Virus genome (UHGV): UHGV-0091736
Length of the DNA stretch: 64,000 nucleotides
Reading direction: 5' to 3' (one strand)
Source: a virus
Numbering within the stretch: position 1 is the first letter of the stretch; every line of letters starts with the position of its first letter. This document shows positions 1 through 64,000 of the stretch, one piece after another. The position numbers and the translations under genes are program-made. The notes under the pieces are model-generated. The model did no database searches and was not told the origin of the DNA. It saw only the letters and a list, made by a program, of their open reading frames with translations.

Positions 1-533
1 GCTTCGAGGGTTTCCCTGTTAACCCCCTACTCCCGCAGGATAGTCTCTACACTTTCCACTTTCGAATCCATCTACAAGCGATTCCAAAGCTCACACCAAA
101 CCTTTCTGCAAGAGCAACACCAGTGCATTCATTGTTAAGCCAGAACTCTTTAGCAGCATCCTGTCTTTCTCTATTTCTGCCAGTGTTTGATTCAATAGCA
201 TGTGCACTACCTTCTAAGATTTCTAGATGGTCAGTATTACAACAAGCTCTATTCTTGCATTTATGGTTAACTTCATAACCGTCAGGAATTTTTCCAAATT
301 CCTCTTCCATGACGTATCTGTGATACATGACCCATTTGCCATTTATCACTTTTCGAAAGTAACCGTCTTTATTTAATTTGTGTGAGATAGGGATGATACA
401 TCCTGTGCTAGTTGTTTCTAGCACTAGATCTTTCTTAGCCATATCACCTCCTAATAGCTTAGCTCGGTATTGCCCTCAACTTAATGGTCGGGTTTCACCG
501 AGTTCACCAACTTTTACATGCACAATGAAGTTT
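1..533 (-). mobile_element. Group I intron, 5' portion (3' end lies beyond window start), inserted in DNA polymerase motif C; hosts an HNH ORF
   Basis: Exon frame stops 9 codons after ..VIDMH. IGS GTGCAT (518-523, minus) pairs with exon end AUGCAU (534-539) with G.U at the splice site. R-like GUGUAGAGACUAUCC at 38-52. Collinear with the helicase intron, including a covarying helix (497-502/463-468). Confidence 0.7.
47..442 (-). CDS. HNH homing endonuclease (intron-encoded)
   Basis: 131 aa. Motif EVNHKCKNRACCNTDHLE. Located between the polymerase exon end and the intron R element. Confidence 0.85.
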   Translation of the reverse strand: MAKKDLVLETTSTGCIIPISHKLNKDGYFRKVINGKWVMYHRYVMEEEFGKIPDGYEVNHKCKNRACCNTDHLEILEGSAHAIESNTGRNRERQDAAKEFWLNNECTGVALAERFGVSFGIACRWIRKWKV

Positions 534-2225
534 ATGCATATCAATTACCTTAGCACAACGAACTCCATCCTTCTCAATCCACTTGTTAAGGAACATCATA
601 GCGTATTTCATAACAACAGCACCAGCACATTGCAGGAGTGTGTTAAGTGCTTTATGAACCATAACTTTACCAGTGGCATCTCGTCTCATTGTAATCTTGC
701 GACCATCAACACCAATCAAGTACCCTTGAGCAGCTTTCTCTGTCATGCGATCAATGAGGATTGCAATACATGGGTTCTCTGCCAAGAAACGTGCTCGCAT
801 CACTGAACCTTCATCAGCCCCGCCACCTACAATTGAACCAAGCTTAGCATCACCAGCACCATAGTTGAATGCATAGATAAATGTCTTAGCATTGTCACGA
901 GTAGGGAGACCAGCAAGTTTCTGGTTGTGGGAGTGGATATCCCCTTCGAGGAGAATATCACGATACATAATAGCAGAAGCTAAACCGCGTTCTGCCAGAG
1001 CTTTCTTAGCTGGATTATTCTCTTCGATTGCTTCAGCAAGCATATCTCTACATTCTTTGATGAGGTAGTGAGCGAGCATACGAAGTTCAAGTCCAGAACC
1101 ATCATACCCTAAGAATACTTCTTTACCAGCGGGTATGTAATATTTGTAAGCACCTACAGGTTTGTCTTTCTTCCCCGGCTTACCTTTCTCGTAAATTACG
1201 TTAGTACCTTTTCGTATATAACAACCATCAGGAACAACGTTAGTAATAACGAAAGGACGAGAGTGATCACTGTCTGAGTTATAGTCAGACTCAAACAAAC
1301 TGCGACACTCGTGACCAAACAAACCACGGGAGGGAATATTAACCACGATACGATGTTTGAATCGAAAAGTCGGCGTAGCGCAGCTGTTAGCTTCTGCCGA
1401 AAGTTTACCATCTTCGCGTTCCTTTGCTATAAGTCCACTGATAAGACCTAGCCTGTGAGCCGCTACAACACGTCTCTTAAGCAAACTTCCAACACTCCCT
1501 AGCTCACCCCCTAACCCTTCTTCAAGAGTCTCCTCGAGGTTTGTAGGAGCTGTAGGCCACTTGTTTGATGTAGCTAGTGCTTTCTTAATCTCATCAAACG
1601 TTACAGGGTTACGGCGATTAGGGTTTAATCCCAAACCAAACACGTAAGCCTTCATGTAATTCTTAGTCTTAAACCTAAAATGCTTTTCTAAGAATTTCTT
1701 GATATCAGCGTCAACCATCTCGGCTGTCTGCTTCTGCTTAGCACTGCCTCTCATCCAAGCAGTGTACCAAGCCTGATATGTTCCATACTTTCGCATGTCT
1801 TTCTTAATTTCGAAAGTATTCCAAGGCTTCTTAGATACGTTAAACTCTGGAGGAAGAAAGCCCTCATCCATAAGAGCTTCTTTAACTCGTGCATCTTTCG
1901 ATGGGTCAAAGTCTACATATTCTACACAGGTGAATGCTCCACCAATGTCTTCTCTCTTCAGCCCAACCCTATCACAATAAGCTTGAGGCCACTTCTGCAA
2001 AGCACCAGACTTCTTAAACGGCTTCATGTAAGTAGAGCCATCTAATCTCATCTTAGGTAAGAGAGGAATCAACTCTCTATCAATATTAACAATAATCTCT
2101 TTAAGGAGGTGAACATACCACCGAGCATTTCTTCGGTTGAAACTCACTCCGTGCTTTGCTTGCTTAGAGATTATATCAGCGACAGTCATCTCTGTCAAAA
2201 ATGGAAGAGCGTCCGGGTTGCTCAC
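534..2225 (-). CDS. DNA polymerase family A, polymerase domain, exon 1 (GTG start; ends at H of motif C HDE)
   Basis: Motif A LGYDGSGLELRMLAHY and motif B RDNAKTFIYAFNYGAG. AAGGAG RBS 7 nt before the GTG. ORF track 504-2225, trimmed to the predicted 5' splice site. Confidence 0.85.
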
Positions 2226-2241
2226 TTTATACTCCTTTGAA

Positions 2242-2646
2242 TTATTGGTAAAGTAAATCTGTAAATGCTTGGTTGTCAGTTATTGCATCTAGGTCATTAT
2301 GAGATACTCGGATAACATTACCTTCAACTCTCCACGGAGTTGGCGTAGGTGAAGACCTAACTTCAAGAGGCTGCTCTCTGACTAAATGGGCCATGACCCT
2401 CTGATTGGCAACTTCCTCTCTTTCTCGAATAGCTCTTTGGATGTAGGCCAGCTTCATGCCCCAAGCTTCTTCAAACTCTTGAGGATGTTTGTCACTGATA
2501 ACCACATACTGACGCTCAGGGATACCAGATCGAATCTCTGATAATAATTCATGGAACAAATCAAGTTCATGTTCAGTGAGATTCATTTCGATATCATCCC
2601 ACTTGAGAACTAAGAAACGGTTTTGATATCTAGTTGGTAATGGCAT
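2242..2646 (-). CDS. hypothetical protein (134 aa)
   Basis: ORF track; ATG start; tightly packed with neighbours. Confidence 0.6.
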   Translation of the reverse strand: MPLPTRYQNRFLVLKWDDIEMNLTEHELDLFHELLSEIRSGIPERQYVVISDKHPQEFEEAWGMKLAYIQRAIREREEVANQRVMAHLVREQPLEVRSSPTPTPWRVEGNVIRVSHNDLDAITDNQAFTDLLYQ

Positions 2647-2649
2647 AGC

Positions 2650-2934
2650 TTAACCTTTTGGGAATGGCATTAAAGACTCCATAGCAGATTTAATTTTGCT
2701 ATTGATTCGAGCATCTCTATAAGAGATAAACTTACCTTTGCTATCTCGTAACATCACATGAGTTCTGGCTGTTGTGTTAGGAAGTAATGTAATCCCAGTT
2801 GGGATATTGTCAACCCCCACAGGGAGTTTGTGAATAGTCTTACTTTCAGTTAATAGGTAAGACCAAGTAATTGGTTTACGATCTGTTCGATTAGGATATG
2901 TGTCTCGAATCTGAACCATAGCTAATTTATTCAT
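2650..2934 (-). CDS. hypothetical protein, paralog of 2936-3187
   Basis: Shares ARTxVxLRxxxGKFISY...PFPKG with the adjacent ORF. Confidence 0.6.
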   Translation of the reverse strand: MNKLAMVQIRDTYPNRTDRKPITWSYLLTESKTIHKLPVGVDNIPTGITLLPNTTARTHVMLRDSKGKFISYRDARINSKIKSAMESLMPFPKG

Positions 2935-2935
2935 A

Positions 2936-3187
2936 TTAAACTCCTTTAGGGAATGGGATGAGGTTTTCTACTGCAACACGAAAAGATTTTTCTACATTCT
3001 TATTCTTATAAGAAATGAATTTACCATCAGCACCACGAAGGATTACGTTAGTACGAGCTGTATTGGAAACTAAAGTGATCATAGAGATGGTGTTATTTTT
3101 TGAGTTGTTGTAGTTGTTATCGAAAGTCCACTTATCCAGACGATCATCCATTACATCAATAATAGTTACAGTTTTTACGATAGACAT
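2936..3187 (-). CDS. hypothetical protein, paralog of 2650-2934
   Basis: Same C-terminal motif (ARTNVILRGADGKFISY..IPFPKG). Confidence 0.6.
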   Translation of the reverse strand: MSIVKTVTIIDVMDDRLDKWTFDNNYNNSKNNTISMITLVSNTARTNVILRGADGKFISYKNKNVEKSFRVAVENLIPFPKGV

Positions 3188-3219
3188 ATTTGTTACCTAA
3201 GAAGTTTAGTTTGGTTTAT

Positions 3220-3250
3220 ATAAAAGAAAAGGCCACCCATTTGGGTAGCC
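3220..3250 (-). terminator. Rho-independent terminator (minus)
   Basis: Minus RNA reads GGCUACCC-AAAU-GGGUGGCC followed by UUUUCUUUU. The mismatch becomes G.U only on the minus strand. Confidence 0.6.
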
Positions 3251-3255
3251 TTATA

Positions 3256-3573
3256 TCATGATGAGCTTAAAGCTCCTTTGCGTGCTCCAGCTGCTTTTCC
3301 AGCTCGATCACCACTTTTGCCGCCGTTTGAACGGTTTGAGCTGACTGATTCAACACGTAAGTTGCTTGACGCATTAGAGCCTCCAGACTTGATAGCTCGT
3401 TTGTGTCCAACGTCTTTACCTCTGACAGCAGCTTTTCCATCGCGCTTTTCAACGATGCGACGTGCACGGTGGCGCTGAGCATCTCCGCTCTTGCTCCCAA
3501 TGCCTGTTTCACCACGGGCAATTGCGGTACGTCTTTCTTGTGCATAATCTCTCTTTCCTACATGGTCTGCCAT
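3256..3573 (-). CDS. basic K/R/G/S-rich small protein (105 aa)
   Basis: AAGGAG RBS 8 nt upstream of ATG. TAATGTATA element 37 nt upstream. A 92-aa alternative-frame ORF is embedded (see findings). Confidence 0.6.
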   Translation of the reverse strand: MADHVGKRDYAQERRTAIARGETGIGSKSGDAQRHRARRIVEKRDGKAAVRGKDVGHKRAIKSGGSNASSNLRVESVSSNRSNGGKSGDRAGKAAGARKGALSSS

Positions 3574-3609
3574 TTAAAACTCCTTAACATATCAGTGTAC
3601 ACTAAGGAG

Positions 3610-3618
3610 TATACATTA
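3610..3618 (-). promoter_or_regulatory. TAATGTATA promoter-like element (phage sigma-type consensus)
   Basis: Exact TAATGTATA on the minus strand, upstream of the 3573 start. Confidence 0.5.
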
Positions 3619-3629
3619 TAAGTTACTGT

Positions 3630-5348
3630 TTAAGCTTTCTTTTCCATTGCTTTAACAATCGCCTTACAGAAACCAGAACGAACAATATCATCTGATTCAC
3701 CATCTACAATCTCAGCAAACTCATACAGATCATGTTCATCAATAAAGTTAGTAGCCCAAGTAAGACCACTCTCACGACCACGCATATCATGCTGGTTAGT
3801 ATCACCCATGCAGAACAGCTGAGAGGTTTCTCCCAATCGAGTCATGATTGAGAAGGCTTCATCTTTAGTTGTGTTCTGGAACTCATCCACGATAACAATG
3901 GCATCATTGAAAGAGCGACCACGGAGATATTCCAGAGGTACAAATTCAATGTTACCATTTCCGATTTGGCATTCATAGAACCCCTTACCATATCGCTGAG
4001 TAATAACATCAATGATAGGCATCAGGTATGGTTCAAACTTCTCACGCATCCCCCCCGGAAGTAACCCAAGAGAGTTACCCATGCCGACCGAAGGGCGACT
4101 CAGAATGATCTTCTGAATCTTACCACTCTTCAGTGCATCAATAACTGTGGAAGTGATTACAAAGGTCTTACCACAGTTACCTGTCACGAAAATGTTATCA
4201 TCTCGACGGAGCAACAGAGCACCTGTTGAGGTTGTAAAGCAATATTTAAAACCATCCTCCGTCTTCATCTTTGTGATCACAGCTTTCCCAGATTGTGGGT
4301 TGTTTGGGGTAATACTGATATGTGTCTGTTTAGAGAAATAAACACGATACTCTAGAGATTTACGAGTATATCCACCATACTCCCGACCAACTCTGTCGTA
4401 AGTTATGATAGATGATTTGTAACCACACTGCATTCCTACAAACTGGATATAGTCTGCATCATCTTTATCGGAAGTAAAGAAAGGTGGTAGTCTATTTCCT
4501 TGTAGGGCAAAACCCCCGTCCCAGAATTTAATCTCATCAAAGATGATTTTAGCATCACTCTTGTTACACAAAGGCCAGTCTTTATACCTTTTAGTCGCAC
4601 CTAGAAGAGAGAAAGATATTACATGAAACCCTGTATCATCTGACTTTTCTGAGTAATCTAAATGGAGAGTATCCAATAACTCTTTGAGTCGAGAAATCTT
4701 CCTCTCTTTCTTTAATCTGAAGACGAATCGCGAGGTGGACTCTGTTTCCAAGTGGGCATCAGCCTTGATGGCAACATGAAGACGTAATTCAGGTTCAGAT
4801 AGACCTAAACTTTTCCCTGAAACAAAGTTGGATGTAGTTTTAATTAGACCCTCAAACCCTATCTTCTTCTTGTGGTGCCTTGAAAGAAGATCAGATACCT
4901 TGATTTTGTTCGCTTTGTCTTTATCTCCCTTACGATAATAAACGACATTATGGTCATCACATAACGCCTGAGATATCCCACGGTATGTTTTAAACAAGTT
5001 CAACTCTTTACACTCTTGTTTAATATAAGCTACAGGTTTTTCTAAATGAGACTCTCCTGTGGTTAAGTTTACTGCTGTTATTAAATCACCTTCCACATAG
5101 TCAGAAATCTTTTTCCATCCAAACTCTGAGAGAAACTCGGTATCCTTATCAACACAGCCCGCAGGAGCGTCTGTGAACACAACTTGTTTAGTCTTAATAG
5201 CATTGAGTAGCTCAGACTGAAACTGGTTCTGAGGGACTACAGGCTTTGCTAAAACCACCTCTTCATACTCTCGCTTACCCTTACGAGTAACAAGTGCTTC
5301 CCGACGAAGGTCTTTCCGTGATTCTTTCCTTGATTGACGACGACTCAT
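3630..5348 (-). CDS. phoH: PhoH-like ATPase precursor containing an intein
   Basis: Walker A is split as ..DAPAG | intein | CGKTFV... The C-terminal part has ILSRP, LLPG, IVIVDEFQN (Walker B) and GD..Q, as in PhoH. Confidence 0.8.
   Translation of the reverse strand: MSRRQSRKESRKDLRREALVTRKGKREYEEVVLAKPVVPQNQFQSELLNAIKTKQVVFTDAPAGCVDKDTEFLSEFGWKKISDYVEGDLITAVNLTTGESHLEKPVAYIKQECKELNLFKTYRGISQALCDDHNVVYYRKGDKDKANKIKVSDLLSRHHKKKIGFEGLIKTTSNFVSGKSLGLSEPELRLHVAIKADAHLETESTSRFVFRLKKERKISRLKELLDTLHLDYSEKSDDTGFHVISFSLLGATKRYKDWPLCNKSDAKIIFDEIKFWDGGFALQGNRLPPFFTSDKDDADYIQFVGMQCGYKSSIITYDRVGREYGGYTRKSLEYRVYFSKQTHISITPNNPQSGKAVITKMKTEDGFKYCFTTSTGALLLRRDDNIFVTGNCGKTFVITSTVIDALKSGKIQKIILSRPSVGMGNSLGLLPGGMREKFEPYLMPIIDVITQRYGKGFYECQIGNGNIEFVPLEYLRGRSFNDAIVIVDEFQNTTKDEAFSIMTRLGETSQLFCMGDTNQHDMRGRESGLTWATNFIDEHDLYEFAEIVDGESDDIVRSGFCKAIVKAMEKKA
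4176..5156 (-). mobile_element. Intein (327 aa) in the PhoH P-loop, with degenerate LAGLIDADG-like endonuclease region
   Basis: Starts CVDKDTEFL (block A-like) and ends ..NIFVTGN followed by +1 Cys. Excision restores APAGCGKT. Candidate dodecapeptides are LHVAIKADAHL and FDEIKFWDGGF. Confidence 0.7.
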
Positions 5349-5530
5349 TTACGCTCTCCAATTTCTTCGTAATGACACTCAGTGGTTAAACAATCTTTAC
5401 AGATTGCTGTGTAAACCCTGACGTTAGTAAATCGTTTGTTCTTCCCTTTGGTTGGAGAGCCTTTGGCAAGCTCTCTGATAACCTTGTTACTTAAATGAAG
5501 GTTTGTTCCTTCACATTTAGAGCACTTCAT
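5345..5530 (-). CDS. small zinc-ribbon protein (61 aa)
   Basis: CSKC...CKDC pairs; overlapping stop/start with neighbours. Confidence 0.55.
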   Translation of the reverse strand: MKCSKCEGTNLHLSNKVIRELAKGSPTKGKNKRFTNVRVYTAICKDCLTTECHYEEIGERK

Positions 5531-5846
5531 GGTTCATATCTTTATGAATCCTGTAAACAGCTGTCGCCATACAAGCAACAGCCTCATTGTGTGGGAGGTG
5601 CATCCCTGTAGAACCATCCCAATCTTTGAACTCATTGTCAAAGACTCCAGTAGGCTCTGGATACAGAGCTTGCAGCTCCACTAGATCATTAGCAACTTGT
5701 TGCCATTTATCATCAGACCAGATAGGGTCATCCAACCAGTAATACAAATAGGAATGGATGATCAATTGCCTTCTGTGCCGATTAATTACTTCAGCGGGAC
5801 TTATTTCACTTCCATTTGAAGTCCTAAATGTATTACTGTCAATCAT
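5517..5846 (-). CDS. hypothetical protein (109 aa)
   Basis: ORF track; ATG start. Confidence 0.55.
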   Translation of the reverse strand: MIDSNTFRTSNGSEISPAEVINRHRRQLIIHSYLYYWLDDPIWSDDKWQQVANDLVELQALYPEPTGVFDNEFKDWDGSTGMHLPHNEAVACMATAVYRIHKDMNHEVL

Positions 5847-6028
5847 TTCACAACCTTAAATTTGAATGTTGTTGGGTGGTAATAGTGCAATCTATTGATA
5901 ATGTGCTTATTCTCATGATAGGTAATACAAGCATGGCACATGGAATGAGTTAAACCAGTTACAGAATTAGGTTTAAAGTTGACAATAGGCTTCTCTTTCT
6001 TACAGAAGCTACACACTTTATGTGTCAT
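5843..6028 (-). CDS. small zinc-finger protein (61 aa from internal ATG)
   Basis: CSFC...CHAC. ATG overlaps the thyX stop (TGATG), with GGAG 5 nt upstream. The ORF track start at 6061 is probably too long. Confidence 0.5.
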   Translation of the reverse strand: MTHKVCSFCKKEKPIVNFKPNSVTGLTHSMCHACITYHENKHIINRLHYYHPTTFKFKVVK

Positions 6029-6684
6029 CAGTTCTCCAAAGTTTTCTTCAGAGCTGCCCATGAGATTGGGTAGAGCTTAGCCATCTCTTCATCCAGAGAT
6101 TGGGCAAACACTCGAACTTCATATTGAGCGTGAGAGGAGAGTCGCTGACGACACAACTCAAACCAGCCATACAAAGAACCGGTCCACACCCACTCAGTGA
6201 TCATTCCCTGAGGAAGAACAAATCGAGCTTGCTCTGGTGCAATAAATTCAATCAACTTGTCATATGCTGCTAGAGAAGCTTCATATGCATCATTAATCAG
6301 CATTAATGCTTCAGCTCGCTCTCCGTCAATGAGTTGAATCCCTGAACCTGCATGGAGGTCCGAAGGTCTCGCAAAAATCTCTTTAGGGATGAAGACTTCA
6401 ACTGCTCCATCTTTATACCGCCGGGACATTTCGTTCCACGAGAATCCAACCTGATGCTTGCCCAACTGTCTCGCAATTGCGATAGGTGCTTTGCATCGGA
6501 AACTGACTTGCGGGTGTCGGAATGGGGTAACATGCTTCTCTCTTGCGAGGAAGTTGATGAGACGTTCATCACGTTCATTTAAATCACCTTCACGGGTTAC
6601 GCCAAAGGAAACTCGAGCTGCGTTTACTACGCTACGATCACTTCCCATAGCTTCGATTAATGTTGCTTGTAGTTGTTCATTCAT
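6028..6684 (-). CDS. thyX: FAD-dependent thymidylate synthase ThyX
   Basis: 218 aa. ThyX signature region ..RHPQ..WNEMSRRY.. with the typical length. Confidence 0.85.
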   Translation of the reverse strand: MNEQLQATLIEAMGSDRSVVNAARVSFGVTREGDLNERDERLINFLAREKHVTPFRHPQVSFRCKAPIAIARQLGKHQVGFSWNEMSRRYKDGAVEVFIPKEIFARPSDLHAGSGIQLIDGERAEALMLINDAYEASLAAYDKLIEFIAPEQARFVLPQGMITEWVWTGSLYGWFELCRQRLSSHAQYEVRVFAQSLDEEMAKLYPISWAALKKTLEN

Positions 6685-6699
6685 CCGTGAATTTCCTTA

Positions 6700-6909
6700 T
6701 TAATATTCTTTTACATAATAAATCACTAAGGTTCCCATCTCTGACAACGTTGATTTATGTAAGCTTATTTTACTATAAATCTTTGGAGCCATCTTAAGAG
6801 ATTTCTTAAAACGGCGAGCATCTTTACGAGTAGCAAAGTGCTCTGTGACAGGTATAGACTGGTCTTGGTGGAGATAATATACCACCGTCCAATATTTTTT
6901 CATAATCAA
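6700..6909 (-). CDS. hypothetical protein (69 aa)
   Basis: ORF track. Confidence 0.5.
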   Translation of the reverse strand: MIMKKYWTVVYYLHQDQSIPVTEHFATRKDARRFKKSLKMAPKIYSKISLHKSTLSEMGTLVIYYVKEY

Positions 6910-7178
6910 ACACCTAGGGCAGTAGTTAAGAATGCTTTCAGGTTTGCTTCGGTCTGCATACCAGAAATGCTGTAGTGTGCACCACTATTACGGTCAGGCA
7001 CAATGAAAGCAGGGATACTTCGTACACCATACTTAACAGCTTGCTCACGACCATCACCTTCAAGGATGTTAATCTCTTCCACTTCTACATCAAACTCCTT
7101 AACAACCTTCTCAAAGGTAGGAGCCATTGCTTTACATGGAGCACACTGATCACTATAAAACTTAATTACTTTAGACAT
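6906..7178 (-). CDS. thioredoxin-like protein (CAPC active site)
   Basis: MSKVIKFYSDQCAPCK..; about 90 aa. ATG at 7178 preferred over the TTG at 7184. Confidence 0.75.
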   Translation of the reverse strand: MSKVIKFYSDQCAPCKAMAPTFEKVVKEFDVEVEEINILEGDGREQAVKYGVRSIPAFIVPDRNSGAHYSISGMQTEANLKAFLTTALGV

Positions 7179-7348
7179 TAACAATCCTCGTTAACAAATT
7201 CTTTAAGGTGGCGTTTTGTGGTAGGGATTACGATGTAATCTTTATACCCTTGAGCTTTGGCTAAATCCTCAGCTATCTTTTTAGTAGCCCCCAATGCCAT
7301 CACACACTGACAAACAATCACCGTGTGAGCTTTGTATTCGTCCTTCAT
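7178..7348 (-). CDS. small hypothetical protein (56 aa)
   Basis: Hand-translated MKDEYKAHTVIVCQCV... Its stop overlaps the thioredoxin ATG (TAATG). Not in the ORF track because it is under 60 aa. Confidence 0.4.
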   Translation of the reverse strand: MKDEYKAHTVIVCQCVMALGATKKIAEDLAKAQGYKDYIVIPTTKRHLKEFVNEDC

Positions 7349-7357
7349 TTAAGAACC

Positions 7358-7537
7358 TTATGCAGTCAGGAGGTGAAGCAGGAACGGGATAACAACAGCT
7401 ACGATAACCATGATAGTTGATGCTGTTTGAATCTCACCTTTCTTATCAGGAGTTTCTTCAATAAGCTTACCAGAAGCCCAATAAATACCACCACCAATAA
7501 AGATAGCCCAAATACCCCATACGATTGCTGATAACAT
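7358..7537 (-). CDS. small membrane protein (59 aa, two hydrophobic helices)
   Basis: Hand-translated MLSAIVWGIWAIFIGGGIYW...IMVIVAVVIPFLLHLL. Confidence 0.45.
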   Translation of the reverse strand: MLSAIVWGIWAIFIGGGIYWASGKLIEETPDKKGEIQTASTIMVIVAVVIPFLLHLLTA

Positions 7538-7593
7538 ACATCGATATCCTTATAAAGATAAAACCCCGTCTATTCCTAGACAGGGTTTGAGTT

Positions 7594-8157
7594 TTAGTAA
7601 GACACATCACCACTTGAATGGGACATGTTGCTCTTGACGAAGTAGCAATACTTGCCAAGACCTTCATTAATTTCTTGAAGCATACTCTGATCGACAGGAT
7701 AGGATGCTAAATCACCATCAAACTCATCCATCTTCTCAATAATACACATCAAGGTCATGCACATATCAGAGAGCATACCATCCATATCTAGGTCAGCATT
7801 ACCCTCTGAGAACCAAGCATGAGAGAGATAGTTAGCTGCTGTAGCATCCACTTTAACACAGTGGTAACGCATACGTTCAGCAATACGATCTCCTACTTGT
7901 CGTGCGTAATCTTCCAGCTCATCAAACATACCATGAACACCCTGAAATCCTGCACCAGAGACGTTCCAGTGGTAGTTTTTAGCTTTGATATGCAAGAGTT
8001 CCATGTTAGCTTGTAAGCAGCTCAGGATGTGTTCTAGGCTGTTTCCACTAATCATACCCTGCATTGTTTCAAGGCGAGAGATTGAAAGCTCAGACCGGTC
8101 TAACATACTATAGCTGTCACGACCAATCTCAGGTAAATCAAAAACATTCTTATGCAT
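7594..8157 (-). CDS. Dps/ferritin-like protein
   Basis: NYHWNVSGAGFQGVHGMFDELEDYARQVGDRIAERM matches the Dps ferroxidase helix pattern. ATG at 8157 has GGAG 9 nt upstream. The ORF track start at 8205 overlaps the upstream gene. Confidence 0.7.
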   Translation of the reverse strand: MHKNVFDLPEIGRDSYSMLDRSELSISRLETMQGMISGNSLEHILSCLQANMELLHIKAKNYHWNVSGAGFQGVHGMFDELEDYARQVGDRIAERMRYHCVKVDATAANYLSHAWFSEGNADLDMDGMLSDMCMTLMCIIEKMDEFDGDLASYPVDQSMLQEINEGLGKYCYFVKSNMSHSSGDVSY

Positions 8158-8479
8158 TTGGATTTTCTCCATCAAGTTCAACTGAGTTAGCAACGTTACG
8201 TGCAATATTATCCATTACCTGCTGGGTAATTACGATGCAGTTCTGTGGGTCTACTGACTTAGAACGCCCCATTTCAGGGTCATACACCTTAACACGCTTA
8301 GCAGTTGAACCTGTAACCTGAAGAACCTTCAACAGATATCCCTGATTACCAATAGACCAAGCAACAACATCACGATTCTTGATAAAGCGACCAAGCATAT
8401 CACGATGATAAAACTGTTGCATCACCTTGGATTTTGTAATCTCTTCAGTGGGCGGGGCCACTTTACTCAAATCTAACAT
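8150..8479 (-). CDS. hypothetical protein (109 aa)
   Basis: ORF track; ATG; AAATGTATA element upstream. Confidence 0.55.
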   Translation of the reverse strand: MLDLSKVAPPTEEITKSKVMQQFYHRDMLGRFIKNRDVVAWSIGNQGYLLKVLQVTGSTAKRVKVYDPEMGRSKSVDPQNCIVITQQVMDNIARNVANSVELDGENPNA

Positions 8480-8519
8480 AACTCTCTCCTGTAAAAATAC
8501 AAATTCTTATTGTACTCTA

Positions 8520-8528
8520 TATACATTT
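8520..8528 (-). promoter_or_regulatory. AAATGTATA promoter-like element
   Basis: 8/9 match to TAATGTATA, 41 nt upstream of the 8479 start. Confidence 0.35.
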
Positions 8529-8552
8529 GAGAGTTACCATATCTACTACCAA

Positions 8553-17122: not shown

Positions 17123-19153
17123 TTAACCTCTATTCAATGAACATTTAGGAGAATTACAATAAACTTGATTCATAGAACCAAGCGTACAACTTTCAGCATC
17201 GCGCCACGGAATCTGCTTAAAACACTCTGAGCAGTATCCGAGGGTTGACCACATGGCTTTGGTGAAGTCAGTGCTTCGGTTTCCGTCGAAGCTGACAACA
17301 GTTTTGCGGAGAGCTGTTCGTGATTCAGGAAACACACCTGCTTTCTCAGCAGGTTCCTCCTTTTTTGGCTTAGTTGAGATTGCAAAAATACTGTTGCTAC
17401 GTTTCTCAACATAAGCATCAACAACATCCTCCAGAGTGATGCCTGTTTGTTTCGCTGAGGAAGGTAATACAGTCATACGACCAATCATTTCTTCAGTTAC
17501 ACGTAAAGCAAACTCAGGACGACGGGTGTTTGTTGTATCTGTTGCTTTAATCCAGACATAACCATCTTTGATCGTAGCATTAGATACTTTCTTCTTTACT
17601 TCTACAGCGCAGACTTTACAGATATCTTCACCACGAAGACGACTAAGTTCATCATCGAACTCATTCTCTGTTTTAACCTCACCACAGATTTCACAAACAC
17701 CAATAGGAGTCTCCTCCTCTTCTTCCTCTTTAGGTTTAGTCAAACTTTCCAGACACTCTGGATGCCAGTAGCATTGATATGCGAAGACTGCTTTAGGTGC
17801 ATCCTTCCAATCAATGTGCTTGTCACAACCACCACAATCACCATGAGAGTGTGCTTCCCAGAATTTACGAGTGATAGTAACGCCATTCTTGTTGACGAAA
17901 CTATCATTCATATCAAAAGGGATATCATCATCAAAATCAGCAGTAGTTGACTCAGGCTCCTTTTTCTCCAGAGATGGGTCAACAAAACGACCTGCTGTGA
18001 TCACTAAACGAACCATAGCATTGACTTCGGAGATGCAGGATACTGTCCCACGGTAAACAATTTTAGGGTCTTTCAGGGCATCCTGATAGGCCTTAATGTC
18101 TACGTTATGAACATCACCTTCGATATACTCTTGAGATTTCTCATCGTAGATATAACCAATCATCTTACCACGAGAAGGGACAGCACCAGAAGTTGCATAA
18201 GGAACAAACTCATGCGGAGTGATTTCCACAGTCATGTCGCGGCGAATATCAATGTTTCGATCGCTTGCGATTTTGTTTTGACTTACCACTGCGTTTCTTC
18301 GACGAACATCTGCCGCCGTCACCCCCGGCTTCGTGTCGTAAGGATTGCTTGTACTGCTTTTTGAGGAGCTTTGATAGTTGCTTTGGCTGTAGTTGTTCGA
18401 GTAGTAACTGGCCCAACGATTGACTACCGTAAAAACCGGAAGCTCATGGGCGACCTCTTCAACCAGTGTCATGCTGTTATTTGACATGTCAAAGATGTAC
18501 TCTGTACCAACCTTACATTCAAAATGCTCATCAATGCGGTTCTTGTGAGACTTCGAACGCTTCAGAATCCACATCAGCATATCTTCTTCAGAAGCACCAA
18601 ACCAATCTTTATTACAACGTGCGAGATGGAAAGGACGTTCTTCGTTACGAATAATATGAAGCCGGTTATCAGAAGCATCATGCCAGATTAAAGTGAAAGC
18701 ACCATCCAACTTTTGAATAGTCTCTGCTGCACCAATGGTGTTAATAGAGTGGCAGATGTTCTCGCTGTCTACCTCGAAGTTTTTACTGTCAGGTAACAGG
18801 TCTTGGTCAATCAAGGTTCCGTTATGAACCAGAGTGATGTTACCGTGTTGGAAAGGATGGGCGTTCTTGGCGTTAACTGCACCTTTCGTTGCATGACGGC
18901 TGTGACCAACAATCCATGAAGGTGCTACAGTGTAAGATGTTTCACCAGTGGTATGCTTCTTATACTCATCTTGTAGGATGAATGCGAAAGAAGGAAGGGC
19001 TTCTTTATAAGTGAAGACCTCCTTAGTGCTCTTACGCTGACCAAAGATACCAGAAGAATGTTGTCCTCGGAATACCCCAGCATAAAAGAGTTGGTTGAAT
19101 ACGTCTAAATCGGTGCTTGACAGATTACCGCCAGCTAATACGATGCCACAAAT
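17123..19153 (-). CDS. class II (Ntn) glutamine amidotransferase fused to a Cys-rich zinc-ribbon C-terminal region; AUU start
   Basis: Frame is open up to the TAG at 19157-19159. N-terminus reads (I)CGIVLAGGN..RGQHSSG..GHSRHATKG..NAHPF..LVHNG. AGGTGG SD 8 nt before ATT-TGT. The ORF track begins only at 18814. Confidence 0.75.
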   Translation of the reverse strand: MCGIVLAGGNLSSTDLDVFNQLFYAGVFRGQHSSGIFGQRKSTKEVFTYKEALPSFAFILQDEYKKHTTGETSYTVAPSWIVGHSRHATKGAVNAKNAHPFQHGNITLVHNGTLIDQDLLPDSKNFEVDSENICHSINTIGAAETIQKLDGAFTLIWHDASDNRLHIIRNEERPFHLARCNKDWFGASEEDMLMWILKRSKSHKNRIDEHFECKVGTEYIFDMSNNSMTLVEEVAHELPVFTVVNRWASYYSNNYSQSNYQSSSKSSTSNPYDTKPGVTAADVRRRNAVVSQNKIASDRNIDIRRDMTVEITPHEFVPYATSGAVPSRGKMIGYIYDEKSQEYIEGDVHNVDIKAYQDALKDPKIVYRGTVSCISEVNAMVRLVITAGRFVDPSLEKKEPESTTADFDDDIPFDMNDSFVNKNGVTITRKFWEAHSHGDCGGCDKHIDWKDAPKAVFAYQCYWHPECLESLTKPKEEEEEETPIGVCEICGEVKTENEFDDELSRLRGEDICKVCAVEVKKKVSNATIKDGYVWIKATDTTNTRRPEFALRVTEEMIGRMTVLPSSAKQTGITLEDVVDAYVEKRSNSIFAISTKPKKEEPAEKAGVFPESRTALRKTVVSFDGNRSTDFTKAMWSTLGYCSECFKQIPWRDAESCTLGSMNQVYCNSPKCSLNRG

Positions 19154-19232
19154 TTTCTAATCCACCTGAAGGGTAAACCCTTTCATCTAATTAACCTTTA
19201 AATTGTGCCCCTTTACCAGAGGCACCCATTGA

Positions 19233-20336
19233 TTACAGCGCTTGTTCTAACTGGTTTTCCAAATGGTCTGGAATGTACCCTGTGATATTGCTATCACTGT
19301 GACCTGACTCACGCAGCAAGTCAAAAATAGCACGGACACGTTGTTCTGGAGCGTGTCTTACTTGAGACAGGTCAGTTGTACTAAGCATAACCAGAATCTC
19401 TTGGTACAAGCTGTTAGCATTCCCTCGAACATATCCAAGGAATCCATAGAAGTCTGGAATAAGACGTAAGTCAACAAGAGCTTCTCCGTTTGGGTTGGTT
19501 CGTCGTAAACGAATACGACCAGACTGCTCTACTTCATGAGAACGGCAATACAAAACATCACGGGCCATACAATATCCTGAATGCAAATCCAACTCATCCA
19601 GATTGTAATCCAGAGGGAGATAAGGGAGCATTGGAGTGAATCGTACAGTATTTAAATGCTCAACAAACTGATCATTGCTCATATCTGCGTTATCTAAAGC
19701 CAGCTTCTTCAACATCAAGAAACGGTTAACCAAATTGAGAAGTTGACCACGTTTCCACTTAGGCTCACTGATACGGAACTCAATCGAACCATATTGGGCA
19801 AGTGGCAGAAGGTTCAGAGATGTGTATTTATCCCATGAACGAACCAGACGGTTGAAGAATTCTTCACCATCGTAGTTAAATGCGTCAGAGGCATTCATCA
19901 CCTGTGCTTGTACCACTGCAAACGCAGGGCAGAAGTTGCTACGGTAACGATGGTAGCCCGAACACTTGAACAACATCTTTTCATAGAAGGTCCAAGCGAG
20001 AATGGTTTTCTTGAGGATATTACTATCAGCATCCCTCATATCCATATGAACGTGAGTAGAGCAACGCCAAGTCCCCTCGGCGTGCGATTCAGCTACTGCT
20101 TCACTCAGGTTGTTGATAGCGTCTAACAACTCCTGTCCATTGTAAGGCCGTGAACATACCATTTCACAACCATTACGCAGGGAACCATCCTCTGTACAAT
20201 CCCACATATCTGCTTCGATATGATCGGAACCTTCGAGTTCAAGTTCAATACCGACACCGCACTGAAGTGCAATTGAACTATGCTCCTCAGTTAAACGACC
20301 TTCTCGATATCCAAAAGTTTGCGCTACAGTTGTCAT
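19233..20336 (-). CDS. amidoligase (glutamine-synthetase-like COOH-NH2 ligase, Amidoligase_2-type)
   Basis: CGVGIELELEG..EDGSLRNGCEMVS..CSTHVHMDM pattern. Confidence 0.65.
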   Translation of the reverse strand: MTTVAQTFGYREGRLTEEHSSIALQCGVGIELELEGSDHIEADMWDCTEDGSLRNGCEMVCSRPYNGQELLDAINNLSEAVAESHAEGTWRCSTHVHMDMRDADSNILKKTILAWTFYEKMLFKCSGYHRYRSNFCPAFAVVQAQVMNASDAFNYDGEEFFNRLVRSWDKYTSLNLLPLAQYGSIEFRISEPKWKRGQLLNLVNRFLMLKKLALDNADMSNDQFVEHLNTVRFTPMLPYLPLDYNLDELDLHSGYCMARDVLYCRSHEVEQSGRIRLRRTNPNGEALVDLRLIPDFYGFLGYVRGNANSLYQEILVMLSTTDLSQVRHAPEQRVRAIFDLLRESGHSDSNITGYIPDHLENQLEQAL

Positions 20337-20950
20337 AACGAATCCACCAACGTAATATTATAATTGCTAAGGTTTTCAGAAATGTGATGAAAGTGTTCCA
20401 GAAGTCGCATCGGTTGCTGACCGTAAGAGTCACGAGGTGCTTCCAGATCTACTTGCCCTACCAGTGCACCTTTATAATGCACCTTACCATCAGTAGGGTT
20501 GATGTAAATATAACGAGTAACCAATCCCTCGAATTCAGGATTGAACAGACTGTAAACCATCTCCCCGGAGATAGCACGACCAACACCCGGAGCATTTCGA
20601 ATCTTGTTACCCATCAAACCCTTTGCTCTCTGACGAACAGGGTTAATATGAGTCCAACTTACAGTGTTACCGTTATGGAACAGATAACCAACATCAGGTG
20701 ATTCAAGAATCAAGGTTGGGTCGAACACTGGAATATTCATCGTAGTGTTTCGAAGGTGCCCTTGCTCATTCTTGTACCACTGCTCTACAACAAAATACAG
20801 AGCCTGCTCTGCTTCGTGAGAGAAGTCATCGCTGCGGAAGTTACCGCTCTGCTCAACACCAATCACAAAACATGGAAGGTTGATATTACCTGCTCGTTTA
20901 GCAATCCATGTACCATTATAGTAATGAGAAAAATCAGCTACTAAGCTCAC
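20333..20950 (-). CDS. hypothetical protein (205 aa), ligase-cluster member
   Basis: ORF track; GTG start; overlaps the next gene by 4 nt. Confidence 0.55.
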   Translation of the reverse strand: MSLVADFSHYYNGTWIAKRAGNINLPCFVIGVEQSGNFRSDDFSHEAEQALYFVVEQWYKNEQGHLRNTTMNIPVFDPTLILESPDVGYLFHNGNTVSWTHINPVRQRAKGLMGNKIRNAPGVGRAISGEMVYSLFNPEFEGLVTRYIYINPTDGKVHYKGALVGQVDLEAPRDSYGQQPMRLLEHFHHISENLSNYNITLVDSL

Positions 20951-20959
20951 GATAACCTC

Positions 20960-21766
20960 TTATGCTACCTGAAGGAGTTTGATCTGCTGGTCCGCTTCTT
21001 TAACGTTGTTGCCGTTAATGATTTCATGAAGCTTCTCAATCGGAAGGCGAGAGTGCAATGCCATCAGAGTGGACATATCACACTGCTGAACAACCTTGTC
21101 AACCTGATCGTAAACAAACTTACGGTTTTCACGATCGCTAATCCAGAAGTTAGACAGCGAACGATATTCGATACCATAGTCTTTATAACGGATTGCAGAT
21201 GCTTTACCGTAGAGTTCTTTACGGCGAGTATCTTTGTCCATAATTACTGCTGGGAGTGATAGGAAGTAGTCACACAGCACACCAAGCATCATCTGAGTTT
21301 GCAGAGTGATATCCAAAGCCCCAACGACACCAAGATGTACGTGACCACCGGCAGTACGAAGTCCCTTATTCTGAGAAGTTGGGGATGGGTTTTTCTGACC
21401 AGTGAAAGCGTTGAAGTCAGGAGTGCATCCAAAGATGAACGCTGATTCATTAAAGGTCTTCATCTCTTCTTCGGTGAAGATGTGAGAGCTGACACCCGGA
21501 GCTGTTTCCATATCCAGTTTGTTCAGGACTTTATTGGTGAGATCAATACCACGTTGCATGTTATCATTAAACGCTTCAAAACCGCTCTGTGGGTCAATAT
21601 CAAACTCAGCCAATACGTTGTCCTCTTGAAGACGAACATCCTTAGCCAGAGCGATCTTATCGTCCTTAGAGCAGCCTAGAAGACCGGCTACAGAGGTGAT
21701 GATGCCGTTGCTAGTACGAACGAAGAGCTCAGGGTCGCTGCCTATTAAGAATTTGCGCTTAGTCAT
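20960..21766 (-). CDS. COOH-NH2 ligase type 2 (phiEco32-like family)
   Basis: N-terminal FLIGSDPELFV and GGHVHLG motifs, recalled as typical of that family. Confidence 0.6.
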   Translation of the reverse strand: MTKRKFLIGSDPELFVRTSNGIITSVAGLLGCSKDDKIALAKDVRLQEDNVLAEFDIDPQSGFEAFNDNMQRGIDLTNKVLNKLDMETAPGVSSHIFTEEEMKTFNESAFIFGCTPDFNAFTGQKNPSPTSQNKGLRTAGGHVHLGVVGALDITLQTQMMLGVLCDYFLSLPAVIMDKDTRRKELYGKASAIRYKDYGIEYRSLSNFWISDRENRKFVYDQVDKVVQQCDMSTLMALHSRLPIEKLHEIINGNNVKEADQQIKLLQVA

Positions 21767-22730
21767 TGTAATACTCCACTAGTTCAGAAAAGAGAGATGA
21801 GATTGTGTTACCAACTTCTTCAAGTGTAAGTCCAGAGCTTGGACCAGTACGTTGAATCAGTCGGGCTGTAAAGTTTTGTACTGTAATGTTTTCCAACTTA
21901 TTGTCTATTGTTTCACGTTTGTGACCATGACAGTTGGACCAGAGTTTTAACCACCCTGACATTGTTTCATACTCGTCTGGGTCTTGATCTTTATCAAGAG
22001 CAAACCCTCGTAAGGCCTCTGGGTTATGGTTACGAACATAACCATTCTCATTGTAACCAACACCGAAGGGGTTTTGAACCCATACTTGCTTCGTGTACTC
22101 ATCAGAGTCTACAACCAAAGGAAGGAATGCTGCTGCTGACATACCATTGTTGATAAGAATGGCTGTGTTCTCTCCACTCCCATTGGGGATTCCTCGTTGA
22201 GACCATCCACCGAAGAAGTCACGACCTAACCCAGCTAACACTAGAGCGATGCCTATGCGTTTACGCTTCAGCCACTCTTCCCTGTCTTCAATTCCTTCTG
22301 CTAGGAAATCCATTCCACGATACTGCCCTTCCAGAATACTACGAAAGAGCATAAGTCCTGTGAAGATCTGATCTGCTGGATGCTCACGAAGGTTGACAGC
22401 AACACTGTTCGCTGAAGTGATAGTAAATACATCACGATAGCAAGACATGGAGTTCATAATGTCTGCTGTTTCAACCAAGATCTTTTCAATCTCAGATGCA
22501 GGGTGATTGTGAAAAGAGTGAGTCCAGTAATTCAACATCTCCAGTTGCAAGTTGATACCACGGTTGAAGCGTTTATGACGCCCATCTTCCATGATATATT
22601 CGCCATTAATGTCAATTAAGAGGTGGCTTTGCATGTAGTTGTGGACACCGAAGCACCCACAACCTAAGAACTTCTGTTCCCCTAAACCCTGTTGAAGATT
22701 TAGAGGCACGATCGTTGTAGAGATTGCCAT
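21759..22730 (-). CDS. hypothetical protein (323 aa), ligase-cluster member
   Basis: ORF track; 8-nt overlap with the downstream gene. Confidence 0.6.
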   Translation of the reverse strand: MAISTTIVPLNLQQGLGEQKFLGCGCFGVHNYMQSHLLIDINGEYIMEDGRHKRFNRGINLQLEMLNYWTHSFHNHPASEIEKILVETADIMNSMSCYRDVFTITSANSVAVNLREHPADQIFTGLMLFRSILEGQYRGMDFLAEGIEDREEWLKRKRIGIALVLAGLGRDFFGGWSQRGIPNGSGENTAILINNGMSAAAFLPLVVDSDEYTKQVWVQNPFGVGYNENGYVRNHNPEALRGFALDKDQDPDEYETMSGWLKLWSNCHGHKRETIDNKLENITVQNFTARLIQRTGPSSGLTLEEVGNTISSLFSELVEYYND

Positions 22731-22740
22731 AACTAACCTT

Positions 22741-23937
22741 TTATTTTCCTAAAAATAATCCGCTCATAATACCATCCCATTCAGAGGATGGAACCACTGA
22801 ATACTCCGAACTTTGGTCCAGAGTTCCACTACTAAATCGCTGAATAATGTTATAGATGTTGAACATATCCTTAGTCTCGATACGATTACCGTAGATTAAT
22901 TTGTCAGCTGTTCTTTCACCTTTAGATGCACGACGGACAAAGTTAACCAGAAGATTATCACATTTAAGTGTTTCTGACCCACTCTCTACTAAATCGGGGT
23001 GCATCACCGGCAAGAACATTGAGTTATTAACTCGTAATTCTGATGTTTCGTTATTTTCATAACTTATCCATCTAAAATCTTCATCACGGAAGTGGCCACA
23101 CCCATCTCTATACGACTGTTGACGCCAAGGCACTTTAAACGCTTCAGCATACTTGTTAGCCATACCAACTGTAAACAGTGATGACGGGAAGATACAAGCA
23201 TCCCAATCATTACCAACCAGAGTTGATTTTGTTTCCCCCAAGAGGTTAGTGTAAGTGCTAACCATTCTGGAGTAAACATAAGCCTGAAGGATTGTCCAGC
23301 CTTCAACCAACCATTTATGAAGGAAGGTTTCGACCTGACTCTCTTCTTCTTCGCAATAGAAGGTTCGATCTAACATTAAATAGAACAGACAACGGTCAGC
23401 ATGAACGTTCTCAGTTGCTACACCCATAAAACCTTTTTCGTGCCAGCGTAAACAGGAGGGACGGTCTTTGTCCACAAATGCTTCCATAGCTTCCAGTACA
23501 GCACGAGGTGTGGTTTGATATTCAGGGTTTTTGTCGTTCCAGCGTTCGATGTTATTTTTAAGCTCACCTTCGTAATCAATAGCACCCCAACCCAACCCTT
23601 TGGTTACGGGTTTTTCATCACGCCAGCTCAGAAAACCTAACATGTCTAAGTGTGTTCCAGAGTTCCAGATATGTTTGATATTGCACATATCCATCTCTCG
23701 ACTCAACAAGAAGTCTTGCCCATCAGCACTACTAATGTTAGATGCTTCGCTCCACACTCGAACGTGCATATTCCACCCATGGGTTGCCTCATAGGTGTTA
23801 GGTTCAAAATATTCATCATATTCCTCATCATCTTCATCAACGCCACCATTATAGTTGCGAAGCTGAAGGAATCCATAGCAAGGAGGATAGACCGTTAAAA
23901 CTTTACCTTCAGTATCTTCTAATGTTACTGGAAACAT
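22741..23937 (-). CDS. hypothetical protein (398 aa), ligase-cluster member
   Basis: ORF track. Confidence 0.6.
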   Translation of the reverse strand: MFPVTLEDTEGKVLTVYPPCYGFLQLRNYNGGVDEDDEEYDEYFEPNTYEATHGWNMHVRVWSEASNISSADGQDFLLSREMDMCNIKHIWNSGTHLDMLGFLSWRDEKPVTKGLGWGAIDYEGELKNNIERWNDKNPEYQTTPRAVLEAMEAFVDKDRPSCLRWHEKGFMGVATENVHADRCLFYLMLDRTFYCEEEESQVETFLHKWLVEGWTILQAYVYSRMVSTYTNLLGETKSTLVGNDWDACIFPSSLFTVGMANKYAEAFKVPWRQQSYRDGCGHFRDEDFRWISYENNETSELRVNNSMFLPVMHPDLVESGSETLKCDNLLVNFVRRASKGERTADKLIYGNRIETKDMFNIYNIIQRFSSGTLDQSSEYSVVPSSEWDGIMSGLFLGK

Positions 23938-23948
23938 TATACCAACCT

Positions 23949-24311
23949 CTATTGGTTTTTAATCAACTCAATTGACTTACGGATATAAAGAATATCTCGG
24001 AAGTTTCTGTAGTTGTTCATAAATTGGTGCTTCTGAAACTCAGCTTCAAGCAGAGATTCTTTAGCACTTTCGTAGTTCTGGCGGGCAAGATGTACAACCC
24101 GCTCTGGTAACGTGTTTGCGCGACGTATGACATACTTGTGAGCTTTCATATTACTTTGCTCACGAGCAATCTTACTTTTCGCTACCGTAATACCATTTGC
24201 AATCCAAGCAAGTTCTTGCTCAAGTTCTTCGTTGGACATACCACCGAGGTTTGATGCAACCTTGTTCAGAGTTTCAATATTAACGTTGCCCTTAATGGGA
24301 CGTGTATTCAT
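23949..24311 (-). CDS. hypothetical coiled-coil protein (120 aa)
   Basis: ORF track. Confidence 0.55.
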   Translation of the reverse strand: MNTRPIKGNVNIETLNKVASNLGGMSNEELEQELAWIANGITVAKSKIAREQSNMKAHKYVIRRANTLPERVVHLARQNYESAKESLLEAEFQKHQFMNNYRNFRDILYIRKSIELIKNQ

Positions 24312-24313
24312 AC

Positions 24314-24466
24314 TTACTCCTGTTGTTTACACTCGTCAATAACCCACTGATAAGTGGATTGCCCAGAAAAGAAACACTGAATAAATCCAGATGTTCTCTG
24401 CGTTACCAGTGCTAGTGCACAAATCACTATAGCTGCTGCTAGCAGTTTTAAATCTAATTTAGACAT
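24314..24466 (-). CDS. small membrane protein (50 aa)
   Basis: Hand-translated MSKLDLKLLAAAIVICALALV... GAGAGGAAAT precedes the ATG. Confidence 0.4.
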   Translation of the reverse strand: MSKLDLKLLAAAIVICALALVTQRTSGFIQCFFSGQSTYQWVIDECKQQE

Positions 24467-24483
24467 ATTTCCTCTCGTTGAAT

Positions 24484-24510
24484 TTAAAAAAGGACTCTCC
24501 GAAAAGAGTC
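24484..24510 (-). terminator. Rho-independent terminator (minus)
   Basis: GACUCUU-UUCG-GAGAGUC followed by CUUUUUU. Confidence 0.6.
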
Positions 24511-24701
24511 AAGCTTTAAACACAAAAAGATATTACCCAATATCTGTGGATAACCTGCTCTTAAAATATCTATCCGACGGATGTTTGAGGAATATCCCTC
24601 GCCCTAGCATCGGCCCCATACGGGAAATATATTAAGGTTAGGTTAGTTGAGTCAGAATAACTCACATAGCCCTCCGAAGAAGGCTATAGGCGTTACTACA
24701 A

Positions 24702-24917
24702 CTAAAAGTCACTTGATTCTACAAAAGCATCACTAAGGATTTCGTCAATTTCTTTGTTAGTCAAATCTTTCCTGAACCAACAACAAGGTACATCCACCCA
24801 TTGACCAGAGTTGTTTTCTACAGAGCATCTATTGCCTGTCTTACTCTTGCATTTATAGGTTTTACCTTTGTCTAGACGGTAGTGTATCCTGTAAACGACC
24901 GACACAAGTGTTATCAT
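24702..24917 (-). CDS. hypothetical protein (71 aa)
   Basis: ORF track. Confidence 0.5.
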   Translation of the reverse strand: MITLVSVVYRIHYRLDKGKTYKCKSKTGNRCSVENNSGQWVDVPCCWFRKDLTNKEIDEILSDAFVESSDF

Positions 24918-25150
24918 TACTCGCCTTTCTTAGCACGATCTTTGGCAGTTTTGCCAGTGCGGATGCGATGAGAAACGTTAACCAGAGTGCCACCATCAAC
25001 TACGGTAACGCTCTTGTTTTTAGCCAGATCAAACACAGTTTTCTCCGTGCCGCCCAAGCGAATTTGCTTAGGCTCACTGAAGGTTTGGGTTGATTTGGAT
25101 TGGAACTGGAACGGTTGACGGATTGCATCGATTGCGCTTACTTTAGACAT
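24917..25150 (-). CDS. hypothetical basic protein (77 aa)
   Basis: ORF track. Confidence 0.5.
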   Translation of the reverse strand: MSKVSAIDAIRQPFQFQSKSTQTFSEPKQIRLGGTEKTVFDLAKNKSVTVVDGGTLVNVSHRIRTGKTAKDRAKKGE

Positions 25151-25383
25151 AGGGGAAATTCCTTAAAAAGTCATGGCTGCGTAGAGGGAATTCCCTACGC
25201 AAATTGGGCCGCCCACAGGGAGGCGTCATAGTACTAAAAGAAGGAGAGAAGAGGGCTTATTTAGCTACCTTTTCTGTCCATTTACAAACCAGATAATCGA
25301 ACCATCAGGCTGTCGTTGACCTAAGCTTTTCTGGTTAATCATATCGTCATAAGAATATGCTTTACGTCTCATTTGTTTTCCTA

Positions 25384-25596
25384 TTAACAGGCGTAGTTAC
25401 TTAGGTATACATGCCGATCTCTCAGCACCTCACCAAGAAAAGATTTGTAATCTTCTGTTATTCCAGAATAAAACTTCTCTTTAGCTTCTTCTTCAGACAC
25501 TTTCCACAACTTAGAAAGTTGATTGAACAAGACTTCCTCAGAGGAGAATAGTAGGTATGCATTCTGGATGAGTATGTCTTTCTCTTCTTGAGTCAT
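25384..25596 (-). CDS. hypothetical protein (70 aa)
   Basis: ORF track. Confidence 0.5.
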   Translation of the reverse strand: MTQEEKDILIQNAYLLFSSEEVLFNQLSKLWKVSEEEAKEKFYSGITEDYKSFLGEVLRDRHVYLSNYAC

Positions 25597-25603
25597 ATAC
25601 CAC

Positions 25604-25852
25604 CTACGGAGTTAAGATAATTTCAGCCTTACTAAACTTCTCACCAACAACCATATCACCAGAGATGACACGTAGTTCTCCCGTGCCCAAGTTAACAGCT
25701 CCAGCAGGTTGGAAACCTCTGCTCTTTGCTGTCAGCATGTAAGTCTTTTGAAGATGGCACTCTTGGAGAGTGAACACATCTGACATATTTAGGTCTTTAA
25801 CACGGAGGACTGTTTCCTCTTTGCTCTTAACTTTAACATGAATAGTGCTCAT
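25604..25852 (-). CDS. small-protein family member (82 aa)
   Basis: ..VKDLNMSDVFTL.. ..VNLGTGE... Shares the 9-member family pattern. Confidence 0.55.
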   Translation of the reverse strand: MSTIHVKVKSKEETVLRVKDLNMSDVFTLQECHLQKTYMLTAKSRGFQPAGAVNLGTGELRVISGDMVVGEKFSKAEIILTP

Positions 25853-25854
25853 AA

Positions 25855-26100
25855 TTACTCCTGAACCACTGACATACGAATTACTTCAACTGGGGTATCA
25901 CTTTTCATAACACCCAGTACGCCAGTAAGAAGATTAACGGTCGTAATCCAACCCTCTTCTACAGAGATTTTGTTGGATACATTATTAACACGGATGTGGT
26001 ACTGAGGAGTTGCTGTTCCTCTCTGAACTACGAAAGGGTTTCCGGGAATAATTGTAGCCAGTGAAACAGTGTTATCTTTAATCTTTGGGATGATTTTCAT
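25855..26100 (-). CDS. small-protein family member (81 aa)
   Basis: MKIIPKIK..LATIIPGNPFVV..VNLLTGV. Confidence 0.55.
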   Translation of the reverse strand: MKIIPKIKDNTVSLATIIPGNPFVVQRGTATPQYHIRVNNVSNKISVEEGWITTVNLLTGVLGVMKSDTPVEVIRMSVVQE

Positions 26101-26348
26101 TGCGTATTATCCACCAAAAGTTCTGCTGATACAGGAACAACCTGACAACGACCAAGAGGGGCTGAAACAACCCCATCACCTAGCCGGAGAGTAGGTATCC
26201 GGTTATCTGGGATTTTGATGTTAGGACTTAAGGTAACAATTCCTTTCACATAAAGATCTTCATTGTGTGGGAATTTAAACACAGAACCATTAGCTAGAGA
26301 GCTTAGCTCTACTGCTTCTACTTCCTCTTTCTTATATGTGATTTTCAT
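26097..26348 (-). CDS. small-protein family member (83 aa)
   Basis: MKITYKK..LSSLANGSVFKF.. Confidence 0.55.
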   Translation of the reverse strand: MKITYKKEEVEAVELSSLANGSVFKFPHNEDLYVKGIVTLSPNIKIPDNRIPTLRLGDGVVSAPLGRCQVVPVSAELLVDNTQ

Positions 26349-26356
26349 ATTGATTC

Positions 26357-26668
26357 CTATTTAAGTTTGAGGCTAATGTTAAGGTGCATACATGCCCTGT
26401 TCTGTACAGCAGCATAACTTCTACCGAGCATGTCAGCCATTCTCTGAATAGACATGAACCCAGCATTACGGATAAGGAACTGGTCTTCTTCTTTAGACCA
26501 CTTAACTCGGATTGAAGCTCTTGATATTCCGAATTTAGTACAAGCTGTGTTAACTGCATTCTCCGTTACATTCATAATCTGAGCAACTTCTTGAACCGAG
26601 TACTCTTTGATTAGTCTCCGAAGATTTTCAATCTGCATCGGAGTCCATATAGTTCTTCGAGCTTTCAT
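26357..26668 (-). CDS. DNA-binding protein with two tandem Myb/SANT- or sigma-region-4-like HTH repeats
   Basis: Internal duplication: WTPMQIENLRRLIKEYSVQEVAQIMNVTENAV / WSKEEDQFLIRNAGFMSIQRMADMLGRSYAAV. Confidence 0.55.
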   Translation of the reverse strand: MKARRTIWTPMQIENLRRLIKEYSVQEVAQIMNVTENAVNTACTKFGISRASIRVKWSKEEDQFLIRNAGFMSIQRMADMLGRSYAAVQNRACMHLNISLKLK

Positions 26669-26688
26669 ACATCCTCCAATTAAACATT

Positions 26689-26718
26689 TATATAAGACTT
26701 GCTTAGATAAAGATTCAA
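26689..26718 (-). promoter_or_regulatory. putative sigma70 promoter (TTGAAT-N17/18-TATATA)
   Basis: Read on the minus strand, upstream of the 26668 start. Confidence 0.4.
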
Positions 26719-26983
26719 TAAAATAGGGGGAGGGGACGAATCCTCCCTTATCCTATTAGTCAATATTGCATGTAAGATCTAACAATCGGTTGCCTTTGTA
26801 GGAATAAGCGTTATGCTAATCCAGCACTAAACTCCCGCCCCCTTAGTGGGCTGGGTTATTAAAGGGTAACGCCCTTATGGGCTAGTTACATGAATGTTAG
26901 TTTGATAGGAGATCTGAAGTCCTATCTCAAAGGACTCTCGTAAGAATCCTTCACGATAGTCACGCTTTGAGCGTGGTAGCTCC

Positions 26984-27205
26984 TTAGTAAACTAAACCTA
27001 CAGCCTTAGCATCAGGCTGAGGGACCACCTTTGCGCTAGGGCGATAACCATCCACTGAACCATTCCAAAGATTGACACAGGTGATATATCCATCGTTTAT
27101 GATGTCTGTTTTAATCCAGAAGTGTTTATCATGACCAAAAATACTTCCGTTTGGCAGTGTGGACAGCTCAACGGTTTTAAGTGACTGCTTAGAGTCTAGT
27201 TTCAT
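26984..27205 (-). CDS. small-protein family member (73 aa)
   Basis: ..LSTLPNGSIFGH..FWIKTD..VNLWNGS.. Confidence 0.55.
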   Translation of the reverse strand: MKLDSKQSLKTVELSTLPNGSIFGHDKHFWIKTDIINDGYITCVNLWNGSVDGYRPSAKVVPQPDAKAVGLVY

Positions 27206-27212
27206 AATAACC

Positions 27213-27461
27213 TCAATCGTCGTAGCATGTATCCCAATACATGTAGTTAACGTACGTTCTCGGTTTGAGTCCGTACATGATAAAGTGAGTCTTCTTAATT
27301 CTTTCCTTCAAGGTATAATAAAGACCATCACTGAAGTTACCAATCTTTACTTGGAAGCGTAAGGAGCGAGCATCCATTCGAAGCATAGAGATTAGCTGTA
27401 CTCTACTGCCCCCAGCCATCTCTTCCAGAAGCTTCTTTGTGTTCCAATAATGAGCTGTCAT
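27213..27461 (-). CDS. hypothetical protein (82 aa from ATG at 27461)
   Basis: AAGGAG RBS before the internal ATG. The ORF track start at 27518 overlaps the upstream gene. Confidence 0.45.
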   Translation of the reverse strand: MTAHYWNTKKLLEEMAGGSRVQLISMLRMDARSLRFQVKIGNFSDGLYYTLKERIKKTHFIMYGLKPRTYVNYMYWDTCYDD

Positions 27462-27462
27462 A

Positions 27463-27762
27463 TTACCACTCCTTACCGGTTGTAATCGTAGAACCACCAC
27501 ACCATAAGGCTGTATCAATCACAACATTGTCTGGCGTAGACTTCTCTTCATTGATAGAAGGATTAGCATTAGAACAGGTTGCTCCGTTCCATCGCATATC
27601 AATTTCACCAGAAGGAACCTTCTCACCCTTATGCCAGCGAGATACACAAATACCATCCACTGCTACTGCACACCATCCATCAGGACGGCTCTGTACGCAG
27701 CCTGTAAGGGCCACACAGACAAGGAAGATACAGATTAAGGATATTACACCACCCCAACTCAT
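27463..27762 (-). CDS. putative lipoprotein (Cys-rich, 99 aa)
   Basis: Signal peptide plus lipobox LTGC: MSWGGVISLICIFLVCVALTG|C. Confidence 0.6.
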   Translation of the reverse strand: MSWGGVISLICIFLVCVALTGCVQSRPDGWCAVAVDGICVSRWHKGEKVPSGEIDMRWNGATCSNANPSINEEKSTPDNVVIDTALWCGGSTITTGKEW

Positions 27763-27781
27763 AACTACCTCCTATTTGATT

Positions 27782-27858
27782 TGGCGCACCGTGTAGGACT
27801 CCAACCTACAACCTATTTCTTAGAAGGAAATTGCTCTCTGCAATTGAGCTAACGGCGC
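27782..27858 (-). tRNA. tRNA-Arg (anticodon UCU), CCA encoded
   Basis: Hand-folded cloverleaf: GCGCCGT/ACGGTGC acceptor, GCTC/GAGC D stem, ATTTC-CTTCTAA-GAAAT anticodon arm, GTAGG-TTGGAGT-CCTAC T arm, G, CCA. 77 nt. Confidence 0.85.
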
Positions 27859-27867
27859 TTATTTCAG

Positions 27868-28032
27868 TTAGATCATATCTCGCTTTTTGATACGACCACA
27901 TATTTTACATCGAAGTATATAACGAGTTCCAGTACCTTCCAGACTACCAAAAACTCCATATTTTCTTAAAGGGTTAGATTTGATTATCTCCCATTCGTGG
28001 AGATGGAAGAGATGTTTAAACCACTTGAACAC
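27868..28032 (-). CDS. small hypothetical protein (about 54 aa, GTG start) with HxH/CxxC
   Basis: GAGG 6 nt before the GTG. The ORF track version (to 28092) overlaps the upstream gene. Confidence 0.35.
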   Translation of the reverse strand: MFKWFKHLFHLHEWEIIKSNPLRKYGVFGSLEGTGTRYILRCKICGRIKKRDMI

Positions 28033-28039
28033 ATTAACC

Positions 28040-28291
28040 TCAAGCACAAGCAGGGAGAGTGATGATTTTATACCGACCTTCAAACTCTCCAAACAAACCT
28101 AAGAATGTAGGACTGTAAGTTCCAGTGCAAACAAACTCATCAAACAACTCATTATAGCTAGGCTTAATTTTCCAAGCCCATACATAACCCATCTTGTCAA
28201 TTGCAATGTAACGGGTGTTCAGAGGAACAGTCATCATTACACCATCAACTTCGATCACTTTAGTTATTGGTGCAGCTTGGAAGTTTTTCAT
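28040..28291 (-). CDS. hypothetical protein (83 aa)
   Basis: An internal ATG after the upstream stop is preferred (ATGA overlap). Confidence 0.45.
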   Translation of the reverse strand: MKNFQAAPITKVIEVDGVMMTVPLNTRYIAIDKMGYVWAWKIKPSYNELFDEFVCTGTYSPTFLGLFGEFEGRYKIITLPACA

Positions 28292-28512
28292 CCTACTCTC
28301 CTGACGTTTAGGGTAGCTTGATAAAATTTGACAGGACAACTTCTATCAAATGTAAATCTTGTTTCAGGGTTATTTATACAGATAGCATGTCTGTGCATAA
28401 CCTTCATATATAAAGGAGGTTTTGTATCCCCGTCTATCTCTAGAGAGAATACATCACCATTGCGGAGGCTGCCAAAAGTGTTATCTTTAGGCTCAGAGCG
28501 AACGATAATCAT
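28288..28512 (-). CDS. small-protein family member (74 aa)
   Basis: ..FGSLRNGDVFSL..LYMKV.. Confidence 0.55.
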   Translation of the reverse strand: MIIVRSEPKDNTFGSLRNGDVFSLEIDGDTKPPLYMKVMHRHAICINNPETRFTFDRSCPVKFYQATLNVRRVG

Positions 28513-28685
28513 ACTTTACCTTTAATGAAAATATCATTACCACAGACACAGCATGAACGAACAACAGTAGCGCCACGCTGAACAATACGAACCTCTTCCT
28601 TAATCAGACTAATACGAGCACCGCAGCAAGGGGAGTTGACATAAGAGTAACCAGCTTGCGTATGTTTGATTGTTTGCTTAGACAT
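28509..28685 (-). CDS. small zinc-ribbon protein (58 aa)
   Basis: Hand-translated MSKQTIKHTQ..SPCCGAR..SCCVCGN... ATGA overlap with the next gene. Confidence 0.45.
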   Translation of the reverse strand: MSKQTIKHTQAGYSYVNSPCCGARISLIKEEVRIVQRGATVVRSCCVCGNDIFIKGKV

Positions 28686-28784
28686 TTTAGCTTCCTCTTG
28701 TTAGTTTAGGTAAACCACCCCCCAATCACTGCTACACTCATTCATGTGGAATGCAGATGGGAAAAGCAATTAAAGGTGATTTAC

Positions 28785-28817
28785 CTAAAACAACAAAGGC
28801 CACCCGATTGGGCAGCC
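28785..28817 (-). terminator. Rho-independent terminator (minus)
   Basis: GGCUGCCC-AAUC-GGGUGGCC then UUUGUUGUUUU. Two positions are G.U only on the minus strand. Confidence 0.55.
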
Positions 28818-28823
28818 TTTTAT

Positions 28824-29075
28824 TTATCGATTTACTTCACGAAGTAAGATAACCTGTAAGTATGTATCATCTGCATTTGACAGAAATGCAAAGTACAACT
28901 CTTTTGCTGTATCTATTGAGCAATTAAGACATTTGGATATCTGAAGAAGCTGGATACTTCGTTCAGTGTTATCCAGAATAGCAATGCGAATAATTTCTCG
29001 CATACCGATTACATGGGTATTTTTAACCTTCATAGGTCCAATTGCCTTGCTTGTTACGGATGGCTGACATTGCAT
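28824..29075 (-). CDS. hypothetical protein (start uncertain)
   Basis: ORF track. A 46-codon ORF from 29163 overlaps it in another frame. Confidence 0.35.
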   Translation of the reverse strand: MQCQPSVTSKAIGPMKVKNTHVIGMREIIRIAILDNTERSIQLLQISKCLNCSIDTAKELYFAFLSNADDTYLQVILLREVNR

Positions 29076-29521
29076 GAATCCAGAAGCCTTCCAGTTTCAG
29101 AGCACCGTTAGCTACTGCATCCATACGTTCAGGGCGGTTCATACGTTTGGTTGATACTTTCATACCTATCTCTCTTTGTTAGTGGAGGCATTATTGCCAG
29201 TTGATATAAGGGATAGCCCTAGTCAGGAGACTAATTCTGACCGCGTACTCATTGCCGACCTTCTCTGCCTAAGAGTTCAGGTTCTAGAGCTATCTCTTAT
29301 TCCAACTGGTGAAGACTTCCTACCCCTAGGAAGCCTCCTGAATCCCAAACCAATACGTACCCCTACATATCGGAAAGTCTTTCGAAAATTAACAGGTTTT
29401 AGTCTAACACCGGATGTTCGAGCAAGCTCTCCCTAGCGGTGTGGCATATGCCTGAATTAATAAGTTAATGAGGAACACCCTCACATAGCCCTCTGATAAA
29501 CACAAGGGCTATAAGTCGATG

Positions 29522-29740
29522 TTACTTTTGAGTCAAATACAAATCAGGACGAGGCATAACAGTGGTTGATGGATTGAAGTTACCAACATAACCGGTGCTT
29601 AGATTAGCAGCCCTACGTAGTCCATTAGAGAGGTCATCATCCAGCATCAGCCAGAATTTTTGATCATAAGAGAAAACATCACCACTCTTAACATCTTCCA
29701 CAGTTGCATATTTAGGAGTATCAACTACTTTAATTTCCAT
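29522..29740 (-). CDS. small-protein family member (72 aa)
   Basis: ..VEDVKSGDVFSY..FWLMLD..ANLSTGY.. Confidence 0.55.
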   Translation of the reverse strand: MEIKVVDTPKYATVEDVKSGDVFSYDQKFWLMLDDDLSNGLRRAANLSTGYVGNFNPSTTVMPRPDLYLTQK

Positions 29741-29998
29741 TTACTTACCTTTATTAGTAATAACAACGTCATGAAGAAGAACAACCTTGCTCTTCGAGCT
29801 GAGCTTAATGACTTGTTTGTTTGTTAGACTGAGAACGACACAACCACCATCAGAAGGTTTGGTCTCCTCGATCTGCGATTTAAACAGTTGAACAACCATG
29901 TAGAAATCTGCTCGTGTTTCCCTGATTTGGAATACATCTCCAAGTTCAAGATCACCAACACACAAAGATGGTTCGTTTACCTTCAAATCAATCTTCAT
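29741..29998 (-). CDS. small-protein family member (85 aa)
   Basis: ..VGDLELGDVFQI..FYMVV.. Confidence 0.55.
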   Translation of the reverse strand: MKIDLKVNEPSLCVGDLELGDVFQIRETRADFYMVVQLFKSQIEETKPSDGGCVVLSLTNKQVIKLSSKSKVVLLHDVVITNKGK

Positions 29999-30224
29999 CT
30001 TTAACCTCTATGTTAGTTATGTGGAGATCACTGCGTACTTGGCAAACTTCATCACGATCAAAAGGGATAACCTTTCCAGTGACCACATTAACACAATTTA
30101 CACCATTTTCTGCGTATCGTGTGTCGGTTCTAATGTAAAGAGTGTCTTTACGCTCAAACAGAACCCCCGGCTTCATGTTATTTAATCGAATCATCGTACG
30201 ATCAGATTTAATATTAACTTTCAC
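29988..30224 (-). CDS. small-protein family member (78 aa)
   Basis: ..LNNMKPGVLFER..LYIRTD..VNVVTGK.. Confidence 0.55.
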   Translation of the reverse strand: MKVNIKSDRTMIRLNNMKPGVLFERKDTLYIRTDTRYAENGVNCVNVVTGKVIPFDRDEVCQVRSDLHITNIEVKDED

Positions 30225-30226
30225 TG

Positions 30227-30487
30227 TTAATCCACCTTATCAGTAAGTCGAGCATTGTTAATCTTCTTAACAATCACACTATGTCGATCTGCTGAGATCA
30301 CACCGTTTGAGAGGTTCATGTAGTTTCTACAACCATCTGATTTGTTAAATCTACAGGAAGCCATGTAAAAATCATCAGAGTTCACAAGGAATTGGAACAC
30401 ATCACCTGAATCGAGATCCCCAAGAGTTAGCTTCTTTGGTGGATGGTTCATGTCAATTATCACTGTTAATCTCCTGCTGCTTAGCAA
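30227..30487 (-). CDS. small-protein family member (86 aa)
   Basis: ..LGDLDSGDVFQF..FYMAS..MNLSNGV.. Confidence 0.55.
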   Translation of the reverse strand: MLSSRRLTVIIDMNHPPKKLTLGDLDSGDVFQFLVNSDDFYMASCRFNKSDGCRNYMNLSNGVISADRHSVIVKKINNARLTDKVD

Positions 30488-30749
30488 TAGCTACTCGCAA
30501 GTCTTCATTAGCACGAGCAAGGCGCAACACTTCATGATTGAGATTCTGAAGACGCTTGTTTCTGTCCTCTACTTGCATAATAAGATCGTTGAGTGTTACT
30601 TTAACTTTCTCATTATACATCTCATCCACTCGGACTAGGGATTTATACATTCTCTCCCAGCTTGCTGCTTTGTTTCTGAGAACAATAAATCCTATAACGC
30701 TGATAGTTAAACAGCTTACAAAAAGGAATTTATATACTTCTAAAGTCAT
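30453..30749 (-). CDS. membrane-anchored coiled-coil protein (98 aa)
   Basis: N-terminal hydrophobic helix FLFVSCLTISVIGFIVL followed by a heptad-rich region. Confidence 0.5.
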   Translation of the reverse strand: MTLEVYKFLFVSCLTISVIGFIVLRNKAASWERMYKSLVRVDEMYNEKVKVTLNDLIMQVEDRNKRLQNLNHEVLRLARANEDLRVAIAKQQEINSDN

Positions 30750-30949
30750 ATCATTTTACCCTTTATCAGAGATTAAAAGTAATATTATTTAAGTAAGTTA
30801 TATTTAGTAAACTTATTTTCTAAGAAATTTTCAAAGGGTCTATATACAGAGCATTACCCATAGTCCCAGAATACTACCATCTTTTTCAATAAATTTACTA
30901 AGTGGTTGGTTTATAAAGGAATTTAGTTTGTCAAATCTGGCACTAGTGA

Positions 30950-31339
30950 TTATTCCCTAGAGCTATTATCGAACACTAAATCACCACAATACATAGGATT
31001 GGCATACCATTTTGGCACCCCTTCGCTCTTACTCTGAAAGTAAGTCCCACTGTACAGCGGAACATAATTCTTCTTAAGGGCACGTTTAGCTAGCCTCTCG
31101 CTTTCTCCAATGGCTTGCTTAGTCATCGGATTTTTATCACGAATCAGCTTTACATAACGTTTATAAGGTTTCTCCTGTTTTAATAGTACCGGAATCCACT
31201 CAAACTGGTTCTTTTGTCTTATCACCTGTTCAGCGGTCAGTTTTCGTTGAGCCATTCTATTTATCACGGTATCCGCAACTAAAGCCTTACATGCGGTTGG
31301 CTGATTCCCTGCCTCATAATAAATAGTCAATGTCAACAT
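30950..31339 (-). CDS. SleB-like cell-wall hydrolase (Hydrolase_2-type)
   Basis: LTIYYEAGNQP..VADTVINRM..KNQFEW.. pattern. Confidence 0.6.
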   Translation of the reverse strand: MLTLTIYYEAGNQPTACKALVADTVINRMAQRKLTAEQVIRQKNQFEWIPVLLKQEKPYKRYVKLIRDKNPMTKQAIGESERLAKRALKKNYVPLYSGTYFQSKSEGVPKWYANPMYCGDLVFDNSSRE

Positions 31340-31384
31340 TAGCTGTGCCGTTGTTATCAGAACTTGATACCTCCTGTTTTACGG

Positions 31385-31413
31385 GCATAAAAAAGCCCCA
31401 GCCGTAGCCGGGG
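31385..31413 (-). terminator. Rho-independent terminator (minus)
   Basis: ACCCCGGC-UACG-GCUGGGGC then UUUUUUAU. Confidence 0.6.
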
Positions 31414-31473
31414 TAAACCTGAAAGCAACACATGACCGTTGCTATAAATACACTCGTAAATGCACTTATAGCA

Positions 31474-31499
31474 ACGCAAAAAGCCGCTCAAAGGCGGCT
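31474..31499 (-). terminator. Rho-independent terminator (minus)
   Basis: AGCCGC-CUUUGA-GCGGCU then UUUUGCGUU. Confidence 0.55.
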
Positions 31500-31579
31500 A
31501 TGCGGAAGCTTCAAATGGGAAGAGGGCACGACGCGACAGAAAGAGCGTCATAGTACTAAAAGAGGGGGATATATTCCTA

Positions 31580-32023
31580 CTACTTAACTCTTGCCTCTTT
31601 GATAGGGTCAATGTATTTCCCAACACCCCACTTGTGTTTACTATCTGCGTAGAAAACATCAGGTGCACACTGGCTTGTCTTAGGGAAAGCCTGCGGGTCT
31701 TTCGTGCTACCCTTAAACTTCTGTTTACCACGGGTGCGACCATTACAGAAGATTTCTAACTTCTTCTCTTCTTCTGTTTTAGCGCCCCCGCTCTGTAACA
31801 AAGAACGTTTATGATCAGCTAACAACAACGCATCAGCACGATGGACACGATGGCCTACACGTTTTGCCACACTAGAAGGGATATGAGATTCAGCTTCAGC
31901 CTTTGCAGCACGACGTTTTAAACTGCGCTTGCTGACGTGATTGGTTGCCTTTGGCTTCTCTTTCTCCAGTTCAGAGATAGAAAAACAACGCCCGCCCTTC
32001 ATGCTGATTTTAGATTTAGCCAC
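31580..32023 (-). CDS. highly basic hypothetical protein (147 aa)
   Basis: ORF track; K/R-rich. Confidence 0.55.
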   Translation of the reverse strand: MAKSKISMKGGRCFSISELEKEKPKATNHVSKRSLKRRAAKAEAESHIPSSVAKRVGHRVHRADALLLADHKRSLLQSGGAKTEEEKKLEIFCNGRTRGKQKFKGSTKDPQAFPKTSQCAPDVFYADSKHKWGVGKYIDPIKEARVK

Positions 32024-32092
32024 AATCTTATTCCTTTCAGTGATAAGTTATATCGGGCAAGCCCATCAAGGCGATAGGCTTGAACAAATAAC

Positions 32093-32302
32093 TTAATCGA
32101 GTAAACTAAATGACTTCCAACTGCGTAGCAGGATTGTACCGTCATCCATAGTCACACACAGCTTTAGTAGTTTCTTATTAGCACTGCTTACTGTTGTAAT
32201 TCGTCCGATTGTGCATTTACCCTTATTACTATAAAGATACACTACACGACGACCTAACAAACGAGAGGGAGCTTTCTTAAACTCTGAAAGATTAGTGATC
32301 AT
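32093..32302 (-). CDS. hypothetical protein (69 aa)
   Basis: ORF track. Confidence 0.5.
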   Translation of the reverse strand: MITNLSEFKKAPSRLLGRRVVYLYSNKGKCTIGRITTVSSANKKLLKLCVTMDDGTILLRSWKSFSLLD

Positions 32303-32520
32303 TATCCGTAAAACTCCAAATGGTTAGCACGTTTATCTTTAAAGTAGGAGCATTCGATACCCCTTGCTTTTATCTCTTCTTTGCGCTGGTTAGTATGTAC
32401 AGTATCCCAATGCTCACTATTACGTCGGCGCTGTAGTATCTTACTACATTTGCGATGGTTTCCGGTGCTGCGATGTTTCTCACAAATAGGACACTTACCA
32501 AAATTACTACTGAATATCAT
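32302..32520 (-). CDS. small zinc-finger protein (72 aa)
   Basis: CPICEKH..H..C. Confidence 0.5.
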   Translation of the reverse strand: MIFSSNFGKCPICEKHRSTGNHRKCSKILQRRRNSEHWDTVHTNQRKEEIKARGIECSYFKDKRANHLEFYG

Positions 32521-32744
32521 TTTCTCAATCCTAGCTTACGTAATACACGGCCCAAAATTGTTTCTTGCGTGATGATATAACTAATCGCTTCACGTTCTAA
32601 CGTCTCAATTTTCATTGGCGACGGATACCATTCACCGGTAAGAATACACTTACATTCAACGCCATACTTTTTAGACAGGCGGTAATGTTGACCGTTACGA
32701 AGGTTTCTGTAGATCGTGGTATGTGTAGTTAACATAATCATCAC
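32517..32744 (-). CDS. hypothetical protein (75 aa)
   Basis: ORF track. Confidence 0.5.
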   Translation of the reverse strand: MMIMLTTHTTIYRNLRNGQHYRLSKKYGVECKCILTGEWYPSPMKIETLEREAISYIITQETILGRVLRKLGLRK

Positions 32745-32789
32745 CTTTGATTAGATTCTTTGATGAGCACACTGAATCAATGCACTGAT

Positions 32790-32824
32790 AAAAGAAAAGG
32801 CGCTACCCGTTAAGATAGCGCCTT
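32790..32824 (-). terminator. Rho-independent terminator (minus; symmetric hairpin)
   Basis: AAGGCGCUA-N10-UAGCGCCUU then UUCUUUU. Confidence 0.6.
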
Positions 32825-32846
32825 ATATTTATTCAAATTGTCTTAC

Positions 32847-33746
32847 TTATGCCGCTTGACGTGCTGCCATAATCTCAGCTGCCTTGCGTAATACTTCTTC
32901 TTCTTCTGCTTTCGCCGCTTGTTCAGTACGGGTAGCAACCGTTGAAGAGATACGACCGCGCAGGTTATCTAACTTCTCCTGCATAGCTGAAACAGCTTTT
33001 TCCATTTCATCAGCATAGGAGTCTAGAGATTCCAGTTCCTTGCTTGATGCGTTCATCAGATAATCATCGGAGATCGCTACCGTTGAAGCCGTAACTTTCT
33101 TGATGAGTGAGTCGAAAGACTTTTTAACCTTCCCAACTTCTTCACTCAAGGCAATAGTGTTATCGCTAGTTGCGCCGTTGCGCTCATCTGCCAGCAATTT
33201 AGATTCAATACGGATGGCATTCAAGCGTTCAACCAAAGCGTAAATATCTTGGTTAAAATCTTCCTTGTTTTTCGCCGGAATTTGCAGGTGTGCCGCCACG
33301 TTGTCATTGCAACCTTTGTAGAAGTTAGGATTATCCACTTCAATTGCACGACCTAAAGCAAAGTTTTCGAAAGCATTTGACCAGCGAGCGCGGTTTTGTT
33401 CCATTTTGGTTTTAATTTGCGCTTCTTTCGCATCTTCTTTCGCTTTCGCTTCACCTTCCAGATTAATCCACTTCTTACGACCGTTCGCCGCATCAGTGTT
33501 AAACTTGATAGGAGTTAAGAAAGTGATCGCGGTAGAAATAACATCCATATCGCGGAAACGTTCAGTTAACAGAAAATCAACAGCCGCTTGTAATACGTCC
33601 AGCTTCTTACCGTTGCTGCGGAAGTGCTGTAAGTGCCCTAACAGGAAGTTAGAAACATCTTGCTTAATCGCTGCGTTATTGCTGCGGATGTTGTTAGCCA
33701 GAGCGTTAAAACCAGATTCGTTAACCAGATTAAAGATTTTAGCCAT
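32847..33746 (-). CDS. hypothetical helical protein (299 aa); first gene after the long leader
   Basis: AAGGTG SD 7 nt before the ATG at 33746. The ORF track GTG at 33755 lies inside the SD. Confidence 0.6.
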   Translation of the reverse strand: MAKIFNLVNESGFNALANNIRSNNAAIKQDVSNFLLGHLQHFRSNGKKLDVLQAAVDFLLTERFRDMDVISTAITFLTPIKFNTDAANGRKKWINLEGEAKAKEDAKEAQIKTKMEQNRARWSNAFENFALGRAIEVDNPNFYKGCNDNVAAHLQIPAKNKEDFNQDIYALVERLNAIRIESKLLADERNGATSDNTIALSEEVGKVKKSFDSLIKKVTASTVAISDDYLMNASSKELESLDSYADEMEKAVSAMQEKLDNLRGRISSTVATRTEQAAKAEEEEVLRKAAEIMAARQAA

Positions 33747-34568
33747 GATATTCACCTTTCAATTGTAAGGGCGCTATTGCCCCGCTCTCTATGAGCTTGT
33801 TTAAGTCACTATTAACTTAACTCTAACCACTCACTTTTTAAGTAGTTACAGGTAAGCGGGGCGGTCTTATCAGGAGTTAACCTTGCCGCCCCCTTATCCG
33901 TGATGTTTCATCTGGTATCTTTAATTAGTCGCTATAAATAAAGCCGACCTGATAGCGATGATCAATCATCACAATAAGGCAGTGCGTCCGACTCTAATTA
34001 GTTACGTTTATTGTAACCGTCGGCAATATCGTCTACTTTGCTTTCGCTCTCGCCTATCCTTTTGTATTAACTCTCAATCGCTAGTCATCGCCCACTACGG
34101 GATACTATTGCGAAAGAGTCATTAACCGTCTAATATTCCGACGTTTTATATCTTTCAGCGAGTTTACTACATAAACCGACTATGTACTTTCATCATAAGA
34201 CGAATCTCAAGCCGTTCACATCGTAAACGTTCACACTAAACCTTATTGTTAAATAGCAATTTGCCACTTTTTAACCGCTCCCCGCCGCCCTCAATTGGGC
34301 GTTAATTTGTCGGACTTGTCTACCCTGATTAACTTCTTTCACTGTAGCGCCTTGTTAGCGATGACCGCCGCTACCCTTAACCGTGGGCGATTAGCTTAAG
34401 CCTTTGCGTGCACTCAGTGAATCCGTTTATCAGTGGTGACGTTTCCAGTAAGGGATTGCAAGACTGTTTCCTCTGATAGTTTAGAGAGCCTTACATCGTT
34501 TTATCTGGTACGCTTTCCGATGGTTATTATCATCAAGCATATTCAACCGATATAGAAGAACGTTTAAA

Positions 34569-34582
34569 TTGTTAAAGAGCGG
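34569..34582 (-). promoter_or_regulatory. boxA-like antitermination element 1 (CCGCTCTTTAACAA)
   Basis: GCTCTTTAACAATTTA is a 16-nt identity to the E. coli rrn leader boxA region as I recall it. Preceded by hairpin AGCGTG-AGTAAA-CACGCT. Confidence 0.6.
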
Positions 34583-34671
34583 TAAATCTATCAGCGTGTT
34601 TACTCACGCTATGCAACTGTTAGCCGTTGTCTCGCTTTTCACTTAAGCGGTGATTTGCTTAGTGAGTGCTC

Positions 34672-34700
34672 ATTATGAATCATGTTGTTTTAGCTGTCAA
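34672..34700 (-). promoter_or_regulatory. strong sigma70 promoter (TTGACA-N17-CATAAT)
   Basis: -35 at 34695-34700 and -10 at 34672-34677, read on the minus strand. Confidence 0.7.
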
Positions 34701-34802
34701 CCACTTTTTTAATCTTTTTCGTCGTTCCCATTATCGGGAGGATATACCAATCAGCTTTATTTGATTGGAGATTAAGCGGTGATGCTTAACTTATGATTCA
34801 TA

Positions 34803-34816
34803 TTGTTAAAGAGCGG
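34803..34816 (-). promoter_or_regulatory. boxA-like element 2 (CCGCTCTTTAACAA)
   Basis: Exact repeat of element 1. Preceded by hairpin AGCTAACAC-GAT-GTGTTAAGCT. Confidence 0.6.
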
Positions 34817-34932
34817 TTACTACATTCACAGCTTAACACATCGTGTTAGCTTGTCAACTCTTTCTATCGTCTTCTTTTTCTCTCTCTCCCTCTGTCTCGC
34901 GTGAATCTATGCGAAAGGGCAAGACGATCAGT

Positions 34933-34946
34933 TTTTAAAGAGCGGG
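34933..34946 (-). promoter_or_regulatory. boxA-like element 3 (CCCGCTCTTTAAAAA)
   Basis: About 25-35 nt downstream of the predicted TSS of the 34978-35006 promoter. Confidence 0.55.
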
Positions 34947-34977
34947 GATTTTTTAAGTCATCGCTGACTGAGTGCTC

Positions 34978-35006
34978 ATTATGAATCAGGCTTTTTCCGG
35001 TGTCAA
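34978..35006 (-). promoter_or_regulatory. strong sigma70 promoter (TTGACA-N17-CATAAT), near-duplicate of 34672-34700
   Basis: -35 at 35001-35006 and -10 at 34978-34983. Shares GATTCATAATGAGCACTCA with the other copy. Confidence 0.7.
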
Positions 35007-35042
35007 TACTCTTTTTAAGAATATTTTCACTTTTTAGCCTGA

Positions 35043-35056
35043 TTTTTAAGGAGCGG
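35043..35056 (-). promoter_or_regulatory. boxA-like element 4 (CCGCTCCTTAAAAA, degenerate)
   Basis: One substitution in the core relative to GCTCTTTAA. Confidence 0.4.
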
Positions 35057-35232
35057 TTGAAGTCTCTCTCTTCACGGGGTATTGCGTAGTTCCCAACGTT
35101 CTCTGCCACCGCGCTATAGGTAGTGGCTTAGTATCCGACAATCAGACCTTCTTCACTCGGTGAAGCCCGGCCCCTCAATTTACTGTTAGTGAGGCGGTTA
35201 CAGTGTACCTGCTACCGATTCCGTGGTGGCGT

Positions 35233-35260
35233 CTTACTGCTTGTTGCTTACTGCTTACTA
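35233..35260 (-). repeat. four tandem heptamers (minus: TAGTAAG CAGTAAG CAACAAG CAGTAAG)
   Basis: Plus strand reads CTTACTG CTTGTTG CTTACTG CTTACTA. Starts at the predicted TSS of the 35269-35296 promoter. Confidence 0.6.
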
Positions 35261-35268
35261 CGGGATTC

Positions 35269-35296
35269 ATATTACTATACAGGAAAACCCTGTCAA
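35269..35296 (-). promoter_or_regulatory. sigma70 promoter (TTGACA-N16-TAATAT)
   Basis: Read on the minus strand. Confidence 0.55.
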
Positions 35297-35382
35297 TACC
35301 CTTTTTTCAAATTATTTTTCATCTCACTGTTTTCTAAAGGAATTTATTTTATTGTCAGTAGGACACCGGAAGGAATCAGGAG

Positions 35383-35395
35383 GTAAAAGAGCGGG
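35383..35395 (-). promoter_or_regulatory. boxA-like element 5 (CCCGCTCTTTTAC; lambda-nut-like CGCTCTTxxAC)
   Basis: Read on the minus strand. Lies between the 35.5-kb terminator and the 35.29-kb promoter. Confidence 0.35.
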
Positions 35396-35493
35396 AGCGC
35401 GTGATACATCACAGGAAACGGCTTGTAAAGCAGTAATAAGCGTCCTAAAACGCATCACAACGAGCTAAAAGGGAGTAAGGCATACAATCACCT

Positions 35494-35524
35494 TAGAAAA
35501 TAGAAAAGCCTCTTAATGAGGCTT
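35494..35524 (-). terminator. Rho-independent terminator (minus)
   Basis: AAGCCUC-AUUAA-GAGGCUU then UUCUAUUUUC. Follows the 35601 stop. Confidence 0.6.
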
Positions 35525-35600
35525 ACAGGAAGGATTTAAAGCATCAGATAGATTATGACCATAGGCATGACCACGGCACAATACAGGAGAAAGATTAAGC

Positions 35601-35966
35601 CTATGGATTTACACATTGACCGTTACCGGATTCTACTTCGTTCATGGACTCATCAAAGAGTGTCAACGATGAGCGCATCAGGTGATCGACCGTGATTTGT
35701 TTACCAGTGGTTTCATTTACTAATAGAATAGTTTTACTATCTGATTGCACATGTTCGAAATCATTTACATGTAAAATAATAACTTTAGGTGACTTTTTAC
35801 CAGTGTCATAATTCTCAATCAAATAGGTGCACTGTAAACCGTCAACCGTAGCAGGGGAAAACGTTGCAGCCCTTACGCTACCCAAAGATGATAGCAGGAC
35901 ACCTAACAGGAGAACAACCAGAAAGAAGCCTACAACCATTTTAACTAAGAATTTAATAAACCACAT
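35601..35966 (-). CDS. secreted/membrane-anchored hypothetical protein (121 aa from MWFIKF..)
   Basis: N-terminal hydrophobic segment VVGFFLVVLLLGVLLSSLGSVRA. The ORF track start at 36053 is less likely. Confidence 0.5.
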   Translation of the reverse strand: MWFIKFLVKMVVGFFLVVLLLGVLLSSLGSVRAATFSPATVDGLQCTYLIENYDTGKKSPKVIILHVNDFEHVQSDSKTILLVNETTGKQITVDHLMRSSLTLFDESMNEVESGNGQCVNP

Positions 35967-36059
35967 AGCAATCAACCTTTTAGTTAAAGAACGTAAGAGT
36001 AAAGCATATCGGCGACGAATAGCGCCACTGTAGCAACGAATAAACACCGCCAAAAATAA

Positions 36060-36323
36060 TCATTCTTCATCATTGCCTTTACCTTCAAAGAGTGATACTC
36101 TAAGCAATTTAATTTCTTCCAGTGACAGAAGAATCCCACGTTGCGCCAGATAATGACCAGCTTTAACATCATCCATAATTAGAGCGACGGCAGGAAATTC
36201 TACCGCATTAATATTATCGCCACCAACAAACAAGATCAGACACTTGTCAGAATTGTCAGTATATGAGAAATCAATATCCCCATAGTTATGAGTAGGGATA
36301 GTGTAACTATGTTCTTTAGCCAT
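36060..36323 (-). CDS. hypothetical protein (87 aa)
   Basis: ORF track. Confidence 0.5.
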   Translation of the reverse strand: MAKEHSYTIPTHNYGDIDFSYTDNSDKCLILFVGGDNINAVEFPAVALIMDDVKAGHYLAQRGILLSLEEIKLLRVSLFEGKGNDEE

Positions 36324-36333
36324 GTATTAATCC

Positions 36334-37206
36334 TTACTTATTAGCCTTAATGCAGTTGGCTAGATTAACGTGAACAGTATAAACAGCATTATCAGCGTTA
36401 TTATAAACGGTAGTGGCGATCATCGACTCCTTAACCGGACCATAACTCACTAGATTGGTTACAGCTTTAACGTCTTCATAACGTTGTACAGTACCAAATG
36501 TCACCATATCCGCATCATTATCAGTGCGCTTAAGCACCAAATCATTGTTAGGCTGATTATCTAGTGTTTTAGACTGAAAGAGAACGCCTTCATTTGTTAC
36601 GTTGCTAAACTTCATTTTTAAGACAATAGTATTGCCGTCACTATCCGCACCGTTGCAAATCATCCAACCTTTATTGATGGAACTAGAGAAGACACTAGCC
36701 GCATCAGTTGCAGGAGCAGGACTAGCAACAGCCTTATCAGAAAGAGATGTGACCAGTGCACTAACACCGATCGCTGCAACCAGTGCATAACTTGCCAGAT
36801 TAACAGACTTCATAATCTTACTTGCAACAGTAGGCTTGATTGGCTGTTTCTTGTTTTTCTTGTTCCATGCTTCAACCATGACAGACAAGCGGGATAATTC
36901 AGCTTTCACATCACGGCATGACTCAGGCCAATCTTTCTGATTCCAGCTATCTAAATTTGCTTGAATGTAGCAATTAATAGCGTCCTGCATATCGGTAAAA
37001 CCGTTCTCTTTGAACGTGCTTTCATCTTCACACTGTAAAGCGTTCGCAGTAGAGTTAATGATCAAGCAAGCCAGCATTACAGAGTTTTTGAATCCTTTAC
37101 GTGCACTTTCGTTTTCCATCCACGCATCAGGACTACCAACGGTTAAGCCTAAAGATGAAAGGTTTTCGTTTGCTTTGTTCAAGTGGTTAATTGCTACTTT
37201 AGACAT
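36334..37206 (-). CDS. hypothetical protein with central transmembrane helix (290 aa)
   Basis: ORF track. SYALVAAIGVSALVTSL hydrophobic stretch. First gene of the minus arm. Confidence 0.6.
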   Translation of the reverse strand: MSKVAINHLNKANENLSSLGLTVGSPDAWMENESARKGFKNSVMLACLIINSTANALQCEDESTFKENGFTDMQDAINCYIQANLDSWNQKDWPESCRDVKAELSRLSVMVEAWNKKNKKQPIKPTVASKIMKSVNLASYALVAAIGVSALVTSLSDKAVASPAPATDAASVFSSSINKGWMICNGADSDGNTIVLKMKFSNVTNEGVLFQSKTLDNQPNNDLVLKRTDNDADMVTFGTVQRYEDVKAVTNLVSYGPVKESMIATTVYNNADNAVYTVHVNLANCIKANK

Positions 37207-37250
37207 TTGATATTCCTTATGGTTGATGAAAACTACAAACTACAATCGCA

Positions 37251-37278
37251 ACTATATAATAAAGGAAAAGGCTGTCAA
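37251..37278 (-). promoter_or_regulatory. sigma70 promoter (TTGACA-N16-TATAGT) for the leftward early operon
   Basis: -35 at 37273-37278 and -10 at 37251-37256 on the minus strand, about 40 nt upstream of the 37206 ATG. Confidence 0.65.
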
Positions 37279-37424
37279 CCATTTATTTTCTAACTTTCCT
37301 ATAACTTACTGAAAACTAAAGGAATTTAATTTACTAAACTTTCCATACTCAGAGAATCAGCTTACTGGATATTGTTACTTTATAACACTAATCCTACGGG
37401 TAACAGACCAACAGACCAGGGCAA

Positions 37425-37849
37425 ACGGGGAACACACAACCGCAGGATAGACCACGGGGAAACATAGCCAGATAGTGCGGTAGTAATATACCACTTAAAT
37501 AATTAGTTAACTATTAATAGCATTACTCAAACATCAAAGACCATTCGCTACGCTCATGCACGCTGAAAAAGAAAAGAATAAAAAGAATATAATAACCATC
37601 AAACATAATCTTTCCACTTAATTAATACATATATCATTATTGCACTCATAATAACAACTATTGAAACTATTTACACTCAAACTATGGGGGATGGGATGGT
37701 TACTATACGGTATTATTAGACCTGTTATTATCACGCCTTAACAGAGTCTAGCCTTTCATCCACTCAGTAAAGGGGAACTAAATAAACGGGTAGGTAATGT
37801 AATAGATGACATATACGGGGAAAGAATAACGGGGAGTAGGCACGGGGAA
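37425..37849 (+). repeat. ACGGGGAA iteron-like repeats (at least 5 copies) flanking an AT-rich core (about 37490-37680)
   Basis: Copies at 37425, 37454, 37815, 37829 (ACGGGGAG) and 37842, plus AAGGGGAA at 37770. Confidence 0.6.
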
Positions 37850-38000
37850 GGTTAGAACGTGGGAGGAGGTGTAAAGGCATTGCCAATAACCCTTTTTTAA
37901 ATGAGGACTCCCCCTTTTTAGGAATTCGTCGCAGAGCGCCTAGCCCCACTCGGTCAAATCAGAATTTTAAACTCTTATATATAAGGTTGAAAGAGAACTT

Positions 38001-38165
38001 ATGTGGAAAATTAAGTTAATCATTAAGCAATTCAAATGTGATCATGAGTACTATCGGATACGCAAAGCTTACGGGGATGAAAGAGTTCACTCCCTTTATA
38101 AGTCCACTTGGAGATGTAGTGAATGTGGTAAGCTTAAGCACAGCACATGGATGGATAGGCCTTAA
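38001..38165 (+). CDS. small zinc-ribbon protein (54 aa)
   Basis: Hand-translated MWKIKLIIKQFKCDHEYY..WRCSECGKLKH... Not in the ORF track because it is under 60 aa. Confidence 0.35.
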   Translation: MWKIKLIIKQFKCDHEYYRIRKAYGDERVHSLYKSTWRCSECGKLKHSTWMDRP

Positions 38166-38395
38166 CGTGACATGGCCTTTATGGGGGTGCCTTAATGTGA
38201 AGTCCCTTTTATGTTTTAACTTTTATCAGAGGGATGTATGACTGAAGATGAATATGGTAGCTTCTCTGAAGAAGACTACGAAAATGAATACAGGTATACT
38301 CACGGGTGTTAATGTGAGGTGGCCTTTACGGGTTAGATAGCCATCAAAGATGACGATATGACTAGCCCTTTATACTTTACTCAGAGGACAAAAGT

Positions 38396-38506
38396 ATGGG
38401 ATGGTTCCTGTTGGTTTTAATTCTTTTTACCACTGTTCCTATTGTTGCTGTGTTTGGTTGCATAGCCGCTGACTTATTAGGAATAAAGAAAGGAGATGAT
38501 TTATGA
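38396..38506 (+). CDS. small hydrophobic peptide (36 aa)
   Basis: MGWFLLVLILFTTVPIVAVFGCIAADLLG... ATGA overlap with the next gene. Confidence 0.3.
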   Translation: MGWFLLVLILFTTVPIVAVFGCIAADLLGIKKGDDL

Positions 38507-38859
38507 GGTTGGATTTAAGAGGTTGTACTAGGTCAGTTATATTGTTCAGAGGTTATGCTATCAAGATTCCTACTTTTAAATCTTGGAAGCTTTTCTTAAA
38601 AGGGATTCTTGCTAATCTACAAGAGAGACATTTCTCTGAGATGAAAGACCCCAACCTTTGTCCTGTAGTCTTCTCTGATAAGTTAGGTTTCTTAGTAATA
38701 ATGAAGAGGTGTAAAGAGGTTGAGCACATAGGATTGTGGATGGCAGAGATTCACACCTTGAAAGGTTCCCTTCCTAAAGAATTTTACCTGTCAGATCTTA
38801 AGCCAGAAAATTATGGATACCTAGGCGGGCGGTTGGTTAAATTAGATTATGGAGATTGA
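38503..38859 (+). CDS. minimal protein-kinase-like protein (118 aa)
   Basis: YAIKIP (VAIK-like), LQER (helix C Glu), LVIMKR (hinge-like), SDLKPENYG (catalytic loop), KLDYG (DFG-like). Ends one residue after DYG. Confidence 0.5.
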   Translation: MRLDLRGCTRSVILFRGYAIKIPTFKSWKLFLKGILANLQERHFSEMKDPNLCPVVFSDKLGFLVIMKRCKEVEHIGLWMAEIHTLKGSLPKEFYLSDLKPENYGYLGGRLVKLDYGD

Positions 38860-39083
38860 TCATGAATTTAATACTAGACTTTTTATCAGAGTTGGTGCCT
38901 CGGTTCAGAACAGAAACTTGTGCCTTTGTTAAGATATCCCCTGAAGAATTAGAATGCATCGGTCGTCTGGTTGACTTGGATGATGATGAAGAATTTGATG
39001 CAACGATGGAAGTTAGTAGCCTAGGATGGTTATTCTTCCGAGCGTTCACCACTATCAAACCACACACTTATAAGGAATATTAA
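38856..39083 (+). CDS. hypothetical acidic protein (75 aa)
   Basis: ORF track; ATGA overlap. Confidence 0.5.
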   Translation: MIMNLILDFLSELVPRFRTETCAFVKISPEELECIGRLVDLDDDEEFDATMEVSSLGWLFFRAFTTIKPHTYKEY

Positions 39084-39086
39084 TTT

Positions 39087-39488
39087 ATGTTAGACTTAAT
39101 CCACACTACTCGCCCTAATTCTAAAACTAAAACACAACCATCTACTCTGGAAGTAGTTGAATATGAATCTACTAAACATGACCACCTCCCTGACTATGCT
39201 CGTGCAATGATTGAGATGATTGAAGAAGCTGAATATGAAATGCTCCATGATTACATTACCTCCAAAGATGAATGGCATCGTGATGTTCGAATAGAAGAGG
39301 ATGGTACAGAAACAATTACGTGGATTCACAAGAGTGAGCTAGTAGACGACGCACTGCGAGACTACGAAAAATTTTTGGTCGACGGCTCTATTCTTTTAGA
39401 GGAAGGGAAGGGTGCAGAACTTCCGTGGGAAGGCGAGACGATTGCTCTTGGTAAGATGTTTAACCTGTCCGTTGGTGATTGTAAGTAA
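39087..39488 (+). CDS. hypothetical protein (133 aa)
   Basis: ORF track. Confidence 0.55.
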   Translation: MLDLIHTTRPNSKTKTQPSTLEVVEYESTKHDHLPDYARAMIEMIEEAEYEMLHDYITSKDEWHRDVRIEEDGTETITWIHKSELVDDALRDYEKFLVDGSILLEEGKGAELPWEGETIALGKMFNLSVGDCK

Positions 39489-39493
39489 TATTT

Positions 39494-39516
39494 GCCTCCG
39501 TTGGGAGGCTTTTTGT
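39494..39516 (+). terminator. Rho-independent terminator (plus)
   Basis: GCCUCC-GUUG-GGAGGC then UUUUUGUG. Confidence 0.65.
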
Positions 39517-39524
39517 GTTGTTGA

Positions 39525-39533
39525 TAATGTAGA
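39525..39533 (+). promoter_or_regulatory. TAATGTAGA promoter-like element
   Basis: 8/9 match to TAATGTATA, 12 nt before the 39545 ATG region. Confidence 0.4.
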
Positions 39534-39544
39534 AGGAGTATAAA

Positions 39545-40018
39545 ATGTTTGGAGAAAACGGAGAACTCACGCCTGCACAGGTAGCTGAGATTACAGGAAG
39601 ATTACCCGGAGTAACGGAAGAACTTGAAGGCCGTGGTATGAACCCAAGCAATGGGAAGTTTCAAAAGGGGAATAAATTCGGACGACCCAAAGGTAGTAGA
39701 GGTAAACTGACACAATTAATGTTGGACCGTGTTGCTGCAAGTCATTTGTCTCCTGATGAAGTGTTAATTCAAATTTACGAAGATCCTAATATTCCACCTG
39801 ATCTTAGATTCAAGGCTGCATCAAAAGTTGCAGATCTGGTATATCCTAAGGCGGCCTCCGTTGAAGTTAAGATTGAGGAAGAGAATGTAATCAACGAAGA
39901 ATCATTGAATGCACAAATCAAGGACTTCTTGACTGGAGCACTTGGTATCGACGTTATGCCTCCAGAAGAAGACAACTCTGAGGACGCTGAAAAGGGGGAG
40001 GAAGCGGACGAGAGTTAA
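39545..40018 (+). CDS. putative small terminase subunit
   Basis: Located immediately upstream of terL. GNKFGRPKGSRGK basic motif, acidic tail. Confidence 0.45.
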   Translation: MFGENGELTPAQVAEITGRLPGVTEELEGRGMNPSNGKFQKGNKFGRPKGSRGKLTQLMLDRVAASHLSPDEVLIQIYEDPNIPPDLRFKAASKVADLVYPKAASVEVKIEEENVINEESLNAQIKDFLTGALGIDVMPPEEDNSEDAEKGEEADES

Positions 40019-40087
40019 GTAAAGGAAAGAAGGGGAGGTTCTTTGACGAAGGGACTTTCCCTTTTCTATTTTTAAACTGGAGGAAGT

Positions 40088-40690
40088 ATGTCACTAGATA
40101 AACAAATTTATGAAGCTCTAACTGGTAACAATCTTAGTGTAGATGAAAAGAAAGCACTATTGAATATGTTGAAAGAGCGTGACCAATGGAGGAAGTATAA
40201 TAGGATTTTGTCTTTCAAGGCGTATGACTTCCAAAAGAAATTTTATGCAGCAGGATTGAAGCATAGGTTCAGGTTTCTCTGTGCGGCTAACCGAGTTGGG
40301 AAAAGTTACAGTGAAGCGTACGAATTCGCATGCCACGTTACCGGAAGATATCCAACATGGTGGACCGGTCATAAGTTTAAGAGGCCAATACTTGCGTGGG
40401 CTGTAGGGATTACAGGGGACTCAACAAGGAAAGTATTGCAAAAAGAATTATTTGGTACACCAATTGGAAAGGACACTAATCTGCTAGGTACTGGAGTTAT
40501 TCCACGAGATGCAATAGTAATAGATACTATAGAAAGGGATGGTAATAAGCTACAGATAGTACAGATTAAGCACCAGAATGAAAGGGGTGAGTTTGATGGA
40601 TTAAGTACGTTAGAATTTCGATCAACACAACAGGGTGAACATACACTGATGGGTGCTACTGTTGATTATATATGGCTGGATGAAGAGGAT
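40088..40690 (+). CDS. terL: terminase large subunit, exon 1 (ATPase through Walker B)
   Basis: CAANRVGKS (Walker A-like) and VDYIWLDEED (Walker B). The ORF then stops after 2 more codons. Confidence 0.8.
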
Positions 40691-40784
40691 TGTATATAAC
40701 ATAGCTAGAAGTGTTGGTCCTCTATAAACTCGGTGAATTGCTGGAACCTCTGACCCTTAAGTGGAAGACAATCAGCAGCGAAGA

Positions 40785-40793
40785 TAATGTATA
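40785..40793 (+). promoter_or_regulatory. TAATGTATA promoter-like element inside the terL intron, upstream of the HNH ORF
   Basis: Exact consensus, 85 nt before the 40878 start. Confidence 0.45.
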
Positions 40794-40877
40794 ACTTACT
40801 CATGATACATTATAACGTTCAACGACTATCGAAAGCATAGCCCGTATGGGTGAAGAAGCAAGTAGAGTAGATACCAA

Positions 40878-41456
40878 GTGGTATCGAAGTGCCGAGCAAA
40901 ACTAAGGAGTGATACATTGGGTAGACCTAACAAATCATTAGATTCAACCAAAACATGTTCAGTGTGCTCTGTAACAAAAGACATAGAATCTTTTGCAATA
41001 AGAACAAGAGCAATATCCACTGGAGAGGTTAGAATCTACCGTAAGTCTCAATGCAAAGAGTGCATGGCTGAGATGAGAAGGGATTGGGGTAAGAATAATC
41101 CAGATAAGATTCGTGAGAATAATAATTCTCCAAATAAGAGAGCTTGCGATAATGCAAGACGGGCTGGATTAGAAACTGCTTCTATTATCAGAGATGATGA
41201 GTATAATAAATTTGTTATGGAAGAAATGTATGAACTTCGAAATCTTAGAACAAAGGAAACTGGATTTCAATGGCATGTAGATCACATAATCCCTTTAAAA
41301 GGTAATAACGTATGTGGTTTTCATGTCTGGTATAACTTGCAGGTAGTTCCTGCTGTTTTCAACCTATCTAAGAGTAATAGTTTTGATGATATAGTCTGCT
41401 CTGCATGGAAACATGCAGCTGGAGAAATCCGGGATGAGATTAACGATCTTGTCTGA
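40878..41456 (+). CDS. HNH homing endonuclease (intron-encoded)
   Basis: [37 protein letters not shown]-terminal Cys pairs CSVC..CKEC. Confidence 0.85.
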
Positions 41457-41464
41457 ACAACACG

Positions 41465-42403
41465 CCATATGAGTCTATGGCTATATTCGCACAGTGCGTC
41501 ACACGTACACTCACAACTAAAGGTCTAGTTACAATTACAGCTACACCAGAGAACGGTTTAACTGAACTGGTAGATAAATTTATGAAAGGTGAAGGGGATG
41601 AGAACACAGGTTCTCTATATTTCCAGAATGCTTCTTGGTGGGATGCTCATGCAGACCTAGGTGGACATATCACTGACCAAGATATAAAAGATATGACTGA
41701 AGGTATTCCAGCGTGGCAGTTAGAGATGCGTTCGAAAGGTATGCCATTGTTAGGAAGTGGTTTGATATATGATGTATCGGATGACACAATTAAATGTGAA
41801 CCATTCGAAATTCCTGATACGTGGAAACGTGTCTGTGCAATTGATATTGGTATTGATCACCCAACTGCTGCTGTTTGGACAGCTTACGATGCAAACACGG
41901 ATACTGTCTATGTTTACGACTCATATAAAGAAGGTGGCTTTACTCCAGTGTATCATGCTCCAGCTATTAATGGTCGTGGTCAGTGGATTCCTGTCATCCT
42001 ACCGCATGATGCGGACAATATTGAGAAAGGTAGTGGATCATCTGTTGCTCAATTCTATAAGAATGCAGGAGTTAATGTACAGAGTGAGACCTTCTACAAC
42101 AAAATTGGAATGGATGGTAAAAAGAACTTCTTTGTAGAACCCGGAATCACAGATATCCGAGAAAGAATGATGAGTGGACGCTTTAAAATCTTTAACACAG
42201 CTGCTAACGCTAAGCTATTCGAAGAGAAAGCTAGATATCACCGCAAGGTTGGTAAGATTATTAAAGAACATGATGACTTAATGGATGCAATGCGCTATTC
42301 AGCGTGCTCTGTTACACATCGTGGTCGCTCTAAGCATGACGTTAGCTACGGAAGTGCTTCTCTGTATGAGGCAAACGTAAGCAGATGGAATCAGAGTTAC
42401 TAA
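41465..42403 (+). CDS. terL: terminase large subunit, exon 2 (ATPase C-motif and nuclease domain)
   Basis: ..TRTLTTKGLVTITATPENG.. (coupling motif) and CAIDIGIDHP.. (RNase H-like nuclease). Confidence 0.8.
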   Translation, partial: PYESMAIFAQCVTRTLTTKGLVTITATPENGLTELVDKFMKGEGDENTGSLYFQNASWWDAHADLGGHITDQDIKDMTEGIPAWQLEMRSKGMPLLGSGLIYDVSDDTIKCEPFEIPDTWKRVCAIDIGIDHPTAAVWTAYDANTDTVYVYDSYKEGGFTPVYHAPAINGRGQWIPVILPHDADNIEKGSGSSVAQFYKNAGVNVQSETFYNKIGMDGKKNFFVEPGITDIRERMMSGRFKIFNTAANAKLFEEKARYHRKVGKIIKEHDDLMDAMRYSACSVTHRGRSKHDVSYGSASLYEANVSRWNQSY

Positions 42404-42408
42404 AGTAA

Positions 42409-42438
42409 GGGGGAGGTTTGTCCTCCCTTCTTTTATTT
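42409..42438 (+). terminator. Rho-independent terminator (plus)
   Basis: GGGGGAGG-UUUGU-CCUCCCUU then CUUUUAUUU. Confidence 0.6.
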
Positions 42439-42464
42439 AAGCTATCAACCGAGGGAGAGAATCG

Positions 42465-44708
42465 ATGGCTAAGCAAAAATATAGTGAAGAGGTGTTGGAC
42501 GAGTTACGTGTTGACCTTCAACGTCGTTTTAATTACGCTCAAGGCTACGTGGACATGGCTGTTAAGGGCTATGCTCGTGAAGCTTGGGAATATTTCTATG
42601 GTAACTTACCTGCACCAGTAACTGCTGGCAGCTCTAGTTGGGTAGATCGTACTGTTTGGGAATCTGTTAACGGTACATTGCAAGATATTATTAACGTATT
42701 CTGTTCTGGTGATGAAGCAGTTACTTTCGTAGCTGACAACCAACAGGATTCTGATGCTGCTGATGTAGCAACTAAATTAGTCAACCAAATTCTTCTGCGT
42801 GACAATCCGGGATACAATATTATCTCTTCTGCTGCACAAGAATGTCTGGTTACTCGTAACTCTTTTATCAAATATTATTGGGATGAGCACACTTCTACTC
42901 AAACTGAAGAAGCTGAAGGTGTACCACCGGAAGCATTGGCTGCATATGTTCAGGGATTAGAAGCTGGTGGACTCAAGAATCTGGAAATCTTCACTGAAGA
43001 TAATGAAGACGGTACAGTAGATGTTAAAGTTACTTATGAACAAACTGTTAAACGTGTGAAAGTTGAATATGTTCCTTCAGAGCAAATCTTTGTTGATGAA
43101 CATGCTACCTCTTTTGCAGATGCACAATACTTCTGTCATCGTGTACGTCGTTCTAAAGAAGATCTGGTTGCTATGGGCTTCCCTAAAGATGAGATTGAAG
43201 CATTCAACGACTGGACAGACACGATGGACACCACTCAATCTACAGTTGCTTGGTCTCGTACTGACTGGCGTCAGGATATTGATGCTGATATTGGTACAGA
43301 TACCGAAGATATCGCTTCTATGGTTTGGGTTTATGAGCACTACATCCGTACTGGTGTTCTAGATAAGAATAAAGAGTCTAAACTCTATCAGGTTATTCAA
43401 GCTGGTGAGCATATCCTTCACACTGAAGAAGTAACTCACATTCCGTTTGTAACCTTCTGCCCGTATCCGATTCCGGGTTCCTTCTATGGTCAATCGGTCT
43501 ATGACATTACGAAAGATATTCAAGATTTACGTACCGCGTTAGTTCGTGGTTATATTGATAACGTCAACAATGCTAACTATGGTCGATACAAAGCTCTTGT
43601 TGGTGCATACGATCGTCGCTCTCTGCTTGATAACCGTCCCGGTGGAGTGGTTGAAATGGAACGTCAGGACGCTATTGACCTGTTCCCATACCATAACCTA
43701 CCTCAAGGTATTGACGGCCTCCTAGGCATGTCTGAGGAGCTTAAAGAGACACGTACAGGTGTAACCAAACTAGGCATGGGTATCAACCCTGATGTGTTTA
43801 AGAATGATAACGCTTATGCAACCGTAGGCTTGATGATGAATGCTGCACAGAACCGTCTCCGTATGGTATGTCGTAACATTGCTCACAATGGTATGGTTGA
43901 ATTGATGCGTGGTATTTACAGTCTTATCAGAGAAAACGGTGAAGTTCCTATTGAGGTACAAACACCTCGTGGTATGGTTCAGGTTAACCCTAAACAATTA
44001 CCAGCTCGTCATAATCTTCAAGTTGTTGTAGCTATCTCTCCTAATGAGAAAGCAGAACGTGCACAGAAACTGATTAGCTTGAAACAGCTGATTGCAGCAG
44101 ATGCACAGTTAGCACCTCTCTTTGGTTTGGAGCAAGATCGTTACATGACTGCACAGATCTTTGAGTTGATGGGTATTAAGGACACTCACAAATACCTTCT
44201 GCCTCTGGAACAGTATCAGCCTCCAGAACCTTCTCCGATGGAAATCCTCCAGCTCGAGATGACTAAAGCACAGGTTGAGAACGTACAGGCTTCTTCTCAG
44301 AAGATGATTGCTGATGCATTCGACCAACGTGAACGTACTACATTTGAACAGCAGAAAGCTGCGGATGAATTGAGTCTGCGTCAGGAAGAGTTGCAGTTCA
44401 AGCAAGAAAATGCAGCAGATGTTATGACTCTGGAAAACCGTAAAGAAGATAACAGCGCTACTCTGGAACAAGCTAAGCACAAGTTAGCTCTTATGCAACA
44501 GCAGGTCCGTCAATATGAATCTGTACTGAAAGAGTTGCAGATGGTTATGGAACATCAGGTTGACCAAGAGAAGCTTAATGAACAATCACGCATTCAAAAC
44601 AAGACTTTGGAACTCCAAAAGAAAGAAGCTAATGTAACTAAGAAAGAGCAACAAGCTTCTCTCAAAGATTCACGGATTCCAGGCAAACGTCTTGGAAGTA
44701 AAAAGTAA
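42465..44708 (+). CDS. portal protein (747 aa) with long C-terminal coiled coil
   Basis: Size and position after terL. Coiled-coil tail rich in Q/E/K. Confidence 0.7.
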   Translation: MAKQKYSEEVLDELRVDLQRRFNYAQGYVDMAVKGYAREAWEYFYGNLPAPVTAGSSSWVDRTVWESVNGTLQDIINVFCSGDEAVTFVADNQQDSDAADVATKLVNQILLRDNPGYNIISSAAQECLVTRNSFIKYYWDEHTSTQTEEAEGVPPEALAAYVQGLEAGGLKNLEIFTEDNEDGTVDVKVTYEQTVKRVKVEYVPSEQIFVDEHATSFADAQYFCHRVRRSKEDLVAMGFPKDEIEAFNDWTDTMDTTQSTVAWSRTDWRQDIDADIGTDTEDIASMVWVYEHYIRTGVLDKNKESKLYQVIQAGEHILHTEEVTHIPFVTFCPYPIPGSFYGQSVYDITKDIQDLRTALVRGYIDNVNNANYGRYKALVGAYDRRSLLDNRPGGVVEMERQDAIDLFPYHNLPQGIDGLLGMSEELKETRTGVTKLGMGINPDVFKNDNAYATVGLMMNAAQNRLRMVCRNIAHNGMVELMRGIYSLIRENGEVPIEVQTPRGMVQVNPKQLPARHNLQVVVAISPNEKAERAQKLISLKQLIAADAQLAPLFGLEQDRYMTAQIFELMGIKDTHKYLLPLEQYQPPEPSPMEILQLEMTKAQVENVQASSQKMIADAFDQRERTTFEQQKAADELSLRQEELQFKQENAADVMTLENRKEDNSATLEQAKHKLALMQQQVRQYESVLKELQMVMEHQVDQEKLNEQSRIQNKTLELQKKEANVTKKEQQASLKDSRIPGKRLGSKK

Positions 44709-44717
44709 GGACGTCGA

Positions 44718-44954
44718 ATGAACATTAGGCATCAATTCAATAAAGAGCACGCCGCCGCTTTGGCGGCTCTCAATCTTAACGGCAGTCTTGACGCAGCATT
44801 AGAGGCATTGAAAGAAAGACTCATGACAGAGATAGTTCAAACAGAACCTCATGAGAATAAGAAACGCGAAGATTGTTATCAAAAGTATAAAATGGTGGGT
44901 AGCTTAAAAGAGGTCATAAAAGCTGCTATCAATAGTGCAGGAGATGTTTCATAA
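44718..44954 (+). CDS. hypothetical head-associated protein (78 aa)
   Basis: ORF track; synteny. Confidence 0.5.
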   Translation: MNIRHQFNKEHAAALAALNLNGSLDAALEALKERLMTEIVQTEPHENKKREDCYQKYKMVGSLKEVIKAAINSAGDVS

Positions 44955-46039
44955 TGCCACAAGATAATTATATTGACCCGAACGATTTTAAATCTTTCCT
45001 CCAACTGGATGACCTGAAAGGTTCTTTCAAAGAAGAACTCGGTCGATTAGAATCTGAACAAGAACCAGAAGTGGACATTGACGATGAGTTCCCGGAAAAA
45101 GACGGTGACGATTTCGACTTTGATACCGACCTTCTCGGTGAAAGCGATGAGCTTAAGTTCGAAGATGAAGATGGTTGGGAAGATCGTGAAGAGGAAGGCG
45201 AAGTCGAAGAAGATGAGGAAGAATTTGATGAATCAGATGAAAACTCTGAAGCAGATGAGGACGACTCAAGCGATGCAGGATATGAAGATGATTCTGCTGA
45301 CGGTGAAGGTGAAGTCTTTGATGTAGACTACGAAACCGTTATCACCCTTCCTGATGGACGTGAGATGACTATTGAAGAACTTTCTAATGGCTATCTTACT
45401 GGTGCTGATATGACAGAACGAGAATCAACTCTTCAGCGTCATATGGAAGCATTTGAGGAACGTGTAGTAGGTTTGAAGGATGTATTAGAACTAGCGTCTT
45501 TAGAAGCAGACCGAGTAATTGAAGATTATAACGGTTTTGATTGGGACAAGCTTGCAGTAGAAGATCCTCAAGCATATGTTGAAAACAAACGTTTCCTAGA
45601 GAAGTACACAGCTCGCCGTCAACAGCTTGAACAGGCTCAGGTCCGTGTTAAGCAGGAAGCAGCAGCTAAAGAACAGGAAGCTTTCCAAGCCAAGAGCATT
45701 GAATGTGTTAATATTCTGAAACGTGAGATTCCAAATTGGGATGAAAACTTATATCAAAACTTAATGCAATACGCAATTGACTTAGGTGCTACTGAAGAAG
45801 AAGTATTGAAGGAAAACCGTCCGTCTATTTTCCTAGCTCTCCATAAAGCATACCAATTTGATAAAGGTAAGCAACAGGTGATGGCTAAGATTAAACGTCC
45901 CGGTGCTCCACGCAAGGTTGTGAAGTCTGATGCTGCAAAGTCTCGCACTTCCAATAAGCCCGACAACGCTAAGGTTGCCAAGGCATTCGCAGAGGGTCGC
46001 GTTAGTCACGAAGACGCATTCAAATTCCTCGTAGATTAA
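44954..46039 (+). CDS. putative scaffolding protein (acidic N-terminus, coiled coil)
   Basis: Sits between portal and capsid. D/E-rich region and helical C-terminal half. Confidence 0.6.
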   Translation: MPQDNYIDPNDFKSFLQLDDLKGSFKEELGRLESEQEPEVDIDDEFPEKDGDDFDFDTDLLGESDELKFEDEDGWEDREEEGEVEEDEEEFDESDENSEADEDDSSDAGYEDDSADGEGEVFDVDYETVITLPDGREMTIEELSNGYLTGADMTERESTLQRHMEAFEERVVGLKDVLELASLEADRVIEDYNGFDWDKLAVEDPQAYVENKRFLEKYTARRQQLEQAQVRVKQEAAAKEQEAFQAKSIECVNILKREIPNWDENLYQNLMQYAIDLGATEEEVLKENRPSIFLALHKAYQFDKGKQQVMAKIKRPGAPRKVVKSDAAKSRTSNKPDNAKVAKAFAEGRVSHEDAFKFLVD

Positions 46040-46079
46040 TCGACAAATTAATTATTAATAGTATAGGAGCTAACATAAC

Positions 46080-47138
46080 ATGGCTAATCCAACTTTATTT
46101 GTATCGTATGACCAGAATGGTAAAAAACTTTCTTTTGCTAACTGGATTTCTGTTCTGTCCCCTCAGGATACCCCGTTCGTATCCATGACCGGTAAAGAGT
46201 CTATCAACCAGACTATCTTTAGCTGGCAGACCGATGCACTGGCAAGCGTTGACGGTAATAACGCACACGTCGAAGGCTCTCGTGCTGAAGACGGCGAAAT
46301 GAAACCGACTGTTATCAAGTCTAACGTTACTCAGATTCTGCGTAAGGTTGTTCGTGTTTCTGATACTGCTAACACCACCGCTAACTACGGTCGTGGTCGT
46401 GAACTGATGTATCAGCTGGAGAAGAAAGGTAAAGAGATCAAGCGTGACCTCGAGAAAATCCTTCTGTCCGGTCAGGCTCGTACCGACGTTCTGGCTGACC
46501 AGTACCTGACTAACTCTGCAACTGATCCTGCTGTTGTTGGTCTGAATGACACCCATGCAGCTCGTAAGACTGGTGCATTCCAGTTCCTGTGTGCTCACGG
46601 TGGTCTGGCTGGTGGTGTTGTTGACAAGACCAAGAATGGTCCTGCTGACCCGGATACTGGTGCAGTAACTGTTAAAGTTGCACAGAATGCTTCTAACCTG
46701 ACCACTAACATTGGTTTCGACGAAGCTGATATCTTTGATATGACTCTGCAACTGTATACCGCTGGTTCTGAAGCAGATATCATCATGATTAACCCGGCTC
46801 ATGCTAAGATCTTCGCTGGTCTGCAAGAAAATACTCAGGGTTCACGTAAGCGTATCTTTGAGAACACCAAGCAGTTCATCTACGAAGTTAACAGCATCAC
46901 TGACCCGCTGGGTCAGAGCTACAAAATCATCGTTAACCGTTGGATGCCTACCGATGCAGTTTACTTCTTCCGTAGCGCTGACTGGACTCAGATGGTTCTC
47001 CGTGCTCCGAAACGTACTGAACTGGCTAAGGACGGTTCTTACGAGAAGTGGATGATTGAAATGGAAGTTGGTCTGCGTCACCGCAACCCATATGCTTCCG
47101 GCGTTCTGTTCACTGCTGCGGGAAAGGTGGCGGCGTAA
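46080..47138 (+). CDS. major capsid protein (352 aa, zero-frame product)
   Basis: Strong codon bias, GGAG RBS, and position. N-terminus MANPTLFVSYDQNGKK..SWQTD resembles capsid proteins of related podophages (memory). Confidence 0.75.
   Translation: MANPTLFVSYDQNGKKLSFANWISVLSPQDTPFVSMTGKESINQTIFSWQTDALASVDGNNAHVEGSRAEDGEMKPTVIKSNVTQILRKVVRVSDTANTTANYGRGRELMYQLEKKGKEIKRDLEKILLSGQARTDVLADQYLTNSATDPAVVGLNDTHAARKTGAFQFLCAHGGLAGGVVDKTKNGPADPDTGAVTVKVAQNASNLTTNIGFDEADIFDMTLQLYTAGSEADIIMINPAHAKIFAGLQENTQGSRKRIFENTKQFIYEVNSITDPLGQSYKIIVNRWMPTDAVYFFRSADWTQMVLRAPKRTELAKDGSYEKWMIEMEVGLRHRNPYASGVLFTAAGKVAA
47120..47126 (+). promoter_or_regulatory. -1 programmed frameshift slippery heptamer G GGA AAG
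   Basis: In-phase X XXY YYZ in the capsid frame, 12 nt before the capsid stop. The -1 frame is open into the Big_2 ORF. Confidence 0.65.
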
Positions 47139-47662
47139 CAGTAGACAGTGTGACTGTTAGCCCTGCGTCTTTAGCAAGTCTAGAGACAGGGGCTACTCGG
47201 CAGTTCACTGCAAGCGCGGAGAAAAGTGATGGTTCTACCGAAACAACTGGCTTTACTTGGTCAGTGACAGGAGGTGGTTCTATCACTCAGTCGGGTTTGT
47301 ATACTGCTCCGAGTGCGTCTCAATCCACTGATGTATCCATTACTGCAACTTTAGAAGGTGTTTCTGGTACAGCAACCATTTCTGAAATTGTTGCTCCTGC
47401 TCCTACTATTGTGAGTCGTGGGCCAATTACAGGTAAAGTAGGTGGTACTACCACTAACTTCAACACCATGTTTACTGTAACTAATTCTATTGCTGATGAT
47501 TATACACTTGTTGTAACTCCCGCAGAAGCTGGTACAATAAGCGCTAATAATTCGTTAAAATTAGATGCTGCTGCAAGTGGCGAAGTTACTGTTCAAGCTA
47601 GTTTGACAGCCACTCCGTCTATCAATGCAACATGCACTTTTACTGGTGTAACACCTGCTTAA
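47126..47662 (+). CDS. Ig-like (Big_2) domain extension, expressed as a capsid -1 frameshift fusion (about 527 aa total)
   Basis: -1 frame reads GKGGGVTVDSVTVSPASLASLETGATRQFTA... No SD precedes the GTG at 47150. Confidence 0.6.
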   Translation, partial: GGGVTVDSVTVSPASLASLETGATRQFTASAEKSDGSTETTGFTWSVTGGGSITQSGLYTAPSASQSTDVSITATLEGVSGTATISEIVAPAPTIVSRGPITGKVGGTTTNFNTMFTVTNSIADDYTLVVTPAEAGTISANNSLKLDAAASGEVTVQASLTATPSINATCTFTGVTPA

Positions 47663-47669
47663 AACTAGA

Positions 47670-47697
47670 CCCTGCCTTCGGGCGGGGTTTTTCGTTT
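47670..47697 (+). terminator. Rho-independent terminator (plus)
   Basis: CCCUGCC-UUCG-GGCGGGG then UUUUUCGUUUU. Confidence 0.7.
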
Positions 47698-47720
47698 TAA
47701 GACCTATACAAGCTAGTGTG

Positions 47721-47729
47721 TAATGTATA
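47721..47729 (+). promoter_or_regulatory. TAATGTATA promoter-like element
   Basis: Exact consensus, 34 nt before the 47763 ATG and just after the terminator. Confidence 0.55.
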
Positions 47730-47762
47730 TTCTTTGTCTACATATAACAAGGAGGACAACCT

Positions 47763-48515
47763 ATGGCAATGCCAGACGTTCAAAACCCAATCAATACCTA
47801 CGGATGGCTTAAGAAGGCTGTGTCCCTCTGGGCTGACCGTGATGACTCTGAATTTATCAATCAAATTCCAAACTTTATTAATTTTGCAGAGAAAGAGATT
47901 TATCGTAACTTACGTATTCCTCCTCTGGAAAAAGAAGTCTATCTAGGGATTAAAGATGGTATAGCTTATATTCCACCAGATTATCTAGAGGCTCAATGGA
48001 TGATGAGAGCTGTGGATGGTTCAATATTTCAAGTGACTTCTCCAGAAGAGATAAGCTATCGAAGACAGCATGGGGCTATTAACTCTTCACATTGGAATAA
48101 CCAACCTGTTAATTTTGCACGGTTTGGAGCACGCTTCTTATTCTACCCTAGAATCAATGCAGATGTTCCACATTACCCTGATGATGGTAGTCCGATTGTT
48201 CCAGCAGAGAACTCCGTAATTTTAAGCTATTATGCAGATCCTCCGGAGTTTCATGAAGATGGTGATACAAGTGCGATTCTCACTATTGCACCAGAACTTC
48301 TTTTGTATTTTACTCTGAGGCATGCATGTTTATTTGTTCAAGATGATAATGGGGTTCAAAAGTGGTCTGCTTTAGGTAAGGCTATTCTTGATGAGCTAGT
48401 AGAACAAAGTAAGAAACAAGAATACTCTGGTTCTCCAATTGCTATACCTAATAACATGTCTAGGCTCCAGAGCAGCTTGCCAGATGTTTATGGAATACGT
48501 ACCTCACGAATATAA
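47763..48515 (+). CDS. putative head-tail adaptor/connector protein (250 aa)
   Basis: Position after the capsid module. Functional call is tentative. Confidence 0.4.
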   Translation: MAMPDVQNPINTYGWLKKAVSLWADRDDSEFINQIPNFINFAEKEIYRNLRIPPLEKEVYLGIKDGIAYIPPDYLEAQWMMRAVDGSIFQVTSPEEISYRRQHGAINSSHWNNQPVNFARFGARFLFYPRINADVPHYPDDGSPIVPAENSVILSYYADPPEFHEDGDTSAILTIAPELLLYFTLRHACLFVQDDNGVQKWSALGKAILDELVEQSKKQEYSGSPIAIPNNMSRLQSSLPDVYGIRTSRI

Positions 48516-48524
48516 GGAGATTTT

Positions 48525-51500
48525 ATGATCAGTTATAACAACTCAGCACCTACATCTGTTAACAACGTAGGTCAGTTTGGTGCTACGGAAGGTTCTATTG
48601 GTGCTTATAAGTCAGCAGCTGAGTATGCGGCTGATGCTAAATATTGGGCGCTTCTCTCACAGACTAAGTATTCATCTGTAGAAGATATTCTAGCCGAAGT
48701 GGAACGTCTTTATGCTCAAGGACAGTTACTTGAGAGTGATATTAAACAGCTTAGAGATGACTTTGAAGCACAGGAACAAGTACTCTTAGGTTTGATTCAA
48801 TCCACAGGGACTGCAATTGACAATACCAATGCAGCTACAGAACTATCTAGAGAAGCTACACAAGAAGTACTTGCTCAGTTAGATATCATCTCTAACATGA
48901 CAGTTCAGACTGCACTACTCCCTCCGGGAAGCTTAGCAACTGGTTCCTATGATAACTCAACAGGCGTCTTTACTTTTGGTATTCCAGAAGGGCAACCCGG
49001 CCGTGATGGTACTGATGGAACAGTTAGCGATATTGGAAATGTTCCCGTTGGTGTTCCAGTTGTTGATGACTATGGATTCTATGTAGACAAGGACGACGGT
49101 GGGTTATACAGAGCTAATATGTCAGATATTGCCAATCTTGTTCCTTCTATCAGATCTATCTCTATCAATGGCGGCGCTGAGCAAACAGGTTCAGTGGTTT
49201 TTGATTCTGTCTCCACATTCAATGGACGTAAGGGTGCTGTAGTTCCTGCTACTGGAGACTACACAGCTGCTCAAGTGGGAGCTTTTAGTGTAACTAATAA
49301 CCTATCCGAAATAACCGACACAAGTGCAGCTATTACAAATATTGGACTCGCTGAGTATGGGATTGGTAGCCCTACCTTAACCACAGTGGAGGCTCTGGAC
49401 TGGCAAACATTTAATTTTGTCAATGGAGGTAACTATTCAACATTAATGTCGAATATTACAAATGCCCCTGCTGAGATAGCATATCCTGCCAATTTTGGGT
49501 TATATATTGAAGTCATTGGCGTACTTACAGGAGGAGGTGAGGTACGAGTGGTGCCACGGACAAACAATAATAACTACTACTCAGTTTTCTCTGTAAGGTG
49601 GACTGGAATAGTTGGTTCCCGAGTATTTACAGTACGAGAAGAGCTGTCTTCCGCTCGCCCTGTGACTATCTCTCAGGGTGGCACTGGATCTACTTCAGCA
49701 GAGAATGCTCGACTAGCTCTAGTTGCTGCAAAGAGTGGAGATAACTCTGATATCACCTCTATGACTAACAAGGTTACTTTCACACAACCTCCAGTGGTTC
49801 CCGATGCTGTAGATGATAATAATGCAGTTACTTTGAGACAATTGCGTAATAGTAGCGATTCTGATGGAGTCATAGCTAACAAACAAGCCATTGCCCGTAA
49901 GTTTGGTGTTGAGCAATCAGAGGTTGTTTACTTCTCCGCAGGAGCTGCACTAAGCGGCTATAAAGTCATCTATGACAAAGAGTCACAGAAGGCTTATTCT
50001 TTACCTACTGACCTTGATTCAGATGTTACTGCTATTAGTCTTAGTACTGCTGGGGTGCTAGTTCATTCTGCTGGTAATGTGGACTTGGGTGGATTAGCAG
50101 TTACTCGTGAAGAGTATGTTACTTTACCAGGTTCATTTTCTACCGGGGTAACTGTTAATACTAAGAACGAGTTGGTTGTGTTTACTGATGGTAAATATCG
50201 TTGGGAAGGTACTTTACCTAAAGTGGTTGCTGCTGGTTCAACTCCTGCATCAACGGGGGGTGTTGGTTCTGGTGCTTGGGTCAGTGTTGGTGTTATTTCA
50301 CTAAGAACAACGATTTCTTCCACTACAGGTTCCACACTAGTTGGATATAAATATAAGTTGGAAAATTCTGCAAGTATCCGTAATGTTGCTGATGTTCTAA
50401 ATGAACGGGTCAGTCTTTGGGATTTCCACTGTGACTCATCGGGTAATATTATTCAGCCGGGACCTTCCATTGACAGTCGCCCGTATTTGCAGAATGCAAT
50501 TGATTTTGTTAGTTCTGTTGGTGGGGGTACTTTACTCATTCCTCAGGGTTACACTTGGTATCTGAATAGCATTAGCACAGGCCCCGTCTCTGGGCATAGC
50601 GGACTCATCCAGCTTAAGAGCAATGTAAGCATCAAGCTGGACGGCACAGTTAAAGTAGGTCCTGCCTTAGCTAACAGTTCCTTCCAAGTCTTCGTGGGAT
50701 TCACTGATGGTAATCCAGCTAACTCTGGTAACCTAGATAACTGCCATATATTTGGTGAAGGTAGTATTGACTTCGGGGGTTATGACTTCGCTGACGCAGG
50801 TCACTTGCGTAATGGTATCGCGTTTGGTAAGGGGTACAACTGTTCAGTAGACGGTATTACGTTCGTTAACGGTGACGTTACATGGGGTATAACTCTTGGA
50901 TGGAACGGTTACGGTTCAGACTCGCACGTCCGCAACTGCCGCTTCATTAACCTTATCCAGAGTGAAGTTAACCGTGACCATAGTACTGTTTACGTTAACT
51001 GCCCATTCAGTGGAGTTAGCAACTGCACATTCCGTGCAAGCTCTGCGCGTGCCAAGGTAATTGCGTGTACGGTGGAACTGCATCAGCAGAACACCTACTA
51101 CCGCAACAGTATCATCTCAGGTTATACACGTGGATGTTATGTAGCCCTGCATGGTGCTGAGTCTGCTGGTGCAGGTGCCTATCTGTATAATGCCGAAGTA
51201 TCTGGGGTCATCGGAGATATCTCTGGTCAGGCTGTCATATTAGCGGCAGGCCCAGATGATACAGCTACTACATACATTAATGGTCTTACGGTATCTAACT
51301 GTCGATTCACTGCTGGAAACCACCCGGGTATGTGCAGCTTCATCGACTTCTTCCAAGACGATAACTCTGACTCAAGTCAGTACCGCATCAATCACGTTAC
51401 GGTTAAAGGGTGCAGCTTCATTGTCGATAGGGGCCGTTCTCTTAGTGCAGCCATTACCCTGAACGGTAGCATTCAAGGCATCACCTTCCAGGATAACTTC

Positions 51501-52091
51501 TTCGATGTTAAGCAGGCTATGGTATCAGAACTCCCTAGCGGACGCACTGTACAGTTAGAACGCTTTAACTGGGATGCCAGCAATATCATCGGCGACGATA
51601 ACACTGGTACTCGTACTGGCCTGAACCTGTTTGAGACTCAGAGAGTATCCAGTATGTCGCGCTGTAACATTCAGGTGCATATGCGACAGCCTAGTTCGGA
51701 CCTGTACTGCTTTATGTATTTCAGGCCAAATGATACAACATTCAGTGACTGTACCTTTGAGGTATTGCCATATAATTGGTCTTGTACATCTGGTAATCCT
51801 ATATTTTTTGGCAGTACAGGCGTCCCAGCGTCTGGAATGCGCGTCAGGTTTCCTAAACAAATTTCGTTCACGTTGTCAGCCGGGAGTAACGTCCAACGCG
51901 TTACTGCTTCGGGAAGTTATGCTTGGGTGGCCCGGGCGGATGCTCTTGACCCCCGCAGTATTTCTGGGCAATTTGATGCTCCCGCATCATATACGGGGGC
52001 AAATAACGGGCAGTTGGTAGGTCTAGGCTGGCAGCTTGACGGTATAGAGCATGTTTATGATCATAATGTGTATCTTCAGAATTTCAACTGA
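48525..52091 (+). CDS. tail fiber/tailspike (1188 aa) with probable beta-helix (depolymerase-like) C-terminal half
   Basis: Collagen-like GQPGRDGTDG. The C-terminal half shows repetitive Gly/Asn/Ser-rich strands typical of right-handed beta-helices. Confidence 0.6.
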   Translation: MISYNNSAPTSVNNVGQFGATEGSIGAYKSAAEYAADAKYWALLSQTKYSSVEDILAEVERLYAQGQLLESDIKQLRDDFEAQEQVLLGLIQSTGTAIDNTNAATELSREATQEVLAQLDIISNMTVQTALLPPGSLATGSYDNSTGVFTFGIPEGQPGRDGTDGTVSDIGNVPVGVPVVDDYGFYVDKDDGGLYRANMSDIANLVPSIRSISINGGAEQTGSVVFDSVSTFNGRKGAVVPATGDYTAAQVGAFSVTNNLSEITDTSAAITNIGLAEYGIGSPTLTTVEALDWQTFNFVNGGNYSTLMSNITNAPAEIAYPANFGLYIEVIGVLTGGGEVRVVPRTNNNNYYSVFSVRWTGIVGSRVFTVREELSSARPVTISQGGTGSTSAENARLALVAAKSGDNSDITSMTNKVTFTQPPVVPDAVDDNNAVTLRQLRNSSDSDGVIANKQAIARKFGVEQSEVVYFSAGAALSGYKVIYDKESQKAYSLPTDLDSDVTAISLSTAGVLVHSAGNVDLGGLAVTREEYVTLPGSFSTGVTVNTKNELVVFTDGKYRWEGTLPKVVAAGSTPASTGGVGSGAWVSVGVISLRTTISSTTGSTLVGYKYKLENSASIRNVADVLNERVSLWDFHCDSSGNIIQPGPSIDSRPYLQNAIDFVSSVGGGTLLIPQGYTWYLNSISTGPVSGHSGLIQLKSNVSIKLDGTVKVGPALANSSFQVFVGFTDGNPANSGNLDNCHIFGEGSIDFGGYDFADAGHLRNGIAFGKGYNCSVDGITFVNGDVTWGITLGWNGYGSDSHVRNCRFINLIQSEVNRDHSTVYVNCPFSGVSNCTFRASSARAKVIACTVELHQQNTYYRNSIISGYTRGCYVALHGAESAGAGAYLYNAEVSGVIGDISGQAVILAAGPDDTATTYINGLTVSNCRFTAGNHPGMCSFIDFFQDDNSDSSQYRINHVTVKGCSFIVDRGRSLSAAITLNGSIQGITFQDNFFDVKQAMVSELPSGRTVQLERFNWDASNIIGDDNTGTRTGLNLFETQRVSSMSRCNIQVHMRQPSSDLYCFMYFRPNDTTFSDCTFEVLPYNWSCTSGNPIFFGSTGVPASGMRVRFPKQISFTLSAGSNVQRVTASGSYAWVARADALDPRSISGQFDAPASYTGANNGQLVGLGWQLDGIEHVYDHNVYLQNFN

Positions 52092-52101
52092 TAATATAAA
52101 A

Positions 52102-52123
52102 ACCCCGCTTCGGCGGGGGTTTA
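52102..52123 (+). terminator. putative terminator (weak U-tract)
   Basis: CCCCGC-UUCG-GCGGGG then GUUUAG. Confidence 0.4.
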
Positions 52124-52186
52124 GTAGTAAGTGTGTTCAAGAAGTAATGAAACTAGTATATCACAAAAGGAATACACATAGGAGAT

Positions 52187-52411
52187 ATGAAGATGAAAAT
52201 GATGAAACAAATCAGTTATGGATTAGCTTGTGTTGCTACTGGTTTTGCTGTGTCAGTGGCTGTTCCTGTTAACGCAGTGCATCCTCTGGCAACGCAACCT
52301 GCACCAGTTGAGAAATTGAGTGCATCCTGTAAGCAGCGTACAATTCAAAATAATCTTGTGGTTATTTGTCCGGACTCTGATTCTAGTGCTCTGAGAAATA
52401 TGCTTCAGTAA
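52187..52411 (+). CDS. small secreted protein (signal peptide ..VPVNA|VHP), lysis-region
   Basis: MKMKMMKQISYGLACVATGFAVSVAVPVNA. Adjacent to the endolysin. Confidence 0.5.
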   Translation: MKMKMMKQISYGLACVATGFAVSVAVPVNAVHPLATQPAPVEKLSASCKQRTIQNNLVVICPDSDSSALRNMLQ

Positions 52412-52441
52412 TTTAGGGCTGGCTAGAAAGGGAGGTGAAAG

Positions 52442-52933
52442 ATGGATAATGTCGCATTGCCGCCGATACAACGGAGCTTAAGCCCAGAAGGGATGGAATT
52501 CATCATGAAGCATGAAGGCATGAGAACTCGTGCTTACCAAGATTCCGCAGGTATCTGGACAATATGTGTTGGGGCTACGCGCGATATGAATGGGTATCCA
52601 GTTAGACAAGGATTAACGTATTCTATAGAGGATTGTCTAGCTCTGCTAGATAGAGACACACAAGACTCTGTTCGTGCTACTCAAAAGAACATAAAGGTTC
52701 CTTTACTAATGCATGAGTTTGATGCACTCACTTCTTTCAACTTCAATGTTGGCAGTGGGGCTTTGAGCACATCTAAGTTAAGGAAGGTTATCAATGGAGA
52801 AGTGAAAGGAGATGTTTATTCAGAATTTCTTCGTTGGGATAAAATCACGGTTAAAGGGGAGAAACGGAGAAGTCAGGGTCTTCATAACAGAAGGGTTGCA
52901 GAAGCCGATCTTTATACCGAAGCTAAATATTAA
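52442..52933 (+). CDS. endolysin, GH24 lysozyme-like
   Basis: ..MKHEGMRTRAYQDSAGIWTICVG.. (E/D/T catalytic pattern). Confidence 0.8.
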   Translation: MDNVALPPIQRSLSPEGMEFIMKHEGMRTRAYQDSAGIWTICVGATRDMNGYPVRQGLTYSIEDCLALLDRDTQDSVRATQKNIKVPLLMHEFDALTSFNFNVGSGALSTSKLRKVINGEVKGDVYSEFLRWDKITVKGEKRRSQGLHNRRVAEADLYTEAKY

Positions 52934-52945
52934 TGGAGGTGCCTC

Positions 52946-53749
52946 TTGGCTATTGAAACTAATGCGGTAGTAGTTACCGACTTAAACCCTCTCTATCCTC
53001 GTGATAGAGATTATATTTATGAGGGTGCAGCTCAGCTGCGCCTAGTTAAACAGGTGTTACAAAACACTTTTCCTAATCTGACAGAGCCTATGACTGTTGA
53101 TTCTGATACTCTAGCCGCCATCTCTGACAAAATCTCTTTTGCTGGAGATTATATGGACGTTGGCGGTCTTATGATTAAGAATGGTACAGCGGGTACTGGT
53201 AATAATGACTTTACCACCAAAGCTCAAATGGAATCTTTTATGCTCAACTGGATGCAAAACAAGATCTATAGGGTTGGCTCTTATTACATCACTGAGGAAG
53301 ACATTAACCCGGGAGATTCTACATCTTTAGGATTCGGTATATGGACAGCTGTTACTGGTGTTATCATGGGTGCTGGGGTTGTGAACCCTGATGGAACAGT
53401 TCCTAATGCTCAACGTGTGGAATTTACTGCTGGTGCTACCGGTGGTCGTGTTTACAATACAGTTAAGACAGAGAACCTGCCTTTAACTACAATCTCTGGT
53501 TCTAGTTTCTCTCTTTCTAATTACACACACTCCCACACAACAACGTTTGGACGGGGGGATGCTAGTGGTCATAACAGCTCACCTAACTGGTACAGCCCGG
53601 GTAGTGGATATTCTGCTGTTACAAGTTCTGATACTCACACCCACTCTATCACGGGCAGTGCAACATTTGGTTATGATGACGTATCTCGTCAACCTATAAA
53701 TACGTTACCACCTTTCCGTGCAGCATATATCTGGAGACGTATTAGTTAA
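52946..53749 (+). CDS. tail fiber-like protein with HxH repeats (TTG start)
   Basis: NYTHSHTTT..DTHTHSITG. GGAGGTG SD 5 nt upstream of the TTG. Confidence 0.55.
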   Translation: MAIETNAVVVTDLNPLYPRDRDYIYEGAAQLRLVKQVLQNTFPNLTEPMTVDSDTLAAISDKISFAGDYMDVGGLMIKNGTAGTGNNDFTTKAQMESFMLNWMQNKIYRVGSYYITEEDINPGDSTSLGFGIWTAVTGVIMGAGVVNPDGTVPNAQRVEFTAGATGGRVYNTVKTENLPLTTISGSSFSLSNYTHSHTTTFGRGDASGHNSSPNWYSPGSGYSAVTSSDTHTHSITGSATFGYDDVSRQPINTLPPFRAAYIWRRIS

Positions 53750-53758
53750 GGAGGAAGT

Positions 53759-56716
53759 ATGGCTCTCTACCCAATAAAATCTTTGGGTGCGGTTGGTGTT
53801 ATTGCCGACCAATCTCCTACGGATCTGGCTCCTAATGCATTTACCAATGCAATCAACGCTCGGTTTGTAGAACAACGTGTTTTTAAAACGGGGGGCTCTG
53901 CCCCTCTTTCTTACGTCGAGAGTGATAAAGAAATAAAACCATTATCATTCACTTCAATGCCTTTTGACTACTTCAGTGCTAACAATAGTTTCTTACTGGT
54001 AGGTACAGATAAGAGTATTTTTAGATTAAATAATGAATCTATGGTTGATGTTAGTCGAAGAGTGGCTACAGTCACCAAAAAAGCCGTGTCTTATATTAAG
54101 ATAAATCCTGTATTAACAGAGATTGTCCCTAAAGAAACATCTGTCATTATGAATTTTAATGAAAGCAAGGTTCTCGAGGTATCTCTTCTTCCAGAGGGTG
54201 TTACTACTCCATCTCTTGTGTGGGAGGTTAGTAACCCTTCTTATGGCTCAATACTAGTTGATCCTGATGACAGTAAGAAAGCTACATTGAGTGTCTTGTC
54301 TAATGAGGGAAGTTTCACTGTCACTGTCTCCAATGAAGATGAATCTGTGACTGCCAGTATTTCTATAAAGGTAGTTGATTCAGATTCTGGTATCTTCCTT
54401 AATCGAGACTCTGTCCAACTCCGGAAAGGTGGAACAACCACACTTACAGCAACAACAAGTAAGACCCCTCTGACGTGGACTTCTTCTAACCCAGCTATTA
54501 TCTCTGTATCACCTAATGGGGATACTACTACGGCTGTACTTACTGCTCAGGGGGTTGGAAACGCTCTTATTACTGTAAGCAACGGTTCCAAAACCTCAGA
54601 ATGCTCTGTTATCGTTATTAATCAGATTGACAGTATCTCTTTGAGCCAAACAGATTTACAAATTAACCGAGGGACGTCTTATGTCCTATACGCTAGTCTA
54701 ACTCCATCAAATGCTGCAAATCAGAAGATAACTTGGACTTCTTCTAACCCCAATATTGCCACTGTTTCAGGAACGGGTCTTCAAGGCACTGTTTCTGGTC
54801 TCACAGCCGGGTATACAGTTATAACAGCAACTACTGAAGAAGGTGAAAGGACAGCCACCTGTACTGTTAGGGTTGATTTATCAAGCAGGATGCTTTTTGC
54901 TGCTGCATCAGTTCCTTCTGAAGAACCAAGTTCTATGAATTCAGATATTGACACTTCGGCTATGTCAGAGGGAAACTCTTTTTATGACTACTCTATGGTT
55001 GATGGTGTCGAAGCCTATTCCATAAACGAAGTCATGTCAAGATCTACTCAACTCGAAACACTAACTTTAGACATTGTGGATACTGAAATTAATGTTGGAG
55101 ACGAGCTAGTGATAACCGCAACAGCGGCCCCTGAAGGGGATTACCTTTATACTTGGGTTGTTGATCAACCGGGGTATATATCTTCAACTTCTACTACAGA
55201 TTCTTCTTTTACTTTAACTGCTATTAAGACTGGTAAGGTGAAAATAACCTGCACTGCTAGTCAAGTGGCCCAGAGGGATTATGAAGCTTTTGAGGAGTAC
55301 CCTTGGTATAATACGATTATTTCTAACTGCGCTGTATTCACTACTCACTATGAAACTCCTCAGGTAAAAGAGTTTGCCTCTGAGTATTTCACAGATCTTC
55401 CGGGGTGGGGAGAACAGACGATAGTTGATGCTGATGGGAACCCATCTGTTGTGAAGTACAATTGGAAATGTGAAAGGGTTCGTGCTTTTAACAATCGCCT
55501 ATTTGCTCTTAATATGCGAGAGTCTAATGCATCAGGGGTTACCACTCATTACCCTCTTCGCCTTCGCTGGTCTAACTATGCTAATGAGAATAAGGCACCT
55601 ACCTTATGGGATGATTTTGCTTACGATAGGTATGTGACTTCAGACTTAGCGGCAAATGTTGTAGGACAAACTGAGGCTCTAGAAAATGGATATGCTGGGT
55701 ATATAGACTTAGCTGATTCAAACGGAAGTTTAGTTGAAGTTCTTCCTCTTAAGGATTACCTGTTTATCTATACAGAGTTTGAAACTTACATCGGATCCCC
55801 AACTAACAACACATATCAGCCTTTAATGTTCAAGAAGCTTTTCAACGATTCTGGAATCTTAGCACCTGAGTGCGTAGTTGAAGTTGAGAGTGGTCATTTT
55901 GTGGTTACTCAGAACGATGTTATTCTACACAATGGAGCAACCAAGAAATCTATTGCATCAAACAGGGTTAAGAATCTTCTCATTAATGAGGTGTGCTTAG
56001 TAAACCCTTTGGCTACTAAAGTTCATCTTCACCAAGACAAGAAGGAAGTGTGGATTCTTTATGTAGGACCCGGAGAACCTGCTGGGAGCTTTGCTTGTAC
56101 GAAAGCCGCTGTATGGAACTATGAGTTTGATACGTGGTCTTTCCGTACAATCCCATTCTCTCATTGTATTGGTTTAGTCGATCCTCCTACTTTAGAGAAA
56201 GGTCCTACTTGGGTTGATTTCCAAGAGTACACTTGGGATGACCCTTCAATCAGTGAACTTGTGTGGAGAAAGGATTCTACTAACTTCCGTCAGAGAGTTA
56301 CTGTAGTAGGTTCTTGGATGAAAGGTTTTTACCAAGTGGACATAGGTCCTTATGACTACTCTTATGATAGGCTGAATGATATTGTTGTCAAAAAGCCTCT
56401 AGAGATGAGACTGGAAAGAACTGGTATAGATTTTGACAACGTAACTAATGAATGGAATCAAAAGCACATAAACCGATTCCGTCCACAAGTAACAGGGTCA
56501 GGTACCTATATATTTCAAGCTGGTGGTAGTCAGTATTCTGATCAGGAAGATAGACATATTCACAGTGAAAAGTCTTATACAATTGGTGTGGACAGACATG
56601 TAGGTGTCCGACTGAACCATCCGTATCTATTCTATAATGTTATAGATAATGATGTTAACAGTAATGCAGCTATCAATGGTCTAACTATTGAGTTTGCTGT
56701 TGGCGGGCGAAGATAA
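53759..56716 (+). CDS. large virion/tail protein with tandem Big_2 Ig-like domains (985 aa)
   Basis: Repeated ..L..G.T..LTA...P.....V.W.SSNP..A.V...G.. units around aa 120-370. Confidence 0.6.
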   Translation: MALYPIKSLGAVGVIADQSPTDLAPNAFTNAINARFVEQRVFKTGGSAPLSYVESDKEIKPLSFTSMPFDYFSANNSFLLVGTDKSIFRLNNESMVDVSRRVATVTKKAVSYIKINPVLTEIVPKETSVIMNFNESKVLEVSLLPEGVTTPSLVWEVSNPSYGSILVDPDDSKKATLSVLSNEGSFTVTVSNEDESVTASISIKVVDSDSGIFLNRDSVQLRKGGTTTLTATTSKTPLTWTSSNPAIISVSPNGDTTTAVLTAQGVGNALITVSNGSKTSECSVIVINQIDSISLSQTDLQINRGTSYVLYASLTPSNAANQKITWTSSNPNIATVSGTGLQGTVSGLTAGYTVITATTEEGERTATCTVRVDLSSRMLFAAASVPSEEPSSMNSDIDTSAMSEGNSFYDYSMVDGVEAYSINEVMSRSTQLETLTLDIVDTEINVGDELVITATAAPEGDYLYTWVVDQPGYISSTSTTDSSFTLTAIKTGKVKITCTASQVAQRDYEAFEEYPWYNTIISNCAVFTTHYETPQVKEFASEYFTDLPGWGEQTIVDADGNPSVVKYNWKCERVRAFNNRLFALNMRESNASGVTTHYPLRLRWSNYANENKAPTLWDDFAYDRYVTSDLAANVVGQTEALENGYAGYIDLADSNGSLVEVLPLKDYLFIYTEFETYIGSPTNNTYQPLMFKKLFNDSGILAPECVVEVESGHFVVTQNDVILHNGATKKSIASNRVKNLLINEVCLVNPLATKVHLHQDKKEVWILYVGPGEPAGSFACTKAAVWNYEFDTWSFRTIPFSHCIGLVDPPTLEKGPTWVDFQEYTWDDPSISELVWRKDSTNFRQRVTVVGSWMKGFYQVDIGPYDYSYDRLNDIVVKKPLEMRLERTGIDFDNVTNEWNQKHINRFRPQVTGSGTYIFQAGGSQYSDQEDRHIHSEKSYTIGVDRHVGVRLNHPYLFYNVIDNDVNSNAAINGLTIEFAVGGRR

Positions 56717-56720
56717 TACT

Positions 56721-56750
56721 AAGGGAGCTTCGTGCTCCCTTTTCTTGTTT
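56721..56750 (+). terminator. Rho-independent terminator (plus)
   Basis: AAGGGAGC-UUCGU-GCUCCCUU then UUCUUGUUU. Confidence 0.65.
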
Positions 56751-56766
56751 ATAAGAAGGAGGTTAT

Positions 56767-57735
56767 ATGGGTGCTGGTGGCTTTCGTAAGAATACCGGAA
56801 GAAACAACACAACACAACCTTATAGTGTGGGTTTTCTAAACACCTCTGAGAGTGTAGAAACTAATAACGTTGCGATATATGATGAACTTCAGAATATTAG
56901 TACTGCAACTAATCAAATGTTCCAAGCTATAGATGAAATTCATGAGGAGATTGATGTTCGTATTAAAGCTCTTCATGCTATGAATTTACAATTCGACGAA
57001 CTAGAGAATCGTGTTACGACAGAGATTGAGACTGCCATTGCAGATATCATAACACAAATGGGTAATCTATCCACTGATGATATTTGGGATAACTCTGTTC
57101 AGCCTCCTGTTAAGTTAGATTCAACTATGTCTGGTATTAAGACTTCTATAGAAGGCAATACAGCATCTATTCAAACTGTCGAAGGCATTGTCAATGATCA
57201 AGGACAAGAGATTGCCCTTATTCAGTCTGATTTAACTAACGGGACAGGTAGTGCTTCTCAATATATGAAACTCACTGAATATGAAGCTACTTGGGGAGTA
57301 AATTCCACAGTAAATGGAAAGACAGCAGGGGTAAAACTGACAAATAATGGTTCTATAAGCCAATTCCAAGTCACAGCTGATAAGTTTGTGGTATCTGATG
57401 GCACATCAGGAAGTACTCCCTTCAAGGTTGAGAATGGAAGGGCTGTTATGGAGTTTGCTGATATTACTAATGTCAATATTACAACAGCTCAAATAGCAAC
57501 AGCTAGGATTGAATGGGCACAGATTGATAATGTCAGTATAACAAATGCACAAATCACAAGTCTCTCCGCTGATAAGATAACGGCTGGTTCTATGTCAGGA
57601 ACTAACTGGCGTCTTACAGTTGGTGGTGACTTTGTTTTAGGTGGTACAGGTGGGGCGCAGTTGTGGATGAATGGTAACAGAATAGACTTCTATGATGGAA
57701 GTGGTGCTCTGAGAATTAGAATAGGGAGTTGGTAA
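56767..57735 (+). CDS. tail fiber/host-recognition-like protein (322 aa)
   Basis: Coiled-coil N-terminus. ..ADKFVVSDG.. and ..SADKITAGSM.. motifs are common in phage fiber proteins. Confidence 0.45.
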   Translation: MGAGGFRKNTGRNNTTQPYSVGFLNTSESVETNNVAIYDELQNISTATNQMFQAIDEIHEEIDVRIKALHAMNLQFDELENRVTTEIETAIADIITQMGNLSTDDIWDNSVQPPVKLDSTMSGIKTSIEGNTASIQTVEGIVNDQGQEIALIQSDLTNGTGSASQYMKLTEYEATWGVNSTVNGKTAGVKLTNNGSISQFQVTADKFVVSDGTSGSTPFKVENGRAVMEFADITNVNITTAQIATARIEWAQIDNVSITNAQITSLSADKITAGSMSGTNWRLTVGGDFVLGGTGGAQLWMNGNRIDFYDGSGALRIRIGSW

Positions 57736-57736
57736 T

Positions 57737-58768
57737 ATGGCATATGGAATATGGTGTCAACCTGTAGGGCCGGGGCCAGCAACCCCCGCTCCCTTGTTTA
57801 TTGATAGCGGAAGTACTTTCCCTCAGTTCAAGAACAGCATAAGAGGAAGTTTTAACTTTAATGGGGCTGGAAGATCCTTCCCTATTAATGGGTGGGATGG
57901 TAGTGGTCAGATAGTTATTGTTCCTACCGGTTCTTTATGTTGGCAGTGGGAAGTCCCTCCTAACTTAGTTCCTGATGTTTATTGTGTGAATAACATCTAC
58001 GTAGAAAACAACTCCTCTTTTAGAGTTACTCTGAATCAGAACCCTGGCAGTAACCCATTATTCGACTGTGGGTTCAACGTATACCAAATATGGCCTAGAG
58101 CAGATAGGAATTATGGAATTACCTTTTCCAATACAGCAGACTACTTCTCAATATCTGATAGTGGGGTCGTCGGTCAATGTATTTGGGCTTGGCAGGGAAC
58201 TATAGGTAACTCCCTTCAAATACCAAATATTGGTGGTTTTAATATGGCTAATGCTGTTGTGTTTGCCAACTGGTCTGATGGAGGGATAGGACTATCTTAC
58301 ACATCCGATGACAGAATTATTCGCGTCTATCAGAATAGACCTTATGTCAATGGAAACACTAATGAAGGAGGGTCTGTCTTTGCGAGGGTTGCCGTATTCT
58401 GTAATGGAGCTGGTGTTCCTGAGCATAATGGAGGTTTGAATATTTACTCTCCGGGTACCACTCAATGCGTCTTCTCTACTAACAGAACACCTTTCACTGT
58501 GGATACTTTTATAGGCTCAGGAGGTGGTGACACTGGAATGTCATACCCTATGATACCTCTTACTTCTGGAATAGGTGCAATAAAAGGGCGAGGCAGTGGA
58601 TGGAGATATCAGCAAATGAGATCTCACACAATGAGTGGTTCTACGATAGGAACTGGCTATGGAAGGTATTTGTTTCAGTGGGATCAAAATTATGACCTAG
58701 GAGCTGATACTGTAGTTAATTTATCAGTTCCTGTAATAAATGCAGCTAAGGTTTTTGCTGGACTATAA
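57737..58768 (+). CDS. structural hypothetical protein (343 aa)
   Basis: ORF track; synteny. Confidence 0.5.
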   Translation: MAYGIWCQPVGPGPATPAPLFIDSGSTFPQFKNSIRGSFNFNGAGRSFPINGWDGSGQIVIVPTGSLCWQWEVPPNLVPDVYCVNNIYVENNSSFRVTLNQNPGSNPLFDCGFNVYQIWPRADRNYGITFSNTADYFSISDSGVVGQCIWAWQGTIGNSLQIPNIGGFNMANAVVFANWSDGGIGLSYTSDDRIIRVYQNRPYVNGNTNEGGSVFARVAVFCNGAGVPEHNGGLNIYSPGTTQCVFSTNRTPFTVDTFIGSGGGDTGMSYPMIPLTSGIGAIKGRGSGWRYQQMRSHTMSGSTIGTGYGRYLFQWDQNYDLGADTVVNLSVPVINAAKVFAGL

Positions 58769-58780
58769 CAAGGAGATATT

Positions 58781-59563
58781 ATGGCAATTAAGATGGGTAT
58801 TGAAGAACTAGACCCAATGGTTCAACAGGCTTCAAAGAAGTATGGGATTCCTGCTGCTTTGATTCATGCTGTAATCCAAAGAGAGTCTAGTGGTCGTCCT
58901 ACAGTAGCCTCTGGAACTGGTCCTGTAGGTTTAATGCAAATCAGTAAAGGGTTGGCTAAAGACTATGGTTACAAATTAGAAGACAGACTTGACCCAGCAA
59001 AGAATATTGATATGGGTGCTCGTTATATTCGAGATAACTTAAAGGCTTTTAATGGTGATGTTAAGAAAGCAATGGTTGGTTACTCAGAAGGTATCGGCGG
59101 AGCTAAGCAAATGTTCGCTGGTAAAAAGGGATTTACACCTCAAGCCCTTGACTCAATGAACAACAAACACTTTCTCCCTTTCTATGGTGATGCAGCTTCT
59201 CAGATTGCTAACCCTGTTGGAGCTTTGCAAGCTGTTCAACCAGTCAATCAGTTTAGTCCTGACTTGTTAGATAGAGAGAAGGCCGCACAAGCTCCAACTC
59301 AGGCAGAGATTGCTGCTTCTAAGACCGGTGCTTTAGGTGGTAATCCAGTAGAGTTTTACTCTGATGAAGTACAGGAAGGTGAAAACCAGAAACCTCAACA
59401 GAACTTTGGTAATGCAGTATTAGGGGTAGCTGCTATGCTTGCTGGTAAACCTCCTACTTCTCAAACAGTTCAGAGGGCGAGTGCACCACATGCAGCAGGT
59501 TCTCAGTACAGTCTACAAACACAAGCAGTGCTCAGACGTTTGGCTAGCATTGGTGTAAAGTAA
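58781..59563 (+). CDS. virion-associated lytic transglycosylase (SLT domain)
   Basis: AVIQRESSGRP..GPVGLMQI motif. Confidence 0.75.
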   Translation: MAIKMGIEELDPMVQQASKKYGIPAALIHAVIQRESSGRPTVASGTGPVGLMQISKGLAKDYGYKLEDRLDPAKNIDMGARYIRDNLKAFNGDVKKAMVGYSEGIGGAKQMFAGKKGFTPQALDSMNNKHFLPFYGDAASQIANPVGALQAVQPVNQFSPDLLDREKAAQAPTQAEIAASKTGALGGNPVEFYSDEVQEGENQKPQQNFGNAVLGVAAMLAGKPPTSQTVQRASAPHAAGSQYSLQTQAVLRRLASIGVK

Positions 59564-59582
59564 TAATCTTTAAGGAGGACTT

Positions 59583-60635
59583 ATGTCTTTATTTGGAAAA
59601 TCAGCTTCTAGCAAAACCACAGTGGCCCCTTCCTCTCAGGTTGATGCCCTGCTGAAGCAGATTGTTGCTAATGCTCAGAATATGCAGAACAACGATCCGG
59701 GATTCATCTCCCAACAGCTGGCTGGGTTCAATGGCAACCAACAGGGTGCTCTGAATAACTTAGCGGCTTCTACAACTCAGAAGCAATTAGCTGATATGTA
59801 CACTCCTCGTACACAGCAAGGGTTGGACCAATTAAACTCTCTTGCACAACAGTATCAGAATATTGTCAATGGTGGTGGTCTAACTGCTGATGGTGTTAAT
59901 AACTTCAGTAAAGGATTGAATAGCTCAGCTCTTGCTCAAGCGACTAGTAAGGCAGCTTCCAATGTATCTCTCGGAAATGGTTCTGATTCAGGCTCTCTCC
60001 GTAGAGCTGCTGCTCAAGGTGCTGCTTTGAACAGTGCTAATACAAACTTAGCTCGTACTATCAGTGGCAAGAATATGGGAATCAGTGCTCTTCAACAAGA
60101 CCAAAACTTCCAGAGGGGCTTACTTGGTGCTCAGTCAGGGTTGGCTGGACAGAACCTCAACCTAGGTGCTCAAGGTGTTCAGGCAACTCAACAAGCTATC
60201 CAGAATCAACTCATGGCTGGTAATCTACAACAGCAACAAGCTCAAGCTCAAGCTGATATTAATTGGCAGAACGCTATTGGCTCTCAGCAGTATGGGTGGA
60301 ATCAGCTTAACAACCAACTTAATGTATTAAATAGTGTAAGCCCAATGGCTGGGTACACGATTAAGAATGCTGCTCCGGGGGTTAATACTGGACAACAGCT
60401 CCTAGGTGCTGGTATCACTGGATTAGGTATTGCAGGGCGTATGGGTGCTTTCTCTCCTAATCAACAGACTCAGAATGCTTGGAGTTCCTATAACAACTCA
60501 GGTGGGCAATCTGGAATGGCTGGACCTATGATTGGAGGTTCTAATCTTTCTCAACAGAGAGGTCAGTCTAACTGGTTATCCACAGCAGGTAGTAATATCT
60601 TAGGTGGTGTCTTAGGGGCATTTGGAGCAAACTAA
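59583..60635 (+). CDS. Q/N/G-rich internal virion protein, paralog A
   Basis: Starts MSLFGK. Conserved ..GFNGNQQGALNNLA.. and ..GWNQLNNQL... Confidence 0.55.
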   Translation: MSLFGKSASSKTTVAPSSQVDALLKQIVANAQNMQNNDPGFISQQLAGFNGNQQGALNNLAASTTQKQLADMYTPRTQQGLDQLNSLAQQYQNIVNGGGLTADGVNNFSKGLNSSALAQATSKAASNVSLGNGSDSGSLRRAAAQGAALNSANTNLARTISGKNMGISALQQDQNFQRGLLGAQSGLAGQNLNLGAQGVQATQQAIQNQLMAGNLQQQQAQAQADINWQNAIGSQQYGWNQLNNQLNVLNSVSPMAGYTIKNAAPGVNTGQQLLGAGITGLGIAGRMGAFSPNQQTQNAWSSYNNSGGQSGMAGPMIGGSNLSQQRGQSNWLSTAGSNILGGVLGAFGAN

Positions 60636-60647
60636 AGGAGAATATCT

Positions 60648-61616
60648 ATGTCACTTTTTGGTGGAGGCGGAAGTAAAACTACTTCCCAAATGATTCGCCC
60701 TGAATACATTCAACAGTATATTGACCAGCTTAACCAACAGATTGGTAATACTAGTTCAGGGGATTATGTTTATCGAGATAATGTAGGGTTTAATAACAAC
60801 CAGACAGAGGCACTTAACAACTTAGCACAATCTGGTGCTCTAGGAACTCTCTCACAGCAATACATGGATGCAGCAGGTCAAGGCTTGGGTTATCTAGATA
60901 ATGCCTATAAAGGCTATCAGAGCCTATCTGGACAAGGTGGGATTACTGGAGAACAGATTGGTGCTCTCGCTGGTCAACTGTATGATGATGACGCTGTGCA
61001 AGCAGCCATTACAGCTAATAATGAACAAGTTCAACAGAACTTGGCACGTAATGCTCTTCCTCAGTTGGCTCAGCAGTATGCTGGTCAGCAAGGTTCAGGT
61101 GCTCGTATGGCTAAGTCTTTTGCCCAAGGCGATGCTCTGAATCAGATGCAAGGTCAAGCAACAGATATTACCAACAGTGCCTATAACTCAGCTATTAGTC
61201 AAGCTGAAAGCATTCTCTCTGGTAATAGACAGAATCAGGCAGCTGCTCTTTCTGGTCTTTCTAATATTGGTTCTAACCTTTCTAACCTAGGTCAGCAGGG
61301 TGCTAATTTGTCTCAACAGCAAATAATGAATCAATGGAATGCAGGGTTGCAGCAACAACAGCAACAACAGAATGAATATGACAATGCCTACCAGAATGCT
61401 CAGAACGCAGCTAATTGGGGATGGCAAGATATCAATAACCAACTCGGTGCAGCAGGTGTGCTTAACGGCGCTCTCGGACAAACCACAACTACTAAAACAT
61501 CTGGTGGCAAAGGTGGTTTCCTTGGTGGAGCTATGAGTGGTGCAGCAGCTGGCTCCTCCTTTGGGCCTTGGGGTGCATTAGCTGGGGGTGTAATCGGTGG
61601 GTTGGCTAGTACTTAA
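60648..61616 (+). CDS. Q/N/G-rich internal virion protein, paralog B
   Basis: Starts MSLFGG. ..GFNNNQTEALNNLA.. and ..GWQDINNQL... Confidence 0.55.
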   Translation: MSLFGGGGSKTTSQMIRPEYIQQYIDQLNQQIGNTSSGDYVYRDNVGFNNNQTEALNNLAQSGALGTLSQQYMDAAGQGLGYLDNAYKGYQSLSGQGGITGEQIGALAGQLYDDDAVQAAITANNEQVQQNLARNALPQLAQQYAGQQGSGARMAKSFAQGDALNQMQGQATDITNSAYNSAISQAESILSGNRQNQAAALSGLSNIGSNLSNLGQQGANLSQQQIMNQWNAGLQQQQQQQNEYDNAYQNAQNAANWGWQDINNQLGAAGVLNGALGQTTTTKTSGGKGGFLGGAMSGAAAGSSFGPWGALAGGVIGGLAST

Positions 61617-61629
61617 TTAGGAGATAAAT

Positions 61630-63285
61630 ATGCAACAGACAACTTACGCTCAGGTCAGAAGTCGTGACCCGAGAAATACTTTCTATGGTATTAATCCGGG
61701 AGCGGCTTCGGCCTCTCCTTATATGGCTAGACCTACTCAGACAGCGGATGTTTCTATGTACCAACGTCCTGCTGTACCTTCATCTCTTGCGGGTCTTGTC
61801 TCTCAGGCAGAAGAAGATCAGAATGCTATGGTTAATCCGGGATTCCAGCAACGTCTTATGGAACAGCAGAATCAAGGAACTCCTACAAGTCTTCAGGGTA
61901 TTGATATTGGAGCACCGGCCCCTGTAGTGGCTAACCCTAACCTATCCACTGATCAAGGTTTACAGGATGCTGGACTTATGCCTAGTGACCCTCTTCCGGT
62001 AACACCTCCTACTAAACCATTAGAAGCTGGCCCTATGGAGTTTACTCCTTCTCAAGTGGAACAGGCACAGGGTGTTATTAATACTCTTGCTCAAGGTCAG
62101 GATACTGGTGATGGAATGACTGCTGCTACTCGTGCTAAAGATCAGGAACGTGTTAACTCTGATATTGTGCAAGTTGCGAAAGCTAAAGACCCTTCAGAAG
62201 CTTGGAACAAACTACAGAAAGAACCATTCTATCAGAACTCTAGCTTCTATACAGGTTTGATGGGTGTAGGTCTTTCAATCATGTCAGGTAAGTCTCCTAT
62301 CGAAGCTTTCCAGATTGGTCAGGGAATGGCTAATCAAGATGAGACTAAGAAGCAATTGGAAGCTAACCGTGATGCTCTGATTGAACAAGGTTTCTCTCAA
62401 GACTCAATCGCAGCTGCTATTGCTAACGGAGACCCATCCCTGCTGAAGATGAAAGCTGTAGACCCTGCTCAGAAAGAGGCGTTGTATGCTGCTCGTGAAG
62501 AACGGCAGAATGCTGAATGGGATAGACGTCAACAGATTCAAGAGCAATCTATGCGTGAACGTGCCGAGGAGACTCGTCGTGCCGCTGAAAAGAGGACTGA
62601 CATGAACTTTGAACGTCAGAAAGAGTTGATTAGTTATCGTGATAAGGTTAAGGCTGAACGTGCTGAACAAGCTGCTCAGAGTTTTAACTTTAACCCGAAA
62701 GAAGTTCGTCTTGCTCAGAACACAGCTGAAGGTACGGTTGCTAAGCAGTGGGCAGAGAAAGGTGGTCTGTTTAATCAGTCCAACAAAGACTTGGATTTGG
62801 CTGACAAAGCAGTTAAAGAGAAAGACTATCAGACAGCTCGCTCTGCTTACATGCAGGCTATCATGAACTCCGCAAGGGCTGAAATCGGTGCTACTCGTTC
62901 TCTTACTGAAGAAGACTTGGGACATTTTGCAGAAGACCCATCAATCTTTGTTCGTGTTGGTAACAAGTTTGCGCTGAAGTCAGGATGGCGTCCTACTGAT
63001 GCTGCTCTTTCTTATGCTCGTAAGCAGGCTAACGTTGGTCACACCTCTGCAATGAAAGGTGTTTCTGATGCTAAGAAAGCTACTATCGAAGCGTACATCG
63101 GTTCTGGTATGGATAAGAAGAGAGCTACTGCATTGGTTAACCGTGCGATTCCTTCTGGTGGTTTCTATGATCCTCTAGGAGTTTTCTCTGAACAAGCGGA
63201 AGAATCCGTTGGTGGTGCAGCAACCAATCCTAAGCTTAATGGTGCTTTATCAGCTGTCGAAGATACTAGCTGGTTCGCCCAATAA
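61630..63285 (+). CDS. internal virion/ejection protein (551 aa)
   Basis: ORF track; synteny; coiled-coil centre. Confidence 0.5.
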   Translation: MQQTTYAQVRSRDPRNTFYGINPGAASASPYMARPTQTADVSMYQRPAVPSSLAGLVSQAEEDQNAMVNPGFQQRLMEQQNQGTPTSLQGIDIGAPAPVVANPNLSTDQGLQDAGLMPSDPLPVTPPTKPLEAGPMEFTPSQVEQAQGVINTLAQGQDTGDGMTAATRAKDQERVNSDIVQVAKAKDPSEAWNKLQKEPFYQNSSFYTGLMGVGLSIMSGKSPIEAFQIGQGMANQDETKKQLEANRDALIEQGFSQDSIAAAIANGDPSLLKMKAVDPAQKEALYAAREERQNAEWDRRQQIQEQSMRERAEETRRAAEKRTDMNFERQKELISYRDKVKAERAEQAAQSFNFNPKEVRLAQNTAEGTVAKQWAEKGGLFNQSNKDLDLADKAVKEKDYQTARSAYMQAIMNSARAEIGATRSLTEEDLGHFAEDPSIFVRVGNKFALKSGWRPTDAALSYARKQANVGHTSAMKGVSDAKKATIEAYIGSGMDKKRATALVNRAIPSGGFYDPLGVFSEQAEESVGGAATNPKLNGALSAVEDTSWFAQ

Positions 63286-63292
63286 GACCTAA

Positions 63293-63337
63293 GTCCTGCC
63301 TTCTATAATGTATATAGGGGGTAGGACATTTTTATTT
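63293..63337 (+). terminator. Rho-independent terminator whose loop contains TAATGTATA
   Basis: GUCCUGCC-N19-GGGUAGGAC then AUUUUUAUUU. Loop spans 63301-63319. Confidence 0.55.
63306..63314 (+). promoter_or_regulatory. TAATGTATA promoter-like element
   Basis: Exact consensus, 39 nt before the 63353 ATG. Confidence 0.5.
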
Positions 63338-63352
63338 ATAAAAGGAGACGTT

Positions 63353-64000
63353 ATGGCTAACATTAAACCGTGGGAAGAAGCTTCCAAAGCTCCTGCGTAT
63401 CTGAATGCCTCTCCGGAGCAACAAGCTCGAATGAGAGAACAATATAAGGCAGCAGGTGGCTCTATTCCTGAGGAACAGCCAGTAGCACAACCACAACAAG
63501 AAGAACGTGGTGCTATAGGTGAGTTTGCTCAAGGTGTGTCAAATGCTCTTCAATCTGGTGGTGCAAATATTGCAGCTAGTGCTGCTAAAGGTATTGGTGG
63601 TTTAGTTGAGATTGGTGAGAATCTAGCTGGAACACAAACTAGTTATGGTAAGCGTATCCAAGAGAACTCTCAGAACCTTCTGAAAGAACGTATGGAGAAG
63701 ATTGAGGACGGGATTGGTAAATCTGCTGGTCAGTACGCTGGAGTGGCTGCCGATATCGGTTTGACTGTTGCTAACCCATTAGCTGCCGCTGCTATCATCG
63801 CAGGTCGTGAGACAGGTCGTGCATATGCGGACCAAACCCCTGAAGATGGAGAAGATAAGTCTATCCTAGATGCAGCCTTAGTTGGTGGTGCTAACTATGC
63901 GGCTCAGAGAATCCTTCCGGGTGCTGTTGGTACAGCTGAGTCCGCACTTGGACGTATCGGTCAGAACGTTGCTAGTAACGCAGTGGCTGGTGCTAAAGGT
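63353..64000 (+). CDS. large internal virion protein, N-terminal part (runs off window end)
   Basis: AAGGAG RBS. Hand-checked open frame MANIKPWEEASKAPAYLNASPEQQ... through 64000. Not in the ORF track because it is unterminated. Confidence 0.65.
   Translation, partial: MANIKPWEEASKAPAYLNASPEQQARMREQYKAAGGSIPEEQPVAQPQQEERGAIGEFAQGVSNALQSGGANIAASAAKGIGGLVEIGENLAGTQTSYGKRIQENSQNLLKERMEKIEDGIGKSAGQYAGVAADIGLTVANPLAAAAIIAGRETGRAYADQTPEDGEDKSILDAALVGGANYAAQRILPGAVGTAESALGRIGQNVASNAVAGAKG

Follow-up and report, generated by a model that had tools for sequence, protein, structure and literature searches.

Putative rrn-type boxA antitermination elements behind the tandem early promoters of a phiEco32-like phage

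The phage in the window (the whole stretch of DNA analysed, 64,000 nt in length) is phiEco32-like (Kuravirus), and its main early promoters are followed by boxA motifs that are probably, judged from the sequence, genuine rrn-type BoxA RNA elements recruiting the host Nus complex, mainly for the synthesis of an untranslated leader free of Rho-dependent termination. We have directly observed sequence matches to boxA, the pattern of their conservation, a pairing of promoters with boxA, a structured RNA downstream and the identity with an element of T7. The recruitment of the host NusB/S10-NusG-NusA-SuhB complex, which formed the core of the original prediction, appears well supported in silico by consensus matches, orientation, promoter pairing, conservation and the 14-mer identity with T7, and the most likely role of the copies would be to stop host RNA polymerase from terminating early. 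As T7 carries the same genetically supported boxA, the mechanism is of a known kind. New are the arrangement of promoters and boxA copies in tandem cassettes, one of them in common with Kayfunavirus phages, and the position of the last boxA at the 5' edge of a ~840-nt untranslated, strongly covarying RNA without a match in Rfam.

Promoters and boxA copies in the early spacer

The boxA cluster is located within an ORF-free spacer of roughly 1.9 kb, which carries the main leftward early sigma-70 promoters. Upstream, a terminator-like hairpin (35506..35524, minus strand; an annotated terminator in SU10 and SU7) ends a small operon with homologues of genes 128-125, while the first gene after the leader is the phiEco32 gp124 homologue (32847..33746, minus strand; 299 aa, phrog_13018, unknown function). 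A PHROGs scan of six neighbouring ORFs has assigned five to unknown function and labelled one as terminase, with no N-like protein among the six. An 81-aa ORF at 34864-35109, spanning boxA4, P_B and boxA3, has been dismissed because relatives replace this stretch module by module.

Four sigma-70 promoters have been predicted on the minus strand of the spacer. P_A (35269..35296) reads TTGACA-16-TAATAT, P_B (34978..35006) and P_D (34672..34700) both read TTGACA-17-CATAAT with 11/12 consensus positions, and the weaker P_C (34830..34857), which has been read straight from the sequence, shows TTGACA-16(TGT)-TAAGCT with an extended -10, for which relatives have TTGACA-16-TAGAAT or TAAGAT. The P_D position has been scored as a promoter in 14/17 related genomes, the other three (L004, L006, L014) having TTGACG there. 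For the equivalent spacer of SU10, three sigma-70 promoters have been reported (PMC4281155), and upstream of P_B the 15 nt of AAAAAGAGTATTGAC (35016-35002) are identical to T7 A1. Each of the promoters P_A to P_D is paired with one downstream boxA, and the boxA copies are all oriented with transcription. The motif, whose transcription the original prediction had made dependent on an upstream promoter, is placed in sense behind near-consensus sigma-70 promoters with predicted starts.

All five boxA strings proposed earlier for the minus strand have been recovered at their coordinates, one end being corrected, as the 15-mer CCCGCTCTTTAAAAA covers 34946-34932 and not 34946-34933. Against the published gamma-proteobacterial consensus GYTCTTTAANA (PMC5725501), the 64-kb window has shown four exact matches compared with 0.45 +/- 0.72 expected, a number reached in 0/100 shuffles, and three of the four (34580-34570, 34814-34804 and 34943-34933) lie on one strand within 374 nt. 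These three matches fall within boxA1 (34569..34582, minus strand) and boxA2 (34803..34816, minus strand), which both read CCGCTCTTTAACAA, and within boxA3 (34932..34946, minus strand), which with CCCGCTCTTTAAAAA is of the rrn-spacer type. BoxA1 is the last copy, found after all spacer promoters at about +88 from the predicted P_D start, and boxA2 and boxA3 are found at about +10 from the predicted P_C start and about +30 from the predicted P_B start, respectively. The degenerate boxA4 (35043..35056, minus strand; CCGCTCCTTAAAAA), at about +209 from the predicted P_A start, fails the consensus as it reads GCTCCTTAAAA, in which U5 is changed to C. The boxA5-like string (35383..35395, minus strand; CCCGCTCTTTTAC) is located between the terminator-like hairpin that closes the preceding operon and the promoter cluster; it reads GCTCTTTTACC and fails the consensus with four T residues and no AANA. 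This variant is kept in four relatives (L004, L005, L012, L013), and its function is doubtful. Judged by sequence, probably no more than three of the five copies work in this phage. A sixth boxA-like motif, GCTATTTAACAATA (34258-34245; GCTATTTAACA, the GCUAUUUAACA motif), has been rejected because of a C4A change, which in lambda boxA16 lowers the NusB:NusE affinity about 40-fold (PMC2800207), and because it falls within helices 16 and 17 of the RNA structure described below.

Regarding the relation to E. coli rrn, the claimed 16-nt identity GCTCTTTAACAATTTA between the boxA1 region and the rrnB leader is correct for MG1655, and the A-rich copies (boxA3/4 type) resemble the boxA of the rrnB 16S-23S spacer, GCTCTTTAAAAATC. 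Taken literally, the further statement that the core contains lambda CGCTCTTA does not hold, since with its three T residues (CGCTCTTTA) the core of the phage copies has the rrn form. Likewise part of the original prediction, and also recovered, are hairpins that precede three of the boxA copies. The hairpin at 34592..34611 (minus strand) stops about 10 nt short of boxA1, where rrn has its boxB, and is given by RNAalifold as a 7-bp stem in which 3 pairs have compensatory changes; boxA3 is preceded by the hairpin AGTCA-GCGA-TGACT, with GGTCA..TGACC in some relatives.

Conservation has been followed in 17 Gordonclarkvirinae genomes from the phage collection and 8 metagenomic relatives, and a boxA has been found after every spacer promoter in this set; a protein-based search for the locus in IMG/VR has given only 4 loci, which are near-identical. 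The spacers of the 17 genomes contain 70 exact GCTCTTTAA cores, with 3-5 per genome, all in the transcribed orientation and alternating with near-consensus sigma-70 promoters, and the same promoter-boxA layout is present in the eight metagenomic relatives. Among 41 unique sequence contexts, position 10 is occupied by A26, C10, T4 and G1, position 11 by A in 41/41, position 12 by A in 40/41 and position 13 by T in 36/41, and one metagenomic relative has GTTCTTTAACA. Accordingly, the variation sits exactly at the degenerate positions of the published consensus. The motif thus appears to be under purifying selection, with changes only where the consensus tolerates them. BoxA1 is kept in 17/17 genomes and 7/8 metagenomic loci and varies at position 10 only, with a motif column identity of 0.97. 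For boxA2 the same identity of 0.97 has been obtained, compared with 0.54 for the 40-nt flanks, a contrast that reflects the exchange of upstream promoter modules from genome to genome around a retained motif. The core hence persists also in genomes in which other promoter modules surround it. The orthologue of boxA4 is a perfect GCTCTTTAAAA in phiEco32, SU10, EK010 and others. In the more distant phage 7-11, no boxA consensus match is present on the early strand within the 3' 50 kb of the genome, so that the element is no ancestral feature of the phiEco32-like phages sensu lato as a whole.

The structured leader RNA

An untranslated, highly structured RNA of ~840 nt (33745..34583, minus strand) starts at boxA1 and reaches as far as the gp124 start codon; no ORF of at least 30 aa is found in it on the minus strand. 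Based on an alignment of 11 sequences, 236 pairs in 35 helices have been predicted. Compensatory pairs number 66, in comparison with 29.5 +/- 3.6 in shuffled alignments (0/500) and 4-8 in slid controls, and paired cells amount to 98.6% versus 33-48% in slid controls. Many invariant G-U pairs identify the minus strand as the RNA strand of the element. No match has been obtained with Rfam 15, neither at gathering thresholds in the whole window nor at E <= 1 in 33600-35700, and the leader has no similarity to any of the E. coli genomes compared; its distribution so far is confined to Gordonclarkvirinae. The element is similar to GOLLD and ROOL in its size, its phage origin and its support by covariation; it differs from them in lacking an Rfam match (GOLLD and ROOL included) and in being continuous with an mRNA. 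The leader is mostly G-rich and not C-rich, and consequently it is without a strong rut-site look.

The first predicted helix after boxA1 begins about 30 nt downstream, and no short hairpin is found directly 3' of boxA1, so that the lambda-type nut arrangement, in which a boxB hairpin follows boxA within about 10 nt, is absent here. RNAalifold pairs boxA1 with other segments in pairs that are all invariant; such pairing, if real, could compete with the binding of NusB/E.

A cassette shared with another phage group is located further upstream. The early-leader segment from the P_A transcript through boxA4 (35033..35246, minus strand) is shared with T7-like Kayfunavirus phages. In GA2A, Mt1B1_P3 and Salmonella Kayfunaviruses, the sequence that directly follows the early promoter of host type is 82-90% identical to it, and boxA4 lies at the 3' end of the cassette. 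Some helices of this cassette covary, and the stability of the cassette folded alone is not above that of shuffled sequence (z = 0.54).

Proposed function and competing readings

In the mechanism that we favour, host sigma-70 RNA polymerase would start at P_A to P_D, the four strong early promoters in tandem, and the nascent transcripts would expose boxA within roughly 10 to 210 nt. NusB-S10(NusE) would then bind boxA and, together with NusG, NusA and SuhB, would form an rrn-like elongation complex for which no N-like phage protein is needed. The main gain would be an untranslated, highly structured leader of ~0.9-1.5 kb made without Rho-dependent termination, after which the complex would enter the long early operon in a fast and processive state. 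The same complex may assist the folding of long-range helices in the leader RNA, as for 16S rRNA, and read-through of intrinsic terminators further downstream is a possible secondary gain. We infer the binding of Nus factors, the resistance to Rho and the chaperone role, and published work describes N-independent boxA complexes as machines with anti-Rho and RNA-chaperone activity (PMC6614797, PMC6614801). In rrn antitermination boxB and boxC are dispensable, and long non-coding RNAs are Rho targets that are protected by boxA (PMC6614797). The rrn-type boxA is bound by NusB:NusE with an affinity of 5-8 nM compared with 80-90 nM for lambda nut (PMC2800207). Considered in this way, the untranslated structured ~840-nt transcript, which the original prediction did not include, would be just the sort of RNA for which boxA gives protection in rrn operons and CRISPR arrays.

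Several observations weigh against the favoured mechanism. A highly structured leader may resist Rho unaided and this one is not rut-like, the transcription starts are predicted, and phage 7-11 is without a consensus match on its early strand in the 3' 50 kb. In addition, a single boxA after all promoters would suffice, as in T7, and the strict retention of 3-5 copies is therefore left unexplained by simple antitermination.

As a tentative alternative, the boxA copies could serve mainly the read-through of intrinsic terminators by host RNA polymerase across the ~30-kb early arm. The minus-strand terminator-like hairpins originally listed at 32824, 31499, 31413, 28820, 24510 and 3252 have all been found, and a further one is located at 7588. 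The first strong one of the early arm (32797..32824, minus strand) lies directly behind the gp124 homologue, consists of a 12-bp stem with a T tract after it, and is an annotated terminator in SU7. On the minus strand from 33.7 kb to 11.4 kb, no sigma-70 promoter better than 9/12 is present. The early-class genes of phiEco32 and SU10 range from gene ~125 to ~69 (PMC4281155), and early transcripts must therefore cross such hairpins; these genes reach about 28 kb past at least five of them, with no strong sigma-70 promoter between. Host transcription antiterminated by boxA in T7 is said to enter regions that normally belong to T7 RNA polymerase (PMC3709561). However, the terminator hairpins are pattern matches only, and distal genes could instead use partial natural read-through or promoters of the phage sigma factor (gp36). 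Furthermore, rrn antitermination was reportedly found by Albrechtsen et al. in 1990 to be weak at intrinsic terminators, which counts against this alternative. In our assessment, Rho protection of a long untranslated RNA would agree better with known biology than the read-through of intrinsic terminators.

Speculative, though not far-fetched, is a wider reading in which the early locus mimics an rrn operon, whose layout it resembles. Tandem promoters of rrn-like strength and boxA would recruit the antitermination and chaperone machine of rRNA synthesis to make and fold the ~0.8-kb phage RNA, hitherto undescribed, which would be produced in large amounts within minutes of the start of infection and would act in host takeover or anti-defence. 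The promoter-boxA cassette would be a mobile early-expression module among unrelated virulent phages (Kuravirus, T7-like, SP6-like and T5-like).

It is unlikely that boxA1 acts mainly in RNA structure, as the 5' strand of a long-range closing helix in which CCGCUCUUUA pairs with UAGAGAGCGG at 33791-33782. Such a helix, comparable to the leader-trailer helix of rrn or to the boxA-mediated repression of suhB, would enclose the 0.8-kb RNA for processing or regulate gp124 translation, the partner being situated 36 nt before the gp124 start. RNAalifold predicts the helix with 10 bp, both strands are conserved in 11/11 sequences, and the chance of such a complement within 800 nt is estimated at ~0.02-0.03. 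Nevertheless, 9/10 pairs never vary and the tenth only goes unpaired, in two sequences; as its pairs are invariant, the helix is without covariation support. The 3' partner also overlaps a promoter-like site annotated in SU7, and neither boxA2-4 nor the motif in T7-like phages, which do not have the ~840-nt RNA, would be explained.

Quite improbable is a decoy function, in which many boxA copies on abundant early RNAs would titrate NusB/S10/SuhB away from the host rrn operons and so contribute to host shut-off. The 3-5 sites of the high-affinity type per genome behind four strong promoters exceed the need for antitermination, and the copies are individually conserved, both as a decoy would have it. 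Against it, one copy is enough for T7 and Kayfunavirus, the copies are always promoter-proximal in cis, as expected for loading onto transcribing polymerase, and host shut-off by phiEco32 has already been ascribed to gp79 (PMC12276001). That the motif is a binding site in double-stranded DNA or a passenger of duplicated promoter cassettes is hardly credible: boxA is found ~47 nt upstream of the next -35 hexamer in many genomes and is readable as a promoter-upstream element, but 70/70 copies have a single orientation, no promoter follows the last copy, the gap to the next promoter ranges from 47 to 115 nt, the copies have the motif and not the flanks in common, the variation pattern is that of the RNA-binding consensus, and T7-like phages carry the motif after their last promoter.

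Relation to known boxA systems

Comparison with E. coli rrn has shown as common features an upstream hairpin in the position of boxB, tandem strong promoters, a long structured untranslated RNA downstream and more than one boxA per transcription unit. Differences are that no GU-rich boxC is evident in the phage, that up to five copies are present, one per promoter, and that the downstream RNA is something other than rRNA and leads into protein-coding genes; recruitment of Nus factors by the phage is putative.

The closest parallel among phages is T7. Both are virulent, their early genes are transcribed by host RNA polymerase, and the 14-mer CGCTCTTTAACAAT, which in T7 is situated downstream of promoters A1-A3, is identical in T7, Kayfunavirus and boxA1/boxA2; as in T7, the motif follows host-polymerase early promoters near the genome end with the early genes. 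No N-like protein is known in either phage, and each has a small protein of its own (Gp2 in T7, gp79 in phiEco32) that later shuts off early transcription by the sigma-70 polymerase. Mutations of the T7 'boxA anti-termination element' reportedly make Gp2 dispensable (Savalia 2010, via PMC3709561). In T7, however, a single boxA follows all three promoters only ~95 nt before gene 0.3, whereas phiEco32-like phages have 3-5 copies in promoter-boxA cassettes and a ~840-nt structured RNA before the first gene.

Among cellular elements, the boxA upstream of Salmonella CRISPR arrays (PMC7665894) and that of the suhB 5' UTR (PMC5725501) are likewise N-independent and non-rrn and follow the same consensus, and the CRISPR element also protects a long untranslated transcript from Rho (PMC7665894). 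Both are single copies in cellular genes, and the suhB element is repressive and located <50 nt from the start codon. The lambda nut site, too, relies on a boxA and on Nus factors of the host to antiterminate early phage transcription processively; its boxA, however, is the lower-affinity CGCUCUUA form (80-90 nM versus 5-8 nM; PMC2800207), and its boxB is located downstream and binds N, in contrast to the upstream hairpins and the rrn-form core seen here.

In the literature searched, which did not extend to the primary phiEco32 papers (Savalia 2008, Pavlova 2012), nothing has been found that links phiEco32-like or Kuravirus phages to boxA, antitermination or ncRNA. With the favoured mechanism, the N-independent hijacking of the host Nus machinery through boxA would reach beyond T7 to another, unrelated group of virulent coliphages, a group that includes candidates for phage therapy. 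It also offers a concrete and testable explanation of how a single promoter cluster can drive the ~30-kb early arm of phiEco32-like phages. If, as is possible, the large structured RNA of the phage needs the rRNA transcription and chaperone complex for its synthesis, the locus would be a compact system to study this complex outside ribosome biogenesis. Beyond this group, the data suggest that the promoter-boxA cassette is a widespread, horizontally exchanged early-expression module. For 107 occurrences of CGCTCTTTAACAATYT in viral contigs, a near-consensus sigma-70 promoter has been found up to 400 nt upstream in 44 cases and up to 400 nt downstream in only 6.

Layout of the early spacer and its boxA copies

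The region 34300-35700 shares 88-93% identity with phiEco32, SU10, PH444 and EC.W2-6 (Gordonclarkvirinae, Kuravirus), and its phiEco32 counterpart is a spacer of ~1.9 kb without ORF that separates genes 125 and 124. As in phiEco32, a small upstream operon of SU10 is closed by a terminator, the spacer carries three sigma-70 promoters, and the early class spans genes ~125 down to ~69 (PMC4281155). In our phage, all elements lie on the minus strand. A terminator-like hairpin (35524-35506) closes the small operon and is followed by a degenerate boxA5-like copy (35395-35383, GCTCTTTTACC), the predicted sigma-70 promoter P_A (35296-35269) and a degenerate boxA4 (35056-35043, GCTCCTTAAAA; ~+209 from P_A). 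Two further predicted promoters, P_B (35006-34978) and P_C (34857-34830, extended -10), precede boxA3 (34946-34932) by ~+30 and boxA2 (34816-34803) by ~+10, respectively, and the predicted sigma-70 promoter P_D (34700-34672) is followed at ~+88 by boxA1 (34582-34569). These distances (+10 to +209) have been derived from the -10 hexamers and refer to predicted starts. The untranslated leader (34583-33745), without any minus-strand ORF of at least 30 aa, then runs to the first gene, a gp124 homologue (ATG at 33746), 3' of which a strong terminator-like hairpin is found (32824-32797). The 5' A-tract and -35 region of P_B (AAAAAGAGTATTGAC, 35002-35016, minus strand) equal the T7 A1 promoter over 15 nt (T7 positions 452-466).

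All five boxA strings of the original prediction have been recovered at their minus-strand positions, its sole error being one base at the end of a 15-mer. The window has four matches to the gamma-proteobacterial consensus GYTCTTTAANA (PMC5725501), where 0.45 would be expected, and none of 100 shuffles reaches four. Three of the matches (34580-34570, 34814-34804 and 34943-34933) are clustered within 374 nt of a single strand, an arrangement whose probability of arising by chance at any place in the window is, by a rough estimate, ~1e-7. The fourth match, GTTCTTTAATA, is isolated outside the early spacer (42259-42269, minus strand) and probably due to chance. Two of the five copies, GCTCCTTAAAA at 35056-35043 and GCTCTTTTACC at 35395-35383, fail the consensus; the boxA4 orthologue is perfect in many relatives, unlike the form seen here. 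Comparison with MG1655 bears out the proposed 16-nt identity of boxA1 with the rrnB leader, and the A-rich copies are similar to the boxA of the rrnB 16S-23S spacer. The lambda sequence CGCTCTTA, supposed to lie within the phage core, is not literally contained in it, as the phage form is of the three-U rrn type. The distinction matters because NusB:NusE binds rrn boxA at 5-8 nM and the lambda nut boxA at 80-90 nM (PMC2800207). The hairpin 5' of boxA1 shows three compensatory pairs.

Conservation among relatives

The original prediction had suggested a search for the core in relatives, and there it is indeed conserved: the spacers of 17 genomes, this phage and 16 relatives from Kuravirus, Suseptimavirus and Nieuwekanaalvirus, contain 3-5 exact GCTCTTTAA cores each, 70 in total, all in the direction of transcription and interleaved with near-consensus TTGACA-16/17-xAxxxT promoters. 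The promoter modules vary in number and identity among genomes, and still every promoter has a boxA 3' of it. The boxA2 motif columns are 97% identical versus 54% for the 40-nt flanks, which are low because differing promoter modules precede the motif; likewise, the copies within one genome are alike in motif and unlike in flanks. In the 41 unique contexts, any base may stand at position 10 (A/C/T/G), while position 11 is A in 41/41, position 12 is A in 40/41 and position 13 is T in 36/41. One metagenomic relative carries GTTCTTTAACA. The variation therefore coincides exactly with the two positions at which the consensus is degenerate. Selection for NusB-NusE binding would predict such a pattern, whereas chance or simple duplication would not. 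All transcripts could be served by a single boxA 3' of the last promoter, yet 3-5 are kept. Salmonella phage 7-11, now placed in a different family, shows zero consensus matches on the early (minus) strand of its 3' 50 kb (40000-89916). This stretch includes a right-end region of ~1.1 kb 5' of gene 151, which has validated early promoters, lacks an ORF and looks structured; the 7-11 paper describes the antitermination strategy of this phage as still to be defined.

Related cassettes in other phages

T7 carries CGCTCTTTAACAATCTGG at ~812-830, 3' of A1, A2 and A3 and 5' of gene 0.3, and thus a virulent phage with an rrn-type boxA in its early leader that acts without N has already been described. 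The boxA elements themselves belong to this known type, which Kayfunavirus phages share with T7. Without Gp2, boxA-antiterminated host transcription interferes with T7 infection (Savalia et al. 2010, as cited in PMC3709561). Within the literature searched, which leaves the primary phiEco32 papers outside, neither boxA nor early-transcript antitermination nor a non-coding RNA has been connected with phiEco32, Kuravirus or Gordonclarkvirinae; an earlier notice of the phiEco32 boxA is possible, because those papers share a laboratory with the T7 boxA description. The features that deserve attention are the arrangement in tandem cassettes, the passage of these cassettes from one phage family to another, and the large structured RNA.

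The stretch from the P_A transcript start through boxA4 (35246-35033, minus strand) is 82-90% identical to Kayfunavirus GA2A, Mt1B1_P3 and Salmonella ST35/KE14, where its counterpart (L019 595-802, L020 643-850, L021 1501-1671) lies directly 3' of a host-type early promoter. At this site phiEco32 has another, shorter insert. The identity therefore indicates, as judged from these alignments, that whole promoter-leader-boxA cassettes are exchanged horizontally between unrelated podophages. In IMG/VR, CGCTCTTTAACAATYT is present at at least 120 loci, of which chance alone could give tens by our estimate. Among the matches listed, a near-consensus sigma-70 promoter lies within 400 nt upstream in 44 of 107 assessable cases versus 6 downstream. 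The T5-like Proteus phage Stubb has tandem promoter-boxA arrays in its early region within the terminal repeat (record positions 4600-5900), the SP6-like Klebsiella K1-ULIP33 / Vectrevirus has them at the left end, and further arrays with near-consensus sigma-70 promoters are present in virulent phages (L073, L114, L119). In these other phages, boxA begins 45-62 nt after the first -35 base.

The structured leader and the proposed role of boxA

The ~840 nt from boxA1 to the gp124 start codon form a large structured RNA. RNAalifold has yielded 236 pairs in 35 helices for 11 diverse sequences (33745-34583, minus strand). The paired fraction of 98.6%, versus 92.7% in shuffled columns and 33-48% with partner columns slid by 1-3, is inflated because the structure has been predicted from the same alignment. 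The excess of pairs with compensatory change is large against both controls all the same, with 66 observed, 29.5 +/- 3.6 in shuffled columns (0/500 reach 66) and 4-8 after sliding by 1-3. Several long-range helices covary, including columns 428-433 with 538-543 (6/6 pairs), and many invariant G-U pairs identify the RNA as the minus strand. Zero matches in Rfam and nothing similar in E. coli genomes have been obtained, and the RNA has so far been found only in Gordonclarkvirinae. The sequence UAGAGAGCGG (33782-33791, minus strand), 36 nt 5' of the gp124 start, complements boxA1 perfectly including one G-U, is kept in all relatives and coincides in part with a weak promoter-like site of the SU7 annotation. 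RNAalifold closes the whole 0.8-kb RNA with this putative boxA1-UAGAGAGCGG pairing, whose pairs are invariant and show no covariation. A sixth boxA-like motif, GCTATTTAACAATA (34258-34245, minus strand, invariant), carries C4A, by which lambda boxA16 is severely impaired in binding (PMC2800207), and lies inside helices 16/17; it has been assigned to the structure and rejected as a boxA.

The spacer resembles an rrn operon, in which tandem strong promoters are likewise followed by at least one rrn-type boxA and a long untranslated, highly folded RNA. According to PMC6614797 and PMC6614801, Rho targets include long non-coding transcripts, boxA-modified polymerase is Rho-resistant and acts as RNA chaperone, and boxB and boxC are unnecessary for this; boxA protects Salmonella CRISPR arrays by the same logic (PMC7665894). 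Based on this layout and these precedents, we think that the boxA copies are functional. Most likely, they would equip host polymerase with the Nus complex at an early stage, and the polymerase would then finish the untranslated leader, G-rich and not rut-like in composition, and go on into the early operon.

The original prediction had instead proposed read-through of intrinsic terminators in the early arm. This may also contribute, as the terminator-like hairpins are present, the minus strand between 33.7 and 11.4 kb has no sigma-70 promoter above 9/12, and early-class genes are located beyond the hairpins. However, the hairpins are pattern matches, and rrn-type antitermination complexes are poor at intrinsic terminators. 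The early arm also contains a tRNA-Arg(TCT) gene (27782-27858, minus strand). Far along it, a 12/12 sigma-70 promoter without a boxA 3' of it (2170-2198, minus strand; TTGACA-17-TATAAT with TG extension) is perhaps the one reported 5' of the phage sigma-factor gene.

Follow-up and report, generated by a model that had tools for sequence, protein, structure and literature searches.

In rrn operons and in phage lambda, NusB-S10 is recruited by boxA, and untranslated RNA is shielded from Rho by the Nus complex. Near one genome end, phage T7 carries three strong tandem host-type promoters (A1, A2 and A3), then a single boxA after the last of them, before gene 0.3; the exact GCTCTTTAACAA stands on the transcript 63 nt after the A3 start, and the leader measures about 175 nt. 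We know of no functional explanation of this T7 boxA. In phage 7-11, two strong promoters have been validated, and past them stretches an ORF-free leader of about 1.15 kb; the authors of the phiEco32 transcription study write of this related phage that an antitermination strategy 'remains to be defined'. The early sigma70 promoters of phiEco32 and SU10 (gene 124/125 spacer; SU10 CDS120/121) go back to Savalia 2008 and Pavlova 2012, as cited in the SU10 paper (PMC4281155). According to that paper SU10, like phiEco32, has three sigma70 promoters in its homolog of the spacer described here, and another sigma70 promoter upstream of its first early unit, closed off by a terminator. Because that paper lists sigma70 promoters in the same spacer, the promoters as such are already known.

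The window, by which we mean the whole 64,000-nucleotide stretch analysed here (virus genome UHGV-0091736), is a phiEco32-like Kuravirus podovirus. Its bases 33700-35700 find matches in more than 100 Kuravirus and Suseptimavirus phages, including phiEco32, SU10 and Paul, the best records being 90-94% identical. This region contains an ORF-free spacer of about 1.85 kb, bounded on the minus strand by the gp125 homolog, ending at 35601, and by the gp124 homolog, whose ATG is at 33746. It is the counterpart of the interval between genes 125 and 124 of phiEco32; its DNA is 91-94% identical to that of phiEco32, SU10 and others. All elements of the spacer are on the minus strand, as are all genes flanking it on both sides, and the transcribed strand between 34864 and 33756 holds no ORF of at least 30 aa. 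The gp124 homolog (32847..33746, minus strand, phrog_13018) is the first gene past the leader and, like the other genes that flank the spacer, falls into a phage protein family. Directly ahead of the promoter array, a terminator scan predicts the intrinsic terminator that would close the gp128-gp125 early unit (35506..35524, minus strand); SU10 carries a terminator annotation at the homologous position, and the site is kept in our six-phage alignment of the whole spacer (window, phiEco32, SU10, ECBP2, NJ01 and KBNP1711). From the leader to gp124 the same scan found no terminator on the minus strand. A tRNA scan of the window yielded a single tRNA-Arg (27782-27858), not connected with the spacer. 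The reading that we favor, and hold to be probable, is that the spacer is a phiEco32-like early-promoter array in which boxA and the Nus factors would make host polymerase Rho-resistant over the leader and the early operon.

Three putative promoters, all co-oriented and aimed at the gp124 operon, fall within 625 bp. P1 (34672..34700, minus strand, reading 34700->34672) and P2 (34978..35006, minus strand, reading 35006->34978) are both TTGACA-17-CATAAT with 11 of 12 matches, and P3 (35269..35296, minus strand, reading 35296->35269) is TTGACA-16-TAATAT with 10 of 12. Each has an A-rich tract upstream, UP-like at P2 and P3. The initial annotation had placed these three promoters, with the same hexamers and spacings, exactly where we find them. 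The supplementary table of the SU10 paper (PMC4281155) lists promoters equivalent to P1 (73511) and to P2, an early promoter (73996), and has at 73668 an entry that corresponds to a lone TTGACA of the window and bears the comment "alt -10?". P1, the last promoter before the leader, is the best conserved, mapping at -941 to -955 from the ATG in all 12 phages of a wider comparison drawn from the genera Kuravirus and Suseptimavirus (window, phiEco32, SU10, ECBP2, NJ01, KBNP1711, PAS59, TH43, SU7, Bas86, EK010 and IMEP8). P2 is kept in the window and its five relatives, six of the six aligned phages. P3 is present in the window, phiEco32, SU10 and EK010 and absent in ECBP2, NJ01 and KBNP1711, so that only three of the six in the alignment carry it, and TATGAATCCC beside its -10 resembles the early promoters of Bucovirus-like and Kayfunavirus phages.

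The lone TTGACA (34852..34857, minus strand, reading 34857-34852) had been called an orphan. Its position stands, but alignment with relatives indicates that it is the -35 hexamer of a fourth promoter that has decayed in this phage: it sits at -1111 from the gp124 ATG, and an intact TTGACA-16-TAGAAT is found at -1111 in PAS59 and at -1113 to -1117 in TH43, EK010 and SU7. Motif counts by themselves are unimpressive. Over the whole window, promoter-like sites with at least 10 of 12 matches number 15 against 20.7 +/- 4.5 in simulated sequence, which is no enrichment, and those with at least 11 of 12 number 5 against 1.6 +/- 1.2, a modest excess. Therefore, the case for promoters rests on their clustering and co-orientation in an ORF-free spacer, on conservation, on published annotation and on the boxA elements that accompany them. 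Hexamers, spacing (within the 16-18 bp typical of the class), orientation and conservation all agree with sigma70 promoters, which would be active in this phage.

The gamma-proteobacterial boxA consensus, genetically derived in E. coli, is GYTCTTTAANA (PMC5725501). Three copies on the minus strand of the spacer match it exactly: CGCTCTTTAAAAA at 34932..34944 (consensus at 34943-34933) and CGCTCTTTAACAA at both 34803..34815 (34814-34804) and 34569..34581 (34580-34570). The 13-mer at 34803..34815 is the T7 boxA and is identical to the rrn boxA at 12 of 13 positions, and the copy at 34569..34581, about 84 nt after the P1 start, has the consensus in 12 of 12 phages. A boxA-like CGCTCCTTAAAAA at 35043..35055 (minus strand) departs from GYTCTTTAANA by one mismatch, the homologous site in phiEco32 and SU10 being exact, and a degenerate TGCTATTTAACAA at 34246..34258 (minus strand; C4 to A) is kept in all 12 phages and is of doubtful function. 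The 13-mer CGCTCTTTAACAA recurs on the minus strand with one to three mismatches at 34944, 35055, 34258 and 35393. These three exact consensus matches in about 400 bp of spacer compare with 0.45 expected per whole 64-kb window. In accordance with the initial annotation, which had made boxA part of its repeated modules, a consensus boxA follows every spacer promoter in all 12 phages, promoters and boxA copies alternating along the spacer. There are 4-6 copies per spacer, exact bar a few with one mismatch, and all are on the transcribed strand, as in T7; on the opposite strand of the 12 spacers there are none. Relative to T7, the window has a boxA of its own for each promoter, a leader of about 0.9-1.5 kb and membership of a different phage family; its phage has no phage RNA polymerase and uses its own sigma factor.

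As read from the sequence, a hairpin ends 1-14 nt before each of the four promoter-following copies (35055, 34944, 34815 and 34581), and no GU-rich, rrn-type boxC was seen downstream of the boxA copies. To our knowledge the boxB and boxC companions of the rrn boxA are not essential in E. coli. Consensus and conservation together support regarding these elements as putative antitermination signals.

Could the repeats serve something other than Nus? The promoters would then be real, and the boxA-like copies would be DNA-level sites (for protein binding, as parts of UP elements or as recombination joints) or inert remnants. The strict strand bias does not sit well with this explanation, nor do the distances from boxA to the next promoter (about 37, 75 and 103 nt), a poor fit to a promoter-proximal DNA site, even though some 40-50 nt separate the 35055-35043 copy from the P2 -35 downstream of it, beside the A-rich tract. 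Copies also persist where cassettes meet, although the intervening modules vary among the 12 phages, and the module swap in the window ends at a boxA, as recombination joints would. Yet three copies match exactly the consensus that is functional in E. coli (PMC5725501), and the GCTCTTTAACAA core is common to the T7 boxA and to two of them. An internal contrast is given by the gp128-type early promoter (37251..37278, minus strand, reading 37278->37251; TTGACA-16-TATAGT), which drives a translated unit via a leader of about 38 nt and downstream of which the boxA motif is absent. The number of copies exceeds the one downstream boxA that would be required; under the Nus reading, one boxA after P1 would serve every transcript, and the surplus may be historical baggage of cassette shuffling. 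Phage 7-11, finally, differs from the window in having no consensus boxA, and therefore boxA is not the sole possible solution. Weighing these points, we consider a role apart from Nus unlikely, and we retain boxA as a candidate Nus-binding signal in what follows.

How did such an array arise? The initial annotation saw a duplicated promoter, hairpin and boxA cassette. All three components are present, but a simple tandem duplication does not describe them. P1 and P2 are surrounded by a direct repeat of 56 nt with 77% identity (34657-34712 and 34963-35018), within which they share the exact 20-mer TGATTCATAATGAGCACTCA. The hairpin UUAAGC-loop-GCUUAA was correctly seen to occur twice, with the exact 12-mer TTAAGCGGTGAT at 34643-34654 and 34772-34783. 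One occurrence, a hairpin at 34640..34664 (minus strand), would form the 5' end of the P1 transcript, and its loop AAAUCACC is invariant in six of six aligned sequences. The other, UUAAGC-AUCACC-GCUUAA (34772..34789, minus strand), comes 14 nt past the boxA at 34815-34803; its stem is kept in five of six aligned sequences, being imperfect in NJ01, and its loop varies among relatives. A small hairpin, GUCA-GCGA-UGAC (34957..34968, minus strand), is predicted where the P2 transcript would begin. The P1 cassette runs promoter, hairpin, boxA, whereas in that of the decayed promoter boxA comes before the hairpin. This difference in order therefore points to short repeats shuffled around conserved functional motifs. 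The segments between promoter and boxA are unrelated from cassette to cassette and swappable.

The half-palindrome TGATTCAT/ATGAATCA, said to recur four times, is exact at three sites (34675-34682, 34794-34801 and 34981-34988) and matches at only 7 of 8 positions at the fourth (about 35265-35271). The whole window has 8 copies against 3.75 +/- 2.1 expected, a number reached by 3 of 100 shuffles, and two of the copies are not independent, because both fall within the P1/P2 duplication. We considered the half-palindrome as an operator and set this aside, its support going no further than its location in that duplication and beside -10 boxes.

The whole-spacer alignment gives the same picture of rearrangement around a fixed core. 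P1 with its 5' hairpin and its boxA is conserved in six of six phages. NJ01 has an additional boxA-P2-boxA copy; phiEco32, SU10, ECBP2 and KBNP1711 carry past the P2 boxA an insert of about 190 nt that the window does not have; and in ECBP2 and KBNP1711 another insert takes the place of the fourth promoter. Cassettes that differ among relatives, each made of promoter, leader module and boxA, thus compose the array as a mosaic.

The leader of P3 is part of this mosaic. The spacer is homologous to that of phiEco32 and SU10, but in the window the segment from P3 to boxA has given way to a module whose other occurrences are in T7-like phages. This module, which we call type A, is about 185 nt long (35058..35242, minus strand); it is absent from every other Kuravirus record searched and matches early leaders of Autographiviridae. 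Homologs occur in Kayfunavirus (Mt1B1_P3, at 90%, GA2A, TH20, ASO2B and the Salmonella KE and ST phages), in Kotilavirus PPWS1, in the Bucovirus-like phages Buco, phiHAO78-1 and Klebsiella phage Hope, and also in one viral contig (L029) and five contigs from metagenomes. Ahead of the module, a sigma70-type -10 ends 5-14 nt from its first base in 11 of 14 homologs, and in nine of the 14 a consensus boxA follows within 16-18 nt. A structural model of nine helices, including one pseudoknot, was tested on 14 sequences. In the window the predicted pseudoknot joins 35204-35200 with 35186-35182, further helices join 35195-35191 with 35174-35170, 35141-35137 with 35103-35099 and 35127-35122 with 35110-35105, and a hairpin stands right before boxA (all on the minus strand). 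Of the alignment cells assigned to helices, 86.6% are paired against 74.4 +/- 0.9% in shuffles and 36-44% with the partners slid, and 25 pairs have changed on both sides against 13.5 in shuffles; neither the paired fraction nor the number of double changes was reached by any of 500 shuffles. Folded as a single sequence, the module does no better than shuffles (z = +0.5), which leaves covariation as the sole evidence that it is structured. A pattern scan for type A in bacterial genome contigs returned 0 matches.

In phiEco32 and SU10 the same slot is occupied by another segment, type B, which is about 100 nt long and matches phage EC22.5-2. EC22.5-2 in turn has the promoter and flanks of phiHAO78-1 and Hope, but type B instead of type A. 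Thus, in each of two phage families a single slot can hold either of two unrelated module types. As to what the modules do, we can only speculate: they could be cis-acting antitermination RNAs, 5' stabilizers, or trans-acting RNAs for host takeover or anti-defense. By position, type A recalls the put RNA of HK022, a cis-acting element shortly past early promoters that renders RNA polymerase resistant to terminators: it opens the first early transcript and lies beside antitermination signals. The likeness is positional only: put consists of two stem-loops, whereas type A is a pseudoknotted module of about 185 nt, and only the P3 transcripts carry it.

Between P1 and the start codon of gp124 the transcript would be an untranslated, structured leader RNA of about 920 nt (33747..34665, minus strand), a prediction from folding and covariation. 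Its sequence is 84-95% identical to that of Suseptimavirus, against about 75% for the adjacent gp124 coding sequence and 57% at third codon positions. Consensus folding of seven overlapping segments of a 10-phage alignment gave, relative to alignments with shuffled columns, z-scores between -4.8 and -11.8; 96-98% of the pairs are canonical, and each segment has 10-24 compensatory pairs against 0-4 with the partners slid. The full-length fold comprises 285 pairs in 47 helices, of which 66 pairs are compensatory, and falls into three domains (about 34640-34251, 34249-33971 and 33970-33742, minus strand). These scores are to be read with the caveat that the structure was derived from and scored on the same alignment, and that the sequences are close relatives. 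The pairing of the last boxA with 34275-34258 is a prediction only, because that helix shows no covariation. Hidden small ORFs were considered and dismissed, as the longest ORF differs between phages, indels are mostly of 1 nt and the sequence lacks 3-nt periodicity. Rfam gave no match at gathering thresholds in the whole window, and matches at chance level only (E of at least 1.9) in 33700-35650; a comparison with 5,426 E. coli genomes gave no match to either the leader or the type A module, which speaks against host mimicry. Taken together, these data indicate that the leader is a conserved structured non-coding RNA, better conserved than the gene next to it.

A region like this might also be mainly a DNA element. 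Origins of phage T7 are promoter-associated, and a replication origin or packaging site could make use of promoters for transcriptional activation or priming, the RNA structure being secondary; the region is large and ORF-free, and it combines repeats with strong promoters near a genome end. The transcribed strand folds better than its reverse complement in three of four leader segments, the reverse complement being slightly better in the remaining one, and the 66 compensatory changes and very negative z-scores count against a DNA element. Neither iterons nor an AT-rich unwinding tract was noticed in the spacer, and GC skew turns at about 38 kb, away from it, for which reason we rejected the spacer as an origin of replication. 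We regard a primarily DNA-level function as very improbable.

Another way to view the same conservation is to take the long structured RNA as the main product of the array, a non-coding gene of the rrn style, with expression of gp124 as a by-product of read-through. Nus complexes aid co-transcriptional folding. The identity of the leader across genera, well above that of the adjacent gene, its three domains with extensive covariation, and an arrangement of promoters and boxA that mirrors rrn operons are what such a gene would display. On the other hand, between leader and gp124 the minus strand has no terminator. As an account of the main function we hold it to be improbable; it is in any case compatible with the explanation we favor and not exclusive of it. 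Somewhat broader, and in our estimate possible though tentative, is the proposal that the spacer encodes an undescribed class of large phage RNA (about 920 nt, in three domains, conserved across Gordonclarkvirinae) made in rRNA style, from tandem strong promoters and with Nus modification directed by boxA, and that an upstream slot trades type A and type B modules between Kuravirus and several Autographiviridae lineages. If this is true, the first-transcribed swappable RNAs could be RNA-based factors of host takeover or anti-defense.

Returning to the probable reading, an early-promoter array served by boxA and Nus, we envisage the following course. Once the right genome end enters the cell, host RNA polymerase would start leftward from P3, P2 and P1. 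On the nascent RNA, boxA, mostly just past a small hairpin, would bind host NusB-S10; NusA, NusG and SuhB would join, and the host polymerase would become an rrn-type, Rho-resistant elongation complex. Resistance to Rho would span the untranslated leader of about 920 nt and then the long early operon. Such anti-Rho protection would be needed because transcripts cross about 0.9 to 1.5 kb of untranslated structured RNA before gp124, and at time zero of infection host factors alone are at the disposal of the phage. The cassettes of promoter, variable 5' RNA module and boxA would meanwhile duplicate, vanish and swap by recombination at shared motifs. The initial annotation expected the array to give very strong early transcription. 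Its early character agrees with the host-type early promoters that the SU10 paper (PMC4281155) lists here, but boxA is not expected to add promoter strength; its expected role is to protect long untranslated RNA from termination by Rho.

Known systems differ in how much of this scheme they share. The control region of the E. coli rrn operons joins tandem P1-P2 promoters and their UP elements to a boxB-boxA-boxC leader on which the Nus antitermination complex acts. With it the window has in common tandem strong promoters, A-rich upstream tracts, a hairpin followed by boxA, and a long untranslated and highly structured transcript that would otherwise be a target of Rho; it differs in having no recognized boxC and no similarity to E. 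coli DNA, and its RNA precedes protein-coding genes. Like nutL and nutR of lambda, it has a CGCTCTT-type boxA near an early promoter, and the 34815-34803 copy is followed 14 nt on by a hairpin (34789-34772). The loop of that hairpin has 6 nt and is variable among relatives, whereas the lambda loop is a GNRA-like pentaloop; moreover, lambda boxB is bound by N protein, whereas the signals in the window have to function at time zero, when only host factors are at hand. The parallel with phage 7-11 is architectural only: two colinear nhmmer matches between its leader and the Kuravirus leader are non-significant (E 1.5 and 2.4), and we rejected homology of the two.

The arrangement as such is of a known kind, that of T7 A1-A3 plus boxA and of the rrn control region. 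In the searchable literature, outside which the primary phiEco32 papers lie, we found no mention of boxA in connection with phiEco32 nor of a structured leader; relative to that literature there appears to be no earlier description of the pairing of promoters with boxA, of the structured leader or of the exchangeable modules. The pairing offers a testable answer to the question of how host polymerase, with no phage protein to help it, escapes termination by Rho over a stretch of untranslated RNA that exceeds 1 kb and then over an early operon of great length, and it carries the T7 boxA precedent over to another phage family. If the by-products of this analysis hold as well, well-studied groups of coliphages would contain new large structured RNAs, and the first-transcribed leader would be a hotspot at which unrelated podoviruses exchange RNA functions.

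The untranslated leader that precedes gp124 (about 920 nt, 33747-34665, minus strand) shows stronger conservation than the coding gene next to it and, as modelled with 66 compensatory pairs, behaves like a three-domain structured RNA. It has no match in Rfam or in E. coli, and a search of the literature yielded no published description of it. Within the leader, at 34246-34258 on the minus strand, lies a degenerate copy of the boxA motif that follows the early promoters, TGCTATTTAACAA (C4 to A), kept in all 12 Kuravirus and Suseptimavirus relatives mapped. Structure prediction pairs the true boxA region (34588-34571) with 34275-34258, the segment adjoining this boxA-like copy. A comparable architecture of early promoters and long leader is seen in Salmonella phage 7-11 (L054, L055), in which an ORF-free leader of about 1.15 kb lies downstream of validated early promoters and ends in a start codon context, ATCATGGCTAAA, that resembles that of gp124. 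A consensus boxA was not found in the leader of 7-11, and its sequence similarity to the Kuravirus leader is not significant.

Upstream of the spacer that holds the early promoters of the window, on the minus strand, lie homologs of two small early proteins of phiEco32, gp125 (150 aa, 35601-36053) and gp127 (87 aa, 36060-36323), labelled 'terminase' and 'polymerase', respectively, in RefSeq. PHROGs likewise gives the 'terminase' label to gp125; both names look like annotation carry-over. The GC skew switches sign at about 38000, where the leftward gene cluster meets the rightward one; this point corresponds to the genome ends, and the window shows the linear genome in permuted form. The leftward cluster includes a perfect 12/12 match to the sigma70 consensus, TTGACA-17-TATAAT (2170-2198, minus strand), and a single tRNA, tRNA-Arg with anticodon TCT, is located at 27782-27858 on the minus strand.

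Within the spacer, just downstream of the decayed fourth promoter, of which the window retains only the -35 element, we observe AATGTA, the core of the promoter motif of the phage sigma factor gp36 (34821-34826, minus strand, inside GTGAATGTAGTAA). It is kept in four of the six aligned spacer sequences and could be a chance occurrence. In ECBP2 (L005) and KBNP1711 (L007) the fourth promoter is replaced by an insert of about 150 nt, part of which (roughly -1190 to -1090 relative to the gp124 ATG) matches PPWS1 (L012:878-978; 73%, E = 8e-10) and phage 7-11 (L055:1449-1519; 76%), the latter match overlapping the annotated gp150 of 7-11. This part may be another travelling piece, either an RNA or a small ORF. 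The spacer of NJ01 (L006) carries a second, tandem boxA-P2-boxA cassette at -1518 to -1189 from the ATG; thus, cassette number shifts through recombination between repeats.

At the 5' end of the transcript from P3, the farthest upstream promoter of the spacer, lies a pseudoknotted RNA module of about 185 nt (35058-35242, minus strand), whose structure is supported by covariation and which has no match in Rfam. Homologs are present in L008-L013, L029 and L039-L047 of the compared sequences, and early leaders of Kayfunavirus, Kotilavirus and Bucovirus-like phages share 76-90% identity with it; none of the other Kuravirus records contains it. In phiEco32 (L001, about 5036-5133) and in SU10, the slot of this module is occupied by a different segment of the leader, about 100 nt long. 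Because this second type matches a Bucovirus-like phage, EC22.5-2 (L056, 701-798), in the same slot, the module and the phiEco32/SU10 segment behave as alternative alleles in two phage families.

Follow-up and report, generated by a model that had tools for sequence, protein, structure and literature searches.

Phased, one-stranded G-rich repeats in and beside the predicted direct terminal repeat of a Kuravirus genome

The region described here extends from 37207 to 38000 in a 64,000-nucleotide stretch of DNA of the virus UHGV-0091736 (this whole 64-kb stretch is referred to as the window). From left to right, the locus contains a leftward early promoter, a non-coding leader of about 470 bp belonging to the predicted right end of the genome, a 192-bp direct terminal repeat (DTR), a left-end leader and the first rightward gene (Table 1). 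The right-end leader holds the left of two clusters of G-rich repeats, an AT-rich core and invariant blocks. The DTR is preceded by the phi32_128 homologue and the early promoter and followed by gene 1 and the terminase genes. The leftward promoter was found exactly where the initial annotation had placed it. Its homologue in SU10 is the early promoter ttgacagccttttcctttaatatatag, predicted upstream of the rightmost gene CDS125 (S2 table, PMC4281155). SU10 has three further early sigma-70 promoters between CDS120 and CDS121, 2.7-3.2 kb inside the rightmost promoter (PMC4281155).

The initial annotation had also described the region as free of genes, and this holds: between 37207 and 38000 we found short unconserved ORFs but no conserved one, and most annotated relatives list no gene in the equivalent region. 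The longest of these ORFs (61 aa, 37764-37949, minus strand) was rejected as a gene because its frame is lost or gains stops in relatives. In the EK5 record (PQ805429.1), three to five "hypothetical protein" genes are annotated across the junction. Given the loss of the 61-aa frame in relatives, these junction genes are likely over-annotations spanning the physical ends; "intergenic" ORFs in some database records are spurious. The sole terminator-like match (37457-37440, minus strand) was likewise rejected, since it depends on two G-T pairs and its T tail is poor.

Table 1. Features of the genome-end region and of the neighbouring terminase genes (^ marks the predicted end of the repeat)
Feature	Position	Strand	Remarks
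phi32_128 homologue, rightmost early gene	36334-37206	-	
Sigma-70 early promoter, TTGACA-16-TATAGT	37251-37278	-	11/12 match; drives rightmost gene 36334-37206
Left repeat cluster	37396-37461	+	ACGGGTAA at 37396, ACGGGGAA at 37425 and 37454; spacing 29, 29 bp start to start
Conserved block TGCGGTAgTAATATACCACTTAAATAATT, left edge of AT-rich core	37464-37495		From alignment; 37480-37499 91% identical in 14 phages
AT-rich core	37481-37680		A-tract repeats, conserved blocks, indel-rich spacers
Conserved block ACGCTGAAAAAGAAA	from 37560		Bin 37560-79, 0.93
Conserved block TTAATACATATATCATTATTGCACTCATAAT	37620-37650		Bin 37620-39, 0.92
Invariant word AACTATGGGG, 60 bp before DTR	37680-37689	+	Identical in 14/14 aligned phages
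Left boundary word CT^AGCC	37748-37753		Virion left end predicted at A37750; phiEco32 and YF01 left ends start AGCCTTTC
Direct terminal repeat, one collapsed copy	37750-37941 (192 bp)	+	AGCCTTTC...GAGCGCCT; from alignment to phiEco32 and YF01 ends
Right repeat cluster	37770-37849	+	AAGGGGAA at 37770, ACGGGTAG at 37786, ACGGGGAA at 37815 and 37842, ACGGGGAG at 37829
Internal repeat	37890-37920	+	CCCTTTTTTA (37890-37899), CCCCCTTTTTA (37910-37920); compare SU10 repeat
Right boundary word CT^AGCC	37940-37945		Virion right end predicted at T37941; phiEco32 and YF01 end ...GAGCGGCT
Left-end leader: putative sigma-70 promoter TTTTAAACTCTTATATATAAGG and ribosome site	37950-38000	+	Serves first rightward ORF 38001-38165
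Gene 1, first rightward ORF	38001-38165	+	ORF list
Putative small terminase, 157 aa	39545-40018		On the gene 1 side; name from YF01 authors' annotation
N-terminal large-terminase ORF	40088-40699		Terminase_6N
HNH/endonuclease VII-like ORF	40878-41456		Inside large terminase gene
C-terminal large-terminase ORF	41477-42403		Terminase_6C

A megablast search of 37000-38300 against 50,697 phage records matched 95 of them, nearly all Kuravirus phages of Escherichia or Shigella, and the best matches were about 89-90% identical to the window over this interval. In the linear records of phiEco32, SU10, YF01 and YW01, which contain both repeats, the match reaches to 17 bases or less from the record end and there is a second matching place at the opposite end. 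The YF01 record (OQ025076) annotates a "direct terminal repeat" at 1-193 and 78434-78626. We aligned 37650-38060 of the window with the last 300 and first 320 bases of phiEco32 and YF01. The 193-bp DTR of phiEco32 (EU330206) and YF01, at both ends, aligns end to end with 37750-37941. In the alignment, the sequence left of 37750 corresponds to the unique right-end sequence of the relatives, and that right of 37941 to their unique left-end sequence. The DTRs of 12 further relatives can also be aligned with 37750-37941. A 21-mer from the DTR occurs once in the window, so the repeat is present as a single copy.

The single DTR copy with its flanks on the proper sides indicates that the window is a circularly collapsed, permuted representation of the genome. 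This bears out the second of two readings in the initial annotation, that the physical ends map here and that the sequence had been circularised or permuted. Thus, the region is almost certainly a collapsed DTR of the Kuravirus (phiEco32-like) type, and very probably represents the concatemer junction of a Kuravirus podophage at which the assembler merged two identical repeats. The virion DNA, as read from the sequence, would be linear, with its left end at 37750, its right end at 37941 and the repeat at both ends.

DTRs are already known in Kuravirus phages (Gordonclarkvirinae). Genome-length nanopore reads of YF01 show 193-bp repeats, and similarity searches extended the finding to 30 phages of the group, with repeats of 192-193 bp and a conserved zone at about positions 130-170 (PMC9965538). 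Both SU10 ends are marked by a sharp read drop-off (PMC4281155), and the repeats of Paul were called by PhageTerm (PMC6787329). The ends of the window phage are placed by homology, the termini of four relatives having been mapped experimentally; the DTR is 193 bp long in phiEco32, SU10, Paul and YF01. The DTR of the window is homologous to theirs and occupies the same position between the phi32_128 homologue and gene 1. It has the same boundaries, from AGCCTTTC... to ...GAGCGSCT, and shares the internal CCCTTTTTTA repeat and the invariant TGAGGACTCCCCC core, but it is 192 rather than 193 bp long and about 10% diverged in sequence from the known Kuravirus DTRs. It is carried once, whereas the known DTRs are present twice, because the representation is circularly collapsed. 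A scan of IMG/VR with the invariant repeat core returned no match besides phiEco32 itself.

The two ends of the DTR share a word. The left boundary reads GTCT^AGCCTTTC and the right boundary GCGCCT^AGCCCCAC; CTAGCC occurs 11 times on the plus strand of the window, and two of these copies lie exactly on the predicted ends. In Paul, CHD5UKE1 and KM01, the record breaks at the left-boundary base, and the IMEP8 record ends at the base equivalent to the right boundary. In the alignment, CT^AG is found at the right boundary of every relative spanning that junction and at the left boundary of most relatives. The variants are TAT^AGCC at the left boundary of YF01 and rybdy8, GCT^GGCC at that of EP335 and 4E8, and CT^AGGC at the right boundary of phiEco32. 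Since CTAG is palindromic, one enzyme could nick opposite strands at both sites.

Within the DTR, TGAGGACTCCCCCTTTTT (37902-37919), at the internal repeat, is the most conserved block (98% identity). SU10 has the arrangement CCCTTTTTTA-10 nt-CCCTTTTTTA, 21 nt from the repeat end, and the T-run length of this internal repeat was heterogeneous among reads (PMC4281155). A DTR hairpin or cruciform was rejected because folding of both strands as single-stranded DNA was no stabler than that of shuffled sequences (z = +2.1 and +0.8). As for inverted pairs, Bas92/93 alter the G-rich arm of AATAACGGGGAGT/ACTCCCCCTTTTT and leave the C-rich arm invariant, and ACGGGGAGT/ACTCCCCCT shows no co-variation in these phages. 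A structured single strand, as proposed for the T7 processing intermediate, was thus not found for the Kuravirus DTR.

The G-rich repeats form two clusters. ACGGGGAR has five sites on both strands of the window together, compared with 1.65 expected from shuffles: ACGGGGAA starts at 37425, 37454, 37815 and 37842, and ACGGGGAG at 37829. These are the five positions given by the initial annotation, which were exact, and they are the sole copies in the 64 kb. All five are plus-strand copies that fall within 425 bp of sequence; by chance, clustering of this kind on one strand would have a probability of about 6e-10. The related words AAGGGGAA and ACGGGTAGG occur at 37770 and 37786, and ACGGGTAA extends the left cluster to 37396. 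With the relaxed motif ACGGGKA, 8 of the 11 sites in the window fall within 37396-38077, all 8 on the plus strand. The left cluster, which also holds a second small repeat (AGACCA/AACAGACC), lies 290-350 bp upstream of the DTR, within unique sequence of the right-end leader. The right cluster lies inside the DTR, with spacings from 37786 of 29, 14 and 13 bp. The clusters flank the AT-rich stretch, as had been described initially. Further to the right, between the very small ORFs of the genome's left end (38160-38375), an element of about 24 nt, TTAAYGTGA..GGCCTTTAYGGG, is present in three copies (38162, 38192 and 38309) together with a related TGACTAGCCCTTTAT at 38359; each of these elements ends in an A(C/T)GGG(G/T) word on the plus strand.

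The initial annotation would have given up its interpretation if the repeats were not conserved in relatives; in 15 loci from relatives, both the motif and its phasing are kept. A(C/T)GGG(G/T) words are abundant on the plus strand of these loci and almost absent on the minus strand. The left cluster of phiEco32 has the same three sites with 29/29-bp spacing, and MLP3, Bas88 and EP335 have three or four left-cluster sites at 27-30 bp spacing. In MLP3 and Bas88, the spacings are 28/30/30 in the left cluster and 29/28/15 within the repeat. In the 14-phage alignment, conservation of motif columns versus other columns was 0.83 versus 0.74 in the DTR and 0.79 versus 0.71 upstream of it. The most conserved elements of the region are not the G-rich repeats, but 37480-99, 37560-79, 37620-39 and 37902-19.

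The motif has also changed in a lineage-specific manner. In Bas92/93, CACGGGA replaces the ACGGGGA of the window at four separate sites. In MLP3 and Bas88, ATGGGTA(A/G) (the ATGGGTAG type) is found at two sites of the left cluster and at three in the repeat, and an insertion within the DTR adds motif copies. These changes are coordinated in two clusters that are 360 bp apart. Concerted change in both clusters implies either one factor that reads both or homogenisation among the copies; its source could be recombination between copies instead of a binding protein that co-evolves with them. Being phased, one-stranded, conserved and concertedly changing, the repeats look functional. It is very improbable that they have no function and arose neutrally, through slippage or recombination in the non-coding sequence of the ends: short repeats and indels are common in the non-coding region of the junction and a role for the comparable T7 heptamer has, to our knowledge, never been firmly established, but this explanation has against it the one-strand restriction in 15 loci, the conserved phasing, the greater conservation of motifs than of spacers and the coordinated lineage-specific changes.

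Between the two clusters lies the AT-rich core, whose GC content the initial annotation had estimated by eye at about 25%. The computed value is close to this estimate (26.7% at 37490-37680 and 25.8% at 37481-37670; whole window, 42.2%). The core includes A-tract repeats (AAAAAGAAAAGAAT, 2.1 copies at 37566-37595), and ACGCTGAAAAAGAAA is duplicated in Bas92. The blocks at 37464-37495, 37560-37579, 37620-37655 and 37680-37689 are 91-100% conserved in 14 phages of at least two genera, and the spacers between the right-end-leader blocks are indel-rich among relatives. Read on the minus strand, the TGCGGTAgTAATATACCACTTAAATAATT block gives TGGTATATT, in our reading a putative extended -10-like word.

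Another explanation considered was transcription control. The repeats could be operator-like sites at which a phage or host regulator acts on early promoters at the genome ends; as a variant, the left cluster could lie in a leader RNA read leftward from TGGTATATT (minus strand, about 37480-37488). The region is placed between a strong leftward sigma-70 promoter and the putative rightward promoter of gene 1, the block with the extended -10-like word is 91% conserved, and phiEco32-type phages are known to use gp36 and gp79 for reprogramming the host RNA polymerase (PMC12276001). However, a simple promoter scan gave 4 sigma-70-like sites compared with 5.2 expected from shuffles, and the gp36-type promoter TAATGTATATA is absent, with one two-mismatch chance match only. 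The repeats are 120-560 bp away from the mapped promoter and do not overlap it; the SU10 authors list a single promoter upstream of the rightmost gene (PMC4281155); and Rfam has no RNA family in 37000-38600. We therefore regard both forms of transcription control as unlikely.

The first reading of the initial annotation was a replication origin. On this view, an initiator would bind the clusters as iterons, and the AT-rich core would serve for unwinding. In a T7-style version, an origin primed by a transcript would adjoin the genome end. Such an arrangement is familiar from iteron-type origins such as lambda ori and plasmid oriV, in which direct repeats adjoin an AT-rich stretch as they do here. 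Direct and regularly phased repeats flank the core on both sides; the core (37490-37680) ranks second in AT content among the 190-bp stretches of the window and contains very conserved blocks; and the cumulative GC-skew has its minimum at 37682. In T7, the promoters phiOL and phiOR, which have been described as secondary origins, lie beside the terminal repeats, which means that an origin and an end can coexist.

On the other side, the right cluster belongs to the terminal repeat and is thus explained without an origin, and the order cluster-core-cluster exists only in concatemers or at the right end of the virion DNA. The motif core of about 8-10 bp is shorter than classical iterons, which are 17-22 bp, and in contrast to lambda ori and oriV one cluster is inside a terminal repeat. 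Relatives differ by many indels in the spacers of the AT-rich core. The skew minimum is not diagnostic, since it falls both where the coding strand switches and at the physical ends. No DnaA box (with at most one mismatch) and no IHF consensus was found in 37207-38000. The HHpred-based annotation of YF01, in which two thirds of the genes are hypothetical (PMC9965538), lists no origin-binding initiator, the cognate gene to be expected from lambda ori or oriV. The iteron origin proposed initially thus receives no specific support, and we consider an origin of either kind improbable. The 190-bp stretch with the highest AT content in the window is elsewhere, at 30711-30900 (24.7% GC), roughly 7 kb inward from the right end. 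A simple promoter scan found one weak promoter-like site there, and in a search for an origin this stretch would be an alternative candidate.

The predicted end region can also be compared with the terminal repeat of T7. In the T7 record the repeat is 160 bp long, and CCTAAAG occurs inside it at positions 17, 41 and 60, after the left copy at eight positions from 175 to 332, many of them 13 bp apart, and before the right copy at 39671 and 39700. The latter two are 29 bp apart, the same as the spacing of the Kuravirus left cluster. CCTAAAG does not occur on the other strand of the T7 ends checked (1-340 and 39600-39937). The function of this heptamer has, as far as we know, not been firmly established. 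The T7 boundaries read GACTA^TCTCACAGT and CCCT^ATCTGTTACAGT; they share the word CTATCT..ACAGT, shifted by one base with respect to the cut. The promoters phiOL and phiOR are annotated beside the repeats.

By analogy, the Kuravirus junction is built like the T7 junction. Both have a short exact terminal repeat in a non-coding junction, a 7-8-bp word, confined to one strand, that recurs within the repeat and in the unique sequence flanking it on either side, 13-bp and 29-bp spacings, and related words at both repeat boundaries. Kuravirus also has T7-like replication genes, as judged from the YF01 annotation. The two junctions have no sequence similarity. Unlike T7, Kuravirus has a 190-bp AT-rich core between the left cluster and the repeat, reads its early genes from the right end, and lacks a phage RNA polymerase. 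YF01 encodes a T7-like polymerase, a primase/helicase, exonucleases and an ECF-type sigma factor; a single-subunit phage RNA polymerase is absent from its annotation, which has the sigma factor instead. In T7, the RNA polymerase has been implicated in junction processing and in recruitment of the prohead and terminase (PMC4281155).

Short words near a cutting site are found in other packaging systems as well. The hexamer clusters of P1 pac and the R sites of lambda cosB are short words beside the terminase cutting site that are bound by the recognition subunit. As in the Kuravirus candidate sites, the short repeated words are grouped around the cutting site, but these systems produce headful or cohesive ends, in contrast to the short exact terminal repeats here.

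Our preferred, although tentative, prediction is that the G-rich repeats are protein-binding sites for recognition of the concatemer junction or for end processing. Replication would produce head-to-tail concatemers with one repeat per junction, as in T7. A junction-recognition complex of the packaging machinery would bind the phased, one-stranded A(C/T)GGG(G/T)A arrays, and the junction would be opened at the two CT^AGCC words about 192 bp apart. The repeat would then be duplicated by DNA synthesis, giving a copy at both ends of each packaged genome. We infer these packaging and end-processing steps by analogy with known phages; the identity and position of the repeat come from the sequence alignment itself. 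It is possible, but rather doubtful, that the arrays and the CT^AG(C/G)C words at both boundaries form a dedicated system of end recognition or end measuring. In this reading, a co-evolving protein would coat the junction and direct the nicking of one strand at the first CT^AG site and of the opposite strand at the second.

For binding of the arrays by the packaging machinery, the putative small terminase is the obvious candidate reader. Its function and its membership in a terminase-small-subunit family find no support in Pfam or PHROGs. The protein is 92% identical between phages with the ACGGGGAA-type and the ATGGGTAG-type motif. Two substitutions in its basic N-terminal part, N33E and N36T, are shared by Bas88 and MLP3, which are also each other's closest relatives in the set; they track the motif type but are confounded with phylogeny. 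The large terminase gene (40088-42403) is interrupted in the window, whereas in YF01 it is a single uninterrupted CDS of 513 codons. In Rfam, the group I intron family matched over its full length at 40672-41418 (45 bits, slightly below the gathering score of 50, E = 2.7e-9); this was the sole Rfam match in 37000-42500. The interruption is probably a group I intron with a homing endonuclease.

For annotation, the genome should be reopened at 37750 and written as a linear molecule that starts and finishes with the 192-bp repeat; its true length would exceed that of the collapsed contig by 192 bp. In the literature accessible to us, from which the primary phiEco32 papers (Savalia 2008, Pavlova 2012) were missing, we found no description of the G-rich repeats or of the boundary word. 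Beside the known DTR, the repeat arrays are a minor detail, and the region is largely ordinary. How phiEco32-type phages cut and duplicate their DTR without a T7-type RNA polymerase is a question raised by the SU10 authors (PMC4281155). The conserved blocks, phased arrays and shared boundary word are a modest lead in this direction and offer concrete targets for mutation. If the doubtful reading as a dedicated system of end recognition and measuring is true, it would provide a sequence-level model for how a T7-type short repeat may be cut and duplicated without T7 RNA polymerase.

What the first reader, a model, noticed from the sequence alone, without database searches (positions are those of the whole stretch)
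38503..38859. 118-aa minimal protein-kinase-like protein ending right after the DFG-equivalent
The first sizeable rightward gene has kinase subdomain signatures in the correct order.
- YAIKIP: the VAIK lysine.
- ANLQER: the helix-C Glu.
- FLVIMKR: hinge-like.
- SDLKPENYG: the HRDLKPEN catalytic loop without the HR.
- VKLDYGD: DFG-like.

The protein terminates one residue later, so it has no activation segment or C-lobe. Either this is an extremely reduced kinase or pseudokinase (compare the T7 gp0.7 host-takeover kinase or YrbL/Kdo-kinase-like minimal folds), or it needs a partner, for example the overlapping next ORF.
Basis: partly seen in the sequence, partly recalled or inferred. Interest (0 to 1): 0.5.

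Follow-up and report, generated by a model that had tools for sequence, protein, structure and literature searches.

The report
Minimal 118-residue phage kinase-like protein
This phage gene encodes a 118-residue protein predicted to fold like the ATP-binding, catalytic half of a protein kinase and to stop right after the last catalytic residue; it belongs to a large, unstudied, apparently phage-only family that may be the smallest kinase-type enzymes known.

Summary
ORF 38503-38859 (+) encodes 118 aa with the kinase motifs in canonical order, and stops one residue after D-Y-G.

It is not chance. A profile search finds 1,158 clusters (at 50% identity), nearly all 110-135 aa. 123 of 162 representatives end 2-3 residues after the DFG Asp. 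K21, E41 and D115 are invariant or nearly so. Position 98 is always acidic and covaries with position 103 (D with N, E with S).

The window is a phiEco32-like coliphage. The gene and a 36-aa membrane-peptide ORF form a ~466-bp insertion ahead of the packaging genes. The next ORF is a core phage gene, not a partner, and no neighbour is conserved across phages.

The protein is not in the T7 gp0.7 or YrbL families.

Best reading: a stand-alone, probably active, minimal phosphotransferase with an open active site, carried as a mobile phage accessory gene. Activity, substrate and timing are untested. I rate it a new variant of a known kind.

The parts
38503..38859 (+). CDS of the 118-aa minimal protein-kinase-like protein (stop codon included)
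   Evidence: ORF. PHROG 4301, E 1.7e-34. 1,158 homologous clusters. AF2 pLDDT 94.5. Kinase fold matches.
38521..38538 (+). Residues 7-12, G-C-T-R-S-V: remnant of the glycine-rich loop (G-x-T/S-R-x-V), between strands beta1 and beta2
   Evidence: G7 159/162, T9 136/162, R10 160/162, V12 153/162. Aligns with G-x-G-x-x-R-x-V of the 142-aa sister group.
38554..38571 (+). Residues 18-23, YAIKIP: strand beta3 with the ATP-anchoring Lys K21
   Evidence: K21 161/162 and P23 158/162. Strand 18-23 in the model.
38584..38637 (+). Residues 28-45: helix alphaC with invariant E41, plus G34 and N38
   Evidence: Helix 28-45. E41 162/162, N38 158/162, G34 159/162.
38791..38817 (+). Residues 97-105, SDLKPENYG: catalytic loop (D98 base, K100, N103 metal ligand)
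   Evidence: Profile alignment to HSDLKPAN of TTK. Position 98 is D in 98 and E in 63 of 162. D98 always occurs with N103; E98 occurs with S103 in 53/63.
38845..38856 (+). Residues 115-118, D-Y-G-D: DFG-equivalent Mg-binding Asp, followed by the C-terminus
   Evidence: D115 162/162, Y116 144/162, G117 141/162. 123/162 representatives end 2-3 residues after this Asp.
38396..38506 (+). 36-aa hydrophobic (single transmembrane-like) peptide ORF. Its stop overlaps the kinase start (ATGA). It was co-inserted with the kinase gene.
   Evidence: Present with the kinase in related metagenomic Kuravirus-like contigs. Not a general companion of the family.
38396..38861 (+). ~466-bp insertion relative to phiEco32, placed exactly at the start codon of the phi32_4 homologue. 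GC 37.8% against ~41% in the flanks.
   Evidence: Alignment with phiEco32. GC content.
38862..39083 (+). 73-aa homologue of phiEco32 gene 4 (PHROG 12698). A neighbour, not part of the kinase and not a dedicated partner.

Best explanation
**What it is**
- The gene encodes a stand-alone, minimal protein-kinase-like domain.
- The elements, in order, are: a five-stranded N-lobe sheet with helix alphaC, a short hinge, two short helices, the catalytic loop, strands beta7 and beta8, and the Mg-binding Asp.
- The chain then ends. There is no activation segment and no helical C-lobe.

**How it most likely works (inferred)**
- It keeps the full set of residues that bind ATP-Mg and transfer the gamma-phosphate: K21, E41, D98, K100, N103 and D115.
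- It is therefore most likely an active ATP-dependent phosphotransferase, or at least an ATPase.
- Its active site would be wide open and unregulated.
- Substrate choice would come from the target itself or from a host partner, not from a substrate-binding lobe of its own.
- The D-x-K-P-x-N loop points to Ser/Thr-type protein phosphorylation as the most likely chemistry.

**Biological role (inferred)**
- It is a horizontally mobile accessory gene of virulent phages of Gram-negative bacteria.
- In this phage it is inserted, with a small membrane peptide, at the head of the rightward packaging/late cluster of a phiEco32-like coliphage.
- It presumably modifies host, or host-defence, components.

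**Shown versus inferred**
- Shown: the ORF, the family, the conservation pattern, the predicted fold, the insertion, and the absence of a conserved partner.
- Inferred: catalysis, substrate class, timing and benefit to the phage.
For: **ORF and translation signal**
- ORF and Shine-Dalgarno sequence.

**Family**
- 1,158 clusters at E<=1e-3 and 613 at E<=1e-10.
- Nearly all are 110-135 aa and end at profile position 119-120.
- 123/162 representatives end 2-3 residues after the DFG Asp.

**Conservation**
- K21 161/162, E41 162/162, D115 162/162.
- Position 98 acidic in 161/162.
- K100 137/162, G105 159/162.
- Coupled change D98+N103 (98/98) versus E98+S103 (53/63). This is expected for a working active site, not for a decayed one.

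**Fold**
- AF2 pLDDT 94.5 and pTM 0.84, with all five models at 92.9 or higher.
- Foldseek/PDB: all top 50 hits are protein kinases, probability 0.94-1.0.
- The profile aligns to TTK 'HSDLKPANF...IDFG' in register.

**Sister group**
- A 142-160-aa phage group with a clearer G-x-G-x-x-R-x-V loop is homologous (hhalign probability 99.1%, E 5e-19).

**Mobility and autonomy**
- Insertion relative to phiEco32.
- Relatives in jumbo, T4-like, N4-like, Aeromonas, Erwinia, Ralstonia and other phages.
- No conserved neighbour.
- No bacterial relatives found in a narrow-pattern scan of 185,579 genomes.
Against: - No biochemical evidence exists.
- The glycine-rich loop is reduced to one Gly plus an invariant Arg. 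The HRD His-Arg is absent.
- Sequence profiles of known kinase families do not detect the protein.
- Foldseek E-values against the PDB are modest (about 2e-3).
- In this phage the gene lies in the rightward cluster described as late in phiEco32 (PMC8948821), not in the early host-takeover cluster. The analogy with T7 gp0.7 in timing is therefore doubtful.
Confidence: 0.6

Rival explanations
1. **Partner-completed kinase.** The half-domain needs another polypeptide to become active or to bind substrate. Candidates are a second copy of itself, a host protein (as OspG needs E2~ubiquitin and Bud32 needs KEOPS partners), or the co-inserted 36-aa membrane peptide.
For: - There is no C-lobe or activation segment.
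- The closest small solved relatives, Bud32 and OspG, work in complexes (established knowledge).
- The 36-aa transmembrane ORF is translationally coupled to the kinase gene.
- The 121Q homologue has an 83-aa multi-transmembrane ORF directly upstream.
- One family member carries a fused N-terminal transmembrane segment.
Against: - No phage-encoded neighbour is conserved across 15 loci from different phages.
- Transmembrane companions were seen in only 3 cases.
- The monomer is predicted with very high confidence.
Confidence: 0.25
2. **Kinase of a non-protein substrate**: RNA or tRNA, a nucleotide or second messenger, a sugar or lipid of the envelope, or an antibiotic-like small molecule. It would use the open active site.
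For: - There is no protein-substrate groove.
- In Tequatrovirus G4507 the homologue lies directly upstream of the tRNA cluster.
Against: - tRNA genes lie nearby in only 1 of 37 loci.
- The D-x-K-P-x-N loop is the Ser/Thr protein-kinase signature, rather than the loops of APH, RIO or Bud32 (established knowledge; alignment).
- No metabolic genes are linked to it.
Confidence: 0.2
3. **Non-catalytic nucleotide-binding protein** (pseudokinase, decoy or inhibitor). It would act by binding a host factor or by sequestering a nucleotide.
For: - The architecture is extremely reduced.
- The glycine-rich loop is degenerate and the HRD His/Arg is lost.
- Many small phage proteins act by binding alone (general knowledge).
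Against: - Pseudokinases usually lose at least one of the Lys, the catalytic Asp or the DFG Asp. Here all three are retained in essentially every one of 162 diverse representatives.
- The catalytic-loop pair changes in a compensated way.
Confidence: 0.12
4. **Artefact.** The gene is a truncated remnant of a full-length kinase gene, or the motif order is a coincidence.
For: - A few homologues are annotated as longer proteins: Kosakonia Kc263 at 267 aa and AH04 at 163 aa.
- The PHROG 4301 profile is 225 positions long.
Against: - Three quarters of 162 representatives from unrelated phages stop at the same point.
- The longer members carry unrelated tails, not a kinase C-lobe.
- The Kc263 extension overlaps a conserved downstream ORF in another frame.
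- The fold is predicted confidently.
Confidence: 0.03

Closest known systems
Bud32 / RIO / archaeal ArkI minimal atypical kinases
   Same: - They are small kinase-fold proteins that lack a classical activation loop and substrate groove, and they keep the Lys, Glu, Asp, Asn and Asp set.
   Different: - They are about 170-270 aa and keep the alphaE/alphaF helical C-lobe core. This protein stops at the DFG.
- There is no sequence-profile relationship.
- Their catalytic loops lack the K-P of D-x-K-P-x-N (established knowledge).
- They are cellular, not phage, proteins.
Eukaryotic-like (Hanks-type) Ser/Thr kinases, e.g. TTK/MPS1 and PknB (Pfam PF00069)
   Same: - The catalytic loop D-L-K-P-E-N and the D-[YF]-G motif align in register with HSDLKPAN...DFG of TTK.
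   Different: - No significant Pfam match in 130 members.
- G-x-T-R replaces G-x-G-x-x-G, and there is no H-R before the catalytic Asp.
- The whole region after DFG is absent: activation segment, APE, and helices alphaF to alphaI.
Phage T7 gp0.7 kinase (T7K; PHROG 2828; PMC13645617)
   Same: - It is a phage-encoded kinase-fold protein carried as an accessory gene.
- It is an unregulated kinase with a deviant DFG region. It is proposed to act promiscuously against host defences.
   Different: - It belongs to a different PHROG: 2828, against 4301 here.
- hhalign probability is 0.05%.
- T7K has a DPV motif, a full kinase domain of about 240 aa and a shut-off domain.
- A T7K-like structure ranks only 41st in BFVD.
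- T7K is an early gene. This gene sits in the rightward cluster that PMC8948821 describes as late.
OspG / NleH bacterial effector mini-kinases
   Different: They are still about 50 residues longer and keep C-lobe helices. They are type III secretion effectors that act in eukaryotic cells. There is no sequence relationship.
YrbL (PF10707, PhoP-regulated kinase-like protein of enterobacteria)
   Same: It shares the unusual G-x-G-x-x-R loop and an L-K-P-x-N catalytic loop with the 142-aa sister group. There are weak hits: Pfam E 0.0015, below threshold, and hhalign E 0.0025 over the N-lobe only.
   Different: The 118-aa group gives no signal against a YrbL profile. YrbL is 210 aa with a C-lobe. 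Its function is also unknown.
PaMx11-type 142-160-aa phage mini-kinases (same PHROG 4301)
   Same: They are true homologues (hhalign 99.1%). They have the same catalytic residues, occur in phages, and have no C-lobe.
   Different: They have a fuller G-x-G-x-x-R-x-V loop and a tail of 16-28 residues after the DFG. They are also uncharacterised.

Membership tests
Protein kinase-like (PKL) fold superfamily | N-lobe: five-stranded antiparallel sheet with helix alphaC between beta3 and beta4 | tested here: met
   AF2 secondary structure: E2-4, E10-14, E18-23, H28-45, E55-58, E65-68. Fold matches are almost exclusively kinases.
Protein kinase-like (PKL) fold superfamily | beta3 Lys and alphaC Glu ion pair | tested here: met
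   K21 161/162 and E41 162/162.
Protein kinase-like (PKL) fold superfamily | Catalytic loop with an acidic base and a downstream metal-binding Asn, followed by a Mg-binding Asp (DFG) | tested here: met
   D98/E98 in 161/162. N103 in 106 and S103 in 53, covarying with position 98. D115 162/162. In register with TTK.
Protein kinase-like (PKL) fold superfamily | Helical C-lobe core (long alphaE, alphaF and following helices) | tested here: not met
   The chain ends at residue 118, three residues after the DFG Asp. Only two short helices (76-83 and 92-96) precede the catalytic loop.
Protein kinase-like (PKL) fold superfamily | ATP binding and phosphotransfer activity | not testable with these tools
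   Needs biochemistry.
Hanks-type / eukaryotic protein kinase domain (Pfam PF00069) | Match to the family profile above its gathering score | tested here: not met
   No Pfam hit for the protein at E<=1. None of 130 family members hits PF00069.
Hanks-type / eukaryotic protein kinase domain (Pfam PF00069) | G-x-G-x-x-G loop, H-R-D triad, and activation segment ending in A-P-E | tested here: not met
   The sequence shows G-C-T-R, S-D, and no residues beyond D-Y-G-D.
Hanks-type / eukaryotic protein kinase domain (Pfam PF00069) | D-x-K-x-x-N catalytic loop typical of Ser/Thr kinases | tested here: met
   D98-L-K100-P-E-N103. K100 in 137/162.
T7 gp0.7 kinase family (PHROG 2828) | Profile match, DPV motif in place of DFG, and usually a C-terminal shut-off domain | tested here: not met
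   Only PHROG 4301 is hit. hhalign against T7 gp0.7 gives probability 0.05%. The motif here is D-Y-G. There is no C-terminal domain.
YrbL-PhoP_reg (PF10707) | Profile match above the gathering score (31.5 bits) | tested here: not met
   No hit. hhalign of the family against a 28-sequence YrbL alignment gives probability 0.2%. The sister group scores only 18.7 bits.
Bud32 / RIO / Kdo-type atypical kinases | Sequence-profile membership (Pfam RIO1, Kdo and related models) | tested here: not met
   No Pfam hits. Structural similarity only.
PHROG 4301 (phage protein family of unknown function) | Profile match | tested here: met
   E 1.7e-34 over residues 4-117. The 121Q-type, AH04-type and PaMx11-type relatives hit the same PHROG.

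The most novel reading that the evidence does not exclude
These ~120-residue phage proteins are fully active phosphotransferases on their own. If so, the kinase catalytic core can work without any C-lobe, activation segment or alphaF anchor. That would make them the smallest kinase-fold enzymes known. More than a thousand phage lineages would be using them as unregulated, open-site kinases against host targets, which could be proteins, RNA or defence signals.
Probability: 0.4. Interest if true: 0.8.

Novelty: new variant of a known kind. Interest (0 to 1): 0.62.

Why it matters
- **Minimal fold.** If active, this family would redefine the minimal protein-kinase fold. Textbook models hold that helices alphaE and alphaF and the hydrophobic spines are needed to position the catalytic loop and the DFG. 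A 118-residue enzyme that ends at the DFG would test that directly, and would be a compact scaffold for engineering.
- **Phage biology.** Phage kinases have recently been shown to act as broad anti-defence weapons (T7 kinase, PMC13645617). This separate family is found in jumbo, T4-like, N4-like and phiEco32-like phages, among others, and is annotated almost everywhere as 'hypothetical'. It could be a second, much more widespread, phosphorylation-based host-manipulation tool.
- **Annotation.** It is also a concrete example of a large family that sequence-profile libraries miss and structure prediction recognises.

Tried and rejected
- **Curated libraries:** Pfam, NCBIfam and PADLOC scans of the protein, of longer relatives and of 130 family members gave no meaningful family.
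- **PDB sequences:** sequence and profile searches found nothing significant. TTK appears at E ~0.4, in the right register.
- **T7 gp0.7 kinship:** rejected.
- **YrbL kinship:** rejected for this group and only suggestive for the sister group.
- **Dedicated partner gene:** rejected.
  - The next ORF is phiEco32 gene 4.
  - All-against-all comparison of neighbours in 15 loci found none shared between unrelated phages.
- **Membrane companion as a general feature:** only 3 cases.
- **tRNA/RNA-kinase hint:** prompted by the Ark1 match and the T4-like locus, but tRNA genes lie nearby in 1 of 37 loci.
- **Truncated pseudogene:** rejected by the uniform C-terminus.
- **Bacterial or prophage homologues:** none found, but the scan used one narrow pattern and so has limited sensitivity. 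The search for related loci with the broad alignment could not run.
- **Literature:** 8 searches found no paper on this family. The supplementary table of the T7K paper was not available.
- **Promoters:** the sigma-70 promoter scan found no more sites than chance. Expression timing could not be settled.

Full report
**1. The observation**

The + strand ORF 38503-38859 exists as described. It runs from ATG 38503, preceded by AAGGAG at 38490-38495, through 118 codons to TGA at 38857-38859. The five quoted motifs are present in the stated order: YAIKIP (18-23), ANLQER (37-42), FLVIMKR (63-69), SDLKPENYG (97-105) and VKLDYGD (112-118). The protein ends one residue after D-Y-G.

Two details need correction.
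- The 'overlapping next ORF' (38856-39083) overlaps only if its TTG start is used. Its homologues in phiEco32 and in related contigs start at the ATG at 38862 (73 aa), two bases after the kinase stop.
- A 36-aa hydrophobic ORF (38396-38506) lies upstream, and its stop overlaps the kinase start codon (ATGA).

**2. Where it sits**

The window is a phiEco32-like (Kuravirus) coliphage. Region 37900-40100 is 93-97.5% identical to phiEco32, ES17, FS2B and others, but only over 60-67% of its length. Window position 37750 corresponds to nucleotide 1 of phiEco32.

The alignment with phiEco32 shows that 38396-38861, which holds the 36-aa ORF and the 118-aa ORF, is an insertion of about 466 bp. It sits exactly at the start codon of the phiEco32 gene 4 homologue. 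Its GC content is 37.8%, against about 41% in the flanks.

No phage record in the INPHARED collection carries a homologue above 60% identity. The identical protein, and 96%-identical ones, occur on metagenomic contigs with the same gene order (36-aa ORF, kinase ORF, gene 4 homologue, terminase); the longest contigs carrying them are 69-77 kb.

In phiEco32 the rightward cluster at this end of the genome holds the packaging and structural genes, which belong to the late class. The early, presumed host-takeover genes are transcribed leftward (PMC8948821). The nearest match to the gp36 promoter consensus tAATGTAtA that lies in the expected place (TAATGTAGA at 39525) is downstream of the kinase gene. 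The expression time of this gene is therefore not known. It should not be assumed to be early.

**3. A large, real family with a uniform end**

A word-indexed search found 15 relatives. A profile built from them found 1,158 clusters at 50% identity with E<=1e-3, and 613 with E<=1e-10, among 1.84 billion representatives. Nearly all are 110-135 aa and match through profile position 119-120.

In 162 representatives, 123 end two or three residues after the DFG Asp. The few longer members carry unrelated N- or C-terminal tails and no kinase C-lobe.

Conservation falls on the residues a kinase needs:

| Residue | Count (of 162) |
|---|---|
| G7 | 159 |
| T9 | 136 |
| R10 | 160 |
| K21 | 161 |
| P23 | 158 |
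| G34 | 159 |
| N38 | 158 |
| E41 | 162 |
| G62 | 152 |
| Position 98, acidic | 161 (D 98, E 63) |
| K100 | 137 |
| Position 103 | N 106, S 53 |
| G105 | 159 |
| D115 | 162 |
| Y116 | 144 |
| G117 | 141 |

Positions 98 and 103 covary. D98 always occurs with N103 (98/98), and E98 mostly occurs with S103 (53/63). A compensated change between the catalytic base and the metal ligand is what a functioning active site would show. Retention of all key residues across such diversity argues against a pseudokinase.

**4. Fold**

AlphaFold2 with 15 sequences gave pLDDT 87. With 130 sequences it gave pLDDT 94.5 and pTM 0.84, and all five models scored 92.9 or higher.

The order of elements is beta1 (2-4), loop with G7, beta2 (10-14), beta3 (18-23, K21), alphaC (28-45, E41), beta4 (55-58), beta5 (65-68), two short helices (76-83, 92-96), catalytic loop (97-103), beta7 (104-107), beta8 (110-113), then D-Y-G. 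That is the canonical kinase order up to subdomain VII.

- **Foldseek against the PDB:** all 50 top hits are protein kinases, with TTK/MPS1 first (probability 0.94-1.0, best E 2.2e-3, TM 0.41-0.57 on the query).
- **Size comparison:** the smallest solved kinase-like chains in that list are about 170 residues.
- **BFVD:** returns family members, a Ralstonia phage 'protein kinase domain-containing protein', and giant-virus kinases.
- **Sequence register:** a profile of 130 members aligns, below significance (E ~0.4) but in exact register, '..vdakpenfGylngklvkiDYg' with TTK '[22 protein letters not shown]'.

**5. What sequence libraries say**

- Pfam: nothing at E<=1 for the protein, and no PF00069 hit in any of 130 members. 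The only kinase-clan traces are PIP49_C (4 members, best E 0.0011) and ABC1 (2 members).
- NCBIfam and PADLOC: nothing.
- PHROGs: PHROG 4301, 'unknown function', E 1.7e-34.
- GenBank: a few distant homologues are labelled Ser/Thr kinase by their depositors (Erwinia AH04 gp186, Kosakonia Kc263 gp027, pEa_SNUABM_5 gp070). All closer ones are 'hypothetical protein'.

**6. Relatives and non-relatives**

- **Sister group.** A second phage group of 142-160 aa (Pseudomonas phage PaMx11 type) turned up in the viral-contig scan. It has G-x-G-x-x-R-x-V, V-K-[VI]-E, D-L-K-P-E-N-F-G and D-Y-[GA], followed by a short tail. It is homologous to the 118-aa group (hhalign probability 99.1%, E 5e-19) and falls in the same PHROG. 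The alignment equates G7 with the second Gly of the loop, and R10 with an Arg that takes the place of the third Gly.
- **T7 gp0.7.** It belongs to PHROG 2828 (PMC13645617) and shows no profile similarity.
- **YrbL.** It gives no signal against the 118-aa group. Against the sister group there is only a weak match over the N-lobe.

**7. Context in other phages**

Homologues occur in:
- Asteriusvirus jumbo phages (121Q gp215, 55% identity);
- T4-like phages (JS10, IME341, G4507);
- N4-like phi G17;
- Aeromonas, Erwinia, Klebsiella, Ralstonia, Rhizobium, Sphingobium and Pseudomonas phages;
- a 42-kb contig, between a lysozyme gene and the terminase.

An all-against-all comparison of flanking ORFs in 15 loci found no neighbour shared between unrelated phages. 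tRNA genes are adjacent in one locus of 37. Membrane companions occur in three cases only. A narrow-pattern scan of one genome for each of 185,579 bacterial and archaeal species found no relative. The gene behaves as an autonomous, horizontally mobile phage accessory gene.

**8. Mechanism**

- **Shown:** a confidently predicted kinase N-lobe plus catalytic platform, a complete and conserved catalytic residue set, a natural end right after the DFG, and no dedicated partner.
- **Inferred, enzyme:** the protein binds ATP-Mg between the sheet and the catalytic loop (K21-E41, N103 and D115). It transfers the gamma-phosphate with D98 as base and K100 stabilising the phosphate. Because the activation segment, the P+1 loop and helices alphaF and alphaG are missing, the site is open and unregulated.
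- **Inferred, substrate:** D-x-K-P-x-N favours Ser/Thr protein substrates. The resemblance to Bud32, RIO and ArkI leaves ATPase or RNA-directed activity possible.
- **Inferred, role:** the benefit to the phage is presumably modification of host or defence components, by analogy with T7K (PMC13645617). It is untested, and the late-cluster position weakens a simple early-takeover picture.

I put about 0.9 on 'kinase-like fold with an intact catalytic set', about 0.6 on 'catalytically active', and about 0.35 on 'protein Ser/Thr kinase'.

**9. Novelty**

No paper on this family was found in eight full-text searches. The superfamily is known, and a few annotators have noticed the kinase likeness in distant members. 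The architecture is the new part: a widespread, phage-restricted kinase core of about 120 residues that ends at the DFG, some 50 residues shorter than the smallest solved relatives. I rate it a new variant of a known kind.

Noticed in passing
window 40088-42403 (intron 40672-41418; HNH ORF 40878-41456): The terminase large-subunit gene is split into ORFs of 203 aa and 308 aa. Between them lies an insert that matches the Rfam group I intron model (RF00028, 45 bits, just under the gathering score of 50, E 2e-9) and carries an HNH endonuclease ORF. Close relatives have an uninterrupted 513-aa terminase.
   Followed up: partly
window 38396-38506: A 36-aa hydrophobic, transmembrane-like peptide ORF was co-inserted with the kinase gene and is translationally coupled to it (ATGA). 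Phage 121Q has an 83-aa multi-transmembrane ORF directly upstream of its homologue, and one family member (P0091) has a fused N-terminal transmembrane segment. Possible membrane targeting in some lineages, but only three cases.
   Followed up: partly
window 38162-38387: A 24-nt element, TTAAYGTGA..GGCCTTTAYGGG, occurs three times (38162, 38192, 38309). A T-rich ...CTCAGAGG unit occurs twice, just before start codons (38214, 38369). The TAATGT core resembles the phiEco32 gp36 promoter consensus tAATGTAtA, so these may be promoters or processing sites for the small leftmost genes (PMC8948821).
   Followed up: partly
window 39087-39488: The homologue of phiEco32 gene 5 (called 'ABC transporter' in RefSeq and PHROG 12176) is 133 aa here, against 231 aa in phiEco32. 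Its N-terminal part is replaced by unrelated sequence.
   Followed up: no
window 38240-38250 versus phiEco32 ~496-561: The window lacks a stretch of about 61 nt that phiEco32 has in the gene 2/3 region.
   Followed up: no
window ~37750: Window position 37750 aligns with nucleotide 1 of the phiEco32 genome. The window therefore runs across the physical genome end, which suggests a circularly permuted or concatemeric assembly.
   Followed up: no
L046 2501-4909 (Tequatrovirus G4507): In this T4-like phage the mini-kinase homologue lies about 390 nt upstream of a cluster of 12 tRNA genes, between the ipI region and the tRNAs. This was not seen in 36 other loci.
   Followed up: yes
L003 1393-2419 (Kosakonia phage Kc263): The 267-aa 'PknA' annotation extends past the DFG in a frame that overlaps a downstream ORF conserved with Erwinia phage AH04. 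This is probably an over-extended or frameshifted gene call, not a real longer kinase.
   Followed up: partly
window 27782-27858 (-): A single tRNA-Arg(tct) gene.
   Followed up: no

Follow-up and report, generated by a model that had tools for sequence, protein, structure and literature searches.

The td intron of bacteriophages T4 and TuIa is a subgroup IA2 element whose open reading frame, located in P6a, encodes the GIY-YIG endonuclease I-TevI. Both a nuclease promoter inside the intron and exon co-conversion are features displayed by T4 introns (PMC2988022). Group I introns also reside in the large terminase gene (terL) of the Bastillevirinae Bacillus phages SIOphi and phiAGATE, where splicing has been shown in vitro and/or in vivo (PMC11878797). 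A split terL is likewise found in the Proteus phages 3H10_20 and vB_PMG_YP1 (Privateervirus) and in contig L006; its GenBank annotation consists only of two terminase CDSs and an HNH gene. In E. coli phages, group I introns with HNH ORFs interrupt the DNA polymerase genes of PhAPEC5, PhAPEC7 and vB_EcoM_4HA13, and in PhAPEC5 the annotation already names an intron and its HNH nuclease.

The 64,000-nucleotide stretch analysed here (UHGV virus genome UHGV-0091736, referred to as the window) is a phiEco32-like coliphage (Kuravirus). With high confidence, we assign positions 40691-41464 to a mobile, td-like group I intron that splits terL and would operate by the full mechanism proposed below. The principal features of the locus and of the window are as follows.

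40088..40690, plus strand: terL exon 1, 201 codons, ending ..VDYIWLDEED (Pfam Terminase_6N, E 5e-10)
40265..40687, plus strand: divergent exon-1 patch resembling a co-conversion tract, abutting the intron, with 99 mismatches in 423 nt relative to phiEco32
40691..41464, plus strand: 774-nt td-like group I intron of subgroup IA (Rfam RF00028, exact phiEco32 gap, covariation)
40697..40699, plus strand: UAA stop two codons past the 5' splice site, in frame with exon 1
40785..40793, plus strand: TAATGTATA, gp36-sigma promoter core located in the P6a 5' arm, with transcription predicted to start at ~40800-40804
40917..41456, plus strand: HNH homing-endonuclease ORF in the P8 loop, 179 aa from TTG 40917
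41464, plus strand: terminal (omega) G, kept in five copies
41465..42403, plus strand: terL exon 2, PYESMAIF..., nuclease domain (Pfam Terminase_6C, E 3e-14)
11935-12554, minus strand: second group I intron, in the primase/helicase gene
PhoH-like gene within the window: intein

Alignment of terL with its intron-less phiEco32 counterpart leaves a gap of exactly 774 nt, identical to 40691-41464. The insertion falls between GAU and CCA (GAT/CCA in the DNA, the slash marking the site), and the junction cannot be slid. Around the site, phiEco32 reads GAAGAT/CCATAC, and spliced RNA of the window would read GAGGAU/CCAUAU. Exon 1 is collinear with phiEco32 gp7 and contains the Walker A (AANRVGKS) and Walker B (YIWLDE) motifs. 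The break is located inside the ATPase domain, two codons 3' of the Walker B/catalytic-glutamate motif (YIWLDE-ED/P), which agrees with the first-pass annotation; this had placed the element just after Walker B, with exon 1 ending in ..WLDEED at U40690 and the intron at G41464. Exon 2 shares ~98% nucleotide identity with phiEco32 and matches the nuclease domain of the P22 large terminase (4DKW; E 4e-31). The claim that ligation is in frame also holds, in that removal of the insert restores a 513-aa TerL that is 98.8% identical to that of phiEco32 with 0 gaps. The predicted spliced junction reads ..YIWLDEEDPYESMAIF.. and the predicted junction peptide is YIWLDEEDPYESMAIFAQ; the unspliced exon-1 product would end ..DEEDCI. 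The exon-1 frame likewise stops within 0-1 codons in the four homologous introns described below. An intein, a frameshift or read-through was rejected as an explanation, since the insert has terL-frame stops from its third codon on. Among the 50,697 phage genomes on deposit, no Kuravirus has this insertion.

A covariance-model search, the check suggested in the first-pass annotation, matches the insert to Rfam RF00028 (Intron_gpI) over the full model (1-253) with 45.0 bits; the E-value is 4.7e-10 in a local search and 3.1e-8 when all of the window is searched. The score falls below the gathering score of 50 bits because an ORF of ~470 nt is inserted in P8. A whole-window Rfam scan at the gathering threshold gave no matches at all, missing the tRNA as well, and matches emerge only in E-value mode. 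For comparison we used five copies, namely that of the window and four metagenomic terL introns at the same site (L002, L003, L007 and L010), two of which exceed the gathering score (L003, 63.7 bits; L007, 51.5 bits). The site GAGGAU/...G/CC is common to all five, each of which ends in G before CC(A/U)U, and the splice-site nucleotides are canonical (U at -1, G as the last intron base). The group I assignment is supported by four independent lines of evidence: the covariance model, the exact insertion and reading frame, compensatory changes, and the splice-site nucleotides. Splicing activity itself is predicted from the sequence.

The intron elements listed in the first-pass annotation are all present at the positions given there. 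The secondary structure, which has the P3/P7 pseudoknot of the group I core, comprises the following elements, from 5' to 3'.

40684..40723, plus strand: P1, formed by exon AGAGGAU (40684-40690) and internal guide GUCCUCU (40717-40723), with a 26-nt loop
40729-40733, plus strand: P3 5' strand, pairing with 40892-40896, with one compensatory change of CG to UA
40739-40744 / 40772-40777, plus strand: P4, within 40729..40779
40749-40751 / 40766-40768, plus strand: P5, with two compensatory positions
40778..40818, plus strand: P6 (GC/GU) and P6a, the latter with 9 bp (40784-40792 / 40805-40813)
40824..40828, plus strand: P7 5' strand GACUA, pairing with 41392-41396, invariant in five copies
~40835-40859, plus strand: P7.1, core CCC/GGG at 40841-40850
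40870-40875 / 40880-40885, plus strand: P7.2, GAUACC / GGUAUC
40892-40896, plus strand: P3 3' strand CCGAG, pairing with 40729-40733
40897-40904, plus strand: P8 5' strand CAAAACUA, pairing with UAGUUUUG at 41378-41385
41378..41396, plus strand: P8 3' strand (P8', 41378-41385), J8/7 and P7 3' strand (UAGUC, 41392-41396)
41401-41407 / 41412-41418, plus strand: P9, GAAA loop, two pairs changed on both sides
41419-41423 / 41428-41432, plus strand: P9.1, GAAA loop, two pairs changed on both sides
41433-41438 / 41448-41453, plus strand: P9.2, loop AUUAACGAU, all six pairs changed on both sides

P1 and P3-P9.2 are backed by covariation among the homologous copies. Over 55 modelled pairs in the five copies, the share of paired cells is 97.4%, and two-sided changes occur at 16 pairs as against 7.7 in shuffles, with 0 of 500 shuffles as good and slid controls giving at most four two-sided pairs. 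P4 and P7 never vary and so provide no covariation evidence either way. The guide GUCCUC (40717-40722) pairs as claimed with exon GAGGAU (40685-40690), including the U40690.G40717 pair at the splice site; six P1 pairs are kept in the five copies, with one G-C changed to G-U. Three P6a pairs are changed on both sides. The R element GUUCAACGACUAU (40817-40829), whose P7 5' strand matches the Rfam consensus GUUCAaAGACUA, and the S element GAUAUAGUC (41388-41396) do pair, although only five bp of the proposed six-bp P7 are conserved (GACUA/UAGUC); U40829-A41391, the sixth, exists only in the window and L002. P7.1, P7.2 and P8 were checked for covariation by hand. The first two occupy a 62-nt segment (40829-40890) in which all five copies retain both hairpins but build them from differing sequence (L002 has GGUAUC/GAUACC, L003 and L010 have CACCC/GGGUG), and P8 of L007 is the compensatory variant AAAUUU/AAAUUU. 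The P9-like hairpin CUGCAUG-GAAA-CAUGCAG is found at 41401-41418. No P2 hairpin is present in the window intron. P10 is weak and is not claimed, with 5/6 pairs, a mismatch at +2 and no evident counterpart in L002.

The terL intron is a td-like member of subgroup IA. P7.1 and P7.2 between P7 and P3' are marks of IA2 (td-like) introns, and the TuIa/T4 td intron shares ~85% sequence identity with the region that runs from P7' through P9, P9.1 and P9.2 to the final bases; the 5' two-thirds have no detectable nucleotide similarity to td. The two introns share a host species range, and in both the ORF extends at its 3' end into the structured core. Homing with exon co-conversion and a phage-specific promoter for the nuclease within the intron would be further likenesses, the former inferred and the latter a candidate only. 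In contrast to td, the terL intron lacks P2, interrupts a different gene, places an HNH ORF in P8, and carries a gp36 sigma motif instead of a T4 late promoter. The Bastillevirinae introns are likewise group I elements in the large terminase gene, some with HNH genes. However, they belong to myoviruses of Gram-positive hosts with an unrelated TerL lineage, other insertion sites and other nuclease families, and nothing connects their promoters with a phage sigma factor.

The Privateervirus phages possess a related terminase/portal module with an SU10-type portal, and their split terL is likewise interrupted within the Walker B segment by a group I intron, which scores 73 bits with Rfam and has an HNH protein 55% identical to ours. 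However, the insertion is 9 nt upstream (WLD/EED as opposed to WLDEED/P), the ribozyme scaffold is another one, the ORF follows the core near the 3' end and is not in P8, and the HNH protein has no read-through tail. The 3' ends of the PhAPEC5/7 and vB_EcoM_4HA13 introns are 81-89% identical to that of the terL intron over ~78 nt, whereas their host gene is that of DNA polymerase, their phages belong to other families (N4-like and others), and their ORF proteins are not close to the terL-intron HNH protein. An IMG/VR scan with this protein gave only distant relatives, with partial alignments of no more than 58% identity, and none in a terL. A scan with the P3-P4 core motif gave 46 contigs, all with other introns in other genes, most of which have a P2 hairpin.

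An ORF running through the S box was correctly recognized in the first-pass annotation, but its start is most likely TTG 40917 rather than GTG 40878, giving 179 aa instead of 192. A Shine-Dalgarno sequence, AAGGAG (40904-40909), precedes this TTG with a 7-nt spacer, and the TTG aligns with the ATG starts of L007 and L010. The last ~26 codons are the sequence of P8', J8/7, P7', P9, P9.1 and P9.2. Starts and Shine-Dalgarno sequences are conserved among the copies, while the ribozyme loop at which the C-terminal tail ends varies from copy to copy. Masking of the Shine-Dalgarno sequence by RNA structure, as in T4, was considered and rejected: the 40800-40960 fold has a z of 0.19 with the Shine-Dalgarno unpaired, and the only upstream complement is a 4-bp pairing with the guide sequence.

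The ORF product is predicted to be an active, site-specific HNH (beta-beta-alpha-Me) endonuclease with a zinc-ribbon-like N-terminal region; its HNH/HNN catalytic motif includes ....H.WYNLQ..P...N.SK.N. The columns V121, D122, H123, P126, G134, N140, N149, K152 and N154 are invariant in 17 homologues. The protein matches PHROG 1035 'endonuclease VII' (E 4.4e-20) and PHROG 2255 'HNH endonuclease' (4e-5). Pfam PF01844 (HNH) does not match the window protein, and homologues reach only E 0.017-0.29, below the curated cut-off; three distant homologues have precomputed PF01844/PF14279 assignments. A phmmer search against PDB sequences found nothing, a profile of the 17 homologues gave non-significant PDB matches only, including the ZRANB3 HNH domain (E 0.27), and a Foldseek search of the PDB with an AlphaFold model returned no meaningful match.

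Exon 1 differs from phiEco32 at 100 positions, 87 of them third codon positions. The patch that abuts the intron is 23% diverged, compared with 1-2% elsewhere (about 1 mismatch per 50-100 nt on either side), and its best identity among 50,697 phage records is 80%. Its last ~230 nt (from ~40460) are close to the intron-bearing L002, with 8 mismatches, as against 52 between phiEco32 and L002. The patch looks like a homing co-conversion tract and, as a diverged segment ending at the insertion site, would be the sole, indirect footprint of homing. Alternatively, ordinary mosaic recombination could have produced it, with its end at the intron a coincidence.

We propose that terL is transcribed late and that ribosomes translating exon 1 would halt at the UAA two codons into the intron, which would keep them off the ribozyme. 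The RNA would then fold, with P1 formed by exon GAGGAU and guide GUCCUC, together with P3-P9.2, and undergo two guanosine-initiated transesterifications, at U40690 and G41464, joining ..WLDEED to PYESM.. to give the normal TerL of 513 aa. HNH translation and ribozyme folding should be mutually exclusive on any one RNA molecule, because the HNH reading frame extends across the ribozyme's 3' half. Intron-less terL of co-infecting relatives is most likely cut or nicked by the nuclease near the conserved site, and repair would copy the intron with flanking exon sequence; the 423-nt patch would be what one such transfer left behind. At least in part, the HNH mRNA probably derives from the promoter TAATGTATA for gp36, a sigma factor encoded by the phage itself; the promoter is embedded in the DNA of P6a. 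Late in infection, a transcript begun at about 40800 would have neither P1 nor the following elements up to the P6a 5' arm, hence no 5' half of the ribozyme, and be unable to splice, and full-length terL transcripts would instead fold and splice.

This last proposal has the closest competitor. An exact TAATGTATA does occur at 40785, as the first-pass annotation had noted, and it is the core of the published phiEco32 gp36 promoter, whose consensus, tAATGTATAtA, is separated by 6-8 nt from the start sites downstream (PMC4281155) and whose AATGTA spans -14 to -9 (PMC12276001). The site is a plausible promoter, judged by its match to the extended consensus at 9/11 positions with an exact 9-mer core on the correct strand. 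That the intron is adapted to the private transcription of the phage, with P6a DNA doubling as a gp36 promoter for a dedicated, unspliceable HNH transcript, is a tentative reading with somewhat less than an even chance of being right. A separate promoter transcript would part two processes that are exclusive here owing to the overlap of the ORF with P8'-P9.2. The chance that the intron splices but TAATGTATA is simply stem sequence, with HNH translated from unspliced terL pre-mRNA or excised intron, falls only just short of even. The motif forms 9 perfect bp with 40805-40813 in a P6a that is conserved as a helix, and terL is already late, transcribed from the TAATGTAGA site at 39525. Its distance to the HNH start is 124 nt, unlike the 25-40 nt at the three other exact sites in the window. 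Yet those three are intergenic, stand ahead of a Shine-Dalgarno sequence and ATG, and all look like real promoters; the four exact copies compare with 0.61 expected (0/100 shuffles reach 4), and by the shuffle rate an exact 9-mer is expected ~1e-3 times by chance in the 226 nt before the ORF. The other introns bear on both readings. L007 and L010 have no match, and L003 carries AATGGATA (AATGGA) although its phage has the same promoter upstream of terS; against this, L003 retains -14A, -13A, -12T and -11G, the four gp36-contacted bases, and L002 keeps the motif exactly despite a different P6a loop. T4 intron nucleases have exactly such an arrangement, and the analogy with their late promoters drawn in the first-pass annotation is apt (PMC2988022). 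The -37G/-34A contacts reported for P68 were set aside as a promoter test; they are present here and, by our count, absent at two of the other exact sites, and are therefore not diagnostic.

Two further explanations depart more strongly from the proposed mechanism. An immobile, purely vertically inherited intron with an intact ribozyme and a decaying HNH passenger would account for the failure to reach the Pfam HNH model and for a C-terminal tail that is variable read-through of ribozyme sequence, and defunct intron nucleases such as T4 I-TevIII are known. We regard it as improbable: the five copies, though only 57-65% identical by now, all have an intact ORF with conserved Shine-Dalgarno sequence and start, no column of the catalytic motif varies in the 17 homologues, and the sharp, 23%-diverged flank indicates transfer after the backbone had come within 1-2% of phiEco32. 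Far less credible still is a free-standing HNH cassette that splits terL without splicing, leaving products that form a two-piece terminase. Proteus phage 3H10_20 is publicly annotated in this way, with two 'terminase large subunit' CDSs flanking an HNH gene, and exon 2 has an in-frame ATG at 41477. However, inspection of the sequence before this ATG shows no Shine-Dalgarno, the insertion is exact to the nucleotide, its splice sites have U at -1 and G as the last base, and the break two residues past Walker B would divide the ATPase domain. Nor would this reading explain the full-length ribozyme core with compensatory changes, or why ~230 nt of RNA that codes for nothing are structured and conserved.

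The terL intron is one of three intervening elements found in the window. The first-pass annotation had counted it as the third intron in an essential gene; the elements found comprise two group I introns and one intein.

Selfish elements of the self-splicing type with an HNH gene are well known; only their presence in the phiEco32-like group is new, and the terL intron leaves the current understanding of group I introns unchanged. In this phage, and in related metagenomic and Proteus phages, terL should be annotated as one spliced gene, and its division into two terminase fragments beside an unconnected HNH gene is to be avoided. The intron would offer a clean natural example of homing between close relatives, with foreign exon sequence ending precisely where the intron is inserted. 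Just as late promoters of T4 serve the T4 introns, a promoter for the phage's own sigma factor may serve this element. If the P6a promoter is real then, taken together with the 55%-identical Privateervirus nuclease, it would mean that the nuclease gene moves between ribozyme scaffolds while its Walker B target remains unchanged. With a highly conserved terminase segment as its probable target, the nuclease could act in competition between co-infecting phages and could serve in Kuravirus genome engineering.

The terminase large subunit gene (terL) is interrupted at 40691-41464, and in a BLAST comparison with the complete phiEco32 genome the window has 774 unaligned nt at a point where phiEco32 has none. 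PhiEco32 joins GACGAAGAAGAT directly to CCATACGAG, where the window has GATGAAGAGGAT and CCATATGAG on either side of the 774 nt; since the bases to the left and right of either junction are not alike, the insert can only be placed at 40691-41464. The sequence elements listed in the first-pass annotation were all found in place by direct sequence check, and the in-frame ligation it proposed (40690-41465) yields a 513-aa product with 98.8% identity and no gaps to full-length phiEco32 TerL. The exon-1 frame reaches UAA two codons into the insert. A Shine-Dalgarno sequence is present for terL and for the inserted ORF; there is none before the internal ATG of exon 2 (41477). The flanking features are:

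40088-40690: Terminase_6N ORF, upstream flank of the insert
41465-42403: Terminase_6C ORF, downstream flank of the insert
flanking region of the insert: SU10-type portal ORF

The covariance-model search named in that annotation matched RF00028 to 40672-41418 over the whole model with 45 bits (in E-value mode, E = 4.7e-10 local, 3.1e-8 for the whole window), handling the ORF as a large insertion in P8. A default Rfam scan of the window listed nothing, the terL insert lying 5 bits under the curated threshold. A tRNA at 27785-27858 (- strand; 60 bits against a gathering score of 29), corresponding to the tRNA-Arg annotated in phiEco32, was seen in E-value mode and missed when the same window was scanned at the gathering threshold; genuine hits were evidently lost in the default scan.

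For an independent check of the structure, relatives of the inserted protein were sought and their contigs fetched. On four distinct metagenomic phage contigs, a homologue of the protein is encoded between two pieces of terL, and an SU10-type portal gene comes next:

L002: inserted-protein identity 93%
L003: inserted-protein identity 65%
L007: inserted-protein identity 65%
L010: inserted-protein identity 59%

In all four, GAGGAT (..WLDEED) precedes the insert and its final G stands before CC(A/T)T; L003 (63.7 bits) and L007 (51.5 bits) pass the Rfam gathering score. Upstream of its terL exon-1 fragment, L007 also holds a further group I intron fragment (1-702; Rfam 34.8 bits, cut by the contig end) and then an ORF weakly matching GIY-YIG; two introns may therefore be present in its terL.

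The five intron cores were aligned without the ORF (alignment A3), with the structure written from the window sequence. Standard pairing accounts for 97.4% of cells over the 55 modelled pairs, and 16 pairs change on both sides; shuffling gave 7.7 ± 1.8 such pairs, and none of 500 shuffles reached 16. In a control with the 3' partners slid by 1-3 columns, 31-42% of cells paired, with at most four two-sided changes. Compensatory changes occur in P3, P5, P6a, P9, P9.1 and all six pairs of P9.2, while P4 and P7 are invariant. P7.1, P7.2 and P8, misaligned by MAFFT, were checked by hand. Between P7 and P3', every copy folds a pair of hairpins whose sequences differ from copy to copy (GAUACC/GGUAUC, GGUAUC/GAUACC, CACCC/GGGUG, GGGUAU/AUACCC), and P8 varies from AAAACU/AGUUUU to AAAUUU/AAAUUU. 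Rfam match, exact insertion relative to phiEco32 and covariation in five copies together bear out the group I intron proposed at first pass. Since P7.1 and P7.2 are present, its predicted fold is that of subgroup IA; P10 is weak and P2 absent. Over the final ~78 nt, from P7' to the 3' end, identity is 84-88% with the td intron of T-even phages and 81-89% with introns in the DNA-polymerase genes of other coliphages, whereas no nucleotide similarity to td was found in the 5' two-thirds.

The longest form of the intron ORF starts at GTG 40878, inside P7.2. AAGGAG lies 7 nt before TTG 40917, and at the aligned position L007 and L010 have ATG while L002 and L003 have TTG, so the HNH protein is most likely 179 aa long. 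Matches to PHROG 1035 ('endonuclease VII', E 4e-20) and PHROG 2255 ('HNH endonuclease') and, in 17 homologues, invariant V-D-H, P, G, N, N, K, N columns after a CxxC...CxxC segment are evidence for a predicted HNH nuclease; such columns are typical of HNH/HNN beta-beta-alpha-Me nucleases. A Pfam HNH match was sub-threshold, and PDB sequence searches with the protein were negative. From the P8 loop the ORF reads on through P8', J8/7, P7', P9, P9.1 and P9.2 to UGA 41454-41456. Homologues stop elsewhere (L003 at a UAA in the P9.2 loop, L007 at a UAA in the P9 tetraloop) and the related Proteus phage protein ends directly after ..KSNKF, which argues that the last ~23 residues are ribozyme read-through and not a conserved domain. 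This resembles I-TevI/td, where the ORF runs into the structured core at its 3' end, so that its translation interferes with splicing (PMC2988022).

The phage-encoded sigma factor gp36 recognises phiEco32 middle and late promoters, with a common tAATGTATAtA placed 6-8 nt before the start site (PMC4281155) and AATGTA at -14 to -9 (PMC12276001). The window contains four copies of TAATGTATA, where 0.61 would be expected; they are listed here together with a one-mismatch copy:

3610-3618, - strand: TAATGTATA exact, intergenic, gp36-type promoter-like
47721-47729, + strand: TAATGTATA exact, intergenic, gp36-type promoter-like
63306-63314, + strand: TAATGTATA exact, intergenic, gp36-type promoter-like
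39525-39533, + strand: TAATGTAGA, one mismatch, intergenic, before terS, conserved in phiEco32 and L003
40785-40793, + strand: TAATGTATA exact, 5' arm of P6a in the terL intron

The intergenic promoter-like sites lie 25-40 nt ahead of a Shine-Dalgarno sequence and ATG, and in two cases a terminator-like hairpin immediately precedes the site. AAGACCTA is common to the two late promoter-like sites, ~22 nt upstream of the motif.

The exact motif that the first-pass annotation placed before the HNH ORF is thus present and is the gp36 motif; the promoter role ascribed to it stands at about an even chance. The predicted start, ~40800-40804, falls in the P6a loop, and a transcript from there would include the ORF and lack P1 to the 5' side of P6a, so it could not splice. 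The arrangement would be that of the T4 intron nucleases, whose expression is driven by middle and late T4 promoters within the introns (PMC2988022). Against a promoter, the motif is also structural as an arm of P6a, lies 124 nt from the start codon, and is exact in L002 but AATGGATA in L003 (retaining -14A, -13A, -12T and -11G) and absent in L007 and L010; nor was any RNA structure found that hides the ORF's ribosome-binding site.

The window and phiEco32 are collinear over most of the genome, and the terL-portal region has ~93% DNA identity to phiEco32 and some 90 other E. coli Kuraviruses. Mismatches to phiEco32 number ~1 per 50-100 nt at 39545-40264 and throughout exon 2, whereas 40265-40687, a patch ending at the insertion site, has 99 in 423 nt (23%); third codon positions hold 87 of the 100 exon-1 mismatches. 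No deposited phage is >80% identical to this patch. Its last ~230 nt differ from exon 1 of the intron-bearing L002 at 8 positions, compared with 52 between phiEco32 and L002. The A-to-G change at -4 (GAAGAT to GAGGAT), required for pairing with guide-sequence C40719, lies within it. Nuclease genes reportedly sit at genetic-exchange boundaries, which the patch fits. Flanking-exon co-conversion accompanies nuclease-initiated homing (PMC2988022), and the patch is, by this analogy, what such co-conversion leaves behind: the intron would have entered a phiEco32-like backbone from a terL ~23% diverged, with a conversion tract almost wholly on its 5' side.

Two further insertions relative to phiEco32 lie in the window:

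4177-5152, - strand: insertion in a PhoH-like ATPase gene (3630-5348; phiEco32 gp60)
11935-12554, - strand: second group I intron (RF00028, 48.6 bits, E 2.7e-9), with an ORF at 12113-12448

The second intron, a 620-nt insertion opposite no gap in phiEco32, carries an HNH_3 ORF and interrupts a DNA primase/helicase gene (phi32_75 homologue). It too has one divergent flank, the exon side 9527-11934 being 86.8% identical to phiEco32 and 12555-14334 98.0%. The PhoH-like insertion was rejected as an intron: it is in frame (~326 codons), sits in the Walker A loop (P-loop; DAPAG before CVDKDTEF, NIFVTGN before CGKTF) and, with Cys at its start and Asn then Cys at its end, has the look of an intein. 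Window 36334-38253 spans the ends of the phiEco32 reference (36334-37924 corresponding to 75944-77537 and 37750-38253 to 1-504, with a 175-nt overlap), so the window is permuted, or joined via a terminal repeat, relative to that record. The tail-fibre region 48714-55088, the least conserved part of the window, looks like a swapped host-range module: its first 3.4 kb (48714-52104) has no match in phiEco32, and the next 2.8 kb (52105-54880) is 73% identical.

Essential phage genes interrupted by group I introns that carry HNH or GIY-YIG genes are a classical finding. For TerL introns, splicing has been shown in Bastillevirinae (PMC11878797). Our literature search found no paper on introns in Kuravirus or phiEco32-like terL, and the insertion is absent from all 50,697 deposited phage records. 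The terL intron reading is correct and its details neat, with nothing to surprise a specialist. Among deposited phages the closest parallel is Proteus phage 3H10_20 (Privateervirus; NC_070976, L012 589-1307; also 2709-3470 of L006, a contig with a similarly split terL), in whose annotation two terL CDSs flank an 'HNH endonuclease' gene 55% identical to that of the window. The interruption is really a group I intron (Rfam 73 bits) between WLD and EED, 9 nt before the insertion point in the Kuravirus, with a scaffold unlike the window's and the homologous HNH ORF after the ribozyme core. Members of one nuclease family thus reside in two unlike ribozymes, inserted at adjacent points of a single conserved target.
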